DNA from: an uncultured Pelagibacteraceae bacterium
GTDB taxonomy: Bacteria; Pseudomonadota; Alphaproteobacteria; Pelagibacterales; Pelagibacteraceae
Direction of reading: 5' to 3'
DNA length: 64,000 bases
Assembly: GCA_902542165.1 (NCBI GenBank)
Contig: CACBTF010000002.1
Span: 8,446 to 72,445 of the forward strand
The first letter of the stretch is position 1, and each line of letters starts with the position of its first letter. Under the pieces are notes generated by a model. It did not search any database, was not told the DNA's origin, and was given only the letters and a program-made list of their open reading frames with translations. Shown in pieces: positions 1-64,000 of this stretch. The translations under genes were made by a program, and so were the position numbers.

Positions 1-1
1 A

Positions 2-535
2 AAATCTATTCCAGAAAATTTCTTAACTGATCTCAACTCAAAAGAAATTTATATCAATCCTACAGGACAGTTTATAATAGGAGGACCTGACGGTGATACA
101 GGCTTAACTGGAAGAAAAATTATAGTTGATACTTATGGAGGTGCTGCACCTCATGGAGGAGGAGCGTTTTCAGGAAAAGATCCTACTAAAGTAGATAGAT
201 CAGCAGCATATGCATCAAGATATCTTGCAAAAAATATTGTAGCTGCTGGCGTATCCAGTAAATGCTTAATACAATTAGCGTATGCTATAGGAGTATCTAA
301 ACCTCTATCGATTTTTATAAAATTAGCTGATGATGACGAGGGAAAAGTTGATAAAGTAAAAAAAATCATTGAAGATAATTTTAATTTATCTCCAAGGGGG
401 ATCAGAGAAATGTTGCAATTGAACAATCCAATTTATGAGATAACGTCTGCCTACGGTCACTTTGGTAGAAAGTCGACTAATAAGGGTGAATTTACGTGGG
501 AAAAAACAGATAAAATTGATTTATTTAAACTGTAA
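2..535 (+). CDS. metK: S-adenosylmethionine synthetase, 3' part (5' end outside window)
   Basis: Frame 2 read by hand: [53 protein letters not shown]...AYGHFGR; stop TAA at 533-535. Not in the ORF track because there is no start in the window. Confidence 0.96.
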
Positions 536-589
536 TCTTGAAAAAACCATAATTTTCTTTTAAAGATAATTAAAGATAATTGAACTTTC

Positions 590-616
590 AAAATGGGCAC
601 TAGCCCATTTTTTTTT
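590..616 (+). terminator. Terminator-like leader hairpin directly upstream of nusA (rimP/nusA-leader type)
   Basis: AAAATGGGC-ACTA-GCCCATTTT running into a T9 tract (608-616), then AGGAGA RBS and ATG at 629. Confidence 0.75.
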
Positions 617-628
617 AGGAGAGATAAA

Positions 629-2179
629 ATGTTAAATAGAGGGCTAGATAAATTAGAGCTTTTAAGAATTGTAGATGCTGTAGCCAACGAAAAGTCTATT
701 GATAAAGAGTTGGTTATAGGCTCTATGGAAAGTGCCATTCAAAAAGCAGCTCTTACTAAATTTGGAAACGATAATAATATCGAAGTAATAATTAATAGAG
801 AGACGGGTGACATAAAAATTCAGAAAGTTTTAGATATTGTTGAAAAAGTAGAAGACTCTGCAAGAGAGATTACATTGGCGGAAGCACAAAAAAATTATCC
901 TAAAAATAAGGATTTGAAATTAGGTGAAAAAATATTTGAAGAATTACCACAAATTGATTTTGGCAGAATTGCCGCGCAAAGTGCTAAACAAGTTATCAGT
1001 AGCAGAGTAAGAGAAGCAGAAAAAAATAGACAGTATGAGGATTTTATAGATAAGCAAGAGCAAATTTTAAGTGGCATAATTAAAAGATTAGAGTACGGAA
1101 ATGTAATAGTGGATCTAGGAAAAGCAGAGGGAGTAATTAAGAAGGATGAATTAATTCCCAGAGAAATTTTAAAAACTGGAGATAGAGTAAAAGCTTACTG
1201 TTATGAAGTCAGAAAAGAAATGAAAGGTCACCAAATATTTTTATCTAGGGCTCACCCGCAATTCCTTGCCAAATTATTTTTTCAAGAGGTACCAGAAATA
1301 TATGAGGGAACGATTGAAATTAAATCTGTTGCAAGAGATCCTGGGAGCAGAGCAAAAATTTGTGTACATTCTCAAGACTCATCTATAGATCCTGTGGGAG
1401 CTTGTGTTGGTATGAGAGGAAGCAGAGTTCAAACAATAGTTAATGAATTACATGGTGAGAAAATAGATATTATAAAATGGACAGAAGATTTACCTACATT
1501 AATTTCAGAGTCCTTGTCTCCCGCTGAAATTCAAAGAGTTCTTATAGATCAAGATAACAAAAGAATCGATATAATTTTAACTGAGGAAAACTTAAGTAAA
1601 GCCATCGGAAGAAGAGGCCAAAACGTTAGATTGGCATCTAAATTAACTAATTATGAAATTGATATTCTTACTGATAAAGAAGACTCGGAAAGAAGACAAG
1701 CTGAATTTAAAGATAGAACCGAAACCTTGATTAAAAACTTAGAAGTTGATGAGACATTAGGTCAACTTCTAGTTTCAGAAGGGTTTATCTCTATAGATGA
1801 AATAGCTCAATCAAACCCAGAGGACATTTCAAAAATTGAGGCAATAGACGAGGAAACTGCGAAAGAATTAATCACAAGGTCAAAAGAAACTTTGGTCAAA
1901 GAAAAAGAAGCAGTTGCATTAAAACTTAAAGAATTAGGTGTGGAGGAAAAATTAATAAATCTGAAAGGTATGACGCAAGGAATGTTAGTGATATTAGGTC
2001 AAAAAAACATAAAAAAATTGAGTGATTTCGCTGATTTATCTTCTGATGAATTAATAGGAGGTTTCGACGAAATAAAAGGAAAGAAGATTAGAATTGATGG
2101 CTATCTCGAGGAGTTTTCTTTATCAAGAAAAGAAGCTGATGATTTAATAATGTCAGCTAGAGAGATAGTTTACAAATAA
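629..2179 (+). CDS. nusA: Transcription termination/antitermination factor NusA
   Basis: FGRIAAQSAKQ, SRAHP, ARDPGSRAK, DPVGACVGMRGSRV, AIGRRGQNVRLA. Start moved from 593 to the ATG at 629 after the AGGAG RBS. Confidence 0.97.
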   Translation: MLNRGLDKLELLRIVDAVANEKSIDKELVIGSMESAIQKAALTKFGNDNNIEVIINRETGDIKIQKVLDIVEKVEDSAREITLAEAQKNYPKNKDLKLGEKIFEELPQIDFGRIAAQSAKQVISSRVREAEKNRQYEDFIDKQEQILSGIIKRLEYGNVIVDLGKAEGVIKKDELIPREILKTGDRVKAYCYEVRKEMKGHQIFLSRAHPQFLAKLFFQEVPEIYEGTIEIKSVARDPGSRAKICVHSQDSSIDPVGACVGMRGSRVQTIVNELHGEKIDIIKWTEDLPTLISESLSPAEIQRVLIDQDNKRIDIILTEENLSKAIGRRGQNVRLASKLTNYEIDILTDKEDSERRQAEFKDRTETLIKNLEVDETLGQLLVSEGFISIDEIAQSNPEDISKIEAIDEETAKELITRSKETLVKEKEAVALKLKELGVEEKLINLKGMTQGMLVILGQKNIKKLSDFADLSSDELIGGFDEIKGKKIRIDGYLEEFSLSRKEADDLIMSAREIVYK

Positions 2180-2183
2180 TGTT

Positions 2184-4364
2184 ATGGAAAAAGATAAAAA
2201 AAAAACACTTACGATTTCATCTAACTTAAAAAAGAAAATTGATACAACTTCGATATCAACTGCTGGTAAAAAATCATTTTCAGTAGAGAAAAAAAAACCT
2301 TTTAGAAATAATAAAACTGTTTATAAATCGCCAGTACCCCAAGATACAAATATTAATCCTGATTTAAAGAAAAAAAATTTTACTAGGAGATTTATAGAAC
2401 AACAAGCAACTAAAGATTTTATTAAAAAAGATAATAAGCCAGCTGGGAAAAGCAAACTTAAACTTAAAGGCCCAGTAGATAAACGTGATTTTAAGCTAAC
2501 AGTTTCAAGAGCATTAAACGTTGAGGAAATAGAAATTAAACAAAGGAGTTTAGCATCTGTAAAACGTGCAAGACTTAAAGAAAAGAAAAAACCAGACAGT
2601 GAGGAAAAAAAAGAATTTAAAAAAGTTTTTAGAGAAGTAAAAATTCCTGAACAAATAACTATTCAAGAACTGTCAAATCGAATGGCTGAAAAATCTAATG
2701 ATATAATAAAATTCTTATTTAATATGAAGGTAGTTGCTACCATCAATCATAACATTGATAAAGATACAGCCGAGTACATTGTTAAAGAATTTGGTCATAA
2801 ACCAGTCATCGAAGATGCGCCTTCATTAGAAACTAGTAAGTTAAAAGAAAAGTTTAAAGGAGAAGTTAAAACTAGACCTCCAGTGGTTACAATAATGGGA
2901 CACGTTGATCACGGAAAAACTTCTTTGCTGGACTCTTTAAGAGACACAAATGTTGTTTCAGGGGAGCATGGAGGTATTACTCAACATATCGGTGCTTACC
3001 AAGTAAAAACAGACGATAATAGATTGATTACATTTATAGACACTCCAGGTCATGCAGCATTTACTGAAATGAGGGCAAGAGGTTCAAAAATAACAGATAT
3101 AATAATTCTAGTAGTTGCTGCAGATGATGGAATAAAACCTCAAACGGTTGAAGCTATTAAACACGCTAAAGCAGCAAAAGTGCCAATAATTGTTGCAATT
3201 AATAAGTGCGATTTGCCAGAAAAAAACATAAGTAAAATAAAAAATGAGATGATGCAATATGAATTGATTGCTGAGGATCTAAGCGGCGATACATTATTTG
3301 TAGAAGTCTCAGCTTTAAAAAAAACAAATTTAGATAAACTTAAGGAGAGCATACTTTTACAGTCTGAAATTTTAGATTTAAGAGCTTCTTATAGCGATAA
3401 GGCAAGGGCAGTTGTAATTGAGTCCAAGATAGATAGGGGAAAAGGACCTGTTTCGACAATATTAATTGAAAATGGAAAATTGAAAAAAGGCGATTTCTTT
3501 ATTTGTGGTGACACATGGGGAAAAATTAGAGCAATGATAAATTATGAGGGAAAAATGGTAAACGAAGCACTGCCTTCAATGCCGGTTGAAATTCTTGGAA
3601 TGAATAGCTCAGCATATGCTGGTGCTGAATTTCTTGTGACTGAAAATGAGGAAGAGGCAAAAAAACTCTCAGAATTTAGAAAAAATAACTCTGCTCAAAA
3701 TAAAAATTTAGCAAAAGATAAAACCACTTTATTTGAGGATATAAAAGACAAAGAAGAATTAAACATTATAATTAAATCTGATGTGCAGGGCTCAAGCGAA
3801 GCATTAAAAATGGCGATCAATAAAATTGAACATAAAGAGGTTGAAGCTAAAATCATTTTATCAAATATTGGCATGATAAACGAAACTGATGTCGCTCTGG
3901 CAAAAGCATCCAATGCAATACTTATTGGATTTAATGTAAAGCCGAATAGAGAAGCCAAAAGATTAGCAGAAGAGCAGAAAGTTGAAATTAAATTTTTCAA
4001 TATAATTTATGAAGCAATTGATCATGTTCAAAAATCTTTATCAGGCCTTTTAGAGCCAGATACAAAAGAAACAGTTCTAGGTAGTGCTGAGATTCAAAAA
4101 ATATTTAAAGTTTCAAATGCGGGAAAAATTGCAGGATCAAAAGTAATTAGCGGAGAAATTAAAAGTAAATCTAAAGCCAGAATTATTAGAGATGGAGTGG
4201 TTGTTTTTAATGGTGAAATTTTGACAATTTTTAGAGAAAAAAACCAAGTAAAAGAAGTAGGAACAGGTTTAGAATGCGGAATAAGCATCAAAGATTTTAT
4301 AGACTTTAAAGAAAAGGATGTAATTGAGTCCTATCTTTCTGAGAAAATACAAAGATCAATTTAA
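2184..4364 (+). CDS. infB: Translation initiation factor IF-2
   Basis: RPPVVTIMGHVDHGKTS, GGITQHIGAY, DTPGHAAF, NKCD; follows nusA. Confidence 0.98.
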   Translation: MEKDKKKTLTISSNLKKKIDTTSISTAGKKSFSVEKKKPFRNNKTVYKSPVPQDTNINPDLKKKNFTRRFIEQQATKDFIKKDNKPAGKSKLKLKGPVDKRDFKLTVSRALNVEEIEIKQRSLASVKRARLKEKKKPDSEEKKEFKKVFREVKIPEQITIQELSNRMAEKSNDIIKFLFNMKVVATINHNIDKDTAEYIVKEFGHKPVIEDAPSLETSKLKEKFKGEVKTRPPVVTIMGHVDHGKTSLLDSLRDTNVVSGEHGGITQHIGAYQVKTDDNRLITFIDTPGHAAFTEMRARGSKITDIIILVVAADDGIKPQTVEAIKHAKAAKVPIIVAINKCDLPEKNISKIKNEMMQYELIAEDLSGDTLFVEVSALKKTNLDKLKESILLQSEILDLRASYSDKARAVVIESKIDRGKGPVSTILIENGKLKKGDFFICGDTWGKIRAMINYEGKMVNEALPSMPVEILGMNSSAYAGAEFLVTENEEEAKKLSEFRKNNSAQNKNLAKDKTTLFEDIKDKEELNIIIKSDVQGSSEALKMAINKIEHKEVEAKIILSNIGMINETDVALAKASNAILIGFNVKPNREAKRLAEEQKVEIKFFNIIYEAIDHVQKSLSGLLEPDTKETVLGSAEIQKIFKVSNAGKIAGSKVISGEIKSKSKARIIRDGVVVFNGEILTIFREKNQVKEVGTGLECGISIKDFIDFKEKDVIESYLSEKIQRSI

Positions 4365-4368
4365 AATA

Positions 4369-4767
4369 ATGAGAAATCAATCTACACAAAGAACTTACAG
4401 CCAAAGACAATTAAGGGTTGGGGAGTTAGTAAAACAAAATCTAGGTGAACTGTTTATTAGAAATGAAGCTAAGATACCCTCTTTTAATTCAAAGTTAATT
4501 ACAGTTACAGAAGTCAGAATGACACCAGATTTAAAAACTGCTAGAGTTTACGTTATTCCTTTAGGGGGAGTAGATACAAAGGAAACAGTTAGGATCTTGA
4601 CTGAAAACGCACATCTTGTTAGAAGAGCCTTATCTAAAAGGCTAGATATTAAGTTTCTTCCTAAACTCACTTTTGTAGAAGATAACTCATTTGAATATGC
4701 TGAAAAGATTGAGAAAATTATAAAAAAGAATAAAGAAAATGATAAAGAAAAAAAAAGATACAATTAA
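4369..4767 (+). CDS. rbfA: 30S ribosome-binding factor RbfA
   Basis: SQRQLRVGELVK, ITVTEVRMTPDLKTARVY, PKLTF; ATG at 4369 preferred to the track start at 4324. Confidence 0.94.
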   Translation: MRNQSTQRTYSQRQLRVGELVKQNLGELFIRNEAKIPSFNSKLITVTEVRMTPDLKTARVYVIPLGGVDTKETVRILTENAHLVRRALSKRLDIKFLPKLTFVEDNSFEYAEKIEKIIKKNKENDKEKKRYN

Positions 4768-4999
4768 ATCATTAGCTACTCATAGCAAAGATGTTGGTTC
4801 TACTGAAATTCAAATAGGATTACTTACTGACAAGATTACTAAATTATCAGATCATTTTAAAAAATTTAAAAAGGATAAACATTCAACTTTAGGTTTGACT
4901 AAATCAGTTAATAAAAGAAAGAAACTCCTTACTTACCTTAAAAAGAAAAATGTTGAGTCCTATCAAAAGGTCATCAAACAATTAAATTTAAGGAAATAA
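4739..4999 (+). CDS. rpsO: 30S ribosomal protein S15
   Basis: [27 protein letters not shown]-terminal LNLRK; lies between rbfA and pnp. Confidence 0.93.
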
Positions 5000-7074
5000 T
5001 GTTTAAAATACATAAAGAAGAAATAGAAGTTAATGGTAAAAAATTAACTTTAGAGACAGGAAAAGTTGCTCGTCAAGCAGATGGAGCAATTATTGCATCA
5101 CTAGGTGAGACTGTGGTGATTGCTACAGCGGTAGGAGCAAAAAAATTAAATGACGGTCAAGATTATTTTCCTTTATCTGTAAATTATCAAGAAAAATATT
5201 ATGCGGCTGGTAAAATTCCAGGAGGGTATTTTAAAAGAGAAGCAAGACCTACTGAAGCAGAAACTTTAATTTCAAGATTAATAGATAGACCTATAAGACC
5301 TTTGTTTCCATCAAGTTTTCTTAATGAAGTTCAACTACTTCCAACAGTTCTATCTTATGACGGTGAAAACCAACCTGACATTCTGTCTATTATTGCCTCA
5401 TCAGCAGCACTTGCAATATCCGGATTACCATTTCAAGGACCTATAGCTGCGAGTAGAGTTGGGTATAAAGATGGAAAATATTTATTAAATCCATCTATAG
5501 AAGAATTAAAAGATTCAGAATTGGACTTAGTAGTTGCTGGAACAAAAGATGCAGTTTTAATGGTTGAGTCCGAAACGTCAGGATTATCTGAAAAGATTAT
5601 GTTAGACGCAGTGAAATTCGGTCATGAAAAATTTGTTCCAATAATTGAAGCTATAGAAAAGCTAGCAAAAAAAGCTGGAAAACCTAAATGGGAAGTTGAG
5701 GAAATCGACCACTCAGATGTTAAGAAGAAAATTGCTGAGAAATTTGAAACAGGCTTAAGAGGCGCCTTTAAAGAAATAGATAAAAAGAAAAGATCAACAG
5801 CAATATCTGAAATTGAAACTCAGTGTAAGGAAATGTTTGCTGAAGATGAGTCACTTACAGAAAATCAAGTAATGGCTCAACTAAAATCTCTAGAAAAAGA
5901 TATTGTTCGAACTGCAATTTTAAAAGATAAAAAAAGAATTGATGGGAGAGGTTTAGCAGATGTAAGACAAATTAGATGTGAAGTAGGTGTATTACCAAGA
6001 ACTCATGGATCTGCATTATTCACTAGAGGAGAAACCCAAGCACTTGTAGTAACTACACTAGGCATGGCAGACGATGGACAAAGATTAGAAAGCTTAGACG
6101 GTATGCAAAGATCCAACTTTATGTTGCATTATAACTTTCCTCCTTTTTCAGTAGGAGAATGTGGAAGAATTGGAACAGGAAGAAGAGAAATAGGACATGG
6201 CAAATTAGCATGGAGAGCAATAAACTCATCATTACCTATAAAAGAAAACTTTCCGTACACATTAAGGGTTGTTTCTGAGATTACTGAGTCCAATGGATCT
6301 TCATCTATGGCTACTGTTTGCGGAACTTCTTTATCTCTTATGGATGCAGGAGTTCCTATCAAAGAGCCGGTGGCTGGAATAGCTATGGGACTTATTAAAG
6401 AGGGAAAAGATTTTTCTGTATTATCAGACATTTTAGGTGATGAAGATCATTTAGGAGATATGGATTTTAAAGTTGCTGGTACGAAGAATGGAATTACATC
6501 GTTACAGATGGATATTAAAATCACTGGTATTACTTTTGAAATTATGGAAAAAGCTTTAGACCAAGCAAAAGCAGGAAGAGAACACATTCTTGGCGAGATG
6601 AACAAAGCTATAAAAACATCAAGAAAAGAATTTTCAAAACACACTCCAAAAATGGAAAAAGTGAAAATAGATAAAAAAGATATAGCTACAGTAATCGGCA
6701 AAGGTGGAGCAACTATAAGAGAGATCGTAGAAACTTCAGGGGCTAAAGTAGATGTAAATGATACAGGAGAAGTAACTGTTGCTGCTCCAGATGAAGTTTC
6801 AAGAAATAAAGCATTAGAATTTATTAAAAACTTAATCGCTAAACCTGAAATGGGAAAAATCTATAAAGGCAAAGTTGTAAAAATAATGGAGTTTGGAGCT
6901 TTTGTAAATTTTTTAGGAAAACAAGATGGTTTAGTTCACATTTCCGAGTTAGCTGATAAAAGAGTAGCTAAAGTGGGTGATGTTGTTAAAGAAGGCGACG
7001 AAGTTTCAGTTAAAGTAGTTGGCTTTGATAGGGGTAAAGTAAAATTATCAATGAAACAAGCTAAAGCTTCCTAA
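4999..7074 (+). CDS. pnp: Polyribonucleotide nucleotidyltransferase (PNPase)
   Basis: [47 protein letters not shown] and S1 domains. Confidence 0.98.
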
Positions 7075-7856
7075 GACATATTCTTGGGATCAGGCATTCC
7101 AACTTTATTATAACCAGCATCAACGTAATGAATTTCTCCTGTTACGCCAGCAGCTAAATCACTCAACAAATATAAAGCTGAGTTTCCAACATCATGAATA
7201 TCAACATTTCTTTTTAGAAAAGAATGATCTTCATTCCACTTATACAAAAACTTTGCATCGCCAATAGCTGAAGCTGCGAGTGTTTTAATAGGGCCAGCGC
7301 TTATTGCATTAACTCTAAGTTTTTTTTGTCCTAAGTCTCTTGCTAAATATTTTACGCTAGCTTCAAGTGCAGATTTACAGACACCCATTACATTATAATT
7401 CGGAATTGCTTTTGCAGACTCATATGTAAGCGTCAATAAACTACCATTTTCTCTCATGATTTTTGACGCTTCTTTAGAGACTTCAGTAAATGAAAAACAT
7501 GAAATTAACATGCTTTTTAAAAAGTTTTCTCTGGATGTATTTAGATATTCACCTGATAATTCTGATTTGTCTGAAAATGCAACGGCATGGACTACAAAAT
7601 CGATTTGACCCCATTGTGATTTGATATCTTCAAATAGTTTAACTACTTCCTCTTTTTTTTCAACATCACAACTAAAGGTTATCTTAGATTTTAGTTTTTC
7701 TGCTAGAGGTATAACTCTTTTTTTTAGAGCATCACCAAGATAAGTAAATGCCAACTCCGCACCTGCTTCTGCTAATTTTTGAGAAATTCCCCAAGCAATA
7801 GAACGTTCATTAGCAACGCCCATAATTAAACCTTTTTTTCCTCTCATTAAATCCAT
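7071..7856 (-). CDS. fabI: Enoyl-ACP reductase FabI
   Basis: [40 protein letters not shown]. Confidence 0.96.
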
Positions 7857-7859
7857 TAT

Positions 7860-9071
7860 TTATACCTTTTCAAAAATTAAAGCGGCGTTTGTTCCTCCAA
7901 AACCAAAACTATTAGACATAACTGTATTTAATGTAATTCCTTTTTCTGTTTTAGAAATTATTGGAAATTTTTTTGCTTCTTCGTCCATGTCAGAAATGTT
8001 TGCTGAGCCTGCGATAAAGTTATTTTTCATCATTATTAAACAATAAATAGCCTCATGAACTGAAGCTGCACCTAACGGATGACCTGATAAAGACTTTGTT
8101 GAACTAATTTTTGGAACGTTTTCTCCAAAAGTTTTCCTCACTGCGTTTAATTCAGTTATATCTCCCACAGGCGTGGATGTCCCATGAGTATTTATGTAAT
8201 CAATTTTATTTTTTGCAGTGGACATTGCCATTTGCATACACCTTACCGCGCCTTCACCAGACGGAGCCACCATGTCATAACCGTCTGAGGTAGCACCGTA
8301 ACCTGTAAGTTCTGCATAAATTTTTGCACCTCTTGCTTTTGCATGTTCGTATTCCTCTAAAACTAAAACACCTGCTCCTCCCGCAATAACAAATCCATCC
8401 CTGGTTTTATCATAAGCTCTTGATGCAGTTTCAGGTTTATCATTATATTTGGAAGACAAAGCAGTCATGGCGTCAAACATTGCTGTCATAGCCCAATGAA
8501 CTTCCTCACTTCCTCCAGCAAAAATAATATCTTGTTTTCCAATTTGAATTAATTCCATAGCATTACCAATACAATGACCACTCGTGGCGCAGGCGGAGCT
8601 CATTGTATAATTTGTGCCTTTAATTTTAAACGGCACAGCTAGCGTAGCTGAAGCAGTACTGCCCATTGTACGTGGAACAATAAATGGCCCCATTAATTTT
8701 GGAGTTTTTGCTCTAGTTTTGTCCGCAGCAAGAATAACGTTCTCTATTGATGGTCCACCAGAACCCATTATAATTCCAGTTTTAAAATTGCTTACTTCTT
8801 TATCTTCAAGACCCGAGTCAGTAATCGCTTCTTTCATAGCGATATAATTGTAGGCGGAACCGGAGCCCATAAATCTAATTGTTTTTCTGTCAACAAAATC
8901 TGAAAGTTTAATATTAGGCTTGCCGTGTATATGACTTTTAAGATTATGTTCCTTGTATTCTTCAGCATATGAAATTCCTGATTTTGAGTTTAACAATGAC
9001 TGATGAACTTCTTCTTGGTTATTTCCAAGACATGACACTATGCCAAGACCTGATATCACTACCCTTCTCAT
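7860..9071 (-). CDS. fabB: Beta-ketoacyl-ACP synthase I
   Basis: [28 protein letters not shown]; downstream of fabA. Confidence 0.95.
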
Positions 9072-9571
9072 GATTTAAATAATCCTACTTTTAAATTTTC
9101 TGCACGGTAAATAATCTTACCATCGGCGCTTAATAATCCATTTGCTAGACCAACAGCTGTTCCCTCTTTTCTCAAAATTCTTTTCATATTAATCTCATAT
9201 GTAGCTAACTTTATATTTTTTAGAACTTCACCTGTAAATTTTACAGAATTTACTCCTAAAGCTCTACCTTTTCCTGGTTCTCCAATCCATCCTAAGAAAA
9301 AGCCAACTAATTGCCACATAGCATCTAATCCCAAACATCCCGGCATTACTGGGTCTTTCTGAAAGTGACAATCAAAAAACCATAAGTTTTCTTTAATATC
9401 AAGTTCAGCTTTAATAAATCCTTTTTTAAACTCTCCAGCATTTTTCTTAATTTCTGTAATCCTGTCAAACATTAACATTGGAGGTAATGGTAGTTTAGCA
9501 TTTCCTTCACCAAATAATCTTCCCTCTCCGCACGAAATTAATTCATCATAGTTGTAGCTATTTTTTTGCAT
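9068..9571 (-). CDS. fabA: 3-hydroxyacyl-ACP dehydratase/isomerase FabA
   Basis: [34 protein letters not shown]. Confidence 0.96.
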
Positions 9572-9622
9572 GATTAAGAGATTGTTTTACTTGATTTAGC
9601 AAAAGTTTTATATAGATTTGTG

Positions 9623-9639
9623 TTTAGAATCGTTATAAT
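9623..9639. promoter_or_regulatory. ICE-like (Irr) box upstream of irr
   Basis: TTTAGAA-TCG-TTATAAT versus the ICE consensus TTTAGAA-N3-TTCTAAA; overlaps a TATAAT hexamer. Confidence 0.6.
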
Positions 9640-9661
9640 CTAGCAAAATATTAAAAAAAAC

Positions 9662-10069
9662 ATGAAAAAAGTAGACATTTTTAAGAAATTAAGATCGTCA
9701 GGTTTAAGACCAACTAAACAGAGAGTAGAAATTGCTAAATTTCTGTTTGAAAGAGAGAAGACATTTCATTTTACAGTTGAGAGCTTAGAAAACCAGTTAG
9801 CTAAAAAATCAACTTGTAAATTTGCATTAGCAACAATCTACAACACAATTCATGCTTTCAAGAAAGCAGGACATTTAAGTGAAGTAGACGTTAGAGGAAA
9901 AAAAACTTATTTTGATACGAATATCACTAATCACCATCATTTTTATGATGGTGAAACTTCGGAATTGATTGATATTGATTCAAGTGAGGTGGTCATACAA
10001 AAAATCCCAAAAGCACCAAATGGTAAAAAAATCAAAAACGTAGAGGTATTTATAAATTTAAAGAATTGA
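9662..10069 (+). CDS. irr: Fur-family iron response regulator Irr
   Basis: GLRPTKQR, LATIYNT, FDTN..NHHHFY (HHH heme motif typical of Irr); divergent from fabA as is common in alphaproteobacteria. Confidence 0.85.
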   Translation: MKKVDIFKKLRSSGLRPTKQRVEIAKFLFEREKTFHFTVESLENQLAKKSTCKFALATIYNTIHAFKKAGHLSEVDVRGKKTYFDTNITNHHHFYDGETSELIDIDSSEVVIQKIPKAPNGKKIKNVEVFINLKN

Positions 10070-10080
10070 CAGTTTGTCGC
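10066..10080. promoter_or_regulatory. RegA/RegR/PrrA-like box upstream of katG
   Basis: TTGACAGTTTGTCGC fits the RegR consensus GNG(A/G)C(A/G)TTNNGNCGC with two mismatches; contains a GACA-N3-TGTC palindrome. Confidence 0.55.
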
Positions 10081-10091
10081 TTGCTTTTTAC

Positions 10092-12291
<2,200 letters not shown>

Positions 12292-12292
<1 letters not shown>

Positions 12293-12894
12293 TGAATGAG
12301 CAACTCTCTTCAGATTTTTATAAAGTTCCTGACATTACATTTGATATCAAAAAATTAAGAACAGAACTTGATAAAATTCTTAAGCAAAAAAAATTTAACA
12401 CATTAGGAATTACAAATTTTGCAGCTATTCCAATAAATAGAATTCCCGGGGATGCAGACTCGATAAAAGGACATAATGTAAGGGGTGAGTATTGGACAAT
12501 TCCTGATGAGTCTGGGAAAGAAGTCAAAAGAGACAAGTCAATAGATGAGTCAAAATATAAAGAAATTGTACCTGAATTCAGAAATACATATTTTGAAGAA
12601 GTCTATAACTTATTAAGTAAAAGATTTAAGCTCGGAAGGGTAAGAATTTTATTAAAAGAGCCTAGGTCTACTTTGAGTTGGCATAGAGATCCAGAGCCAA
12701 GACTTCATATTCCAATAATTACAAATCCAGGATGTAAAATGGTTATTGAAGACGTTGCAAAACACATGCCAGCAGATGGAACTGTGACTATTACTAATAA
12801 CACTAAGTACCACAATTTTTTTAATGGAGGTGAACAGGACAGAATCCACTTAGTTGCTTGCGTCTTAGAAAATCCTTTTAAGAAAAGTAATTAA
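12292..12894 (+). CDS. Aspartyl/asparaginyl beta-hydroxylase-like 2OG-Fe(II) oxygenase
   Basis: HxD (WHRD), RLHIPIITN, distal His (YHNF), DRIHLV; TAATG overlap with katG. Confidence 0.75.
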
Positions 12895-12906
12895 TTCAAA
12901 TTAAAC

Positions 12907-13128
12907 ATGACAGAGTTTAGTAGAGGAATATTTAAAGTTATTGCGAGCACGAGCGCAGGAAGAGCGTTAGTTTACACAATCGGGCACGTATGTATAGCTA
13001 TGACAGTTGTTTCAGTGCTAACAGGTGCAAGTTTATGGGAAGCAGGATTAGTAGCTCTAGTAGAGCCGACAATTAATGGATTTTGGTATTATTTGTTAGA
13101 TAAATTATGGACCAGATATATAAAGTAA
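12907..13128 (+). CDS. Small membrane protein, DUF2061-like
   Basis: YTIGH..IAMTV, ALVEP..N..WYY.LDKLW pattern; two hydrophobic helices. Confidence 0.65.
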   Translation: MTEFSRGIFKVIASTSAGRALVYTIGHVCIAMTVVSVLTGASLWEAGLVALVEPTINGFWYYLLDKLWTRYIK

Positions 13129-13133
13129 AATTT

Positions 13134-13577
13134 TTATAATAATCCCCACAAACTCTCTTTTTTAACCCAACCTTTAAATTTACCAGAATTTATTTTACAC
13201 CAATTTTCCTTACACTTTTTTATTTTCACTAATCTTCCTTTTTTTAGAATAGCGACTGGATTAGAATAAATTGTGGAACTTTTAAATAAAATTAAGTTAT
13301 CATCAATTACTATAGCTGCTTTCTTTTTTGATAGTTGCGAAATATGAATCCACCCCGAGTTATTTTCGTGATCTCTAATTTTTCTGAAATTATCAGATTT
13401 TTCTTGCACTAACACAGGTAAAAACTTTTTTTTATAAAAAATTTTTACCGGATAATCGAAGGATGGACCTTGACGTAAATTAACTTTTTCATTTCTTAAA
13501 GTTAAAAAATATTCTTCATTTGAGAAGAGGTTCCCAAAATTAAAAAAAAATACCAAAAAGAAAATTAATTTTTGCAT
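13134..13577 (-). CDS. Exported tandem bacterial SH3-domain protein
   Basis: Signal peptide, VNLRQGPS..YPV, GWIH..QLS, C...WC, GWV...LWG. Confidence 0.8.
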   Translation of the reverse strand: MQKLIFFLVFFFNFGNLFSNEEYFLTLRNEKVNLRQGPSFDYPVKIFYKKKFLPVLVQEKSDNFRKIRDHENNSGWIHISQLSKKKAAIVIDDNLILFKSSTIYSNPVAILKKGRLVKIKKCKENWCKINSGKFKGWVKKESLWGLL

Positions 13578-14314
13578 ATATTTTTACAATTTGGACTAAT
13601 CTGTATTTTAGATTTCCTAATATTCATTTTTAGGGAATCAAAAATTAAAATATTACCATTAAGATCATCTTTAAGACCTAAAATGGTTTTTATAACCTCA
13701 TTCGCTTGTAAAGAGCCCAACACACCGGCAACAGGGGGAAATATTCCCTCTAAATCACAATTCGCTTCTTGAAAAGGCTTTTGTGGCATAAAACATCTAA
13801 AACAAGGCGTTTTTTTCTTAAAGTTAAATTTAAATAGATGACCGTCAAATTTACTTATTGCAGCTGAAATTAAGATTTTTTTATTTTTTTTACAATAATC
13901 ATTGATTAACAATCTTGTATCAAAATTATCTGTACCATCACAGATAACATCATATTTTTTTAAAATTGAATTAATATTTTTTTTTGAAATTTTAATTTTG
14001 AAAGTCTTTATTTTTATTCGATTATAAATTTTTTTAATTTTTACTTTTGCTTGATTAACTTTATATTTACCGAGATCAAAAGAATCAAATAAAATCTGTC
14101 TGTTTAAATTTCCCAACTCTATTTTATCATGATCTACTATTCCAATATTACCTACACCGGAAGAAGATAAATATGAGAGTAATGGGCAACCCAGTCCTCC
14201 AACCCCTATAATCAAAACTTTAGCCTTTTTAATTTTTTTTTGACCGGATATTCCAATTTTTTTTAAAATAATTTGTTTTTCAAATCTTTTAAATTCATTA
14301 AGATTTAATGCCAT
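13565..14314 (-). CDS. HesA/MoeB/ThiF-family adenylyltransferase
   Basis: GVGGLG, NLNRQ, DGTDNFDTR, CFRC and C-terminal CxxC-type Zn ligands. Confidence 0.9.
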   Translation of the reverse strand: MALNLNEFKRFEKQIILKKIGISGQKKIKKAKVLIIGVGGLGCPLLSYLSSSGVGNIGIVDHDKIELGNLNRQILFDSFDLGKYKVNQAKVKIKKIYNRIKIKTFKIKISKKNINSILKKYDVICDGTDNFDTRLLINDYCKKNKKILISAAISKFDGHLFKFNFKKKTPCFRCFMPQKPFQEANCDLEGIFPPVAGVLGSLQANEVIKTILGLKDDLNGNILIFDSLKMNIRKSKIQISPNCKNICKN

Positions 14315-14317
14315 TGA

Positions 14318-14758
14318 TTATTTAATTCCTGTAGATCCGAATCCGCCAGAGCCACGTTCTGTGTTCTCTAACTCTGTCACCTCTATTAATGTTGCTTTTA
14401 TAACTGGACATAAAACCATTTGTGCGATGCGTAATCCTTTTTCTACAACAAAAACTTTATCACTTAGATTGATTAATATTACTTTAAGCTCTCCTCTATA
14501 ATCAGCATCAATTGTACCCGGGGTGTTTAAAACACTTATTTGATTATTTGCTGCTAATCCGGATCTAGGCCTAATTTGAACTTCAAAATTTTTTGGAATT
14601 GCAACAGCTAATCCTGTAGGAATAACTTCAGATTTACCAGGGAGAATCTCAATCTGCTGATCTATATTAGCAGCTAAATCTAGACCTGATGAACCTTCTG
14701 TTTCATATTTAGGTAAAATTACGTTTTTTGATAACCGTTTAATTAATATTTCTGTCAT
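14318..14758 (-). CDS. dut: dUTP diphosphatase
   Basis: GLDL, RPRSGLA, GTIDADYRGE, RIAQ, RGSGGFGSTG; ATG at 14758. Confidence 0.97.
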   Translation of the reverse strand: MTEILIKRLSKNVILPKYETEGSSGLDLAANIDQQIEILPGKSEVIPTGLAVAIPKNFEVQIRPRSGLAANNQISVLNTPGTIDADYRGELKVILINLSDKVFVVEKGLRIAQMVLCPVIKATLIEVTELENTERGSGGFGSTGIK

Positions 14759-15965
14759 CAATCAATTTATCCAATAAAAATTGAGCAATTTTATTAGCAA
14801 TAAAACTTTTTTTATTTTTCGGTATTATTTTTATGTTTCCTTTTTGATCTATCATTGAAACCTTGTTGAAGTCAGAATTAAAACCAATCTCTTTTTTAGA
14901 AATATCATTTGCAAAAATTAGATCACAATTTTTATTTTTCATTTTTTGCATAGAATTTTTAATTATATTTTTTGTTTCTGCAGAAAAACCAGCTACTATT
15001 TTTGGTCTGTTTCTATTATTTTTTGATAAAAAATCTAAAATATCATTATTTTTAATAAAGCTTATTGATTTAAAATTAAGTTTTTCTTTTTTAATTTTAT
15101 TTTTACTCTTTTCAGCAGGCTTAAAATCAGATACCGCTGCGGTACACACAGCTAAATCTACAGGTAAAGTTTTTTTTACCTCGTTTAACATTTCGTCTGC
15201 TGAAATTATTTTTTTAACTTTAACACCTTTGGGAGAGACTAGTTTAGAAGGACCAGTTATTAATGTTGTTTTTATTCCAAGTTTATTAAGCGCTATAGCA
15301 ATTTCATAACCTTGTTTACCACTTGACTCATTAGAAATATATCTTATTGGATCGATATACTCACGTGTAGGTCCTGCAGTTACTAAGGCTTTAAGGTTTC
15401 TCTCTTTAACAATATTTTTTTTATCAAAGTAATTTTTCAAATATGAAAAAATTTGTCTTGGACTTGACATTTTGCCTTCGCCAAATTCCCCACACGCCAT
15501 TTCACCTTTTTCAGGTCCAATAAATAAATAACCAAAATCTTGTAATATTTTTAGATTTGACTGTGTGGCTTTATGTAACCACATCCTAACATTCATAGCT
15601 GGCACTAAAAGAATATCTTTGTCCGCAGCTAACAAAACAGTAGTTGCTAAGTCTTCAGCTTTTCCTATTGATAGTTTGCTCATAAAATTGGCAGTAGTTG
15701 GCAGTACTATAATGATATCGGCCCATCTAGAGAGCGCAATGTGATCTATTTCTGCCTCTGCATCACTATCAAACATATTCTCAAATGTTTTTGATTTTGT
15801 TAATGTTGATAAGGACAAAGGTGTTACAAATTCTTTGCCGCTTTTTGTAAGAATAGTTTTTACATCTACGTTATTTTTCTTTAGTAATCTTATCAAATCC
15901 AGTGATTTGTAGGCTGCTATACCGCCACCTATAATAACTAAGATTTTTTTATTTTTTAAAGTCAT
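14739..15965 (-). CDS. coaBC: Bifunctional phosphopantothenoylcysteine decarboxylase/synthetase
   Basis: GGIAAYKS, HIALSRWAD, PAMNVRMW, LVTAGPTREYIDPIRYISNESSGKQG, GFSAET. Confidence 0.96.
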   Translation of the reverse strand: MTLKNKKILVIIGGGIAAYKSLDLIRLLKKNNVDVKTILTKSGKEFVTPLSLSTLTKSKTFENMFDSDAEAEIDHIALSRWADIIIVLPTTANFMSKLSIGKAEDLATTVLLAADKDILLVPAMNVRMWLHKATQSNLKILQDFGYLFIGPEKGEMACGEFGEGKMSSPRQIFSYLKNYFDKKNIVKERNLKALVTAGPTREYIDPIRYISNESSGKQGYEIAIALNKLGIKTTLITGPSKLVSPKGVKVKKIISADEMLNEVKKTLPVDLAVCTAAVSDFKPAEKSKNKIKKEKLNFKSISFIKNNDILDFLSKNNRNRPKIVAGFSAETKNIIKNSMQKMKNKNCDLIFANDISKKEIGFNSDFNKVSMIDQKGNIKIIPKNKKSFIANKIAQFLLDKLIDDRNIN

Positions 15966-15974
15966 TAACCTAGA

Positions 15975-17534
15975 TTAAAATACTAACAGGGCGACAATTA
16001 CAATACCAAAAAAACTTATTACAACATTATTTCTAAAGTTTTTTAATTTCATCTGTTCCATTTCTAAGTTTTTATTGTTTATACCTAAATTTAATTTACC
16101 TTCAGCTACAAGTTTTAATGCGTATTCCGCTTTATCCATCAAACCAGGAAAATCGGGTATTCGTTTAATTATTTCAGCAGATGTATTTAGAGCAGTATCA
16201 ATTGTTGATTTTGGACCTTTTAAGTTTTTTAGCCATTCCTCTAAAACAGGTTTAGATACTTCCCAAATGTTTGTATCTGGGTATAATTTTCTTGCGACTC
16301 CTTCTACGACAACCATTGTTTTTTGAAGTAGTAATAACGGCGGTTGAGTAGCCATATTAAATTTTTCTGTGATTTCAAATAATTGAGCGAGTAAATTTCC
16401 ACCAGAAATATCTTTTATAGATTGGCCAAAAATTGGTTCGCCTACAGAACGTAATGCTTGCGCAAATTCATCCTTAGATGAATTTTGAGGAACCAATCCA
16501 GCTTGAAAATGAACTTCTGCAACTTTAACATAATCTCGTTTTATGAAACCATATAAAATTTCAGCTAAAAATTTCCTGTTATTTTTATCTAGTCTGCCCA
16601 TAATTCCAAAATCAACAGGAACAATATTTCCTTTTGGATCTACAAATAGATTGCCTTGGTGCATATCGCCATGAAAAAAACCATCTCTAACAGCTTGTTT
16701 TAAAAAATGCTGAATTAAATTTTCAGCTAAATATTTTAAATTTATACCTTGATCTTCTAATTTTCTTTGTTCCCTAATTGAAACACCATTTACTTTATCT
16801 AGAGTAAGTATTTTCTTCGTTGTATAATTCCAATAAATTTTTGGCACATTAAAACCTTTATCAAGCTTTGTATTTTCGTATAATTCATTAGCTGCAGCAG
16901 CCTCAAATCTCAAATCCATTTCAATATTAGTAATTTCTCTTAAAAGGTGCACCACTTCTACTAGTTTTAATCTCTTAGCTTTTGAAATTGTACTTTCAAC
17001 GATATAAGCGAACAACATTAGAGCATCCAATTCCTCATTAAATAATTTTTCTATATCTGGTCGTAAAATTTTGATTGCTACTTCTTTTTCTTGGTTTTCA
17101 TTTTTAATTTTAGCAAAATGAACCTGAGCAATAGATGCTGCCGCTATAGGTTCGCCTATTTCAATAATATTTTGATATTGTTTTTCACCAATTTCTTTTT
17201 TAATTACTTTTTTTGCTTCATATAGCTCAAACGCAGGAACTTTATCTTGAAGTTTTTCTAAATCTTTTGCCATATCCTCCCCGATTATGTCTGGTCTAGT
17301 GGCTAAAAACTGTCCAAGTTTTATAAATGTAGTCCCCATACCTTGAAGTGCTTCGCAGAGGTTTTGACCTGGCTTATTATTTTGCAAATTAGTACTTTTT
17401 GAACCAATTGAAATTAAACTAAAAAATAAATTTATTGATACTGGTATTTGATGTACTTGATTAATTGTATCGATTGCACCTGATGTAGACAGTTTTCTAG
17501 CAATTTGAAATAATTTAAAAACTCTTTTTAACAT
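15975..17534 (-). CDS. ubiB: Ubiquinone biosynthesis kinase-like protein UbiB
   Basis: FIKLGQFLATRPD, AAASIAQVH, GFFHGDMHQGN, DFGIMGRL. Confidence 0.96.
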   Translation of the reverse strand: MLKRVFKLFQIARKLSTSGAIDTINQVHQIPVSINLFFSLISIGSKSTNLQNNKPGQNLCEALQGMGTTFIKLGQFLATRPDIIGEDMAKDLEKLQDKVPAFELYEAKKVIKKEIGEKQYQNIIEIGEPIAAASIAQVHFAKIKNENQEKEVAIKILRPDIEKLFNEELDALMLFAYIVESTISKAKRLKLVEVVHLLREITNIEMDLRFEAAAANELYENTKLDKGFNVPKIYWNYTTKKILTLDKVNGVSIREQRKLEDQGINLKYLAENLIQHFLKQAVRDGFFHGDMHQGNLFVDPKGNIVPVDFGIMGRLDKNNRKFLAEILYGFIKRDYVKVAEVHFQAGLVPQNSSKDEFAQALRSVGEPIFGQSIKDISGGNLLAQLFEITEKFNMATQPPLLLLQKTMVVVEGVARKLYPDTNIWEVSKPVLEEWLKNLKGPKSTIDTALNTSAEIIKRIPDFPGLMDKAEYALKLVAEGKLNLGINNKNLEMEQMKLKNFRNNVVISFFGIVIVALLVF

Positions 17535-18239
17535 TTAAATTTTCCACCCAGAATGTATAGCTGAGATACCATTAGAGAGATTTCTATATTCCACATTTGA
17601 AAAGCCATTTTTAGTTATTATTTCCAAAAGCTGTTCCTGATTATAAAAATCATCTATGCTGTTTATTAAATACTCGTATGGCTTAGATGATCCTGCAAAA
17701 TATTTTCCGAGGGTAGGTATAAATTTTGAATAATTCTTATATAAAAAATTTAAAAATTCATTATCTATTTTTGAAAATTCTAAACACATAAAACGACCGC
17801 CAGTTTTTAAAACTCTATAGGCTTCTTTTAAAGTTTTGTTAATATCAGAAACATTTCTTATACCATAGCTAATTGAGTAAAAGTCGTACATATTATCTTT
17901 AACAGGTAAATCCTCTGCCCTAGATTTGATCCATTCAATATTCTTTAAATTTATAAGATTGTTTTTTCCTTTTTTAAACATTTCTTCATTTGGCTCTATG
18001 CATGTAATCATTGACAAATTTTTGCTTCGTAAAGAAAATAGTTTTGCTATATCACCTGTGCCAGATGCAACATCAATTAATGAGGAATTACGAGAAGGAT
18101 TCATCCAGTCAATAAATTTATTCTTCCAAATACGATGTATCCCTAGAGACATAATATCATTCATCAAATCGTATTCATTGTAAACTTTTGAAAATACAGA
18201 ATTGACTAATTTTGTTTTATCTTGAATAGTACTTTTCAT
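17535..18239 (-). CDS. ubiE: Ubiquinone/menaquinone C-methyltransferase UbiE
   Basis: YDLMNDIMSLGIHRIWK, DVASGTGD, YGIRNV, RVLKTGG, CLEFS. Confidence 0.95.
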   Translation of the reverse strand: MKSTIQDKTKLVNSVFSKVYNEYDLMNDIMSLGIHRIWKNKFIDWMNPSRNSSLIDVASGTGDIAKLFSLRSKNLSMITCIEPNEEMFKKGKNNLINLKNIEWIKSRAEDLPVKDNMYDFYSISYGIRNVSDINKTLKEAYRVLKTGGRFMCLEFSKIDNEFLNFLYKNYSKFIPTLGKYFAGSSKPYEYLINSIDDFYNQEQLLEIITKNGFSNVEYRNLSNGISAIHSGWKI

Positions 18240-18250
18240 AACTTAATTAT

Positions 18251-19120
18251 ATGCCAGAATTACCAGAAGTTGAAGTTGTTAAAAGGTCCTTAATTAACAA
18301 AATACAAAATTTAACTGTAAAAGCTGTCAAAATTAATGATGGTGGATTAAGATACAATATTGATAGAAATAAAATTAAAAAAATTATTGGATTTAAAATT
18401 AAAAAAATTTTAAGACGATCTAAATATCTTTTATTTTTCTTTGATAAAGAAATTGTAATGCTAGTTCATTTAGGCATGACAGGAAAATTTTTTTTTATTA
18501 ATAATAAAAAAACAAAATATAAAACTTGTTTTTATTACGATCTAGACGATTATAAAGACAAAAAACACGATCGTATAATTTTTAATTTATCAAGTAATCA
18601 AAAACTTATTTATAATGATATAAGAAAATTTGGTTTTATAAAGTTTGTTAAAAAAGCTTATCTTGATCAAAATTTTCACTTAAAATATTTAGGACCAGAA
18701 CCATTAAGCACTAAATTTAATATTAGATATTTTAAAAATTATATTAAAGGAAAAAAAAGAACTGTAAAAGATCTGTTAATGGATCAAAAATTTGTTTCCG
18801 GACTTGGTAATATTTATGTAAATGAGATTCTGTTTTTTAGTAAATTAAAACCCTATAAAGAAATAAAAAAGCTTTCAGACAATGAGATTAAAAAGATTAT
18901 AAATTTTACTAAAAAGGTTCTTACAAAAGCTATAATTTTAGGCGGTTCTTCTATAAAAGATTTTTCTAGTAGTAGTGGAAAAAAAGGTTCATTTCAGCAA
19001 CATTTTAGTGTTTACGGTAAAAAAGGGGATAAATGCATAAAAAAAAATTGCAAAGGAATGATAATTAAAATTTTTATATCGAACCGTTCAACGTATTACT
19101 GTGCTAAATGTCAAAAATAA
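18251..19120 (+). CDS. mutM: Formamidopyrimidine-DNA glycosylase
   Basis: N-terminal PELPEVE, HLGMTG, GLGNIY, C-terminal Zn finger. Confidence 0.96.
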   Translation: MPELPEVEVVKRSLINKIQNLTVKAVKINDGGLRYNIDRNKIKKIIGFKIKKILRRSKYLLFFFDKEIVMLVHLGMTGKFFFINNKKTKYKTCFYYDLDDYKDKKHDRIIFNLSSNQKLIYNDIRKFGFIKFVKKAYLDQNFHLKYLGPEPLSTKFNIRYFKNYIKGKKRTVKDLLMDQKFVSGLGNIYVNEILFFSKLKPYKEIKKLSDNEIKKIINFTKKVLTKAIILGGSSIKDFSSSSGKKGSFQQHFSVYGKKGDKCIKKNCKGMIIKIFISNRSTYYCAKCQK

Positions 19121-19165
19121 TAAAGTTGACCGTATTAAATTGCACATATATATAATCGTAAAAAT

Positions 19166-19426
19166 ATGCCGAATACTAAATCAGCAATTAGACGCGTAAG
19201 AAGAGTTAAAAAACAAACTCAAGTTAATAGAATAAGAAAAAGTAAGTATAAAAATGCCGTTAAAACAATGGAACAGTTATTGAAAGGTAAAGAAACAGAG
19301 AAAGCAAAAAAAAATTTTTCAAAATTTCAATCAATTCTAATGCAGGTTGCCAAATCCGGGATCATAAATAGAAATACAGCAGCGAGAAAAATTTCTAGGA
19401 TTTCAAAAAAAATTTATTCTAAATAA
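19166..19426 (+). CDS. rpsT: 30S ribosomal protein S20
   Basis: MPNTKSAIRR, NRIRKS, GIINRNTAARKISR; upstream of dnaA. Confidence 0.95.
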   Translation: MPNTKSAIRRVRRVKKQTQVNRIRKSKYKNAVKTMEQLLKGKETEKAKKNFSKFQSILMQVAKSGIINRNTAARKISRISKKIYSK

Positions 19427-19641
19427 TCAATTTAAAGTTGATAAAAAAAAAAAAGTTATTCTACATTTAGTATCATGTTACCAAATATAGAAAGTTCGCT
19501 CATGTAGTTGAAAAATCTTTTTAATTCTATCTGAACGATAATTGTACAACCGGTTTATAATTTTATTTCTAATTACAACCTCTACATAGTTGCAAATAAT
19601 TTTCAAAAGTCGTTATTAGGAATCTCTAAATAAAATTCTAC

Positions 19642-21033
19642 ATGGAAAATAATAATTTTAAAAAACAAAACGCTTTTATTTCAGAAGAGGAAAAGACTTT
19701 AAACTGGGATGAAATACAGAGCGCCTTTAAAAAAACTTTTGGCACTGAAGTTTACAATAGCTGGTTAGAAAAAATTACTCTAGTTAAAGAATATAACGAT
19801 TATTTGGTTCTTGGTGTCCCAACACGTTTCTTTAGAGATTGGATCGTATCGAGATATTTGGATAAAATTCTAGAACAAGTAAAAAATTTTAAATTAACAC
19901 TTAATAGAATAGAATTTAAAATCATAGATGAAAATAAGCAAAATCAAGAATTTATAAAGATTGATGAGCTTAATAAAGTAACTGAGATTAAAGACTCAAT
20001 TTTGAACTATAACAGGTTAAATCCTAACTTGAATTTTAGTAGCTTTTGCCAAGGGAAAAGTAACGATATTGCCTTATCATATTCAAAAAAAGTTTGTGAA
20101 CATATTTCACGTTACAACCCCCTTTATTTGTGTGGGGGAGTGGGTCTTGGAAAGACTCATCTGCTAAATGCTATTGGTTTAGAATTGCAGAATAATAATA
20201 ATGTAATGTTTATTTCTGCTGAGAGATTTATGTATCATTTTATTAAATCGATTAAGAAAAATGATATGGTAAATTTTAAAGATTTTTTTAGAAAATCATC
20301 TGTTTTCATCATAGACGATATCCAATTTATTAGCGGCAAAGAGAGTTTGCAGGAGGAATTTTTCCATACTTTTAATAGTTTAATGGATAAAGGTTCACAA
20401 ATTATTATTTCTTCAGACCGAGCACCTATGAAATTAGATAGAGTTCAGGATAGAATAAAATCTAGACTAGCCGGTGGTCTTGTAGTTGATATTGAAGCGC
20501 CTGATTTAGAATTAAAGATTAAAATAATTAAAAAGAAAATAGAAGAGATAGAAAACCAATTCAAAGAAAACATCAATGTTAGTGAAGAAGTTATTACTTT
20601 TATAGCTAGTGAAAGTAAAACTAACATCAGAGAACTTATAGGAGTGCTGAATAGAGTAATAGCGTTTAGCAGAGTTCATAATAAAGAATTAACTATTAGT
20701 GACTGTAAAAGTATTTTAAAAGACGTATTTAATCAAATTAGAATTATTACAGTGGACAAAATACAAAACGTTGTCTCTAATTATTTTAATATAGCTCTAA
20801 GTGAAATGCTTTCACAGCGAAGATCAAGACCATTAGCTAGACCAAGACAGATAGCGATGTACCTGGCAAAAAAAATGACAACAAGATCTTTGCCTGAAAT
20901 TGGAAGAAGATTTGCAAATCGTGATCATACAACGGTCATTCATGCAGTTAAAACTATTACGAGATTATCCGAACAAGACGATGAGATGAAAAAAAATATA
21001 AGTCAGATTAAAAGCTTATTATTAGAACAATAA
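19642..21033 (+). CDS. dnaA: Chromosomal replication initiator DnaA
   Basis: YNPLYLCGGVGLGKTHL, IDDIQF, QEEFFHTFN, RPRQIAMYL, SLPEIG, RDHTTVIHA. Confidence 0.98.
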   Translation: MENNNFKKQNAFISEEEKTLNWDEIQSAFKKTFGTEVYNSWLEKITLVKEYNDYLVLGVPTRFFRDWIVSRYLDKILEQVKNFKLTLNRIEFKIIDENKQNQEFIKIDELNKVTEIKDSILNYNRLNPNLNFSSFCQGKSNDIALSYSKKVCEHISRYNPLYLCGGVGLGKTHLLNAIGLELQNNNNVMFISAERFMYHFIKSIKKNDMVNFKDFFRKSSVFIIDDIQFISGKESLQEEFFHTFNSLMDKGSQIIISSDRAPMKLDRVQDRIKSRLAGGLVVDIEAPDLELKIKIIKKKIEEIENQFKENINVSEEVITFIASESKTNIRELIGVLNRVIAFSRVHNKELTISDCKSILKDVFNQIRIITVDKIQNVVSNYFNIALSEMLSQRRSRPLARPRQIAMYLAKKMTTRSLPEIGRRFANRDHTTVIHAVKTITRLSEQDDEMKKNISQIKSLLLEQ

Positions 21034-21037
21034 CTAA

Positions 21038-22153
21038 ATGCAATTTGTTGTTAAAAGAGACATCTTATTAAAATCATTAAATTTTGTTCAAGGTGTAGTC
21101 GAAAAAAAAAATACATTACCAATTCTTTCGAATGTATTGCTTCAACTTAAAGATAAAAAATTATCAATTATTGCAACTGATCTTGATATCATATTTTATG
21201 ATGAAATTATTGATGTAAAAATAATTAACGAGGGAAGCACCACTACTTCTGCAGCAATTTTATATGACATTTTAAGAAAAATTTCCTCTAATTCAGAATT
21301 GAACTTTAATTTAAAATCAGAAAATAAATTAAGCTTAAAGAGTGAAAATGCTGACTTTAATCTTTTGTGTTTACCAACTGACAATTTCCCAACTTTTGCT
21401 GATGAATTTGAAGGGCAGAAAATTTCATTAAACAATAACAGATTTTTAAAACTATTAAATAAAACAAAAATCTCAATATCTAACGATGATACTAGGCATT
21501 ATTTAAATGGAATTTTTCTACATTTAACTGAAGCTCATGGACGAAACTTTCTGACTGGTGTTGCTACAGACAGCCATAGACTTTCATCAAGTAGTCTTGA
21601 GATAGAAAATGCTGCGGATTTTAATTCTTTAATTCTTCCGAGAAAGACTGTATTTCAGTTATGCTCTCTACTCGCAGAGTCGTCTGATCAACTTTTAATG
21701 CAAACAGCTGACAATAAAATTAAGTTTAGTTTAGGTAATATAAAGCTAATATCCAAAGTTATAGACGGAAAATTCCCAGATTATAACAAAGTTGTTCCAA
21801 AATCGAACGATAAAACTCTCGAAGTATCCTCTAAAGATTTCATAAACTCAATCGAAAGAGTAGCAAGTGTATCACTTGATAGAAAAGAGGGAGTAAAATT
21901 ACTCATCAATAAAGATAATGTTCAACTTTCTGTTAATAGCGCAAACTCTGGTGAAGGAAATGAAAAAATAAAAGCTAGTTTTAATTCTGACAATCTAAAT
22001 ATAAGTTTTAACTCAAAATATTTGATAGAAATTGCATCTGAGATTGAAGATAAGAAATTAAAAATGAATTTAAAAGACTCTACTTCACCAGTTTTGGTTG
22101 AAGATGCTTCTGATAAAAATAGTTATTACGTAATAATGCCAATGAAAATCTAA
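21038..22153 (+). CDS. dnaN: DNA polymerase III beta clamp
   Basis: PILSNVLL, ATDLD, TRHYLNGI, VATDSHRL, IDGKFPDY, YVIMPM. Confidence 0.97.
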   Translation: MQFVVKRDILLKSLNFVQGVVEKKNTLPILSNVLLQLKDKKLSIIATDLDIIFYDEIIDVKIINEGSTTTSAAILYDILRKISSNSELNFNLKSENKLSLKSENADFNLLCLPTDNFPTFADEFEGQKISLNNNRFLKLLNKTKISISNDDTRHYLNGIFLHLTEAHGRNFLTGVATDSHRLSSSSLEIENAADFNSLILPRKTVFQLCSLLAESSDQLLMQTADNKIKFSLGNIKLISKVIDGKFPDYNKVVPKSNDKTLEVSSKDFINSIERVASVSLDRKEGVKLLINKDNVQLSVNSANSGEGNEKIKASFNSDNLNISFNSKYLIEIASEIEDKKLKMNLKDSTSPVLVEDASDKNSYYVIMPMKI

Positions 22154-22253
22154 ATTTAGAGAAATATGATTTTTTTTTATTTTTTGCTCTAAAAGGGTTG
22201 GTAAGTAATAGTTTTAAGTCACTCTGGTTGTACATGATTTTCTATTCGTTTGA

Positions 22254-24341
<2,088 letters not shown>

Positions 24342-24345
24342 ACAA

Positions 24346-25629
24346 ATGGATTTTTCGACCCTCTTTAGGACAAAAGAGAACTTAAGCTTAGATAAAAATA
24401 CATTAACAATCTTGAGGTATATAGCCACTATTGGACAAATCTTGGCAATTAGCATTGTTTTTTATTACCTAAATTTACCGTTTCCAATTATAGAAAGTTA
24501 TTTGATCATTTCATTGGGTTTAGCCACAAACTTATATCTTCAATTTGCGATTAAAATTAATCAACTAAAAGATTTTTATGCAGCTCCTTTTCTCCTTATT
24601 GATTTGTTACAACTTAGTGCGCTTCTTTATTTAACAGGAGGAATTTTTAATCCTTTTTCTTTTCTGTTAGTAATCCCAGCCATTGTTTCCTCGACATTTC
24701 TAAGTATGGGTACAACAATTATTTTAGGTTTAATAACATCATTACTTTTATTAACCATATCATTTTTTCATTTACCTTTGCCAGGCGAAAATATGAATTT
24801 GTTACATTTTCCAAATTTTTATAAAATTGGAATTATCATTTCTATATTAATTGGCTTAATATTTTTGAGTTATTTCGGAATTCGTTTCTCTGGTGAAAAA
24901 AAGAAAACAGAAGAAGCTTTTAAAAAACTTCAAGAGGTTATTTATAAAGAGTATGAACTAGAGTCTTTAGGTGGGCAGGCAGCAGCTGCAGCACATTCTC
25001 TAGGAACGCCTCTAGCAACAATAAGTGTGGTTGCTAAAGAATTGAAAAAAGAAATTGGTGAAAACAATGAGCTATCTAAAGATATTGATTTATTAATCAG
25101 TCAATCTAAAAGATGCAGTGAAATTCTAAAAAGAATTTCAAAAAAACAAATAGAGGAAGACAAATTTTTTAGCTCGACAAAATTAGAGAATTTGCTTGAG
25201 GAAATCATAAATTCTTTTAAAGAAACTTCGTCGAAAAAAATTACTTTAGTATTTGATAACGATAAAAATAAAATTGACATCCAAAGGTCAGCAGAAATGA
25301 TTTATGGTTTGAGGAATTTTATAGGCAATGCGATTAAATTTTCAAAAAGTAAAGTTAATATTTTTTTGATTAGTGATTATAAAGAAATCAAAATTATTAT
25401 AAATGATGATGGACCAGGATTTCCCAAGGATATTATTACTAAATTGGGAGAACCATATATTAAATCAAGATCATTAGAATTAAGTTCAAACTCAGGCTTA
25501 GGCCTAGGAACTTTCTTAGGCAAAACTTTATTGGAAAGACAAAATGCTAAACTATTGTTTAAAGAGGATAAAAATTTAGGTGGTGCTTCAGTAGTAATTA
25601 GCTGGTCTCCTAAGAATATTTTGCTTTAA
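24346..25629 (+). CDS. regB: Redox-sensing histidine kinase, RegB/PrrB/ActS family
   Basis: Multiple TM helices, LYLTGGIFNPF (GGxxNPF quinone site), AAAAAHSLGTPL, RC redox Cys, DDGPGF, GLGLG. Confidence 0.92.
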   Translation: MDFSTLFRTKENLSLDKNTLTILRYIATIGQILAISIVFYYLNLPFPIIESYLIISLGLATNLYLQFAIKINQLKDFYAAPFLLIDLLQLSALLYLTGGIFNPFSFLLVIPAIVSSTFLSMGTTIILGLITSLLLLTISFFHLPLPGENMNLLHFPNFYKIGIIISILIGLIFLSYFGIRFSGEKKKTEEAFKKLQEVIYKEYELESLGGQAAAAAHSLGTPLATISVVAKELKKEIGENNELSKDIDLLISQSKRCSEILKRISKKQIEEDKFFSSTKLENLLEEIINSFKETSSKKITLVFDNDKNKIDIQRSAEMIYGLRNFIGNAIKFSKSKVNIFLISDYKEIKIIINDDGPGFPKDIITKLGEPYIKSRSLELSSNSGLGLGTFLGKTLLERQNAKLLFKEDKNLGGASVVISWSPKNILL

Positions 25630-25637
25630 GAGTAAGC

Positions 25638-26684
25638 TTATTTTGGTTCTTGTTGTGTTAAACAATGAATCGCTCCAAAGCCCCAAATTAGTTCAGAACA
25701 ATCTATTGGAATAATTTTTCTATTATAAAATTCTTTTTTAAAAATTTTGATTACTATTTTATCCTTGGGGTCATTGAAAGTAGGTAATAAAACAAATTTA
25801 TTAAAGATATAAAAGTTTAAATACGATGCCGGAACTCTTATTTTATTTATATAAATAGGTCTAGGCATAGGAATTTTTTTAATTCTAATTTGTGAAGAAT
25901 TAATTCTGATTTTTTTCAAAATTTTATAGTTTTCATCAAGATTTTTGAAATTTTTATCTTTTTTATTATTTTCGTAAGCAAGAAAAACTTTATTATGTTT
26001 TACAAATCTAGCAATATCATCAACATGTCCATGAGTATCGTCTCCCTCAATTCCTTTATTTAGCCAAATAACTTTTTTTGCTCCTAAAAACTTTTTAAAT
26101 ATAAGATTATAATTTTTTATTTTTAAGAAAGAATTTCTTTGTTGAATTTTACTTAATAAGCATTCTTTGGTTGTGAGAAGTAAACCTTTTCCATTTACAT
26201 CGATCGCTCCCCCCTCGAGAACTATTGGTTTCTTATTAAACTTTGGAGTGATGACATTTCCTTTGTAATAATTTTTTATTCTCAAATTGATTTTATTATC
26301 CGCCCTATAATTTTTATATTTAGCCCAACCATTAAACTTCCAATTTAATAAAATATTTTGATTTTTTTTATTCTTAATAAATATTGGCCCCGTATCTCTC
26401 ATCCATACTCTATCTGTTTTACAAATAATAAATTTTACATTTTTTACTTTTGCATTATTTTTCCTGAGCAATCTTTTAATTTCATTCTTAGAATTGTAGT
26501 TTTTAATTAATAGATTTACTTCCTGTGACTTAGTAATTTTAGAGATTATTTCTGCAAATTTCTTGGGGATATTTTTAAATTTGCCTGGCCAATCATTTTT
26601 ATTATAAGGCCATCCTATTAATGTAGATTGTTGAATTTCCCATTCAGCTGGCATCCTGAAAAGAGATTTTGTTATTCTAGGCAT
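25638..26684 (-). CDS. aguA: Agmatine deiminase (peptidyl-arginine deiminase family)
   Basis: RMPAEWE, WMRDTGP, FNGWA.KY, LEGGAID, DDTHGHVD, ASYLNF, GAIHCLTQQ (catalytic Cys). Confidence 0.9.
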   Translation of the reverse strand: MPRITKSLFRMPAEWEIQQSTLIGWPYNKNDWPGKFKNIPKKFAEIISKITKSQEVNLLIKNYNSKNEIKRLLRKNNAKVKNVKFIICKTDRVWMRDTGPIFIKNKKNQNILLNWKFNGWAKYKNYRADNKINLRIKNYYKGNVITPKFNKKPIVLEGGAIDVNGKGLLLTTKECLLSKIQQRNSFLKIKNYNLIFKKFLGAKKVIWLNKGIEGDDTHGHVDDIARFVKHNKVFLAYENNKKDKNFKNLDENYKILKKIRINSSQIRIKKIPMPRPIYINKIRVPASYLNFYIFNKFVLLPTFNDPKDKIVIKIFKKEFYNRKIIPIDCSELIWGFGAIHCLTQQEPK

Positions 26685-27552
26685 CTCTTGGATTTTTAAG
26701 TAGTCCTTTATAATAGTCTATTCTTCTATCTCTAAAAAAAGGCCAATGTTGTCTAGAGGTTTCCACTTTGTTGAAATCAATTTCACAAATCAAAATGTTT
26801 TCTTTTAAACTGGCTTTTTTAACAACATTACCACTTGGATCAAATATTACACTATTCCCCCAGAACTCTATCTTTTTATTACCTTGTTTTTCAATTCCAA
26901 CTCTATTTACTGCAGCAATATATATACCATTAGCTATTGCGTGAGACCTTTGAATTGAAAGCCAGGACTCGAGTTGCGACTTACCATATTTTCTTTTTTC
27001 TTTTGGATGCCATCCAATAGCTGTTGGATAAAAAATAATTTCTGCACCTTTAAGAGCTGTTAATCTTGCTGCTTCAGGAAACCACTGATCCCAACAAATT
27101 AAAGTTCCTAAATTACCTTTTGAAGTTTTAAAAGATTTGAAACCTAAATCTCCAGGAGCAAAATAAAACTTCTCGTAAAATTGAGGATCATCAGGGATAT
27201 GCATTTTTCTGTATTTTCCTAAAAGTTTACCTTTTTCATTAATTACAATACTACTATTATGATAAAGCCCGGGGGTCTTCTTCTCAAATAATGAAATAAT
27301 TAAAATAATTTTCAGTTCTCTAGCAAGTGCAGAAAATAAGTTACTGCTAGGCCCTGGTATTTTCTCAGCGAAATTAAAGTTTTTATGACTTTCAACCTGA
27401 CAGAAATATTTTGTCATGAATAACTCTGGTAAGCAAATTACTTTTGCACCTTTTTTTGCTGCAAAATTAATTTTGTCGACAGCATTTTGAATATTTTTTT
27501 TTGGGTCAGACGACATTTTCATCTGCACTAATGCTATCTTCGTTTTACTCAT
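26677..27552 (-). CDS. aguB: N-carbamoylputrescine amidohydrolase-like carbon-nitrogen hydrolase
   Basis: Nitrilase triad LPELF / YRKMHIPDDP.FYEKFYF / ICWDQWFPEAAR, YPTAIG, FFRDRR; adjacent to aguA. Confidence 0.85.
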   Translation of the reverse strand: MSKTKIALVQMKMSSDPKKNIQNAVDKINFAAKKGAKVICLPELFMTKYFCQVESHKNFNFAEKIPGPSSNLFSALARELKIILIISLFEKKTPGLYHNSSIVINEKGKLLGKYRKMHIPDDPQFYEKFYFAPGDLGFKSFKTSKGNLGTLICWDQWFPEAARLTALKGAEIIFYPTAIGWHPKEKRKYGKSQLESWLSIQRSHAIANGIYIAAVNRVGIEKQGNKKIEFWGNSVIFDPSGNVVKKASLKENILICEIDFNKVETSRQHWPFFRDRRIDYYKGLLKNPRDA

Positions 27553-27558
27553 TATTTT

Positions 27559-28605
27559 TTAATTGAATAAATTTTGAAAATTTCTTTTTTGTCTTACTTG
27601 CCAATGTTTACGATGAAACGCATCGCTTGCTATTAGGGGTAATACACTTGTAGCTTCAGCAAACACCATTTGTTCCTTCGTCACATCCACTTTGCCCCAT
27701 GAACTTGCCTCTTTTAAGGTAGAACTACTACAAGCACCATCTCTCGTATCTGCCACAGTTATTTGAATAGCGTATTTATGCATATCTACCTTTTTACCTA
27801 ATAACTCCGCACAAACCACTGTATCCTGAATAAAATTTTTTGGTACCCCACCGCCAACCATTAACAATCCCGATTGTTTTGATTTGAGTTTAATTTCAGT
27901 TATTTCTCTGAACTCTCTTATTGAGTCTATAGTGATGTGATTTTCTGGATTTTGTTCCTGATGCATTACAAGCCCAAATCCTGCAGAACTATCTGTGAAA
28001 GCGGGACAAAATATAGGAACATTACTATCATAAGCAGTTTCTATTAATGAGTTTTTTTTCTTAGAATTTGTTTTTAAATATTTTCCAAGCTCTTTAATAA
28101 ATTCCCTTGAGGTATATGGTTTAGGTTTTAGAGAATTAGCAATATCACATATAGTTTTGTCACATGCTTGAAGCTCCTCTTCATCAATATAAGTGTCATA
28201 TATCCTGTCAATATAGTTGTTTCTTAGTTCAGTATCATCTTGAAACTGCGATCCCTGATAATGCTTGAAACCTAGAGCTTCAAAAAAATCCATATCTATA
28301 ATCGAGGCCCCTGTAGCCACAATAGCATCAACCATATTGTGTTTTACTAAATCAGTGTATAAATCCATGCATCCACCTGCCGAAGTTGAGCCTGCTAGAG
28401 TTAAAAAAATCGAACAGTCTTTATCTGCAAGCATTTCATTATAAATAGCTGCCGCTCTGGCTGTATCTCTAGAAGTGAAAGACATCTTACTCATACCATC
28501 AATAATTTTACGAGCATCAAAAGACTTGATATCGATGTGCTCAACTGGGGAATTAAGTAAAGATTTTTTATTGTGTCCGATATTCGGACTATTTTTTTTA
28601 TTCAT
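27559..28605 (-). CDS. Deoxyhypusine-synthase-like protein (bacterial SpeY / homospermidine synthase type)
   Basis: DRIYDTYI.EE.L, PIFCPAFTDSSAG, GGGVPKNF, EASSWGKV (catalytic Lys), AEATSVLPL. Confidence 0.88.
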   Translation of the reverse strand: MNKKNSPNIGHNKKSLLNSPVEHIDIKSFDARKIIDGMSKMSFTSRDTARAAAIYNEMLADKDCSIFLTLAGSTSAGGCMDLYTDLVKHNMVDAIVATGASIIDMDFFEALGFKHYQGSQFQDDTELRNNYIDRIYDTYIDEEELQACDKTICDIANSLKPKPYTSREFIKELGKYLKTNSKKKNSLIETAYDSNVPIFCPAFTDSSAGFGLVMHQEQNPENHITIDSIREFREITEIKLKSKQSGLLMVGGGVPKNFIQDTVVCAELLGKKVDMHKYAIQITVADTRDGACSSSTLKEASSWGKVDVTKEQMVFAEATSVLPLIASDAFHRKHWQVRQKRNFQNLFN

Positions 28606-29786
28606 TAAGCTACTAAAGAACCAACTTTATCATTATCTTTATCGTACATAGATATAATTGGTTTGTCACTTAATTCGTGAATATCATTTGAATAAAAACC
28701 GTTGAAGTTTGTTCTGAAAGTAAGACTGTAAGCCCCTAACTGACCTAACTCTATATAATCACCTTCTTTAATATTATTTGGTAACAAAAAAGGTCCTTTC
28801 ATATAATCTAATCCATCACAAGTTGGTCCAAAAAAACTAAAAGCAGTAAGTTTTTTAGACTGAATTCTCCCGCTTGTAATCATCTTTGATGGTAAAACAA
28901 AGTTTGGTGCTCCAGCGTCAAATAAAGATCCATATGTTCCATCATTGATGTAAAGGCTATTTTTTTTTCTTAAAATAACTTTAACGATTGTAGATCCACT
29001 TTCTGCAACAAGGGCTCTTCCTGGCTCACATATGATTTCTGGTAATTTATTTAACTTCAAGTTATTTAGCTCTTTTTTAATTTCTTCCATATAATTAATT
29101 AATGGTTCAGGATTAAGATCTGGATATATAGATGGAAATCCTCCACCTACATTAATTGTATTTGGTACTATTTTTGTTTTTTTTATTATATTTCCGATTT
29201 CACGAATTCCTTTTGAGTAAGAAATTTTATGCATACATTGAGAACCAACATGAAAACTTATTCCAAGTTTTTTTGAATGTTCCTTACACAATCTTACCAA
29301 TCCTAAAGCTTCTGAGGGGAGTGCGCCAAATTTTCTTGACAGATCTATTTCAGCGTGTTCATTCGATATTGCAATTCTTACAAATAGTTCTAAATCTTTC
29401 GCTTGATTAGTAGCCTCTAGAATTTTTCTCAACTCATCTTTGCTATCAAGAGAGAAACTTTTAACACCATAATTAAAGTATGCCGAAGATATACTCTCTT
29501 TACTTTTAATTGTGTGCATAAAATGTAATTTTGTATCTGACTTAATTTTATTAAGGAGTTTTATTTCATTTAGAGAAGCAACATCAAATTCATTAATACC
29601 ATTAGCAATAATCTGTTTAATAATTTTTTCGTTAGGATTTGTTTTTACAGCGTAGAGTATCTTTCCGGGAAAATGATCTTTAAAAAATTTTACGGATTTT
29701 TTAATCTCGTTAAGCCGTATACAATATACGGGGTGATCTGGTTGTAATGAGTTAACTAATTCGTTAACTGTTTTAAATTTTCCCAT
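28605..29786 (-). CDS. Fold-type III PLP basic amino acid decarboxylase (ornithine/lysine/arginine)
   Basis: YAVKTN (PLP Lys), FDVAS, KFGA, SFHVGSQ, NVGGGFP, EPGR, GPTCDGLD, GAY, FNGF. Confidence 0.9.
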   Translation of the reverse strand: MGKFKTVNELVNSLQPDHPVYCIRLNEIKKSVKFFKDHFPGKILYAVKTNPNEKIIKQIIANGINEFDVASLNEIKLLNKIKSDTKLHFMHTIKSKESISSAYFNYGVKSFSLDSKDELRKILEATNQAKDLELFVRIAISNEHAEIDLSRKFGALPSEALGLVRLCKEHSKKLGISFHVGSQCMHKISYSKGIREIGNIIKKTKIVPNTINVGGGFPSIYPDLNPEPLINYMEEIKKELNNLKLNKLPEIICEPGRALVAESGSTIVKVILRKKNSLYINDGTYGSLFDAGAPNFVLPSKMITSGRIQSKKLTAFSFFGPTCDGLDYMKGPFLLPNNIKEGDYIELGQLGAYSLTFRTNFNGFYSNDIHELSDKPIISMYDKDNDKVGSLVA

Positions 29787-29835
29787 TTCATGTGTTCCTC
29801 GTTAATTTACACAAAGATTTTTTAAAAAATTTAAT

Positions 29836-29873
29836 AAAAAAAACCTTATTTATTCCGCGTTTAAGGTTTTTTT
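29836..29873 (-). promoter_or_regulatory. Terminator-like hairpin in the decarboxylase leader
   Basis: Minus strand AAAAAAACCTTA-13 nt loop-TAAGGTTTTTTTT, about 50 nt upstream of the ATG. Confidence 0.4.
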
Positions 29874-29893
29874 GACTTTATGTAAAGAAAAAA

Positions 29894-29925
29894 AGGACAT
29901 TTTTGTCGTGTTGAAATTTTGTCAA
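29894..29925. promoter_or_regulatory. Possible tandem RegA-like boxes in the regA / polyamine divergent promoter
   Basis: AGGACATTTTTGTCGT and TTGAAATTTTGTCAA resemble the GACA-N-TGTCG RegA/RegR motif. Confidence 0.4.
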
Positions 29926-29945
29926 CAATACCTATATGAAGCTCT

Positions 29946-30518
29946 ATGAGACCACTAAAAAACGTTCCAGAGCAGCTAAAATTGGCAGACTTTGCAGATA
30001 AATCACTCCTTATCCTTGATGATGACGATCCATTAAGGGGAAGGCTCGCAAGAGCAATGGAGAAAAAAGGATTTCAAGTAAAAGAGGCTAAAACAGTGGC
30101 TGAAGGCCTTAATATTTCTAAGACAAATCCCACTGCTTTTGCAGTGATAGATCTTAGGCTTGAGGATGGTAATGGATTAGATGTTGTAAAGGAGCTCTCA
30201 AAAAATAATAAAGATAGTAGAATTGTAATGTTAACGGGATACGGGAATCTACCTACAGCTGTAGCTGCTGTGAAAGAAGGAGCAATAGATTATATAGCTA
30301 AACCAGTTGATGCGGATGATGTTGAGGCGGCTTTGTTAGCTTCTCCAGAGTCAAAAGCGAAACCACCCGAAAATCCTATGTCAGCAGATAGAGTAAAATG
30401 GGAACATATTCATCGTGTATTTGAATTGTGTAATAGAAATGTTTCAGAAACGGCTAGAAGACTTAAAATGCACAGAAGAACTCTTCAAAGAATTCTTTCC
30501 AAAAGATCTCCAAGATAA
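29946..30518 (+). CDS. regA: Redox response regulator, RegA/PrrA/ActR family
   Basis: Receiver domain plus PPENPMSADRVKWEHIHRVFELCNRNVSETARRLKMHRRTLQRIL.KRSPR. Confidence 0.96.
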   Translation: MRPLKNVPEQLKLADFADKSLLILDDDDPLRGRLARAMEKKGFQVKEAKTVAEGLNISKTNPTAFAVIDLRLEDGNGLDVVKELSKNNKDSRIVMLTGYGNLPTAVAAVKEGAIDYIAKPVDADDVEAALLASPESKAKPPENPMSADRVKWEHIHRVFELCNRNVSETARRLKMHRRTLQRILSKRSPR

Positions 30519-30520
30519 AA

Positions 30521-31072
30521 TTATACTAATTTTTTAATTTTTTTGATTTGATTAATTGCTAAGGTAGCAATTAGTATTTTGAAAAGCTCTGCAAGCAAGA
30601 ATGGTTGAGCCCCTAATTGAAAAATTGGCTTGTCCCAACCAATTAAACTACCCAACCAAGACATACCCAAAATATAAATAAAACTTGTGGCTAGCATAAG
30701 TTTTAAAAAGTTTTTTACTAAATTATTGTCGTAATTGAATTTCCCAGAAATATAAGCAGCAACTAAGAAGCCTACGAGATACCCCATCGTAGGACCAGTA
30801 AAGTAAACTAATCCTATACCTTTTTCTGGAGTTCCTGAAAATACAGGTAGTCCAATTATTCCTTCGAATAAATATAAAGAAACAGTTGCTAAACCAAGTT
30901 TCCAGCCAAAACCAATACCTATCATTAAAACTATTAAAGTTTGCATTGTCATTGGCACAGGATAGAAGGGGATTTTAATTTTTGAAGATACAGCCAGGAT
31001 AATACTTCCAATTAAAGCTAAGAAAACATATTTTAGCAATTTAGATTGTCTAAAACTTTTTACTAATTCCAT
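30521..31072 (-). CDS. bioY: Biotin transporter BioY
   Basis: PFYPVPMTMQT, YL.EG.IGLPVF, GPTMGYLVGF, PFLLAELFK. Confidence 0.9.
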   Translation of the reverse strand: MELVKSFRQSKLLKYVFLALIGSIILAVSSKIKIPFYPVPMTMQTLIVLMIGIGFGWKLGLATVSLYLFEGIIGLPVFSGTPEKGIGLVYFTGPTMGYLVGFLVAAYISGKFNYDNNLVKNFLKLMLATSFIYILGMSWLGSLIGWDKPIFQLGAQPFLLAELFKILIATLAINQIKKIKKLV

Positions 31073-31103
31073 ACATCTAAATAAACATTTTTTTCGTTAA
31101 AAT

Positions 31104-32033
31104 CTAGTGCTTTGTTAATTGGACAAATACATCTTCTAAGTCACCATCATCTGTAGAAATATCCTCAATTTTTATGTTGTTTTGATTAAAATAATTAATT
31201 ATTTCACCAAAATTTAATGAATTTTTTTCATATATTGCGGAAATTTGATTTTTTGAAATTATTTCAAATTTGATACCATTCATGACTAGAGAGAGATTTA
31301 AATCTACATTTTTAACTTTAAAATTGATTTTCTTAAATTTAATTCTCTCTAAAAGTTTTTCAGTTGTATCTAATGCAACTAAATTACCTTTATCAATGAT
31401 AGCAATACGATCACACATTTCTTGCGCCTCCAAAAGATAGTGAGTTGTTAAAATTATTGTTACACCCTCTTTATTTAGTTTTTTTACATTATTCCAAAGG
31501 TTGTTTCTAAGCTCCACATCCACCCCTGCTGTTGGTTCATCCAAAATTAATATTGGAGGCTGGTGAACCATTGCTTTTGCAATTAAAAGCCTTCTCTTCA
31601 TACCACCAGACAAACTTCTTGAATACGCATTAGCCTTACCTTCCAAGGAAACCATTTGGAGTATTAAATCTGTTATTCTATCTCTTTTGGCTATTCCATA
31701 AAGACCAGCTTGAAGTTCTAGTAATTGTTTTGGACTGAAAAAAGCATCTAAGTTTACTTCCTGCGGCACTATTCCTATAGAGGCTTTAACTTGTCTTGGG
31801 TTTTTGTCTAGATCGAAGCCCCAAACATTAACATTTCCAGATGTTTTAGTTACTGTTCCTCCTAAAATACTTAAAAAAGTTGTCTTGCCTGCTCCATTTG
31901 GCCCAAGCAGTCCGAACACTTCCCCCTCTTTAACCTCAAAATTTAAATCAGTTATAGCTTTAGTTTCTTTTTTTGTTTTGGAATTCGAATAGATTTTATT
32001 AAGATTTTCAACAGTTAAAGCATTATTAGACAT
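31104..32033 (-). CDS. ABC transporter ATP-binding protein (ABC-2/YadG type), no adjacent permease
   Basis: GPNGAGKT, LSGGMKRR, ILDEPTAGVD, LTTHY, C-terminal DLEDVF. Confidence 0.9.
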   Translation of the reverse strand: MSNNALTVENLNKIYSNSKTKKETKAITDLNFEVKEGEVFGLLGPNGAGKTTFLSILGGTVTKTSGNVNVWGFDLDKNPRQVKASIGIVPQEVNLDAFFSPKQLLELQAGLYGIAKRDRITDLILQMVSLEGKANAYSRSLSGGMKRRLLIAKAMVHQPPILILDEPTAGVDVELRNNLWNNVKKLNKEGVTIILTTHYLLEAQEMCDRIAIIDKGNLVALDTTEKLLERIKFKKINFKVKNVDLNLSLVMNGIKFEIISKNQISAIYEKNSLNFGEIINYFNQNNIKIEDISTDDGDLEDVFVQLTKH

Positions 32034-32075
32034 AATTTTTTAATCTTAGTTAAGAATTCAATGTAATATGTATAT

Positions 32076-34841
32076 ATGAGTTCAATAAAAAAAACAGATC
32101 ATTTTTATTTAATAGATGGTTCAGGTTATATATTTAGAGCTTATTATGCGTTACCGCCTTTATCTAGAAAAAGTGACGGTCTGCCTACTGGAGCTGTTAG
32201 TGGTTTTTGTTCGATGCTTTTTAAACTTTTAGAGGATGCTAGATCAGATAATACTAAAAACAAACCTACTCATTTTGCTGTTATATTTGATTCAGCTAGA
32301 AAAAATTTTAGAAATGAAATTTACAGTGATTATAAAGCAAACAGGACAGAAGCACCTGACGATTTAGCCCCTCAGTTTGAATACATAAGAAAATCTGTTG
32401 AAGCTTTTAATTTACCATCAATTGAACTTTTAAATTATGAAGCAGATGACCTTATAGCAACTTATGCAAAAAAAATTACAGAGGCAGGTGCAAATGTTAC
32501 TGTAATTTCATCGGATAAAGATTTGATGCAGTTAGTATCAAACAAAGTCAGACTATTTGATCCTATGAAAAGTAAAGTAATAGGTGAAAAAGAAGTAATC
32601 GAAAAATTTGGAGTTAAACCAGACCAAGTAATTGACGTGCAATCACTTGCCGGAGATAGCTCAGATAACGTTCCAGGAGTTCCTGGCATTGGTATAAAAA
32701 CAGCATCAGAACTTATCAATAAATACAAAACCTTAGAAAATTTATTAGAGAGAGCATCAGAAATACCTCAAAATAAAAGAAGAGAAACATTAATGTCTAA
32801 CAAAGATAAAGCCATGATTAGCAAGCAATTAGTTACTTTGAAGGATGATGTCCCACTTAAGAATGATGCTGCTGATTTTATCATTAAAGATATAAATAAA
32901 GATAAATTATATGATTTTTTAAGAGACATGGAGTTTAATAGACTGCTAAGCCAAGCAATTAGTTTTTATGGTGAGCCAACAAAAGGAGATTTTAAAGATA
33001 AAACTCTAGTAAAAAAAAATAATAAGATAAATACTAAGACCTACAAAACTATTTCAAAAGAGAAACAATTAGACGAATTAATAAAAAAACTAGATGAAAA
33101 ATCAGTTATAGCGGTTGATACTGAAACATCTTCTCTAAATCCACAAGAAGCGGATCTTGTGGGAATATCAGTATGTTATGAGGCTAACGAGGCTTTCTAT
33201 ATTCCAGTAGGTCATAAAGATAGAACAGAATTAAAAAAGGATATAGTTTTAAAAAAGCTTAAACCAATTTTAGAAGATCCAAGTATAAAAAAAGTCGGCC
33301 AAAATATAAAATATGATTTTATAATATTCAAAAATAACGGCATCGAATTAAGCTCATTAGAAGACACGATGTTACTTTCGTATACATTAGATGCTGGGAA
33401 TAATAGACACAACATGGATACTCTATCCGAACTGCACCTTGGTCATAAAACTATCTCGTATAAAGATTTAGTGGGAACTGGAAAAAAACAATTAAATTTT
33501 GCAGACGTAAAAATCAAACCTGCCACTGAATATGCTGCTGAAGATGCAGACATAACTCTTAGATTATATGAAGTTTTATCTGAAAGAGTATCTGAGGAAA
33601 AGTTAGAAAGAGTTTATGAGGAATTTGAAAAACCTATGATCAAAATCCTTTCAAGGCTTGAGATGAATGGTATAAAAGTTGATGACGCTTATCTTAAAAA
33701 ACTTTCTAAGAAATTTGAGGAAAGATTGATTATTATTGAAAAAGAAATTTATAAAATATCAGGTAAAAAATTCAATATCGGTTCTCCAAAACAACTAGGA
33801 GAAATTATTTATAATGACCTAAAAATAGCTAAGTTAAAAAAAACAAAAAAAGGTAGTTTAGCTACAAGTGCTAAAATCCTAGAGGATTTAGCTTTAACAG
33901 GACATAAATTTCCTAATTTAGTTTTAGAATGGCGACAGGTTTCAAAACTAAAAAGCACTTACACAGATGCTTTGCAGGATCATATAAGTAAAAAAACAAA
34001 AAGAGTTCACACTTCCTTCTTACTCGCAGCAACTAATACTGGTAGGCTAGCTTCAAGTGATCCAAATCTACAAAATATTCCTATAAAAACCTCAGATGGA
34101 AAAGAAATAAGAAAAGCCTTTGTAGCTGATAAAAATAATTTACTTATTTCAGCGGATTACAATCAAATAGAAATGAGAATTCTTGCTGATATGGCCGATG
34201 TCAAGGAATTAAAGAGAGCTTTTAAAAATAATCAGGATATCCACTCTTTAACAGCGAGCCAAGTCTTTGATGTTCCAATTACCAAAGTGACAGATGATTT
34301 TAGAAGAAAGGCAAAGGCCATCAATTTTGGAATTATTTATGGAATAACACAATATGGATTAGCAAAACAAATATCGGTGTCAAACGAAGAAGCTTTAAAT
34401 TTCATTAATTCATATTTTAGGAAATTTCCTGAGATAAAAGATTACATGAATACTACAATTAAAACTTGCAGGAAGCAGGGTTTTGTCACAAATATTTTTG
34501 GTAGAAGAATTCATTTAAGAGGAATTAATGATAAAAATTTTAGCGTACGTGCCTTTCAGGAAAGAGCAGCCATTAATGCTCCAATACAAGGTTCAGCAGC
34601 AGATATTATTAGATTGGCAATGATAAAAATTGATAAGGTTCTAGACGAAAAAAAGAAGGCAAAAATGCTTTTACAAATACATGATGAACTTATTTTTGAG
34701 TGTTTAAAAAAAGATGAGAATGAAGTAAAGAAGATTGTAAAAGAAGCAATGACTTCAATTTCAAGTTCAGATCATCATATGTTTTCAATACCTTTGGAAG
34801 TAAGTATAAATTCTGGAAACAATTGGGGAGAGGCCCATTAA
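32076..34841 (+). CDS. polA: DNA polymerase I
   Basis: 5'-3' exonuclease (YEADD, GDSSDNVPGV), DTET, TGRLASSDPNLQNIP, ADYNQIE.R, KAINFGIIYG, QIHDEL. Confidence 0.98.
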   Translation: MSSIKKTDHFYLIDGSGYIFRAYYALPPLSRKSDGLPTGAVSGFCSMLFKLLEDARSDNTKNKPTHFAVIFDSARKNFRNEIYSDYKANRTEAPDDLAPQFEYIRKSVEAFNLPSIELLNYEADDLIATYAKKITEAGANVTVISSDKDLMQLVSNKVRLFDPMKSKVIGEKEVIEKFGVKPDQVIDVQSLAGDSSDNVPGVPGIGIKTASELINKYKTLENLLERASEIPQNKRRETLMSNKDKAMISKQLVTLKDDVPLKNDAADFIIKDINKDKLYDFLRDMEFNRLLSQAISFYGEPTKGDFKDKTLVKKNNKINTKTYKTISKEKQLDELIKKLDEKSVIAVDTETSSLNPQEADLVGISVCYEANEAFYIPVGHKDRTELKKDIVLKKLKPILEDPSIKKVGQNIKYDFIIFKNNGIELSSLEDTMLLSYTLDAGNNRHNMDTLSELHLGHKTISYKDLVGTGKKQLNFADVKIKPATEYAAEDADITLRLYEVLSERVSEEKLERVYEEFEKPMIKILSRLEMNGIKVDDAYLKKLSKKFEERLIIIEKEIYKISGKKFNIGSPKQLGEIIYNDLKIAKLKKTKKGSLATSAKILEDLALTGHKFPNLVLEWRQVSKLKSTYTDALQDHISKKTKRVHTSFLLAATNTGRLASSDPNLQNIPIKTSDGKEIRKAFVADKNNLLISADYNQIEMRILADMADVKELKRAFKNNQDIHSLTASQVFDVPITKVTDDFRRKAKAINFGIIYGITQYGLAKQISVSNEEALNFINSYFRKFPEIKDYMNTTIKTCRKQGFVTNIFGRRIHLRGINDKNFSVRAFQERAAINAPIQGSAADIIRLAMIKIDKVLDEKKKAKMLLQIHDELIFECLKKDENEVKKIVKEAMTSISSSDHHMFSIPLEVSINSGNNWGEAH

Positions 34842-34880
34842 ACGCCTAAATTTTGACAACATAATCAAGAGAATAAAATT

Positions 34881-35579
34881 ATGACTCAAACAATAGCCTT
34901 AGTAGATGATGATAGAAATATACTAACCAGCATAAGTATAGCTTTGGAAAGAGAGGGATTTAAAGTTCAGACTTATATTGATGGAGAGTCTGCTTTAGTA
35001 GGATTAACTAGAAATCCACCAGACTTAGCAATTTTAGATATCAAAATGCCAAGGATGGATGGAGAAGAATTACTTAAAAAACTTAAAAAAAAAATGTCAA
35101 TTCCAATAATCTTTTTAACATCAAAAGATGATGAGGTTGATGAACTGCTTGGCTTAAAGTTGGGCGCTGATGATTTTGTCAAAAAATCTGGAGGTTTTTC
35201 AACCAAAGTTTTAATTGAAAGAATAAGGGTACAATTAAGAAAAAAAAACAATACTATCGACGACACAAAAAATATAATCAGCCATGGAAAACTAAAATTA
35301 GACCCTGCTCAGTTAGAGTGTGAATGGAACGGGAAAGCTTTGCCAGATAAACTGACAACTACTGAATTTTTAATTGTCAAAGAATTAGCTAAAAGGCCAG
35401 GTGTTATAAAAGAGAGAGCACATTTAATGGACATAGCTTACAAGGAAAATACGGAAATCGAAGATAGAACAATTGATAGTCACGTAAAAAGAATAAGAAA
35501 AAAGTTTAAAAAGGTTGATGAAAAGTTTTCTGCAATTGAAACTAGATATGGAAGTGGGTATAGATGGAATGTTAGCTAA
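34881..35579 (+). CDS. chvI: OmpR-family response regulator ChvI
   Basis: IALVDDDRNILTS, DIKMPRMDG, FLTSKDDE.DE, DRTIDSHVKR.RKKF, IET.YG.GYR. Confidence 0.92.
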   Translation: MTQTIALVDDDRNILTSISIALEREGFKVQTYIDGESALVGLTRNPPDLAILDIKMPRMDGEELLKKLKKKMSIPIIFLTSKDDEVDELLGLKLGADDFVKKSGGFSTKVLIERIRVQLRKKNNTIDDTKNIISHGKLKLDPAQLECEWNGKALPDKLTTTEFLIVKELAKRPGVIKERAHLMDIAYKENTEIEDRTIDSHVKRIRKKFKKVDEKFSAIETRYGSGYRWNVS

Positions 35580-37099
35580 TGAAACAAAAAAAATCAGCTT
35601 CTATTTTAAAGAAGTTTTTAATAATAAACCTGACAGTTTTTTCTGTTTTAGGACTTTTTACAATTATATATCTTGAAGCAATCCAACCAACCTTAGTAAA
35701 AGATAGATCAGATAATCACAAGATAGTTATTAATAATACAAAGGATAATCTCGAAAGACTAAGAATAGAATATACTAAAGAAGGAATTAGAGATTTTTTG
35801 CTTTCAACAAGATTCCTATTTCAAAGTTTGGATCGTGTTCAATTTTATGATTTATCCGGAAATCTTATTGGAGACACAAACATTTTAGATTTGGACCAAA
35901 GTGTTTTCACAGGATCAGATATAATCTTTGAGGAGACTTTAGGAAGTGAGACAATCTCCCCAGAAATTGAAGTAAGACTAGAGGAGGAAGAGATAGATGA
36001 GATAAAAGATATCATTACAAATAAATATAATGATGAAATAATGACCCTCACTAATGATGAAAAAAATAACTTTTTTGTAAGTACATTAAGTAAAATTAAA
36101 TTTCAAAATACCGATATCGGATATATTGTAGTTTCAGAGCAAGCAAACGACATCATTATTGCGGTTAAAGAGAGAAAAGCATTTATAATAAGAACTATGA
36201 TTGCTGTTGTAATCGTGATTTTAATTTTTTCTCTATTTTTAAATAAATATATTTTAAAACCAATTGGGCTTTTGGTTAAATTTAGTGATGGGATTAAAAA
36301 AAAGTCTAATCAAACAATTGATATAAATAAAGTTTTTGTAAGAAACGATGAAATTGGAAAATTAACAAAGTCAATTGATGAAATGACAAAAGAATTACAA
36401 CAACGAACCAATAGAGCAGAAACATTCTCAAATGATTTAGCCCACGAAATAAGAAATCCACTTGCATCTTTAAAAAGTGCTTCAGAACTTTTAGATAAGA
36501 CTACAGAAAAAAATGAAGGAGAAAAACTTCTTAAAATAATCAATCATGATGCAGAACGAATAGAAAGATTAATAACCGATTACACTCAAATGCTAAAAGA
36601 CGAAGCATCTTTATCTCGCGAGAAAATGAGTAAAATTAATTTGGTTGAAATAATTAATTCTGTAGTAGATGATTTTAACCAAGATCTTATTAACCAAAAT
36701 AGAAAAATTAAAATAAGTATAATAAATAAAATTAAAAGTAAAAATGGACATTTCATATTTGGAATAAGCAATCGAATAGAACAAGTGATCGCAAATTTGT
36801 TAGATAATGCAATTTCATTTAGTCAAGACAATCAAAAAATTGACATTGGTCTGGAAGAAACTTCGAATAATCTAATATTATCAGTTAAAGATGAGGGACC
36901 TGGTTTTGCTGAAACATCACCACAAAAAATTTTTAAACGTTTTTACAGCAACAGGCCCGCTAGTTTTGGAAAACATTCTGGCTTAGGCTTGAATATCGTA
37001 AAAAATATTGTTCAACTACATAAAGGTACAATTGCAGCTTCAAATAGGCTTAATACAAAAGGAGCACAGGTTGAGGTTTTGCTTCCTAAATTATCCTAA
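35579..37099 (+). CDS. chvG: Sensor histidine kinase ChvG/ExoS
   Basis: Two TM helices, HAMP (DEIG.L), AHEIRNPL.SL.SA, IFKRFYS.RP..FG.HSGLGL; coupled to chvI. Confidence 0.88.
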   Translation: MKQKKSASILKKFLIINLTVFSVLGLFTIIYLEAIQPTLVKDRSDNHKIVINNTKDNLERLRIEYTKEGIRDFLLSTRFLFQSLDRVQFYDLSGNLIGDTNILDLDQSVFTGSDIIFEETLGSETISPEIEVRLEEEEIDEIKDIITNKYNDEIMTLTNDEKNNFFVSTLSKIKFQNTDIGYIVVSEQANDIIIAVKERKAFIIRTMIAVVIVILIFSLFLNKYILKPIGLLVKFSDGIKKKSNQTIDINKVFVRNDEIGKLTKSIDEMTKELQQRTNRAETFSNDLAHEIRNPLASLKSASELLDKTTEKNEGEKLLKIINHDAERIERLITDYTQMLKDEASLSREKMSKINLVEIINSVVDDFNQDLINQNRKIKISIINKIKSKNGHFIFGISNRIEQVIANLLDNAISFSQDNQKIDIGLEETSNNLILSVKDEGPGFAETSPQKIFKRFYSNRPASFGKHSGLGLNIVKNIVQLHKGTIAASNRLNTKGAQVEVLLPKLS

Positions 37100-37147
37100 C
37101 ATTATTTCTTGCTAAGGTTTACTTATGTTGATAATAACTTTTCAAAT

Positions 37148-38437
37148 ATGGCAGAAGATTATAAAGTAAAAGATATTAACCAGGCAGATTTTGGAAGAAA
37201 AGAAATTTCTTTAGCAGAAACAGAAATGCCAGGACTTATGGCTTTGAGAAAAGAGTATAACGGTAAAAAACCTTTAAAGGGCGCGAAAATCCTAGGCTGT
37301 CTTCACATGACAATACAAACTGCAGTTTTAATTGAAACTTTAGTAGAATTAGGAGCAGAAGTTAGATGGTCTTCTTGTAATATTTTTTCAACACAAGACC
37401 ATGCAGCAGCTGCAATAGCAAGAGCAGGCATTGCTGTATTCGCTTGGAAGGGTGAAACCGAGAAAGAATACTGGTGGTGTATTAAACAAACTATTGAAGG
37501 AAAAAAAGACTGGAAACCGAATATGATTTTAGACGACGGTGGTGATCTTACAGCCTTAATGCATAAAGAATATAAAAATTTATTAAAAGACGTTAAGGGA
37601 GTTTCAGAAGAAACAACTACAGGAGTTTTAGCACTTAAAAAAATGGAGTCTAATAAAGAATTATTAATCCCTGCTATAAATGTAAACGACTCAGTCACAA
37701 AATCTAAATTCGACAACCTCTATGGTTGTAGAGAAAGTTTAGTAGACGGGATAAAAAGAGCTACTGATGTAATGATGTCAGGCAAAGTAGCCATAGTAGC
37801 TGGATTTGGAGATGTTGGAAAAGGAAGTGCAGCTTCATTACGTCAAGCAGGCGCAAGAGTTATGGTTACCGAGACAGACCCTATATGTGCGTTACAGGCT
37901 GCTATGGAAGGGTACGAAGTTGTTGTTATGGATGAAGCTATTAAAGACGCTGATATAGTTGTAACCGCTACAGGAAATAAAGATATAGTCACAGCAGATC
38001 ATATGAGAAATATGAAAGACAGAGCAATTCTTTGTAATATTGGTCACTTTGATAACGAAATTCAAGTTGAAGCATTGAAAAATTATAAGTGGAACGAAAT
38101 AAAACCACAAGTTCATGAAATTGAATTGCCTAGTAAAAAAAGAATTATTCTTTTAGCAGAAGGGAGATTAGTTAACCTTGGATGCGCTACAGGGCATCCT
38201 AGTTTTGTGATGAGCGCTTCATTTACAAATCAAGTTATTGCTCAAATTGAATTATGGAATAATTCAAATAAATATGAGAAGAAAGTTTATGTACTTCCCA
38301 AACATCTTGATGAAAAAGTTGCAATGCTTCATTTAGAAAAAGTGGGAGCAAAACTAACTAAAATGTCAAAAGAACAAGCCGATTATATTAGCGTTAAACC
38401 ATCAGGACCATTTAAACCAGATACTTATCGCTACTAA
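37148..38437 (+). CDS. ahcY: S-adenosylhomocysteine hydrolase
   Basis: [52 protein letters not shown]; ATG at 37148. Confidence 0.98.
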
Positions 38438-38446
38438 CAGTAGCTA

Positions 38447-38899
38447 ATGATTGTAAAATCTTTAGACCATTTAAATCAAATATCCAAATCAATTTCAAAA
38501 AAATTAGAAAATGGAGATTGTATTTTCTTAATTGGTGAAATCGGTGTAGGGAAGACTACATTCACAAGATATTTAATTAATAACTTACAAAATCAAAAAG
38601 GAATTAAAGAAACTCAGGTATTGAGTCCTACATTTAACTTGCTTTATGAATATGAAATTAAAGATCTTAAAATTATGCATTATGATCTTTATCGAATAAG
38701 AAAAGCTGATGAATTAGATCATCTTGGCATTTTTTCAGAAAATGAAAAAACAATTAAAATTATAGAGTGGCCAGACTTAATTAAAACACCATTGACTAAT
38801 AAATTAGAAATTCATTTAGAGTACGGAGAAAATGATAAGGAAAGAAGAATGATAATTCATGGGCTAAGTAAATGGAAAGAATTTGAAAATGAAATATAA
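38447..38899 (+). CDS. tsaE: tRNA threonylcarbamoyladenosine biosynthesis ATPase TsaE
   Basis: GEIGVGKTTF, SPTF, HYDLYR, IEWP. Confidence 0.93.
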   Translation: MIVKSLDHLNQISKSISKKLENGDCIFLIGEIGVGKTTFTRYLINNLQNQKGIKETQVLSPTFNLLYEYEIKDLKIMHYDLYRIRKADELDHLGIFSENEKTIKIIEWPDLIKTPLTNKLEIHLEYGENDKERRMIIHGLSKWKEFENEI

Positions 38900-39851
38900 A
38901 TTGAAAAAAATTTCAGGTGATGCATCATTTAGAGAATTTTATAGATTAGAAAAAAACAACAAAACCTCAATCATTGTTTCTGCTAAAAAAGAAAAATTTA
39001 AAAATCTTGCAGTATATGTAGTGATAAATAGTATTCTTAACCGTAATAGGATTAATGCTCCAAAATTATTAAGCAATCATTATAAAAACGATATGATCGA
39101 AATATCTGATTTAGGCGAAAAATCTTTCTACGATCACGTAATTTCAAAAAAAAATAAACTAAAAAGTTATAAATCATTAGTAAAATTATTGATTAAGATA
39201 CAAAAAATAAAAGTAAAAAAACTTTATAAATTTGAAAAGCTAAAAATAAAAATACCAAATTATACATTATCTAGTCTTCACAAAGAATCTGATTTGTTTT
39301 TCGATTGGTACTTAAACTATGCTCTCAAAAGTAAAAAAATTAGTAAGATTAAGAAAATTCTTAGATCTGAGTTAAATAAAATATATAAAAAATTAAATTT
39401 CAAAAATAATACATTCGTACATAGAGATTTTCATATTTCGAATGTAATGATAAATAAAAACAAATTAGGAATAATTGATAGCCAGGATGCAGTTATTGGA
39501 AATCCTTTGTATGATATAGCATCCTTAATTGACGACGTAAGAATAAAATTATCGAGTCAATTACAAAATAAACTATTAGATTTTTACCATAAGAATTCAA
39601 AACTTAAAAATGATCATATACAAAAATTAAAAAATGACTTTGATATTTTATCAGTGCAAAGAAATTTAAAAATATTAGGAATATTCGTACGTTTACACAA
39701 AAGAGATAACAAAAATCATTATCTTAAATTTTTACCTTACACATGGACGCTCATAGAAAAAAGATTACAAAATCCGGCACTCAAAAATTTAAAATTATTA
39801 TTTTATAAACATTTGTCTATTAAAAAACTCAAAAAATTAAATAAAATATGA
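38889..39851 (+). CDS. amgK: APH-family phosphotransferase, probable anomeric MurNAc/GlcNAc kinase AmgK
   Basis: GDASFREFYR, HRDFH..N, IIDSQDA..G..YD..SL, QR.LKILGIF.RL..RD.K..YL; tsaE-amgK-murU context. Confidence 0.8.
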   Translation: MKYKLKKISGDASFREFYRLEKNNKTSIIVSAKKEKFKNLAVYVVINSILNRNRINAPKLLSNHYKNDMIEISDLGEKSFYDHVISKKNKLKSYKSLVKLLIKIQKIKVKKLYKFEKLKIKIPNYTLSSLHKESDLFFDWYLNYALKSKKISKIKKILRSELNKIYKKLNFKNNTFVHRDFHISNVMINKNKLGIIDSQDAVIGNPLYDIASLIDDVRIKLSSQLQNKLLDFYHKNSKLKNDHIQKLKNDFDILSVQRNLKILGIFVRLHKRDNKNHYLKFLPYTWTLIEKRLQNPALKNLKLLFYKHLSIKKLKKLNKI

Positions 39852-40546
39852 ATATAAAATATGGAATGATTTTAGCAGCAGGGTTAGGAAAAAGAATGCA
39901 GCCTTTAACACTAAAAACTCCTAAACCATTATTAGAAATAAATAATTATACATTATTAGAAAGAGCGATAAATTTATTGATCAGTCATGGTGTGCAAGAA
40001 ATAAGTATTAATGTGCATTATCTTCCTGATCAGATTAAATCATTTATTAATAGAAGGAAATTTAAAGTTAAGATTACAATTTCTAATGAAGAAAATTTAT
40101 TATTAGACACAGGCGGAGGTGTACTTAAAGGTTCACAAAATTTTGGTGACAATCCTTTTTTTGTAATTAATCCAGATACTGTTTGGAGTAAGCATTATCT
40201 AGCAGAATTAAAGAGTTTAGAGGCTATTTATTTAAAGAATAATAAACCGACATTACTTTTAGTGAACAAGAAATTATCCATTGATCCTTCATTTAAAGGA
40301 GATTTTAATTTAAATAATGAAAAAATTTCTAAGGATAGTGAAAATCAATTTATTTTTACTGGATTGCAAATTATAAACAGAAGTGTTTTCACAAATGAAA
40401 AATTAGAAGTTTTTTCACTGAATAAAGTATGGAATAAATTAATAAAAGATAAAAACTTACTGGGCTTAGAAAGTAATCAAAAATTTTACCACTTAAACAC
40501 TTCTGATATGTATAAGAAAATTCAAAGTTTCAATATTATTGATTAA
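39848..40546 (+). CDS. murU: Nucleotidyltransferase, probable MurNAc-1-P uridylyltransferase MurU
   Basis: MILAAGLGKRM.PLT..TPKPL, NVHY, LLDTGGG; follows amgK. Confidence 0.78.
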   Translation: MNIKYGMILAAGLGKRMQPLTLKTPKPLLEINNYTLLERAINLLISHGVQEISINVHYLPDQIKSFINRRKFKVKITISNEENLLLDTGGGVLKGSQNFGDNPFFVINPDTVWSKHYLAELKSLEAIYLKNNKPTLLLVNKKLSIDPSFKGDFNLNNEKISKDSENQFIFTGLQIINRSVFTNEKLEVFSLNKVWNKLIKDKNLLGLESNQKFYHLNTSDMYKKIQSFNIID

Positions 40547-41255
40547 AAATTATATCCCTAGCTCTGGACTTGTCTAAATAATAATACTTTTCAATTTTTA
40601 AATTTTCACCGAATTCAACTAATAGCGGATTACCTGTTGGTATTTCCAAATCATTTATTTTTGTATCCGAAATATTAAATAAATATTTACATAAAGCTCT
40701 TAGAGAATTTCCATGAGCTGAAATTAAAATATTCTTATTTTCTAAAAGATTTTTCTTAATTTCATTTTCATAAAAAGGTACCACCCTGTCATATGTACTT
40801 TTTAAGGACTCGGTAAATGGAGTCATTCCCACAGGTATACCAGTATTCAGTGAGCTGAATAAATTTAGGTATTCACTTTTTTCCTCCATGGGAGGAGGAG
40901 CTATATCCCAGGATCTCCTGTACTTTTTGAATTGTTCTTCACCAATCTTATTCTTTGTTTCTTCTTTGTTTAAACCCGTTAAAGATCCATAGTGCCTTTC
41001 GTTAAGTTGCCAAGCAGTATTGAATTTAAGTTCTAGGCTATTTTTTTTAAGAATAGTTGTAAGAGTTTTAATCGCTCTCTTTAAATACGATGTGTAAGAA
41101 ATATCTATTTTAATATTTAAATCTTTAATAATCTGACCTGATTTTTCTGCTTCCTGGACTCCTTTATCAGAAAGATCTACATCTACCCAACCAGTAAACC
41201 TATTTTCTGCATTCCAAACACTTTGGCCATGTCTTATAAGAATTAGTTTAGTCAT
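40536..41255 (-). CDS. gpmA: 2,3-bisphosphoglycerate-dependent phosphoglycerate mutase
   Basis: LIRHGQS.WN..NRFTGW, LNERHYG.L.G.NK, AHGNSLRAL, IPTG.P. Confidence 0.95.
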   Translation of the reverse strand: MTKLILIRHGQSVWNAENRFTGWVDVDLSDKGVQEAEKSGQIIKDLNIKIDISYTSYLKRAIKTLTTILKKNSLELKFNTAWQLNERHYGSLTGLNKEETKNKIGEEQFKKYRRSWDIAPPPMEEKSEYLNLFSSLNTGIPVGMTPFTESLKSTYDRVVPFYENEIKKNLLENKNILISAHGNSLRALCKYLFNISDTKINDLEIPTGNPLLVEFGENLKIEKYYYLDKSRARDIIFNQ

Positions 41256-41295
41256 AATAGTTAAATTAGCTATTATGTACTATATTAAATTGATA

Positions 41296-41691
41296 ATGAA
41301 AAATACTATATTTAAATTAACAGAGCATGTTTACTATTTTTCATTATTAGTTTTACTCATTCTGTATTTATTTCCTGGAAGTTTAATAGGCTACCTCTTA
41401 TATGGAAACTTAGGCCAACAACCAAATTTAATATCTAATCCAATCGGTACATCAATAAACCATTTAATTTTTTTTTCTTACATAACTATATTAGCCATGA
41501 CAGTAAGATTAAGAACTAAAAATATTTTAACTAATTATCAATTTATATTATTTATTTCCTGCGTATTAGAAATTTCCCACTTAGTAATTCCTAATAGGGC
41601 TTTTGAATTTTATGATTTAATAGCTAATTTTACTGGAGTAGTTATAATTTTATTAATTAATAGTTTTATAAAATGGCGAAAACATCTTTAA
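41296..41691 (+). CDS. Membrane protein, VanZ-like
   Basis: Several TM helices, H..FF, E..H..IP.R.F...D..AN..G pattern; alternative start at 41275. Confidence 0.65.
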   Translation: MKNTIFKLTEHVYYFSLLVLLILYLFPGSLIGYLLYGNLGQQPNLISNPIGTSINHLIFFSYITILAMTVRLRTKNILTNYQFILFISCVLEISHLVIPNRAFEFYDLIANFTGVVIILLINSFIKWRKHL

Positions 41692-42176
41692 TATTAATCA
41701 TAACGTTTTTCTTAGCCCAAACGTTAAACAGTACAGAAATTTATGGAGTGCCAAAAATAATTGATGGCGATACTGTGCATATTAATAATAAAAAAATAAG
41801 ACTAGAAGGAATTGATGCTCCAGAAATCAAACAACAATGTAAAAAACCATTTTTAAAAATTTCGGCAATTATCGGTTTTGAATTTAATAAGAATTATTCA
41901 TGTGGTGTTACAGCGAAAAAAAAATTATTAAATAAAATTGATAATTCAAAAATAAAATGTATCTCGTCATCAAAAGATAGGTACAAAAGATTTTTAGCCA
42001 CTTGTTTTAAGGATAAAATTAATCTTAATAAATGGATGGTAAGGAACGGCAATGCAGTAGCGTACAAAAGATATTCAAGGGATTATGTGAGAGACGAAGT
42101 TTATGCAAAAGAAAATAAGCTCGGAGTATGGGAAGGATCTTTTATGATGCCAGAAAAGTGGAGAAAGCTTAATTAA
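41673..42176 (+). CDS. Thermonuclease (SNase) family protein
   Basis: IIDGDT, IRLEGIDAPE, DRYKR.LA, MVRNG.A..Y..YS, A....G.W; signal peptide. Confidence 0.9.
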   Translation: MAKTSLILIITFFLAQTLNSTEIYGVPKIIDGDTVHINNKKIRLEGIDAPEIKQQCKKPFLKISAIIGFEFNKNYSCGVTAKKKLLNKIDNSKIKCISSSKDRYKRFLATCFKDKINLNKWMVRNGNAVAYKRYSRDYVRDEVYAKENKLGVWEGSFMMPEKWRKLN

Positions 42177-42196
42177 TTTCTAGTATAAATTATAAA

Positions 42197-42796
42197 GTGA
42201 TTCATTTTAAAAAAATTGTATTAATTTTAATTATATTTATTTTTACCGCATGCTCTTCGATTCCAAAAAATACGCAAAATAGTTGTGCAATTTTTGAAGA
42301 AAGATATCTTTGGTATAAACATACAAAAGCTTCGTATGAAAAATGGGGAGCACCTATTCATTTACAATTAGCTTTTGTCAAAAAAGAAAGTGATTTCAAT
42401 TGGTTAGCTAAGCCGCCACGAAAAAAATTATTTAAATTTATTCCTTTCAAAAGACCATCAAGTTCATTTGGTTATTCACAAGCAGTAAAAGGGACATGGG
42501 AACAATATAAACGAGAAACTAATAGTCCTTTAGCTACTAGAGCTAGATTTAAAGACTCTGTTGATTTTATTGGTTGGTATATTCATAAAACTAATAAAAT
42601 TTTAAAAATTTCTAAAAAAGATCCATATAAGCAGTATTTAGCTTATTATAAAGGCTGGGGTGATTATAAAAATTATTCAAAAGACAAGAAAGCTATTATC
42701 TATGCAAAATCAGTTAAGGATATGGCAAACAAATATAGAAAACAATTAACACTTTGTAAGAAAAATTTAGATAAAAATAAGTACATTATTTTTTAA
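42197..42796 (+). CDS. Lytic transglycosylase (SLT-like) lipoprotein
   Basis: Lipobox FTAC, KES.F...A.PPR, SS..GYSQA..GTW..Y, YLAY..GWG; GTG start. Confidence 0.75.
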   Translation: MIHFKKIVLILIIFIFTACSSIPKNTQNSCAIFEERYLWYKHTKASYEKWGAPIHLQLAFVKKESDFNWLAKPPRKKLFKFIPFKRPSSSFGYSQAVKGTWEQYKRETNSPLATRARFKDSVDFIGWYIHKTNKILKISKKDPYKQYLAYYKGWGDYKNYSKDKKAIIYAKSVKDMANKYRKQLTLCKKNLDKNKYIIF

Positions 42797-45700
42797 GTTG
42801 CTTATTCAGATCAATCTCAACAGCATCAATTCTCTTAGTATTTTTTCCGACAATCGTATAAATAGTGGGAATTACATATAGTGTAAAGAAGGTAGAAAAA
42901 AGCATTCCACCAAAAATAGTTATCCCTACCGTAAGTCTACTTGCGGCACCCGGGCCTGTTCCAAGAATTAAAGGCAAGACACCTATGATTGTCGATAAAC
43001 TTGTCATAAGTATAGGTCTTAATCTTATTGCTGCTGCTTCAAATACGGCAACTTCTATATTTTTACCTTCTTTTCTTAATTGATTTGCAAATTCGACAAT
43101 TAGAATTCCATTTTTTGCGGACAATCCTATGAGAATTATAAGAGCTATTTGACTATAAACGTTTAGAGATGAACCGACAACTAGCAAACCCAGTAAACCA
43201 CCAAGTATAGCCATTGGCACAGTTAACATGATTGTAAATGGATGTTTCCAACTTTCAAACTGTGCGCTCATTGCGAGATAAGCAGTTATCAAAGCAAGTG
43301 CAAAAATTACATACAATTCAGTGTTAGTTTTTTTATATTCCTCGCTTTCACCCTTGTAAGCTATTTTGGCTTGAGGAGTATTTTGTTCAACTACTCCGAC
43401 TAAAAATTTAAGCGCTTCATCTAGTGAATAGTCACCAACTAATCTCGCTGAAATAGTTACAGCCTTTTGCCTATTATATCTTGCAAGGAAAGGTGACTGA
43501 CCTTCCTCATTATATGCAACCAGATTAGAGATCGATACAAGTTTATTATTGTTTTTTGATCTAACAAAAACTTTACTTATGCTATCAGGCTCCTGTCTAT
43601 CTTTAATATCTCCTTGAAGAATAATAGAATATTCTTTACCTTCTCTAGTAAAATTTGTTACCCTTCTTGATCCGAAAATTGTTTCAATGGTTTTGCCTAT
43701 ATCCTCCGTTGAAACCCCAAGGTCAGCAGCTTTCTTTTGATCAATTTTAACATTTAATTGAGGCTTGTTTAGATCGAAATCATCTTCTATCGAAGTGAGT
43801 CCTGGATTTTTTCTTGCCTCTTTTTTAATGATTTCTTTCCATTCAATAAGTTGATCGTAAGTATTTCCTAAAATAACAAATTGCACAGGGCTCTCAATTC
43901 CTCCTGTTCTTATCCCTTGAGGCATAATTGGAAAAGCTAATACGCCCGGTACTTTTGAAATTTCTCCAAAAGACTCTCTCATTATTTGAACGCCGTGACG
44001 ATCTCTTTTTTTCCAAGGCTCAAGTAGTACAATAATAAAACCGCTATTTACTTGTTTTGCAGATTTACCAAACCCTGGCACTCTCATTATCAATTTTCTG
44101 TATTCACCTTTACCTACATTAGGTAATAAAAGACCTTCAATTTCCTCAGCTCTATCCTTCGTAAAATTAAAGCCGGAACCTTGAGGGGCTTTTACGATTA
44201 CAAAGAACGCCCCTCTGTCTTCAGGAGCAATTAATTCTTTTTTTGTAAAATTGAAAAAAAATAGAGTTAAAGCTAATGTGGTTAATAGAAAAATTGTTAT
44301 AGTTGTTCTTTTTTTGATCCAACCTAGTAAAGACACTTTATATAAATAAGTTAAATTCTTTAAAAATTTCTCAAATTTTAAAACTATTTTTGACTTATTC
44401 ATATTTTGCTTAAGAAATTTACTCGCCAACATTGGGCTCAATGATAAAGCCACAAAACTTGATATAATGACAGCAGCTGCAAGTGTGATTGCAGTTTGTG
44501 TAAATAGTACACCTGTAATTCCTTTAATAAAAATTAAGGGAACAAAGACAGCAACTAAAACAACTGTTGTAGCGATAATTGCAAATGAAACTTGCTTAGC
44601 TCCTTTAAATGCTGCAACAAGAGGGGTGTCCCCTAACTCTATTCTTCTTACAATGTTTTCTAACATTACAATCGCATCATCTACAACAATTCCAATGGCC
44701 AACACTAAAGCCATAAGAGTAAAGAGATTGATTGAAAAATCAAAAATATAAATTGCTAAAAAAGTTGAAATTAATGAAACAGGTAAAGCTACCAGAGGAA
44801 CCACCAGGGCTCTTATATTTCCCAAAAAAAGGTAAATAATTATAGTTACTAAAATTAGAGCAATAAAAAGAGTTTTATAAACTTCTTTAATTGCAGCTTT
44901 AATATAATTACTTCTATCAAATGAAACTTCTAAAGTTGTATTCGGGGGCAAGCTAGGTTTGAGCTCTTTAATTTTTTTTTTAATTCCATCAGCAACAGCA
45001 ATAGTGTTAGCATCTGATTGCTGGTAAATTCCTATTCCTACTACTTGCTTTCCGTTTCCTTTAAATAAAGTACGTGTGGACTCTGCACCAAGCTCTACTC
45101 TTGCTACATCAGAAAGTGTAATAATTGATCCGTCAGTTGCTCTTTTAAGGGGTAAATTTTTATAATTTTCTAAATTACTGTAGGCTTTATTTAACTTAAT
45201 AGTAAGATCAATATCTTTTGACTCTATTCTCCCTGCTGGAAATTCTACATTTTCTTTTCTTAGTATATTTTCAACTTCTTCAGTGGTTAAATCTCTTGCA
45301 GCAAGCGCAATAGGGTCCAACCAAATCCTTAGTGATAATTCTCTTTGACCACCAAGTCTGACTCGACCTACTCCATCAACTGTAGAAAATGTATCCGTTA
45401 AATACCTATCTGCGTAATCAGTTAACTCCAAGTCAGACATAGTTTCAGAATTGAAAGACAACCACATTGTTGTACGCATACCTGCACTTTGTTTAAATAT
45501 TTCTGGTTGTTCAGCTCCTTCTGGTAAGTTATCTAAAACTCGAGACACAGAACTTCTAACATCGTTAGCAACATCATCTAAATCTAAATCAGTTTCAAAA
45601 GTTAGAGTAATTCTTGAACTTTCATCTTCACTGAAAGAGTCAATAGTCTCTAATCCTGGAGTTCCTCCAACAAAATCTTCAATTTTTTGTGTAATTTGTG

Positions 45701-45881
45701 TGTCAACTATTTCAGCCGAAGCTCCTCTATATTCTGTTTGAATTGTAACAACAGGTGGCTGCACATCAGGCAATTCATCTGTTGGTATTTCTTGAAAAGT
45801 AACTAAACCAAATATAACTAAAACCAAACTCATTACTGAGGCTACAACAGGTCTTTTAATTGAAAGGTCAGTTAAAAACAT
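42786..45881 (-). CDS. RND efflux permease (AcrB/AcrD/AcrF family)
   Basis: I.RPV.A, GIVVDDAIV..EN, KNGILIVEFA, RLRPILMT; 1031 aa. Confidence 0.95.
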   Translation of the reverse strand: MFLTDLSIKRPVVASVMSLVLVIFGLVTFQEIPTDELPDVQPPVVTIQTEYRGASAEIVDTQITQKIEDFVGGTPGLETIDSFSEDESSRITLTFETDLDLDDVANDVRSSVSRVLDNLPEGAEQPEIFKQSAGMRTTMWLSFNSETMSDLELTDYADRYLTDTFSTVDGVGRVRLGGQRELSLRIWLDPIALAARDLTTEEVENILRKENVEFPAGRIESKDIDLTIKLNKAYSNLENYKNLPLKRATDGSIITLSDVARVELGAESTRTLFKGNGKQVVGIGIYQQSDANTIAVADGIKKKIKELKPSLPPNTTLEVSFDRSNYIKAAIKEVYKTLFIALILVTIIIYLFLGNIRALVVPLVALPVSLISTFLAIYIFDFSINLFTLMALVLAIGIVVDDAIVMLENIVRRIELGDTPLVAAFKGAKQVSFAIIATTVVLVAVFVPLIFIKGITGVLFTQTAITLAAAVIISSFVALSLSPMLASKFLKQNMNKSKIVLKFEKFLKNLTYLYKVSLLGWIKKRTTITIFLLTTLALTLFFFNFTKKELIAPEDRGAFFVIVKAPQGSGFNFTKDRAEEIEGLLLPNVGKGEYRKLIMRVPGFGKSAKQVNSGFIIVLLEPWKKRDRHGVQIMRESFGEISKVPGVLAFPIMPQGIRTGGIESPVQFVILGNTYDQLIEWKEIIKKEARKNPGLTSIEDDFDLNKPQLNVKIDQKKAADLGVSTEDIGKTIETIFGSRRVTNFTREGKEYSIILQGDIKDRQEPDSISKVFVRSKNNNKLVSISNLVAYNEEGQSPFLARYNRQKAVTISARLVGDYSLDEALKFLVGVVEQNTPQAKIAYKGESEEYKKTNTELYVIFALALITAYLAMSAQFESWKHPFTIMLTVPMAILGGLLGLLVVGSSLNVYSQIALIILIGLSAKNGILIVEFANQLRKEGKNIEVAVFEAAAIRLRPILMTSLSTIIGVLPLILGTGPGAASRLTVGITIFGGMLFSTFFTLYVIPTIYTIVGKNTKRIDAVEIDLNKQLKK

Positions 45882-46754
45882 TTATTTGGTTGAAGTAATA
45901 ATTTTTATTTTACCTTTATCTCTTACTTTAGAAACACCTTCACTGATCACAAGATCACCTTCATTTAATCCAGATATAACAGAAACTTTACCAAAATTTC
46001 TTTTACCAATTTCAATATTCTTTTTTTCAGCGGTGTCTTCATTTACAGTATAAACGAATGCTGTATTTCCTTGAATTGTCACAGCTCTTTCCGGTACACC
46101 AATTTGATTTTTTTCATCATAAATAATTTTTACAGTCATTAGTTGACCTGGAATAATTTCAAAATTCGAATTATCGACTACTATTCTTGAAAGAATCGAT
46201 CTTGTAGAAGGGTCAATACGAGAACTAATTGTTTCTATTTTGCCCTTAAAAATTTTTTTGTAAGCAGAATTAGTAACCTCAGCTTTTAGTCCTGTTTTAA
46301 GAATACCTACATAATTTTCAGGAACTTTAATATCAATTACAATTTTTTTAAGATCATCAAGTGTAATAATTAAACTTTCTGAACCTAAGACACCTTGAGC
46401 TATTTCTCTCTTCCCTACCTTGCCAGCAAAATCTGCTATTAAGCTTCCCCCATCTTTTAATGAAAGTATTTTTTCTCCTTTTTTTACGAATCTATTTTCA
46501 AGATTAAGCTTTCCATTAATATTACTTGCTTGAACCCTATAGGCTTTTGAGTTCTGAGCAATTGCAGTACCAAAAGTTTCTATACTTTTATAAAAAAGTG
46601 ATTTTTCAACTGTAGAAACGATTACACCTGGAGCTGGTCTCACGCTAAATTTTTTTTTAAAATGAAGACCTATAAAGTGCCTCGCTGTTATGATTGCAAA
46701 AATAGCTATGAAAAAAATTATTAGAAAAGTTTTAATTTTTGATGAAGTTTTCAT
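45882..46754 (-). CDS. RND periplasmic adaptor (MFP), shortened
   Basis: N-terminal TM anchor, VKKGE lipoyl half, VPE, RID..TR, PG, VPE.AV, GL..GD.VI.EG; upstream of the RND permease. Confidence 0.88.
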   Translation of the reverse strand: MKTSSKIKTFLIIFFIAIFAIITARHFIGLHFKKKFSVRPAPGVIVSTVEKSLFYKSIETFGTAIAQNSKAYRVQASNINGKLNLENRFVKKGEKILSLKDGGSLIADFAGKVGKREIAQGVLGSESLIITLDDLKKIVIDIKVPENYVGILKTGLKAEVTNSAYKKIFKGKIETISSRIDPSTRSILSRIVVDNSNFEIIPGQLMTVKIIYDEKNQIGVPERAVTIQGNTAFVYTVNEDTAEKKNIEIGKRNFGKVSVISGLNEGDLVISEGVSKVRDKGKIKIITSTK

Positions 46755-46760
46755 ATTTTT

Positions 46761-47573
46761 TTAATCTAATCCGTATTCTGCCCATGAACCGTCGTAGATA
46801 ATAGGCTTTTTACCACTTATAATGGAATTAGCTAGACCTAAAATACATGCTGTAACTCCAGAACCACATGTAAAAGCCATTTCTTTTTCAATTGATACTT
46901 TTTTTGATTTGAAAATCTCAATTAAGTCCTCTTTTTTTTTTAAAGTTCTATCTTCTCTTAAAAGTTTTTGGAAAGGCAGGTTAATTGATCCTTTTATGTT
47001 TCCGCTTTTAAGTTCTTTTCGAGGTTCAGGCTGTAAGCCTAAAAATCTTTGTTCTCCTCTGGCGTCTAGTAATTGAAATTTATTATTTGTAATATTTTTA
47101 TTTACTTCATCTTTACTTATTACAAGAGATGTATTTTCAACTGCAATATATTTAGATCTATCAAAGTTAACTATTTCTTTAGTGGTTGGACGTTTTTCAT
47201 TTATCCATTTTTTAAAACCTCCGTCTAAAACTGAGATAAGTTTTGGGTCATGACCAAAATACAAAAAAGTATACCAAACCCTACAAGAGCTAAAAATATC
47301 TGAGTTATCATAGACAATTATGTGATCTGTATTAGATATTCCTAAACCAGATACAATCATCTCCCAATCTTCCTTAGACGGAAGCATATGTGGAAGATTA
47401 GTTTTTTGATTTGAATTTTTATCAATATCAAAGAATATAGAGTTAACGATATGTTCTGTTTTGTATTCTTCAAATGAATTTCTATTAGCATTTGGAAGAT
47501 GCCAACTAGCATCGAGAATTTTGACATTTTCTATGTTCCTATCTAACCAGTCTGTAGTTACTAATTGATTCAT
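46761..47573 (-). CDS. sseA: Tandem rhodanese / 3-mercaptopyruvate sulfurtransferase
   Basis: LDASWHLP, LPHMLP, LDGG...W, DAR...RF.G..PEPR, CGSGVTA, YDGSW.EY. Confidence 0.88.
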   Translation of the reverse strand: MNQLVTTDWLDRNIENVKILDASWHLPNANRNSFEEYKTEHIVNSIFFDIDKNSNQKTNLPHMLPSKEDWEMIVSGLGISNTDHIIVYDNSDIFSSCRVWYTFLYFGHDPKLISVLDGGFKKWINEKRPTTKEIVNFDRSKYIAVENTSLVISKDEVNKNITNNKFQLLDARGEQRFLGLQPEPRKELKSGNIKGSINLPFQKLLREDRTLKKKEDLIEIFKSKKVSIEKEMAFTCGSGVTACILGLANSIISGKKPIIYDGSWAEYGLD

Positions 47574-48019
47574 CGTCTGCTTTTTTCAATATATTGTTGA
47601 TGATATTCTTCAGCTTTACAATAATTTTTAATTTTTGAAATATTAGTTTGAATTTTCCCATTTACCTCTTTGTTAAATATTTCTAAAATTTCTTTAGCTT
47701 CAGCTTTTTGACTATCATCTTCATAAAATATTTCACTTCGATATTGAGTACCAATATCTGGATATTGCATATCTTTTTGAGTTGGGTCGTGCATTTTAAA
47801 AAATAAATCTAAAATTTTTTTAAACGAAATTACATTTTCATCAAAAGTCAGTCTAACAACTTCTGCATGACCAGTATCTCCTTTACACACTTCCTCATAT
47901 GTAACTTTATCGGATAATCCACCAGCATAGCCGACCTCTGTTTCAATTATACCTGGCTTGTTTTTGAAGTTTTCCTCAGGTTTCCAAAAACAACCAAGAG
48001 CAAGTGTACATTTCTTCAT
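47570..48019 (-). CDS. msrA: Peptide methionine sulfoxide reductase A (minimal)
   Basis: GCFW, VGYAGG, YEEVC.G.TGHAE, HDPT, D.GTQYRS, AEEYHQ.Y. Confidence 0.9.
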   Translation of the reverse strand: MKKCTLALGCFWKPEENFKNKPGIIETEVGYAGGLSDKVTYEEVCKGDTGHAEVVRLTFDENVISFKKILDLFFKMHDPTQKDMQYPDIGTQYRSEIFYEDDSQKAEAKEILEIFNKEVNGKIQTNISKIKNYCKAEEYHQQYIEKSRR

Positions 48020-48052
48020 AAAGTAATTATATAGAGTTGTGAGGATATTAAA

Positions 48053-48931
48053 TTGTTAACACGAAATCAATTAGGCGTATTGTACGGGGTTGCATCTGTG
48101 GCATGTTTTGCCATGATGGATGCTTGCGTTAAATGGCTAGACCAGTTTCCTGTAGGTGAAGTGTTATTTGCAAGATTTTTTTTTGGCTTGATACCAATTT
48201 TAATGCTTGTACCCAAGAGTGAATTTAAAACTTTTTATAAAACTACAAGACCTAAATTACACGCTTTCAGAGCTATAACAGGCACTCTAGCAATTGTTGC
48301 ACTTTTTATTGCTTTGAGAGAGATACCTTTAGCAGATGTTGTAAGTTTGACTTTTGGAGGGCCAATTTTCGTTACATTAGGTTCAATATTTTTTTTATCT
48401 GAAAAAGTGGGTATTAGAAGATGGTCTGCAGTTTTGATTGGTTTTGTTGGAATGTTAATGATTGTAAAACCGGCTTATGAAGAATTAAATATTTATTACT
48501 TATTTCCAATAATTTTTTGTATTTTCTTTGCCTGCGTTGCTCTAAGCATTAGAAGCTTATCATCTACAGAGCCTAATTATAGAATTGCCTTATACTTTTC
48601 TTTACTAAGCATGGTAGTTGGTTTAGCAACACTTCCTTTTGGCTGGATCATGCCATCAAAATTTGATCTGTTTCTTTTAATTTTCACTGGCATAATCGGT
48701 TCAGTAGCAAATATTTTGCTTACAGTATCATTAAGAATAGCTGAGGCATCATTAGTTACACCGACAAAATATTTAAATTTAGTATTTGCAATATTATTAG
48801 GATATTTCATTTGGGGCGAAATACCAAAAGTACTGACTCTTTTGGGAGCTGGTTTAATTATTGTAAGTTCTGCAATTATTTTTATAAGAGAGTCACAACT
48901 CAAAAAACAAGTTGTAAGTCCGAGACCGTGA
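48053..48931 (+). CDS. DMT/EamA-family transporter
   Basis: About 10 TM helices, P.F.T.....FL.EKVG..RW.AV..GF.G....KP, AEAS...P..Y; TTG start. Confidence 0.88.
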   Translation: MLTRNQLGVLYGVASVACFAMMDACVKWLDQFPVGEVLFARFFFGLIPILMLVPKSEFKTFYKTTRPKLHAFRAITGTLAIVALFIALREIPLADVVSLTFGGPIFVTLGSIFFLSEKVGIRRWSAVLIGFVGMLMIVKPAYEELNIYYLFPIIFCIFFACVALSIRSLSSTEPNYRIALYFSLLSMVVGLATLPFGWIMPSKFDLFLLIFTGIIGSVANILLTVSLRIAEASLVTPTKYLNLVFAILLGYFIWGEIPKVLTLLGAGLIIVSSAIIFIRESQLKKQVVSPRP

Positions 48932-49551
48932 GTAAATATCCAAGTTATTGGTCAAAAGCAGTTAAAACTCTTTCTAAAAGAGATAAAGTTTTAAAAAGAC
49001 TTATCATTAAATACAATGATAAATTTTTGACTACTAGAAAAGATATTTTTTACTCTTTATGTAAAAGTATAGTCGGTCAGCAGATAAGTGTATCAGCTGC
49101 TAACTCAGTATTTACAAAATTTCAAAAGAAAACTAAAAGAATTAATCCCTTAACAGTATCGAAATTATCAATATCTCAACTTAAATCCTGTGGTCTAAGT
49201 AGACAAAAAGCTTTAGGAATAAAAGAATTGTCAATTAAATTTGTAAAGAAAGAATTTGATCCAAAATTAATCAAAAATATGAATGACGAGGAAGCCATTC
49301 AATACTTATCATCTTTGAGACAAATAGGTAGATGGAGCGCAGAAATGATTTTACTATTCACTTACAATCGATCTAATATTTGGCCTTTACAAGATATTGG
49401 CCTATTAAGAGCAATATCAAATAATTATAAGAAAAACTACTTTCCTCCAAAAAGTTTTTTAAATAAACTTTATAAAAAATTTACACCTTATTGTTCAGTT
49501 GCTACGTGGTATCTCTGGCGCAGTATTGATGATGAACCAATCCAATATTAA
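48928..49551 (+). CDS. DNA-3-methyladenine glycosylase, AlkA/HhH-GPD family
   Basis: SIVGQQIS..AA, GLSRQK, IGRWSAEM, P..DIG, PY.SVATWYLW; GTG start at 48928 overlaps the DMT stop. Confidence 0.85.
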   Translation: MSKYPSYWSKAVKTLSKRDKVLKRLIIKYNDKFLTTRKDIFYSLCKSIVGQQISVSAANSVFTKFQKKTKRINPLTVSKLSISQLKSCGLSRQKALGIKELSIKFVKKEFDPKLIKNMNDEEAIQYLSSLRQIGRWSAEMILLFTYNRSNIWPLQDIGLLRAISNNYKKNYFPPKSFLNKLYKKFTPYCSVATWYLWRSIDDEPIQY

Positions 49552-49835
49552 GCGCCTTCAATCGTTTGATGCTGACGATCTGCGTAGCCTTCAAGAATAG
49601 AATGTGCATCTTGATACTCTTTTGAATTGTAAAAGTTATTAGCTTCATCATAGGATGGAAACTCAATTACTACTGTTCTTGGAGATTTATCGCCCTCATT
49701 AGATGTAGATCTTCCGCCTCTAATTAAAAATTTTCCCTTATATTTTTCAACTGCTGCTTTAGCTTTGACAGCGTATTCATTTAACTTTTCCTCATTACTT
49801 ATACTTTTATAAACACAAACTACATAACCTTTCAT
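49548..49835 (-). CDS. DUF1330 family protein
   Basis: GY.V, Y.G.FL.RGG, EG...R.VVIEFPS...A..FY.S.EYQ.A, EG. Confidence 0.88.
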   Translation of the reverse strand: MKGYVVCVYKSISNEEKLNEYAVKAKAAVEKYKGKFLIRGGRSTSNEGDKSPRTVVIEFPSYDEANNFYNSKEYQDAHSILEGYADRQHQTIEGA

Positions 49836-49868
49836 TTACAACTCCTTTAAAATAAACTAATTTTTTTC

Positions 49869-50396
49869 ATGGCAGATAAACTTATTATTGATTGGAAAGA
49901 GTATAATCTAATCGTAGAAAAACTAGCAATACAAATTCATCAAAGCGGATATAAGCCTGATATGTTAATTGGTATTATGAGGGGCGGAGCTCCTATTATA
50001 GATGTATTAAGCAGGGTGTTTAAACTTAAATGTGCTTACTTGGCTGTGGAATCTTATTCTGGAGGAGGAATCGAAGACCAACAAGGCGAGCTAGTTTTCT
50101 CAAGAGAAATGAGCTCCACAGTACAAGAAATGAGGGGAAATATTCTATTGTGTGATGACCTATCTGATACCGGGGTAACTTTAAATAAAAGTATTGATTG
50201 GCTTAAAAAATACCCTCCCTTACAAGGAAAAATAAAATCAATAAAGACTGCTGTTCTCTGGAAAAAGAGAGACTCTACTTTTGAGCCTGATTATTGTGCT
50301 CAGAAACTAAATAGTAATCCCTGGATTGTTCAGCCTTTTGAACATTATGAGGAAGTAAGAGTAGAAGATTTAATTAAAAAACATCAAGGAAGTTAA
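49869..50396 (+). CDS. Type I purine phosphoribosyltransferase (xanthine/guanine PRT-like)
   Basis: IGIMRGG, LLCDDLSDTGVT PRPP loop, KTAVLW.K, PDY, WIVQP.E. Confidence 0.82.
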   Translation: MADKLIIDWKEYNLIVEKLAIQIHQSGYKPDMLIGIMRGGAPIIDVLSRVFKLKCAYLAVESYSGGGIEDQQGELVFSREMSSTVQEMRGNILLCDDLSDTGVTLNKSIDWLKKYPPLQGKIKSIKTAVLWKKRDSTFEPDYCAQKLNSNPWIVQPFEHYEEVRVEDLIKKHQGS

Positions 50397-50418
50397 AGGG
50401 CCAGCCTTAACCGGCCCT
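50397..50418 (-). terminator. Hairpin between the convergent PRT and NCS2 genes
   Basis: Minus strand AGGGCCGG-TTAAGG-CTGGCCCT-TT; a GC-rich stem in an AT-rich background. Confidence 0.65.
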
Positions 50419-50425
50419 AAAATTA

Positions 50426-51736
50426 TTAACCTACGTAAAAGCTTAAGACACTAGCTGCTGCTATTACCCAAATTGCAGGCGAAGTTTTACCAAACTTACC
50501 TGTAAAAATTCTTATTAATGCGTAAGCAATGAATGCTAAAGCGATACCGTTACTAATACTGTAAGTAAGTGGCATAACTATCATAGCAAGCACAGCTGGA
50601 CCAGACTCAGCTATATCGTTCCAATCTATATCGGTAATATTTCTTACAAATAAAATTGCAACATAAAGTAAAGCTGCTCCATCTATTTCTTTTGGCAAGC
50701 TTGTTGCTAAAGGTGCAAAAAATAAACAAGCTAAGAATAAAACACCAATAACTAAAGAAGTCATTCCAGTTCTTCCGCCTGCTTTTACACCAGAGCCAGA
50801 CTCAACATAACTTGTAACAGTTGTTGTACCCATCATAGCTCCTGCAACTGTACCTACGCTATCCGATAACATTGCTTTATCTATGTCTTGTACTTTACCT
50901 TTTCTATCAACTTTTCCTGCAACATTAGCTACAGAAGTTAATGTCCCAGCCGTATCAAAAAAGTCAATAAATAATAAAGTAAAAATAATTGAAGCCATAC
51001 CAGCTGTGAATGCAGCTTTAAGATCAAACTCAAACAAATAAGTCATTGGAGGGATTGATCCAACTACTCCATTAAATTTAGCTAAGCCAGTTGCCCATGC
51101 GATTATACTAAACAATAAAATACCTATTATAATATTTCCTTTCACTTTCATTTTCTCTAAAACAATCATGAACACAAAAGTTGCACACGCTAAAAGCACT
51201 AAGGGATTTTTAATGTCACCCAATGTAACTAATGTTACAGGGTGATCACCAACTACTCCCATAATCTCTAAGCCAATAATTGCTAAAAACAAGCCGATAC
51301 CTGCACCAATTCCAAGTTTTAAACTTTTTGGGATCGAGTTAATTAACCATGCTCTGATCGGTGTTAATGAAATTGCTAAGAAGATAACTCCAGCAACGAG
51401 AACAGCTCCTAAAGCAGCTTGAGGAGTATAACCTTGTCCAGCAACAACACCATAGGCAACAAACGCATTGATACCCATCCCTGGTGCTAAACCTACTGGC
51501 CAAGTCTTTCCGTGGAAAGCCATAATAAAACATGCCACGGCTGTTGCTAAAATTGTTGCAGTGAATACTGCTCCAAAGTCAAAAAAACCTTTTTCTGTTC
51601 CAGCGAATTCACCAGAAAGTATAAAAGGATTTAAGAACATAATGTAAGCCATTGTAAGGAAAGTTGTTACACCGGCGATTACTTCAGTTCTAAAATTTGT
51701 TTTGTGTTTTCTATACTCAAAATATTTATTCATCAT
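50426..51736 (-). CDS. NCS2/AzgA-family purine permease
   Basis: E..AG.TTFLTMAYI, APGMG.NAF, GIG.FL..IG, DFFDTAGT, YVES..GV..GGRTG, PLTYSI..GI; GGAGG RBS before the ATG at 51736. Confidence 0.93.
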   Translation of the reverse strand: MMNKYFEYRKHKTNFRTEVIAGVTTFLTMAYIMFLNPFILSGEFAGTEKGFFDFGAVFTATILATAVACFIMAFHGKTWPVGLAPGMGINAFVAYGVVAGQGYTPQAALGAVLVAGVIFLAISLTPIRAWLINSIPKSLKLGIGAGIGLFLAIIGLEIMGVVGDHPVTLVTLGDIKNPLVLLACATFVFMIVLEKMKVKGNIIIGILLFSIIAWATGLAKFNGVVGSIPPMTYLFEFDLKAAFTAGMASIIFTLLFIDFFDTAGTLTSVANVAGKVDRKGKVQDIDKAMLSDSVGTVAGAMMGTTTVTSYVESGSGVKAGGRTGMTSLVIGVLFLACLFFAPLATSLPKEIDGAALLYVAILFVRNITDIDWNDIAESGPAVLAMIVMPLTYSISNGIALAFIAYALIRIFTGKFGKTSPAIWVIAAASVLSFYVG

Positions 51737-51869
51737 AAAATTAAACCTCCGATACAAGTTTATTACTCTATAAGCAGAATAAAATCTTAACTAAATCACT
51801 CATATCTGTTGTGATTCAACTAATAGTAAATGTATCTGTTTATAACTTTTCGTTATAACATAGGGAAAA

Positions 51870-52175
51870 ATGAAAAATTTATTCGTCAAAAATTTATGCA
51901 CAATTTTATTTATTCTTTTAGCTGGATGTCAGACAGTAACGCAAAAAATTGACCAAACTACAGAATTAGAAAAAAAAGAATTAAGCAAATGGTTAAATAA
52001 ATCAGAAGAGGATCTCAAAAGTTTTTATGGGCAACCTGATAAAGTTGAATTTTTAAAAACCAGAAATAGGAATTATGTATATTTCACTGAAAAATATAAG
52101 ATTAAGTGTGAGAGAAAATTTGAGGTAAATTCTAAAAATATTGTAGTAGGTTTTAGCAGTAAAAATTGCTTTTAA
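51870..52175 (+). CDS. Hypothetical lipoprotein
   Basis: Lipobox LAGC, G.PD motif, C-terminal Cys pair. Confidence 0.75.
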   Translation: MKNLFVKNLCTILFILLAGCQTVTQKIDQTTELEKKELSKWLNKSEEDLKSFYGQPDKVEFLKTRNRNYVYFTEKYKIKCERKFEVNSKNIVVGFSSKNCF

Positions 52176-52176
52176 A

Positions 52177-52206
52177 TTACCTGCGGAGAATCAACTCCGC
52201 AAGTAA
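52177..52206. terminator. Hairpin between the convergent lipoprotein and Hsp20 genes
   Basis: TTAC.TGCGGAG-AATCAA-CTCCGCA.GTAA. Confidence 0.7.
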
Positions 52207-52213
52207 GGTAAAC

Positions 52214-52657
52214 TTATTTTATTTCAATAAGTCTTTTTTTCTTTATTTCAGGTATGATTTTTTCACAAGAAATAGTTAGCAAACCATCTTTCAATTCAGC
52301 ACCATTCACTTTTACATCGTCTGCAATTGTAAATGATCTTGCAAAAGATCTCTGCGATATCCCTCGATGAATTACTTCATCACCGTCTTTTTCTTCAGAT
52401 CTTTTAACCTCTTTTGTTTTTACTGTTAAAAGATTATCTTCATATTCAACTTCAACATCGTCTTTATTAAAGCCAGCGAGTGCTAGTTCAATAGCATACT
52501 TATCTTTGCCTGCCTTTCGGATGTTGTATGGCGGATAGTTGCTTTGTACAGCAAGACTGCCATTGCCTAACATTGACTCGAATTGATCAAACATATCATC
52601 GAATCCAATGCTAAAAGGTCTAAGTGAATTAAAGATCGATAGATCCTTACTTGTCAT
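52214..52657 (-). CDS. ibpA: Small heat-shock protein (Hsp20/IbpA family)
   Basis: IGFD, YPPYNI, IELALAGF, HRGIS.RSF.R.F, A.L.DGLL.I; real start is the ATG at 52657 after AGGAGG. Confidence 0.92.
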   Translation of the reverse strand: MTSKDLSIFNSLRPFSIGFDDMFDQFESMLGNGSLAVQSNYPPYNIRKAGKDKYAIELALAGFNKDDVEVEYEDNLLTVKTKEVKRSEEKDGDEVIHRGISQRSFARSFTIADDVKVNGAELKDGLLTISCEKIIPEIKKKRLIEIK

Positions 52658-52710
52658 ATATCCTCCTTTGTTAGCAAGGTTAATCGTCAGCCCCATAAGG
52701 CGACCGACAG
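52655..52710 (-). promoter_or_regulatory. ROSE-like RNA thermometer in the Hsp20 5' UTR
   Basis: Minus strand: 5' hairpin GUCGGUCGCC-UUAU-GGGGCUGAC, then CCUUGCU-AACAA-AGGAGG, with the U(U/C)GCU motif pairing with the SD. Confidence 0.8.
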
Positions 52711-52714
52711 TACT

Positions 52715-52743
52715 TATATGGAAATTAATTTTAGTTTTTCAAG
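52715..52743 (-). promoter_or_regulatory. RpoH (sigma32) promoter
   Basis: Minus strand CTTGAA-N16-CCATATA upstream of the Hsp20 UTR. Confidence 0.75.
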
Positions 52744-52761
52744 AGGTGATTCTTTTATAAA

Positions 52762-53175
52762 TCAACAACAAGCAGATTTTTTCTTTTGAACGATTTCACT
52801 TTCGTTAAATATCTCAGCGTCTTCCATTGTGTGGTAAGCTTCCCACGCAACTCCATCTGGGTCATTAACCCAAGATTTTTCAGATTTTGCATAACAACAT
52901 GTAACCTTGCCATCAGAATGTGTAGCAATATCAGCCTTATCAAGATTAGATCTAATTTCGTTTAACTCTTTAACGTCATCTACTTGTATTCCTAAATGGT
53001 CAACACCATTTATTTTCACTCTTGTAGAAATAGCAAAATTTATTTTAGGATCTTCTAAAATCCACTGAGCGTAATCTGATTTAACTTTAGTTGGTTCAGA
53101 TTTAAATAGATTTTTATAAAAATTAATGCTCTCATTTAAATTTTTAACGCCTAAGTGTAGATGTAATCTTTGCAT
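52762..53175 (-). CDS. ArsI/CadI-family VOC metalloenzyme (putative C-As lyase)
   Basis: R.HLHL.V..L..SI.FY..LF, DYA.W...DP..NFAIS, DHLGIQV, TCCYA.S.K.WV.DP.G..WE, C-terminal CC. Confidence 0.88.
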   Translation of the reverse strand: MQRLHLHLGVKNLNESINFYKNLFKSEPTKVKSDYAQWILEDPKINFAISTRVKINGVDHLGIQVDDVKELNEIRSNLDKADIATHSDGKVTCCYAKSEKSWVNDPDGVAWEAYHTMEDAEIFNESEIVQKKKSACC

Positions 53176-53210
53176 TATTAAAAATTAATCAATATTTTAT
53201 AAATTTCAAG

Positions 53211-55298
53211 TTATTTCTTATTCATATTTGCTGATTTTAGTATAAAAGAATATTCCTCAGCTAATTCTTTTATTGCGTTGTCTCTTCCACTCATACCGCC
53301 GTGGCCTGCCGCTTCCATTTTACACTTTAGCAATTGAGTATTATTATCAGTCTTAGTTTCTCTTAGTTTTGCAATATATTTCACAGGTTCAGAATACAGC
53401 ACTCTATTATCAAACAGTGAAGTTGTTATAAGCATCGCAGGATAATCTTTTTTATCGATATTATTATAAGGAGCGTAAGATAAAATATATTCAAAGTATT
53501 CTTTGCTCTTGATGGGATTTCCCCAAAGCTCCCATTCAGCAGGCGTTAAAGGTAATTTTTCATTTAACATCGTTGTCATTGTGTCAACGAAAGGAACTAG
53601 TAAAAGCATTGAAAAAAATAAATCAGGTGCCATGTTGGCCACCGCACCGCCTGTGAGTCCACCTGCGCTTCCGCCATAAAAACAAAGTCCGCCTTTATAT
53701 GTATAACGTTGTTCTATTAAATGATTTGCACAAGCGATGTAGTCTAAAAAGGTATTTTTTTTTAACTTCTTTTTTCCTTCTTCATGCCAAACATCACCAA
53801 GATCTCCACCACCTCTTATATGCGCTATGGCAAAAGTAATTCCTCTATCAACAAGACAAAATCTTGAAGCACTAAAAGATGGAGAGATGCTATGTTTGTA
53901 GGCACCATATGCATAAAGTAGCACTTTTGACTTTCCGTTCTGTTTAGCATTTTTTAATCTGACCAAACTTATAGGAATCATTCGCCCGTCATGAGACTTA
54001 GCCTTAATTCTTTCAACAACATATTTTTTGGGATCATGCCCTGAGGGAATTTCAGTTTCTTTTACTAATTTTTTTTCTTTTGAAACGATGTCGTATTCAT
54101 AGATCTTACCAGGCGTAGCCATACTTTCCCAACTAACTCTAATTTTTGTAGTATTCGTGTCTTTTTGCATCAAAGAAGCTCCGGGAACACCTATCGCTTC
54201 GTCAGAAATTTTTATTTCTTCTTCTTTATTAGTTTTTATGTTTCTTACATATAATTTAGAGATAGCATCAGATTTCTCTGCTCGTAAAATGTAATCGTCT
54301 AGAAAATCTAAACCTCCGATCACTGTCTCTTTTTTGGCAGGTAAAAAAGTCTCAAGTTTATCAATTTGATCAGTTTTACATCTCAGTATTTTATAATCTC
54401 TAGCATCTTCATTTGTATGCACATAAAAATAACCTTTCCAAGAGTCGAGAGAATATCTAACGTCTTTTTTTCTTTTTTTAAATAAAGTTGGTTTTATATC
54501 TACAGCATTAGATGAAAAATAATATTCTTCAGTTGTAATATGATCTGAAGTTGAAATTATAAAAAACTTTTCATCAGATGAGAGACTTATTCCACAAGTA
54601 AAGGTCTCATTTTCTTCCTCAAATATAATTTTATCTTCTTTTATCGGTGTGCCTAGAACATGTTTAAAAATTTGCCTTGGTCTATGAAATTTATCCAACT
54701 TTGAATAAAAAAAGCTTTTGCTATCTAAAGACCAAGTTATTCCTCCACTAGTATTTTCGATAATATCATTTTCGTTTTTTCCAATTCTTAAATCTCGTAA
54801 ATAAATTGTGTAGTATTCAGATCCTTTCAAGTCTAAAGAATAGGCCATGTAATTATCACAATGCGAGGTGCTAACTGAACCAACACCAAAATATTCAGAT
54901 CCATAATTTTTCTTTTCAAGGTCACCATCAAAATAAACTTCTTCTGGTTTAGAACCATCAATTAATTGTCTAATTCTTTTTCCGTAATTTCCTTCGGCTT
55001 CGGTCTTAGACCAATAATAATATTTTTTATCTTTAAACTTTAACGAGGTATCATTTAGTTTAATTTTAGACCTTATCTCTTGGAATAAGTTTTTTTGCAA
55101 ATCTTTAACATCTTTAAAATAGTCTTCTGTGATTTTATTATTTGCACTAATGTAGTCTTTAACTTCTGGGTCAAGTTTACTTGCATCTTTCAAGACCTCA
55201 AGGATGTTAGGCTGATCAACCCAAGCATATTCATCAGATAAGGTTAGGTCGTGATACTTTTTCTCACTCTTAATTTTTTTAAGTTTTGGTATACTCAT
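53211..55298 (-). CDS. ptrB: S9A prolyl oligopeptidase family, oligopeptidase B
   Basis: YGAY, AHIRGGG, KKNTF.D, GGSAGG, PFVD, E...WGNP, D.RV...EP.K, GHGG.SGR. Confidence 0.9.
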   Translation of the reverse strand: MSIPKLKKIKSEKKYHDLTLSDEYAWVDQPNILEVLKDASKLDPEVKDYISANNKITEDYFKDVKDLQKNLFQEIRSKIKLNDTSLKFKDKKYYYWSKTEAEGNYGKRIRQLIDGSKPEEVYFDGDLEKKNYGSEYFGVGSVSTSHCDNYMAYSLDLKGSEYYTIYLRDLRIGKNENDIIENTSGGITWSLDSKSFFYSKLDKFHRPRQIFKHVLGTPIKEDKIIFEEENETFTCGISLSSDEKFFIISTSDHITTEEYYFSSNAVDIKPTLFKKRKKDVRYSLDSWKGYFYVHTNEDARDYKILRCKTDQIDKLETFLPAKKETVIGGLDFLDDYILRAEKSDAISKLYVRNIKTNKEEEIKISDEAIGVPGASLMQKDTNTTKIRVSWESMATPGKIYEYDIVSKEKKLVKETEIPSGHDPKKYVVERIKAKSHDGRMIPISLVRLKNAKQNGKSKVLLYAYGAYKHSISPSFSASRFCLVDRGITFAIAHIRGGGDLGDVWHEEGKKKLKKNTFLDYIACANHLIEQRYTYKGGLCFYGGSAGGLTGGAVANMAPDLFFSMLLLVPFVDTMTTMLNEKLPLTPAEWELWGNPIKSKEYFEYILSYAPYNNIDKKDYPAMLITTSLFDNRVLYSEPVKYIAKLRETKTDNNTQLLKCKMEAAGHGGMSGRDNAIKELAEEYSFILKSANMNKK

Positions 55299-55311
55299 AT
55301 TAGAAAATTAT

Positions 55312-55821
55312 ATGAATTTGTTTCTAATAGGAATTATCATCTTTGTCATTGTTTATTTATTTTTGAACTGGTTTGCCAGAACTAGTTCAAAAAGGATTGC
55401 TACCACGATTAAAAAAATTGCAGTTTATTTTTCATTAATCTTGGCTACGCTTTTAGCTATAGGTGGTAAATATATATTTTCACTCCCTTTTCTATTTGTT
55501 ATTTTAAGTGGTTTAAAAATTAAGGGTTTTACAGCCTTGCAAATGTTTCAGCTGTGGCGATTAATTCAATTTTTAAAAAATTCTGGAAGATTTTCTCAGG
55601 GACAATTCGGTCAAACTCAAGGATCATCAAGCGTAACAAGCGATGAGGCTTATAAGTTGCTTGGTTTAAAAAGAGGCTGCACCAAAGAAGATGTATTAAA
55701 AGCTGCCAACCAGCTCCAAAAAAAAATTCACCCAGATATGAATAGAGACGTTAAAACAGAGAGATTAAGTCAACTTGTTAATGAAGCGAAAGAGAAAATA
55801 ATCAAAACTGACTTTAGTTAA
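55312..55821 (+). CDS. Membrane-anchored J-domain protein
   Basis: N-terminal TM helices; EAYKLLGL...HPD...VNEAKE. Confidence 0.8.
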   Translation: MNLFLIGIIIFVIVYLFLNWFARTSSKRIATTIKKIAVYFSLILATLLAIGGKYIFSLPFLFVILSGLKIKGFTALQMFQLWRLIQFLKNSGRFSQGQFGQTQGSSSVTSDEAYKLLGLKRGCTKEDVLKAANQLQKKIHPDMNRDVKTERLSQLVNEAKEKIIKTDFS

Positions 55822-56774
55822 TTTAAAAGTTTAATCGAGACATTAAAAACTTTTTCAAAAGAAATCTTATCTGCTCCTAAAGTATCGTGAGTGGTGGTTT
55901 CCTCTGTTTCACCTTCTGGTACAATTACTTCAATATTTTTTGAGTATTTGCCATAAGCTTGAACTGGACTATCCATAAATAAAGCTAAACATTTTATACC
56001 TAAGGCTGATGATATATGTAACCAACCAGTATCATTGCCAATATAAAGGTTACAATTTTTAATAATGGGCAATGTTTCACTTATTTTTAAGTCTTTAAAT
56101 GAAATACAATTATTTGATAACTCTGAGTTAAGGAATTGATCAATTAAGTCCTTATCATTATTGCCTGCTGCTAAATAAAATTTTGAAGGTGTTCTTGCGT
56201 TAATATTAATACAAAGCTTTAAAAAGTTTTTGATGTCCCATCTTTTGGTAGGGCCACTAGCAGATATGCCTAAACAAATGTGTTTGAACTCGTTAGAAAA
56301 TTTTTGTTTTGCTAGATTTACTTTATCATCACTAATTATAAGTTCTGGCTGTGTAGATACAATGTCTCCTAATTCATTTTCTGTGAAAATTTTAGCTGAT
56401 GTTACAACATTATCTTTTTTTCTAAACAATGGATATTGGGAGATATTTTTTATTCCAGCGATTTTAGAAATTAATAAGTATCTCAATGAGCTATTAAAAA
56501 TAAAAACCTTATCAAATTCTTTTAATTTAAGATCTCTGCTTAATTTAAAAAACCCTAAAAGACCATCATGAGTTCCAGTATTATTTTTTGTTCTATCCAA
56601 TATTAAAACTTCCTTAATATGTCTATCTTCAGATAAAAGTTGATTGGCACGAGAATTCTCTTTCACTAAAATTGACACAGCAGTTTTATACTTTTTCGAA
56701 ATAGCATGAATATATGGTAAATAAATTACCATATCTCCCATACCAATTTTTGGTTGAATTACTAAAACTTTCAT
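55818..56774 (-). CDS. Glycosyltransferase family 9 (heptosyltransferase-like)
   Basis: GMGDMV...P, K.W....F, IGNDTG..H...ALG. Confidence 0.85.
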   Translation of the reverse strand: MKVLVIQPKIGMGDMVIYLPYIHAISKKYKTAVSILVKENSRANQLLSEDRHIKEVLILDRTKNNTGTHDGLLGFFKLSRDLKLKEFDKVFIFNSSLRYLLISKIAGIKNISQYPLFRKKDNVVTSAKIFTENELGDIVSTQPELIISDDKVNLAKQKFSNEFKHICLGISASGPTKRWDIKNFLKLCININARTPSKFYLAAGNNDKDLIDQFLNSELSNNCISFKDLKISETLPIIKNCNLYIGNDTGWLHISSALGIKCLALFMDSPVQAYGKYSKNIEVIVPEGETEETTTHDTLGADKISFEKVFNVSIKLLN

Positions 56775-56821
56775 TTTTAAATTTAATAATATAACTTAGA
56801 TAGAATAATTTAGGTAAGATT

Positions 56822-57706
56822 ATGATTAAAAAAGGAGTATACGCAGCTGGATTAAGTGTTCTCAATGCCGATAGAACTCTGAATATTGATGCAACGATTA
56901 ATCATGCAAGTGAAGCAATTCAAAGCGGCTTACATGGAGTTTTCTTTTTTGGTTCAACAGGTCAAAGCCAATTAATTTCAATAAATGAAAAGAAAGAACT
57001 TATAGCTAAAATTTCCAGTCATAAGTTAAGAAAACAGTTTTATTTAGGGACTGGAAATAATTCTCTTAATGAAAATATCGATCTAATTAGTTATGCAATG
57101 GAGTACGATTTTAGAGAATTTTTAATTATGCCGCCAGCATATTATAAGGGAAATACTGACGAAGGAGTTTTTGAATTCTATTCAAGATTAATTACGGCTA
57201 TTCCTAAAGTAAAAATTATTCTTTATAATTTTGAAAAACTAAGTGGTTACAAATTTTCAGCAGAAATGGTGACTAAGCTTGTAAAAGATTTTCCTGAAAA
57301 TGTAATAGGATGCAAAGACTCTAGCTATAATTTATTTGAAAGTTTGAAGTTACCAAATTTTTTAATGTTTCCGGGTTCAGAGGCAAAACTTTTAAAAGGT
57401 CTAGAACTTGGTTGTTCAGGTTGTATATCAGCTGTAACTAATGTTACACACTCTTTAGCTAGAAAAGTTTTCGATGACTATGAAAAAAAAGTACCACAAT
57501 CAAAAAATGAAAAATTGATTAATGTAAGAGAAACATTTGATCAATTTAATTTGATTTCTGCTCTTCATAGTTTTTTATCAATTAAAGATGAAAAATTTAA
57601 AAATATTTTGCCACCGCTAGTCTTATTGTCTAATGCGAAACAGAGGGAACTAATTGAAAAATTAAACAAATTAGAGTTTGTAGTAGAAAAAAACTTGGCA
57701 GCATAA
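56822..57706 (+). CDS. DapA/DHDPS-family class I aldolase, substrate uncertain
   Basis: GSTGQ, PP.YYK, ILYN, GCKDSS (Schiff-base Lys), GCISA..NV. Confidence 0.85.
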   Translation: MIKKGVYAAGLSVLNADRTLNIDATINHASEAIQSGLHGVFFFGSTGQSQLISINEKKELIAKISSHKLRKQFYLGTGNNSLNENIDLISYAMEYDFREFLIMPPAYYKGNTDEGVFEFYSRLITAIPKVKIILYNFEKLSGYKFSAEMVTKLVKDFPENVIGCKDSSYNLFESLKLPNFLMFPGSEAKLLKGLELGCSGCISAVTNVTHSLARKVFDDYEKKVPQSKNEKLINVRETFDQFNLISALHSFLSIKDEKFKNILPPLVLLSNAKQRELIEKLNKLEFVVEKNLAA

Positions 57707-57709
57707 ATT

Positions 57710-58915
57710 ATGATTTTAGCAAGAATATTTACAAAAATTTACAAAGAGGGTGGAATAATTTTAGTAGATGCAAAAGGACAAAAATATATTTGTGGCAATC
57801 CGAGAAATGAAAAACCAATCACCGTGAAATTATTCAAAGATAATCTTAGCTGGAAATTATTATTAGATCCTGAGCTTGAGTTTCCAGAAGCATATATGAG
57901 AAATGAAATTGAAATTGAAAATGCATCAATGAAAGATTTCTTAATGGATCTTTTAAAAAATTTAGGTAGAGGTGAAATCTCAACAACAAGTATAATTGCT
58001 AAAAAAATTTTTCAGGCATGGAGAACAGTAACAAATTTTAATTTACCAGGTAAATCAAGAAAAAATGTTGAGCATCATTATGACATTGGTGGATCAAGAG
58101 GTGAAAAGTTATATGATATTTTCTTAGATAAAACTCATAGACTATATTCTTGCGCGTATTGGAAAAATGATACGAAAACTTTAGAGGAAGCCCAACAAAA
58201 CAAAATAGATCATATTATTAAAAAATTAGACATAAAAGAGGGTCAAAAAATCTTAGAAGTCGGTTGTGGCTGGGGTGGTATGGCTTTTGAAATAGCAAAA
58301 CAAAAAAAATGCACGGTAACCGGAATTTCTTTGAGTAAAAATCAAATTGAATATTGTAAACGCAAAGCTAAGGAATTAAATTTAGACAACCAGGTTAAAT
58401 TTGAGCTTATTGACTACAGAGAAGCAAAAGGAAAATATGATAGAATTTTTTCTGTAGGCATGTTCGAACATGTTGGAAGAAAATTTTATAATACTTTTTT
58501 TAAATCGATGAATAGCCTCTTAAAAGATGACGGGATATTTTTATTACATACTATCGGAGTGGTAGATAAACCCTCTGCACCTAATAAGTTTATAAATAAG
58601 TATATATTTCCTGGCGGAGTTTGCCCTTCATTTAGTCAGATTATTAACCCAATAGAAAAAACTGGGTTAATTGTAGCTGATACAGAAACATTAATCAGGC
58701 ATTATGATAAAACTTTGGAAAGTTGGTTAGAGCGGTTTTTAGAAAAGAAAAAGGAAGTAAAAGATTTATTTGATGAAAGATTTGTAAAAATGTGGGAATT
58801 TTATATGGCTAGCTGTGCAGCAGCATTTAGATATAGAGATCTAGTCGTTTTTCAATTACAAATTGTTAAGAACTTTCAATCAGCTCACCGTACAAGAGAC
58901 TATATATATTCATAA
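57710..58915 (+). CDS. cfa: Cyclopropane-fatty-acyl-phospholipid synthase family methyltransferase
   Basis: NVEHHYD, YSCAY, LEEAQ..K, EVGCGWGG, SVGMFEHVG, KYIFPGG, HY..TL..W, MWEFY. Confidence 0.88.
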   Translation: MILARIFTKIYKEGGIILVDAKGQKYICGNPRNEKPITVKLFKDNLSWKLLLDPELEFPEAYMRNEIEIENASMKDFLMDLLKNLGRGEISTTSIIAKKIFQAWRTVTNFNLPGKSRKNVEHHYDIGGSRGEKLYDIFLDKTHRLYSCAYWKNDTKTLEEAQQNKIDHIIKKLDIKEGQKILEVGCGWGGMAFEIAKQKKCTVTGISLSKNQIEYCKRKAKELNLDNQVKFELIDYREAKGKYDRIFSVGMFEHVGRKFYNTFFKSMNSLLKDDGIFLLHTIGVVDKPSAPNKFINKYIFPGGVCPSFSQIINPIEKTGLIVADTETLIRHYDKTLESWLERFLEKKKEVKDLFDERFVKMWEFYMASCAAAFRYRDLVVFQLQIVKNFQSAHRTRDYIYS

Positions 58916-58941
58916 AAAGTGCTATTTAATTAATAGCTAGT

Positions 58942-60168
58942 ATGAAAAAGAAGAAAAAAAAACTTGCAAAGGTTAAGAAAAAAAAACAAATAAAATCCTT
59001 AATTCAGAGATTTAGAAAAAAAAGAAAAAAAACAAGAAATAAGAAAACTCGAAAAAGTAAAAAATCGAAAAGAACAGTAAAGAAAAAAATAAAAAGAACT
59101 AAAAAAGTAAAATTAAAGAAAAATTTTAAATTTAAGAAACCAAATAAAAAGCCCCAAAAAACAAGAGCTATAGTTTCAGGCTTATTAAGACTAAATGATA
59201 AAGTTAAATCTATTTTTAGATTTAAAATTAATTTAGATCAAACACTACAGACATTTTTCATAGGTATTTCCGATAAAGTTTCAGGAATAAAAAAAATTAT
59301 TTTAGAGGAGCGAGAAAAACAAAAAAAAATAAAACTAAAGCTTATGGAACAAGAAAAAAAGGATGCTCAAAAAAGATTACTACAAAAAGAAAAATTAGCT
59401 TTAGAGACAAAAAGAAATGAGCTTAAAGAGGAGCAAATACTTGAAAAAGAAAGAAAACTAGATTTACAAAGATTTATAAAATTAGAACAAGCTGAGCTTA
59501 GAAAAGAAAGAGCTGAAAAACAAAGGCAATTTTTAGAGCAAATCAAATTGGAGAAAAAAATTGATCTTTTTAGAAAAAGAGAAGAATTAGAAATCAAAAA
59601 TCTTGAAAAATTTGTTTTAAGTCAACAAAGGGAATCATACGAAGAAGTTCAGCAACGTATTGATAAAATTAAAGAAAAGTACAAGTTAATCAGAGAGCAA
59701 AAAATAAATGAAGCAATAAGAGAAAGAGTTGCAAATTTAGGTATTAAAGTAGAAGAAACTGATGATAAAGCAACGTTATTAGAAAAAGAGAGAGTCTATA
59801 ATGAAGAGAGAGAAAAGATCGAATATGCTCTTGAAAGTTTTTATCGTTCAGCTCACAGCTTGTGCTTTCAATTAAATAAAAAATATATTCCTAAATATTT
59901 AAGTATCATCAGATGCATTGATAAAAGATTTGAAACTGGAGAAATTTATATTAAATGGGACGATTCGATCGAAGCTGATTGGTTAATTTTAATTTATATA
60001 AAAAATAATTCACCAGATGATGGAATAATAATTGAAGATAAAACCGATCCGGAAAATCACATAACACATGAATTTCATCCAAATGAAATATTTAAAGCTT
60101 CAGATGTAATGGTTGACGCATTAACAAAATTGTTAGATAGCGAAAGAAATAAAAGAAAAGTTAGTTAA
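58942..60168 (+). CDS. Hypothetical protein: highly basic N-tail, long charged helix, C-terminal globular domain
   Basis: 408-aa ORF filling the gap between cfa and the MBL gene; composition read from the translation. Confidence 0.8.
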   Translation: MKKKKKKLAKVKKKKQIKSLIQRFRKKRKKTRNKKTRKSKKSKRTVKKKIKRTKKVKLKKNFKFKKPNKKPQKTRAIVSGLLRLNDKVKSIFRFKINLDQTLQTFFIGISDKVSGIKKIILEEREKQKKIKLKLMEQEKKDAQKRLLQKEKLALETKRNELKEEQILEKERKLDLQRFIKLEQAELRKERAEKQRQFLEQIKLEKKIDLFRKREELEIKNLEKFVLSQQRESYEEVQQRIDKIKEKYKLIREQKINEAIRERVANLGIKVEETDDKATLLEKERVYNEEREKIEYALESFYRSAHSLCFQLNKKYIPKYLSIIRCIDKRFETGEIYIKWDDSIEADWLILIYIKNNSPDDGIIIEDKTDPENHITHEFHPNEIFKASDVMVDALTKLLDSERNKRKVS

Positions 60169-61246
60169 TGAGATCTTCTAATTTTTTAATCTCACCAATT
60201 TTAAATATAATTGCCTCTTCTTTTTTATAATCAAACTTTTCAGCATTTTCTTTGAATCTTACTGGAGGCTCCCAAATAGGTTCCAAGCTTAATATTGCTG
60301 TCCCCCAATGCATCCCAATAACTTTTTTTACTTTTAAATCTTTCATTAAAGATAAAAGTTCTTCAGGGTTTGCGTGAGCTGTAGATTTATCCTTGACTGG
60401 AACAATTGGATAAAAATTGTAGGCCCCCAAATTTCCAAAACCCAAATCAATAGGACCAAATTTTTTTCCTAATTCTTTATAAAATGGTGCAGGTCCAGTA
60501 TCACAAGCAAAAAAGATTTTTTTATCTTTGTATTCAATTAAAAAACTCCCCCAAAGTGTTCTATTTGTATTTCCATCTCCCCAAATCCACCGTTTAGACC
60601 AGTGTTGGCTTGGAAGCATAGTTACTGTGATTTCATCATTAATTTTAATTTTATCAAACCAATCCATTTCTCTAACAGTATCTTTTTTATATCCATTTTT
60701 TGTAAAATATTTACCAAGCTTAAGAGGTACTAGAACTTCAGCATTTTTATAAGGAAAGTTTTTTATCGTACGAATACTCATGTGATCGTAATGATTGTGT
60801 GTCAGCAAAAATAAATCTATCTTAGGAAGCTCTTTAAGGGTCAAAGGAGATTCTATGTATTTCTTGGGACCAAATATCATAGGTCCATAATTCTTTTCAA
60901 AAACTGGGTCAGTAATAATTGTAGTGTCTCCAAGTTTAATTATAAAGCTTGCATGATCAAGCCACATCACATAAGAGTCCAATTTATATTTTTCAAGATT
61001 TTTTAAAACTATTTCTTTATCAATTACATGCTCGGGGGGATAATCAATCTTAATTTTTTTCTTCTCTTCCCTAAAAACTTTCCAATTCCATTTAAAATTA
61101 GGGTCCCTTTTTGGGCCACCTTCAAGGTTTCTAAAAGCAAATAACTTTCCATTTTTATAAATATGGTGGGAAGGTTTTTGGTCCATCGCAACAAGTTCTA
61201 TATTAAAAAAAATTATAATTATTAGAAAAGACAATAATTTTTTCAT
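60161..61246 (-). CDS. Exported MBL-fold metallohydrolase (NAPE-PLD/RomA-like)
   Basis: WL.HAS, TDPVF, THNHYDH, HWSKR, LWGSF, GAY, HWGT..LS.EP. Confidence 0.85.
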   Translation of the reverse strand: MKKLLSFLIIIIFFNIELVAMDQKPSHHIYKNGKLFAFRNLEGGPKRDPNFKWNWKVFREEKKKIKIDYPPEHVIDKEIVLKNLEKYKLDSYVMWLDHASFIIKLGDTTIITDPVFEKNYGPMIFGPKKYIESPLTLKELPKIDLFLLTHNHYDHMSIRTIKNFPYKNAEVLVPLKLGKYFTKNGYKKDTVREMDWFDKIKINDEITVTMLPSQHWSKRWIWGDGNTNRTLWGSFLIEYKDKKIFFACDTGPAPFYKELGKKFGPIDLGFGNLGAYNFYPIVPVKDKSTAHANPEELLSLMKDLKVKKVIGMHWGTAILSLEPIWEPPVRFKENAEKFDYKKEEAIIFKIGEIKKLEDLIN

Positions 61247-61257
61247 TATTTCTATTA

Positions 61258-61440
61258 TTATTTTTCTCTAGTTTTGTTGTTAAGTTTATTCGCATATTCT
61301 TTTATTTTATCCCACTCATTTTTGTTATATTTTTCTTTTTTTTCAGCTTTATAGGAGACGATTAAAGGCAGAATAATTAGAGCTAAAACGATTACGATAC
61401 AAACAATAATAAGGGGTAAGTTCATACCCCTTATTATCAT
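61258..61440 (-). CDS. Small single-pass membrane protein
   Basis: One hydrophobic helix and a charged tail; co-oriented with its neighbours. Confidence 0.5.
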   Translation of the reverse strand: MIIRGMNLPLIIVCIVIVLALIILPLIVSYKAEKKEKYNKNEWDKIKEYANKLNNKTREK

Positions 61441-61465
61441 GAATTATTTTAATTTAAATAACTTT

Positions 61466-61669
61466 TTAGCTATCTAGACAATTTGACTTATTAATTCTTT
61501 TGTCAAAATCTTTCTGAGCTTCTTTGCTTACTACCCAAATATAAGAAGACTCTTGTAATTGGCTTGTATCAACAGTTGTACAACGTTTGCCAATTTTTAT
61601 TTTCGCCATGTTTCCACCAGCGCAGTTTGTTAACAAAAGCAATAAAGATATAATAGATAATGTTTTCAT
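61466..61669 (-). CDS. Small lipoprotein
   Basis: Lipobox LTNC and two further Cys. Confidence 0.65.
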   Translation of the reverse strand: MKTLSIISLLLLLTNCAGGNMAKIKIGKRCTTVDTSQLQESSYIWVVSKEAQKDFDKRINKSNCLDS

Positions 61670-61781
61670 AATTAAAAGTTAATTTAAAATTCTGCGTTTT
61701 GCTTGGCATAAATTAGTCAAAAAAAAGAAAATCATCTTATCTTTGTTGAAATGGAGCTCTTTAAAGCTTATTGTCAATTAT

Positions 61782-62174
61782 ATGGCAGGCCATATTTATA
61801 AAACAAAAGTTTACTATGAGGATACTGACGCAGGAGGGATTGTTTATTATGCAAGGTATTTACATTTTATTGAACGAGCACGAACAGAAATGATCTACGA
61901 TCATTTAAAACTTAACCACAAACAATTGAGAGATAATTTTAATGCAATCTTTGTCGTAAGAGAATGCAACGTTAAATACTTAAAATCTGCAAATTTTGAG
62001 GACAATCTTCAGGTTAAAACAAAGGTCACAAAAAAATCACCTGTAAGACTTAATTTATTACAAGAAGTTTCTAGAGACAATGAAACACTAGTTACAGCAC
62101 AAGTTGAATTAGCAGTTATAGACAGCAATGGGTCTGTAGGTAAACTTCCGATAGATTTATTAGAAAAAATATAA
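61782..62174 (+). CDS. ybgC: YbgC/FadM-family acyl-CoA thioesterase
   Basis: VYYEDTDAGGIVYYARYL.F.ERARTE; ATG at 61782. Confidence 0.88.
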   Translation: MAGHIYKTKVYYEDTDAGGIVYYARYLHFIERARTEMIYDHLKLNHKQLRDNFNAIFVVRECNVKYLKSANFEDNLQVKTKVTKKSPVRLNLLQEVSRDNETLVTAQVELAVIDSNGSVGKLPIDLLEKI

Positions 62175-62281
62175 ATTTGACCAATAGCAGCCAAATCTTT
62201 GCCTAAATCTCTAGCTAAATTCAAATCAAGTTTGCAATTTTAGCATTACTTAAATATCTAAAAATAAACTAATAATAATTT

Positions 62282-62401
62282 ATGAAATTAAGAGCACTTA
62301 AAAAAAGTAAAAACAAATCAACTGCTAAAAAATTAAGAAGAGTTTCTTTATTCGAGCTTCAAAACTCGCCAAAAGCTTTACTTTTTAGAGCAAGAGCTTA
62401 A
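62282..62401 (+). CDS. Unannotated 39-aa basic small protein
   Basis: Read by hand: MKLRALKKSKNKSTAKKLRRVSLFELQNSPKALLFRARA*; below the ORF-track size cutoff; followed by a strong terminator. Confidence 0.5.
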   Translation: MKLRALKKSKNKSTAKKLRRVSLFELQNSPKALLFRARA

Positions 62402-62455
62402 CATCTTTCCTCCAAAACTATTCAGTGGCCTAATGAACATTAGGCCATTGTTTTT
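62402..62455 (+). ncRNA. Candidate anti-SD sRNA module (alpha-r8/suhB-like)
   Basis: UCUUUCCUCCAAAACU single-stranded segment directly before a terminator hairpin and U-tract. Confidence 0.4.
62423..62455 (+). terminator. Intrinsic terminator
   Basis: CAGTGGCCTAAT-GAAC-ATTAGGCCATTG-TTTTT, a 12-bp stem with one G-U pair. Confidence 0.85.
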
Positions 62456-62480
62456 AGAGCCATAATTGTTAAATTAGTCT

Positions 62481-62969
62481 GTGAAAACTAAGAAACAAAA
62501 TAATAAAGTTGCTATCATTATGGGCTCCCAAAGTGATTTCTCCGTAATGAAAGACTGTGAAAAAATTCTAAAATTACTTAAGGTTAAGCATCAAACTTTT
62601 ATAATCAGCGCCCACCGAACTCCAAAGAGAATGTTTCAGTTTGCAGAAACAGCTGAAAAAAATGGTTTTGGAGTAATTGTAGCAGGAGCAGGTGGAGCCG
62701 CACATTTAGCAGGCATGGTTGCTTCATTGACTACTTTACCAGTATTAGGCGTCCCTATGGAAACTAAAAAAATAAAAGGCCTTGACAGCTTACTATCAAT
62801 GGCACAAATGCCAAAAGGTGTTCCTGTAGGATGTCTTGCAATCGATGGTGCTTTTAATGCAGGTATTCTTGCTGCTTCAATAATTGGCAACTTTGATACA
62901 AAAGTAAAATCAAATTTAGAAAAATGGAGGAGAATCCAAACTCAATCCATTAAAAAAAAACCTAAATAA
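62481..62969 (+). CDS. purE: N5-carboxyaminoimidazole ribonucleotide mutase
   Basis: IIMGSQSD, SAHRTP, AGAGGAAHL.GM, PVLGVP, G.DSLLS..QMP.GVPV; GTG start. Confidence 0.97.
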   Translation: MKTKKQNNKVAIIMGSQSDFSVMKDCEKILKLLKVKHQTFIISAHRTPKRMFQFAETAEKNGFGVIVAGAGGAAHLAGMVASLTTLPVLGVPMETKKIKGLDSLLSMAQMPKGVPVGCLAIDGAFNAGILAASIIGNFDTKVKSNLEKWRRIQTQSIKKKPK

Positions 62970-62972
62970 TAA

Positions 62973-64000
62973 ATGTCTGACATCACTTTAGGGATTATAG
63001 GCTCAGGACAATTAGGCTCACTACTTTGTCAAGCAGCTAAAAAACTTTGCATTAAAACAGTAGTTATATCTGATGATGAACAAGGTCCTGCACAAAATTA
63101 CTCTAACGAATTTATTTATTCTAAATATGATGATGAAAATAAAATTAAAGAATTTATTGATAAAGTTGATGTTGTAACCTTTGAATTTGAAAATATACCA
63201 GTAGATATTTTAAAAAAAATAGAATTAAAGAAAAAAGTCTTACCTAAACCTGAGATAAATAAAATAATTCAGAATAGAAGGTTAGAAAAAACTTTTGTCA
63301 ACGATTTAGGTATCGAAACAACAGATTGGGCCTTTATTAAACAGGCTATAGATGTTGAAAAGAATAAAAACTTATTACCTGGAATCTTAAAGTCAAACAC
63401 ACTTGGTTATGACGGGCACGGACAATTTGTTTTAAATTCCCTTGATGATGTTAAAAAAGATTGGTGTTTCACTGCTGACTATATTTTAGAAAAAAGGGTA
63501 AACCTAACAAAAGAGATATCAGTTATAATCACTAGATATTTAAATGGTGAAACTTATATTTATGAGCCTATTGAAAATATTCATAAAGACCAAATCTTAA
63601 ATCATTCAAAAATTCCTGCTGATATTAATAAAGAAATTTTTACTAAAGCACAGAACAGTGCAAAAATTATTTCAGAAAAATTGGATTACATTGGCACGAT
63701 GTGTGTTGAATATTTTATTGACCAAAATGATAATTTGTTAGTAAATGAAATTGCTCCCAGAGTTCATAATTCTGGTCACTTAACAATAAATGCTTTTAAC
63801 ATTAGTCAATTTGAAAATCATGTAAGAGCAGTATGTGATTTAGGTCCAGAAAAAGTAGAAAAAATTTCTAATGCTGAAATGCTTAATATTCTAGGAAGAG
63901 ATATCGAAACCTTCAGATCAAAAAAATTTAATAAAGATGAATTTTTTTATGACTATGGAAAAAAATCAATTAAAGAAAAAAGAAAAATGGGACACCTTAC
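62973..64000 (+). CDS. purK: N5-CAIR synthase, runs off the window end
   Basis: Read by hand: MSDITLGIIGSGQLG, VTFEFENIP, LGYDGHGQ, NEIAPRVHNSGH, SQFENHVRA, RKMGH. Confidence 0.95.
   Translation, partial: MSDITLGIIGSGQLGSLLCQAAKKLCIKTVVISDDEQGPAQNYSNEFIYSKYDDENKIKEFIDKVDVVTFEFENIPVDILKKIELKKKVLPKPEINKIIQNRRLEKTFVNDLGIETTDWAFIKQAIDVEKNKNLLPGILKSNTLGYDGHGQFVLNSLDDVKKDWCFTADYILEKRVNLTKEISVIITRYLNGETYIYEPIENIHKDQILNHSKIPADINKEIFTKAQNSAKIISEKLDYIGTMCVEYFIDQNDNLLVNEIAPRVHNSGHLTINAFNISQFENHVRAVCDLGPEKVEKISNAEMLNILGRDIETFRSKKFNKDEFFYDYGKKSIKEKRKMGHL

Follow-up and report, generated by a model that had tools for sequence, protein, structure and literature searches.

What do four adjacent polyamine genes in a marine Pelagibacteraceae (SAR11) single-cell genome make, and from which amino acid? 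The genes occupy 25638–29786 on the minus strand of the window, the 64,000-nucleotide stretch of DNA analysed here, and encode an ODC-fold decarboxylase (28605–29786, 393 aa), the DHS-like protein SpeY (27559–28605, 348 aa), an AguB-like C-N hydrolase (26677–27552, 291 aa) and an AguA-like deiminase (25638–26684, 348 aa). The odc stop overlaps the speY start (TAATG), 6 nt separate speY from aguB, and aguB and aguA overlap by 8 nt. The initial annotation had described four coupled minus-strand genes with intact catalytic motifs, and this description proved accurate: the ORF coordinates are exact, and YAVK, SWGK, E-K-C and HC are all present. The same four-gene order is kept in 26 complete loci (28 when cut loci are included) of other SAR11 species genomes, and the arrangement is therefore not chance. 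On the aguA side, the plus-strand gene regB (24346–25629), encoding an ActS/PrrB/RegB histidine kinase (NF033792, 416.8 bits against a cut-off of 350), has its stop 8 bp from that of aguA. In L008 and loci related to it, speB is followed by this flank too: regB is the conserved downstream boundary of a swappable cassette and lies outside the pathway. On the other side, the 159 bp between the operon and the divergent regA (29787–29945) are presumed to hold the promoter; a sigma-70 consensus scan of this region gave no more sites than shuffled sequence, and it matched no Rfam family.

The decarboxylase, an AR-fold ‘ODC’ homologue, matched Orn_Arg_deC_N (PF02784, 3.5e-36) and Orn_DAP_Arg_deC (PF00278) in Pfam searches but scored under every NCBIfam equivalog cut-off for LysA, DokD or SpeA. 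It retains the PLP lysine K48 (YAVK, 45–48) and a Cys-Asp active-site pair (C323-D324). Its gene lies directly upstream of speY in 80/80 SAR11 loci, and an ODC-like gene takes that place in 7/8 SpeY-encoding alphaproteobacterial families. Orthology of the operon proteins to characterised enzymes rests on synteny and on the 61–97% identity among SAR11 ODC homologues. Two ‘ODCs’ from SAR11 and Fonsibacter (394 and 396 aa; WP_075506504 and WP_099339815) decarboxylate only arginine in vitro, activity on ornithine or lysine being undetectable (PNAS 2023, PMC9992855). These homologues support the earlier suggestion that the enzyme may act on arginine; most likely it is an arginine decarboxylase, which would carry out the first step, L-arginine to agmatine. 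Apart from it, PF02784 matched only one sequence in the operon's genome, an open frame of 413 aa on contig C1.

SpeY carries a DS domain (7.5e-98, Pfam search) and passes the NF002699 equivalog cut-off (579.3 bits vs 500), whereas its scores against true deoxyhypusine synthase models (306, 241 and 235) each fall under the model's own cut-off. Its SWGK motif (302–305), which includes the catalytic lysine K305, aligns with the same motif in solved DHS chains. SpeY enzymes join two agmatines to form N1,N9-bis(guanidino)homospermidine (G44G), the Fonsibacter enzyme included (JBC 2026, PMC13625781): that orthologue gives G44G in E. coli without speB, and the same conversion is known for six others (T. 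thermophilus earlier, five more in PMC13625781). No tested SpeY works without agmatine, and the enzyme that uses putrescine is the non-homologous HSS (PMC13625781). Two routes to homospermidine had been envisaged for this operon, one through putrescine and one through a bis-guanidino intermediate; the former is excluded by the literature, while the latter agrees with the formation of G44G by SpeY. As demonstrated for the Fonsibacter enzyme, SpeY would use NAD+ and its active-site lysine to convert two agmatines to G44G and one NH3.

The two hydrolases resemble canonical Pseudomonas aeruginosa AguA and AguB (agmatine to putrescine) in fold and in their predicted guanidino-then-carbamoyl chemistry, but differ from them in missing the curated equivalog cut-offs. 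In Pfam searches, the AguB-like protein matched CN_hydrolase (PF00795, 1e-64) and the AguA-like protein PAD_porph (PF04371, 4e-103); the E43/K116/C153 triad of the former (PELF, YRKMHIP, CWDQ) and the catalytic H340-C341 of the latter (GAIHCLT) are present. Canonical identities were rejected on scores of 302.6 vs 410.25 for AguB (TIGR03381), and of 245.7 vs 381.8 (TIGR03380) and 258.2 vs 483 (NF010070) for AguA, which points to diverged paralogues. Identity between the AguA-like protein and the AguAs of genomes without SpeY was 24–32%, with one outlier at 37% (L097). In a quick tree of AguA, the SAR11 proteins grouped with L088, from a SpeY-encoding genome, in a clade with 100% support; the 35 rows on the opposite side all lacked SpeY, and the SpeY label needed 2 changes, against a shuffled mean of 12.4. 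SpeY-linked AguAs formed two separate clades, the union of which was weakly supported (87). In the AguB tree, a clade of SAR11 and L088 again had 100% support; its stem measured 0.67, and the remaining alphaproteobacterial AguBs in the sample fell outside it. By sequence, then, the AguA and AguB of SpeY-encoding alphaproteobacteria form clades of their own, and long branches separate both operon proteins from their counterparts in genomes lacking SpeY.

By deimination, AIH homologues turn G44G into the bis-carbamoyl compound C44C, as seen when the Fonsibacter AIH was co-expressed with SpeY, and every AIH tested produced C44C, canonical ones included (PMC13625781). The co-expression result supports, for AguA, the proposal made for this operon at the outset that AguA and AguB strip a bis-guanidino intermediate. 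By its fold, its His-Cys pair, its place in a speY operon and its clade, the AguA-like protein fits a diagmatine iminohydrolase (DIH, a G44G iminohydrolase), and on the co-expression evidence it would turn each of the two guanidino groups into a carbamoyl group, with C44C and 2 NH3 as products. The AguB-like protein, by its triad, its DIH and speY neighbours and its clade, fits the proposed N1,N9-bis(carbamoyl)homospermidine (C44C) amidohydrolase (NCHAH, PMC13625781 Fig. 4), which would strip both carbamoyl groups to leave homospermidine, 2 NH3 and 2 CO2.

How specific the deiminase might be is suggested by Rhizorhabdus wittichii, whose DIH is, like the operon AguA, a SpeY-associated AguA homologue. 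This enzyme, the sole SpeY-linked AIH with kinetics, is G44G-specific, with undetectable activity on agmatine; the canonical P. aeruginosa AIH uses both substrates (PMC13625781). In R. wittichii, ODC lies directly upstream of speY and the AIH and NCPAH genes are elsewhere (PMC13625781), whereas here all four genes are together. L128/L086 and genome G101 show the R. wittichii type of arrangement, with AguA in the SpeY-linked clade that lacks SAR11. Our guess, from gene arrangement, is that the R. wittichii AIH falls in this non-SAR11 clade, and strict G44G specificity may therefore not carry over to the SAR11 type.

Very probably, then, the operon makes sym-homospermidine from arginine, neither passing through putrescine nor releasing urea. 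The native polyamines of SAR11 strain HTCC1062 include homospermidine; cultured SAR11 contain mainly spermidine and little homospermidine, and HTCC7211 is without native homospermidine (PMC8437039). Two arginines bring 8 N, of which homospermidine keeps 3 and SpeY releases 1 as NH3, the remaining 4 leaving as 2 urea or 4 NH3; nitrogen economy, as first proposed, may be the rationale of the operon. The initial annotation knew of no characterised example of the combination, a statement now out of date: the ammonia-not-urea homospermidine route is already known from work on close relatives published in 2023 and 2026 (PMC9992855, PMC13625781). With the pathway settled in the literature, the operon adds no new biochemistry.

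The Ca. Fonsibacter ubiquis ODC/ADC-SpeY-NCPAH-AIH cluster (PMC9992855 Fig. 2; PMC13625781) comprises the same four families in the same gene order, and its host is likewise a member of the Pelagibacterales. ADC, SpeY (G44G) and AIH (C44C) activities have been shown experimentally for its proteins; Fonsibacter is a freshwater organism, whereas this lineage is marine. The SAR11/Anabaena/Thermus pathway of ADC, SpeY and SpeB (diagmatine ureohydrolase) shares its first two steps and its product with the operon, and in sister SAR11 lineages occupies the identical locus with the same flanking genes (L008, L127). There a single speB-type Mn-ureohydrolase replaces the third and fourth steps at the same position and would release 2 urea, in place of the 4 NH3 and 2 CO2 expected from deiminase plus amidase. 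Chlorovirus PBCV-1 (ADC-AIH-NCPAH-HSS) also combines an ODC-fold ADC with AIH and NCPAH and ends in homospermidine, but passes through putrescine with a non-homologous HSS where the operon has SpeY; the two ODC-to-ADC changes (PBCV-1, SAR11/Fonsibacter) are considered independent (PNAS 2023, PMC9992855).

Other roles for the hydrolases have to be weighed. It is very improbable that the decarboxylase is a true ornithine/lysine enzyme, that SpeY condenses putrescine, and that AguA and AguB independently catabolise imported agmatine. Among solved structures, bacterial lysine/ornithine decarboxylases match the decarboxylase best, source annotations name cluster members ‘ornithine decarboxylase’, and SAR11 takes up agmatine (PMC8437039), but this account is already contradicted for close relatives by the substrate ranges of the SAR11/Fonsibacter decarboxylases (PMC9992855) and by the dependence of every tested SpeY on agmatine (PMC13625781). 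Moreover, speB takes the place of aguBA at exactly this site, and in none of 50 speB-type genomes was aguA found at another position, which ties the hydrolases to the operon. That the hydrolases process G44G but also turn some agmatine into putrescine, for conversion to spermidine by a SpeD-aminopropyltransferase (APT) fusion, would add to the homospermidine pathway; we consider it unlikely. Cultured SAR11 has spermidine as its main native polyamine (PMC8437039), the operon's genome encodes such a fusion (L085:1300-2181), and no other putrescine source was found in that genome, which is 59.6% complete: it yielded no arginase-family gene, and its one further PF02784 match is the 413-aa frame mentioned above. 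The published list of spermine/thermospermine synthases that produce N1-aminopropylagmatine does not name the Pelagibacter APT fusions (PMC11107197), which would thus need putrescine; canonical P. aeruginosa AIH, as noted, accepts both substrates. Against such dual use stand the undetectable agmatine activity of the R. wittichii AIH, the argument of the same authors that a hydrolase using up agmatine would deprive SpeY of its substrate (PMC13625781), the avid import of putrescine and spermidine by SAR11 via PotABCD (PMC8437039), and the incompleteness of the genome.

The APT fusion might instead aminopropylate agmatine itself, with AguA and AguB converting the N1-aminopropylagmatine to spermidine, so that the hydrolases would serve spermidine as much as homospermidine. 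Agmatine was aminopropylated by 17/18 bacterial spermidine synthases (PMC11107197), AIHs of several bacteria thought to act on N1-aminopropylagmatine also accept G44G (PMC13625781), and the genome has the fusion; however, Pelagibacter fusions behave as Spd/Spm/Tspm synthases, spermine/thermospermine synthases made no N1-aminopropylagmatine bar a list of exceptions from which Pelagibacter is absent (PMC11107197), and translational coupling joins the hydrolase genes to speY and not to the APT gene. We regard this route as quite improbable.

The homospermidine pathway gains a further argument from the genes that follow speY. In a survey of the 80 SAR11 species genomes nearest to that of the operon, speY was directly followed by aguB-aguA in 28/80 and by a speB-type ureohydrolase in 51/80, with one locus cut; never were both present, and never neither. 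The alternation of speB and aguAB at this locus, raised as a question in the initial annotation, is thus real, and occurs at exactly the same site. Loci L062 and L071, for example, share 97.7% identity across the 7029 bp that end at the speY stop, and 95.7% beyond the cassette; boundaries this precise imply that [aguB+aguA] and [speB] serve one and the same function after SpeY. aguA was not found anywhere in 50 speB-type genomes; absence of speB from the operon's own genome is weak evidence at 59.6% completeness. Among representatives of the SpeY-encoding alphaproteobacterial families, pairing was with speB in 4/8 and with aguA/aguB in 4/8.

On the ODC+SpeY tree of 76 SAR11 lineages, the cassette type changes at least 9–10 times. 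Guanidino removal may be a two-state swappable cassette, ureohydrolase (urea) or deiminase plus amidase (ammonia), at a fixed site after speY, exchanged that often between near-identical flanks, and maintained as a polymorphism by selection. We offer this full reading tentatively, as possible but somewhat unlikely. Urease was undetected in 40/51 speB-type genomes, and cassette choice could thus affect the cell's nitrogen loss; across the SAR11 genomes, an association of cassette type with urease disappeared under phylogenetic control.

PNAS 2023 places clusters of the agmatinase type in marine Pelagibacter and those with AIH/NCPAH in Fonsibacter (PMC9992855). Contrary to what that wording suggests, the ammonia-releasing form extends beyond freshwater Fonsibacter: it occurs in about one third of the 80 marine SAR11 genomes. 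Modules that release urea and modules that release ammonia substitute for each other at a single precise site, often in genomes that are very closely related. Were selection on nitrogen economy or urea excretion to be behind this, speB-type SAR11 would be a steady source of urea, and the cassette would give a small marker that can be counted, showing the nitrogen strategy of the most abundant bacterium in the ocean.

Four minus-strand open reading frames called at positions 25638–29786, in a window of roughly 30% G+C, coincide exactly with the operon that the initial annotation had placed there. The genes are translationally coupled: odc and speY meet in TAATG, speY and aguB are 6 nt apart, and aguB and aguA overlap by 8 nt. 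Their products match Pfam Orn_Arg_deC_N plus Orn_DAP_Arg_deC (odc), deoxyhypusine synthase, DS (speY), CN_hydrolase (aguB) and PAD_porph (aguA), and every catalytic motif previously named is present: YAVK in the decarboxylase (45–48; C323-D324 is also found), SWGK in SpeY (302–305), an intact E43/K116/C153 triad in AguB and an intact H340-C341 in AguA. SpeY fell below the cut-off of every true deoxyhypusine synthase (DHS) model among the curated profiles, the AguB-like protein scored 302.6 against a canonical AguB equivalog cut-off of 410, and the AguA-like protein 245.7 against 382. The decarboxylase likewise reached no equivalog cut-off among the curated models; three of the four proteins (the decarboxylase and the AguB-like and AguA-like proteins) are therefore diverged paralogues of the enzymes that their folds suggest. 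Chlorovirus arginine decarboxylase (ADC) has Glu at the position of ornithine decarboxylase (ODC) Asp-332. The window decarboxylase retains NDG (N281-D282), which seems to correspond to that position; if so, its arginine specificity would have arisen differently from that of the chlorovirus enzyme.

The proposal that this ODC-fold enzyme acts on arginine agrees with published work, in which arginine was the only substrate of the purified ‘ODCs’ of Ca. Pelagibacter ubique SCGC AAA797-I19 (394 aa) and Ca. Fonsibacter ubiquis (396 aa) (PNAS 2023, PMC9992855). The Fonsibacter cluster, given in the Figure 2 legend of that paper as ODC/ADC, DHS/SpeY, NCPAH (AguB-like) and AIH (AguA-like), shares all four genes with the window in identical order, while the Pelagibacter cluster has an arginase/agmatinase homologue instead of NCPAH and AIH (PMC9992855). 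SpeY enzymes, including that of Fonsibacter, convert two agmatines to N1,N9-bis(guanidino)homospermidine (G44G) and need a hydrolase for homospermidine to appear; when paired with its own AIH, Fonsibacter SpeY gives N1,N9-bis(carbamoyl)homospermidine (C44C), and an AIH homologue from R. wittichii, named ‘DIH’ by its authors, is specific for G44G, with no activity on agmatine (JBC 2026, PMC13625781). Removal of the carbamoyl groups of C44C by an AguB-like amidase, giving homospermidine, is the predicted final step. Of the two routes to homospermidine offered initially, that through a bis-guanidino intermediate is thus favoured and that through putrescine is not (PMC13625781). The feature is real and, given the published SAR11, Fonsibacter and R. 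wittichii enzymology, the homospermidine reading is correct, by analogy where the window's own proteins are concerned. Earlier papers cover the pathway in the sister genus and the decarboxylase of this family, so that the description of the combination as uncharacterised is outdated and its novelty gone (PMC9992855, PMC13625781).

Of two cultured SAR11 strains, HTCC1062 was found to contain native homospermidine and HTCC7211 was not, spermidine being the dominant polyamine of each (Noell et al. 2021, PMC8437039). That spermidine is the main SAR11 polyamine bears on a further reading, in which the hydrolase pair also turns over some agmatine. The genome to which the window belongs has a gene for the Spd/Spm/Tspm synthase known from SAR11, a fusion of AdoMetDC (SpeD) and aminopropyltransferase (L085:1300–2181, contig C36, cut by the contig end), and no source of putrescine was found in its assembly (638 kb, 36 contigs, 59.6% complete): no arginase-family gene turned up, and beyond the window decarboxylase PF02784 matched just a single open frame, of 413 aa, on contig C1. 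On these grounds the hydrolases may also process agmatine, which we regard as possible though rather unlikely and which is compatible with processing of the bis-guanidino intermediate as the main role. The fusion gene directly follows mtnA and a class-II aldolase gene (mtnB-like), so that polyamine synthesis adjoins methionine salvage. Elsewhere in the window, positions 58190–58546 (contig C2, 66635–66991) weakly match Spermine_synth at 23.6 bits, just above the Pfam cut-off; the 402-aa plus-strand frame containing them may encode a methyltransferase-fold protein rather than an aminopropyltransferase.

The operon separates regB (24346–25629, plus strand), with dnaN and gyrB further out, from the divergently transcribed regA (29946–30518, plus strand), an arrangement shared by the complete SAR11 genome L127 and by the SAR11 group to which the window belongs. 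In the second of the major SAR11 groups (L023) the genes directly after speY, here termed the cassette, are followed by a Vut_1 transporter, L28, dihydroorotate dehydrogenase and class-I lysyl-tRNA synthetase. Within the odc–regA intergenic region, positions 29900–29935, read on the minus strand as GTTGACAAAATTTCAACACGAC, form an imperfect inverted repeat around TTGACA that could be a candidate operator or promoter element. No regulatory RNA matched Rfam at E ≤ 0.1 across window positions 20000–34000, and promoter-like and terminator-like sites upstream of the operon did not outnumber those in shuffled sequence.

Among 150 alphaproteobacterial families, each represented by one genome, an AguA homologue was present in 41 and SpeY in eight. 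The ODC-like gene adjoins speY in 7/8 SpeY genomes, and the partner is speB in four and aguA/aguB in four. The notion that AguA presence predicts SpeY was rejected, as only 4/41 AguA-positive representatives have SpeY; it is the AguA clade, not AguA presence alone, that is informative. AguAs from the four SpeY genomes, together with SAR11 sequences, formed two well-supported clades, with a single AguA from a genome lacking SpeY beside one of them and the other 35 such AguAs on the opposite side of the tree. The AguB tree recovered the same two clades, on long stems, and the two trees together speak for specialised functions of both window hydrolases. The SAR11 sequences group with those of SpeY genome G204, with which they share the order aguB-aguA, whereas G209 (L089:346–4600) has odc-speY-aguA-aguB and hydrolases of the other clade, a family pattern also noted for L087 (G141). 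Identity of the L089/L087 proteins to those of the window is 28% for AguA and 37% for AguB. From clade and gene order the four-gene combination was apparently assembled at least twice, and the L089/L087 operon appears to have arisen by a separate assembly of this pathway. The R. wittichii kinetics may concern the other AguA clade than that of SAR11. A search of protein representatives for AguA relatives outside SAR11 gave 987 with E ≤ 1e-30, the top one 56% identical.

A SpeY-protein scan of species-representative genomes gave 590 relatives, of which the best 80 (78–99% identity) were all Pelagibacteraceae, mostly single-cell genomes; the host is a marine SAR11. The alternation of speB and aguAB for which a survey had been suggested was found among these 80: within 200 bp after speY, 28 loci carried aguB-aguA (two of them cut after aguB) and 51 an arginase-family gene that passes the TIGR01230 agmatinase model (190–203 bits, cut-off 174). 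One locus ended too early to type; in the 80 loci there was none with both modules and none with neither. None of 50 speB-type genomes searched yielded an aguA homologue.

Returning guanidino nitrogen as NH3 had been proposed to suit a nitrogen-limited cell, and agmatine toxicity in urease-less HTCC1062 and HTCC7211 has been ascribed to agmatinase-derived urea (PMC8437039). Among these incomplete single-cell assemblies ureC (TIGR01792 above cut-off) was called in 11/51 speB-type and 0/28 aguBA-type genomes (Fisher p = 0.006). The 11 positives (L026, L028–L034, L044, L048 and L050; ~965 bits) are closely related, and in nine phylogenetically independent pairs differing in cassette urease almost never differed. 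The apparent exclusion is therefore a clade effect, its positives confined to one part of the tree, and a link between urease and cassette was rejected; the nitrogen-economy idea is chemically sound and unsupported. The urease alpha gene of the L031 genome is broken by TAA.

In 10/28 aguBA-type genomes an arginase-family gene different from that of the speB-type loci is located elsewhere than the operon. At L082:1354–2343, where an aldehyde dehydrogenase gene follows it, it scores 312 bits against NF002564 ‘agmatinase’ (cut-off 302), and it may encode a catabolic guanidino-compound hydrolase; were it a true agmatinase, it would be at odds with the published argument that SpeY and canonical agmatinase are incompatible.

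Cassette replacement is exact. L062 (aguBA) and L071 (speB) share 97.7% identity over 7029 bp to the speY stop and 95.7% beyond the cassette, yet the cassettes themselves (1970 and 903 bp) are unrelated; comparing L068 with L081 (flanks 92% and 90%), L014 with L013 and the window with L008 gives the same picture. A concatenated ODC+SpeY tree (76 rows, quick IQ-TREE) requires 10 changes of cassette type, at least nine of them forced by well-supported branches, against a mean of 23 for shuffled labels (0/500 shuffles as low as 10). The AguA and AguB trees mirror the two major SAR11 groups of that tree. L062 AguA has only 66% identity to the nearest AguA of the set, although its flanks are near-identical to those of speB-type neighbours, which argues that the cassettes are old. 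Cassette alternation within marine SAR11 found no match in the literature searched, may nevertheless be reported elsewhere, and is the sole addition made here to published work; its simplest reading is a long-standing polymorphism, reshuffled by homologous recombination in conserved flanks.
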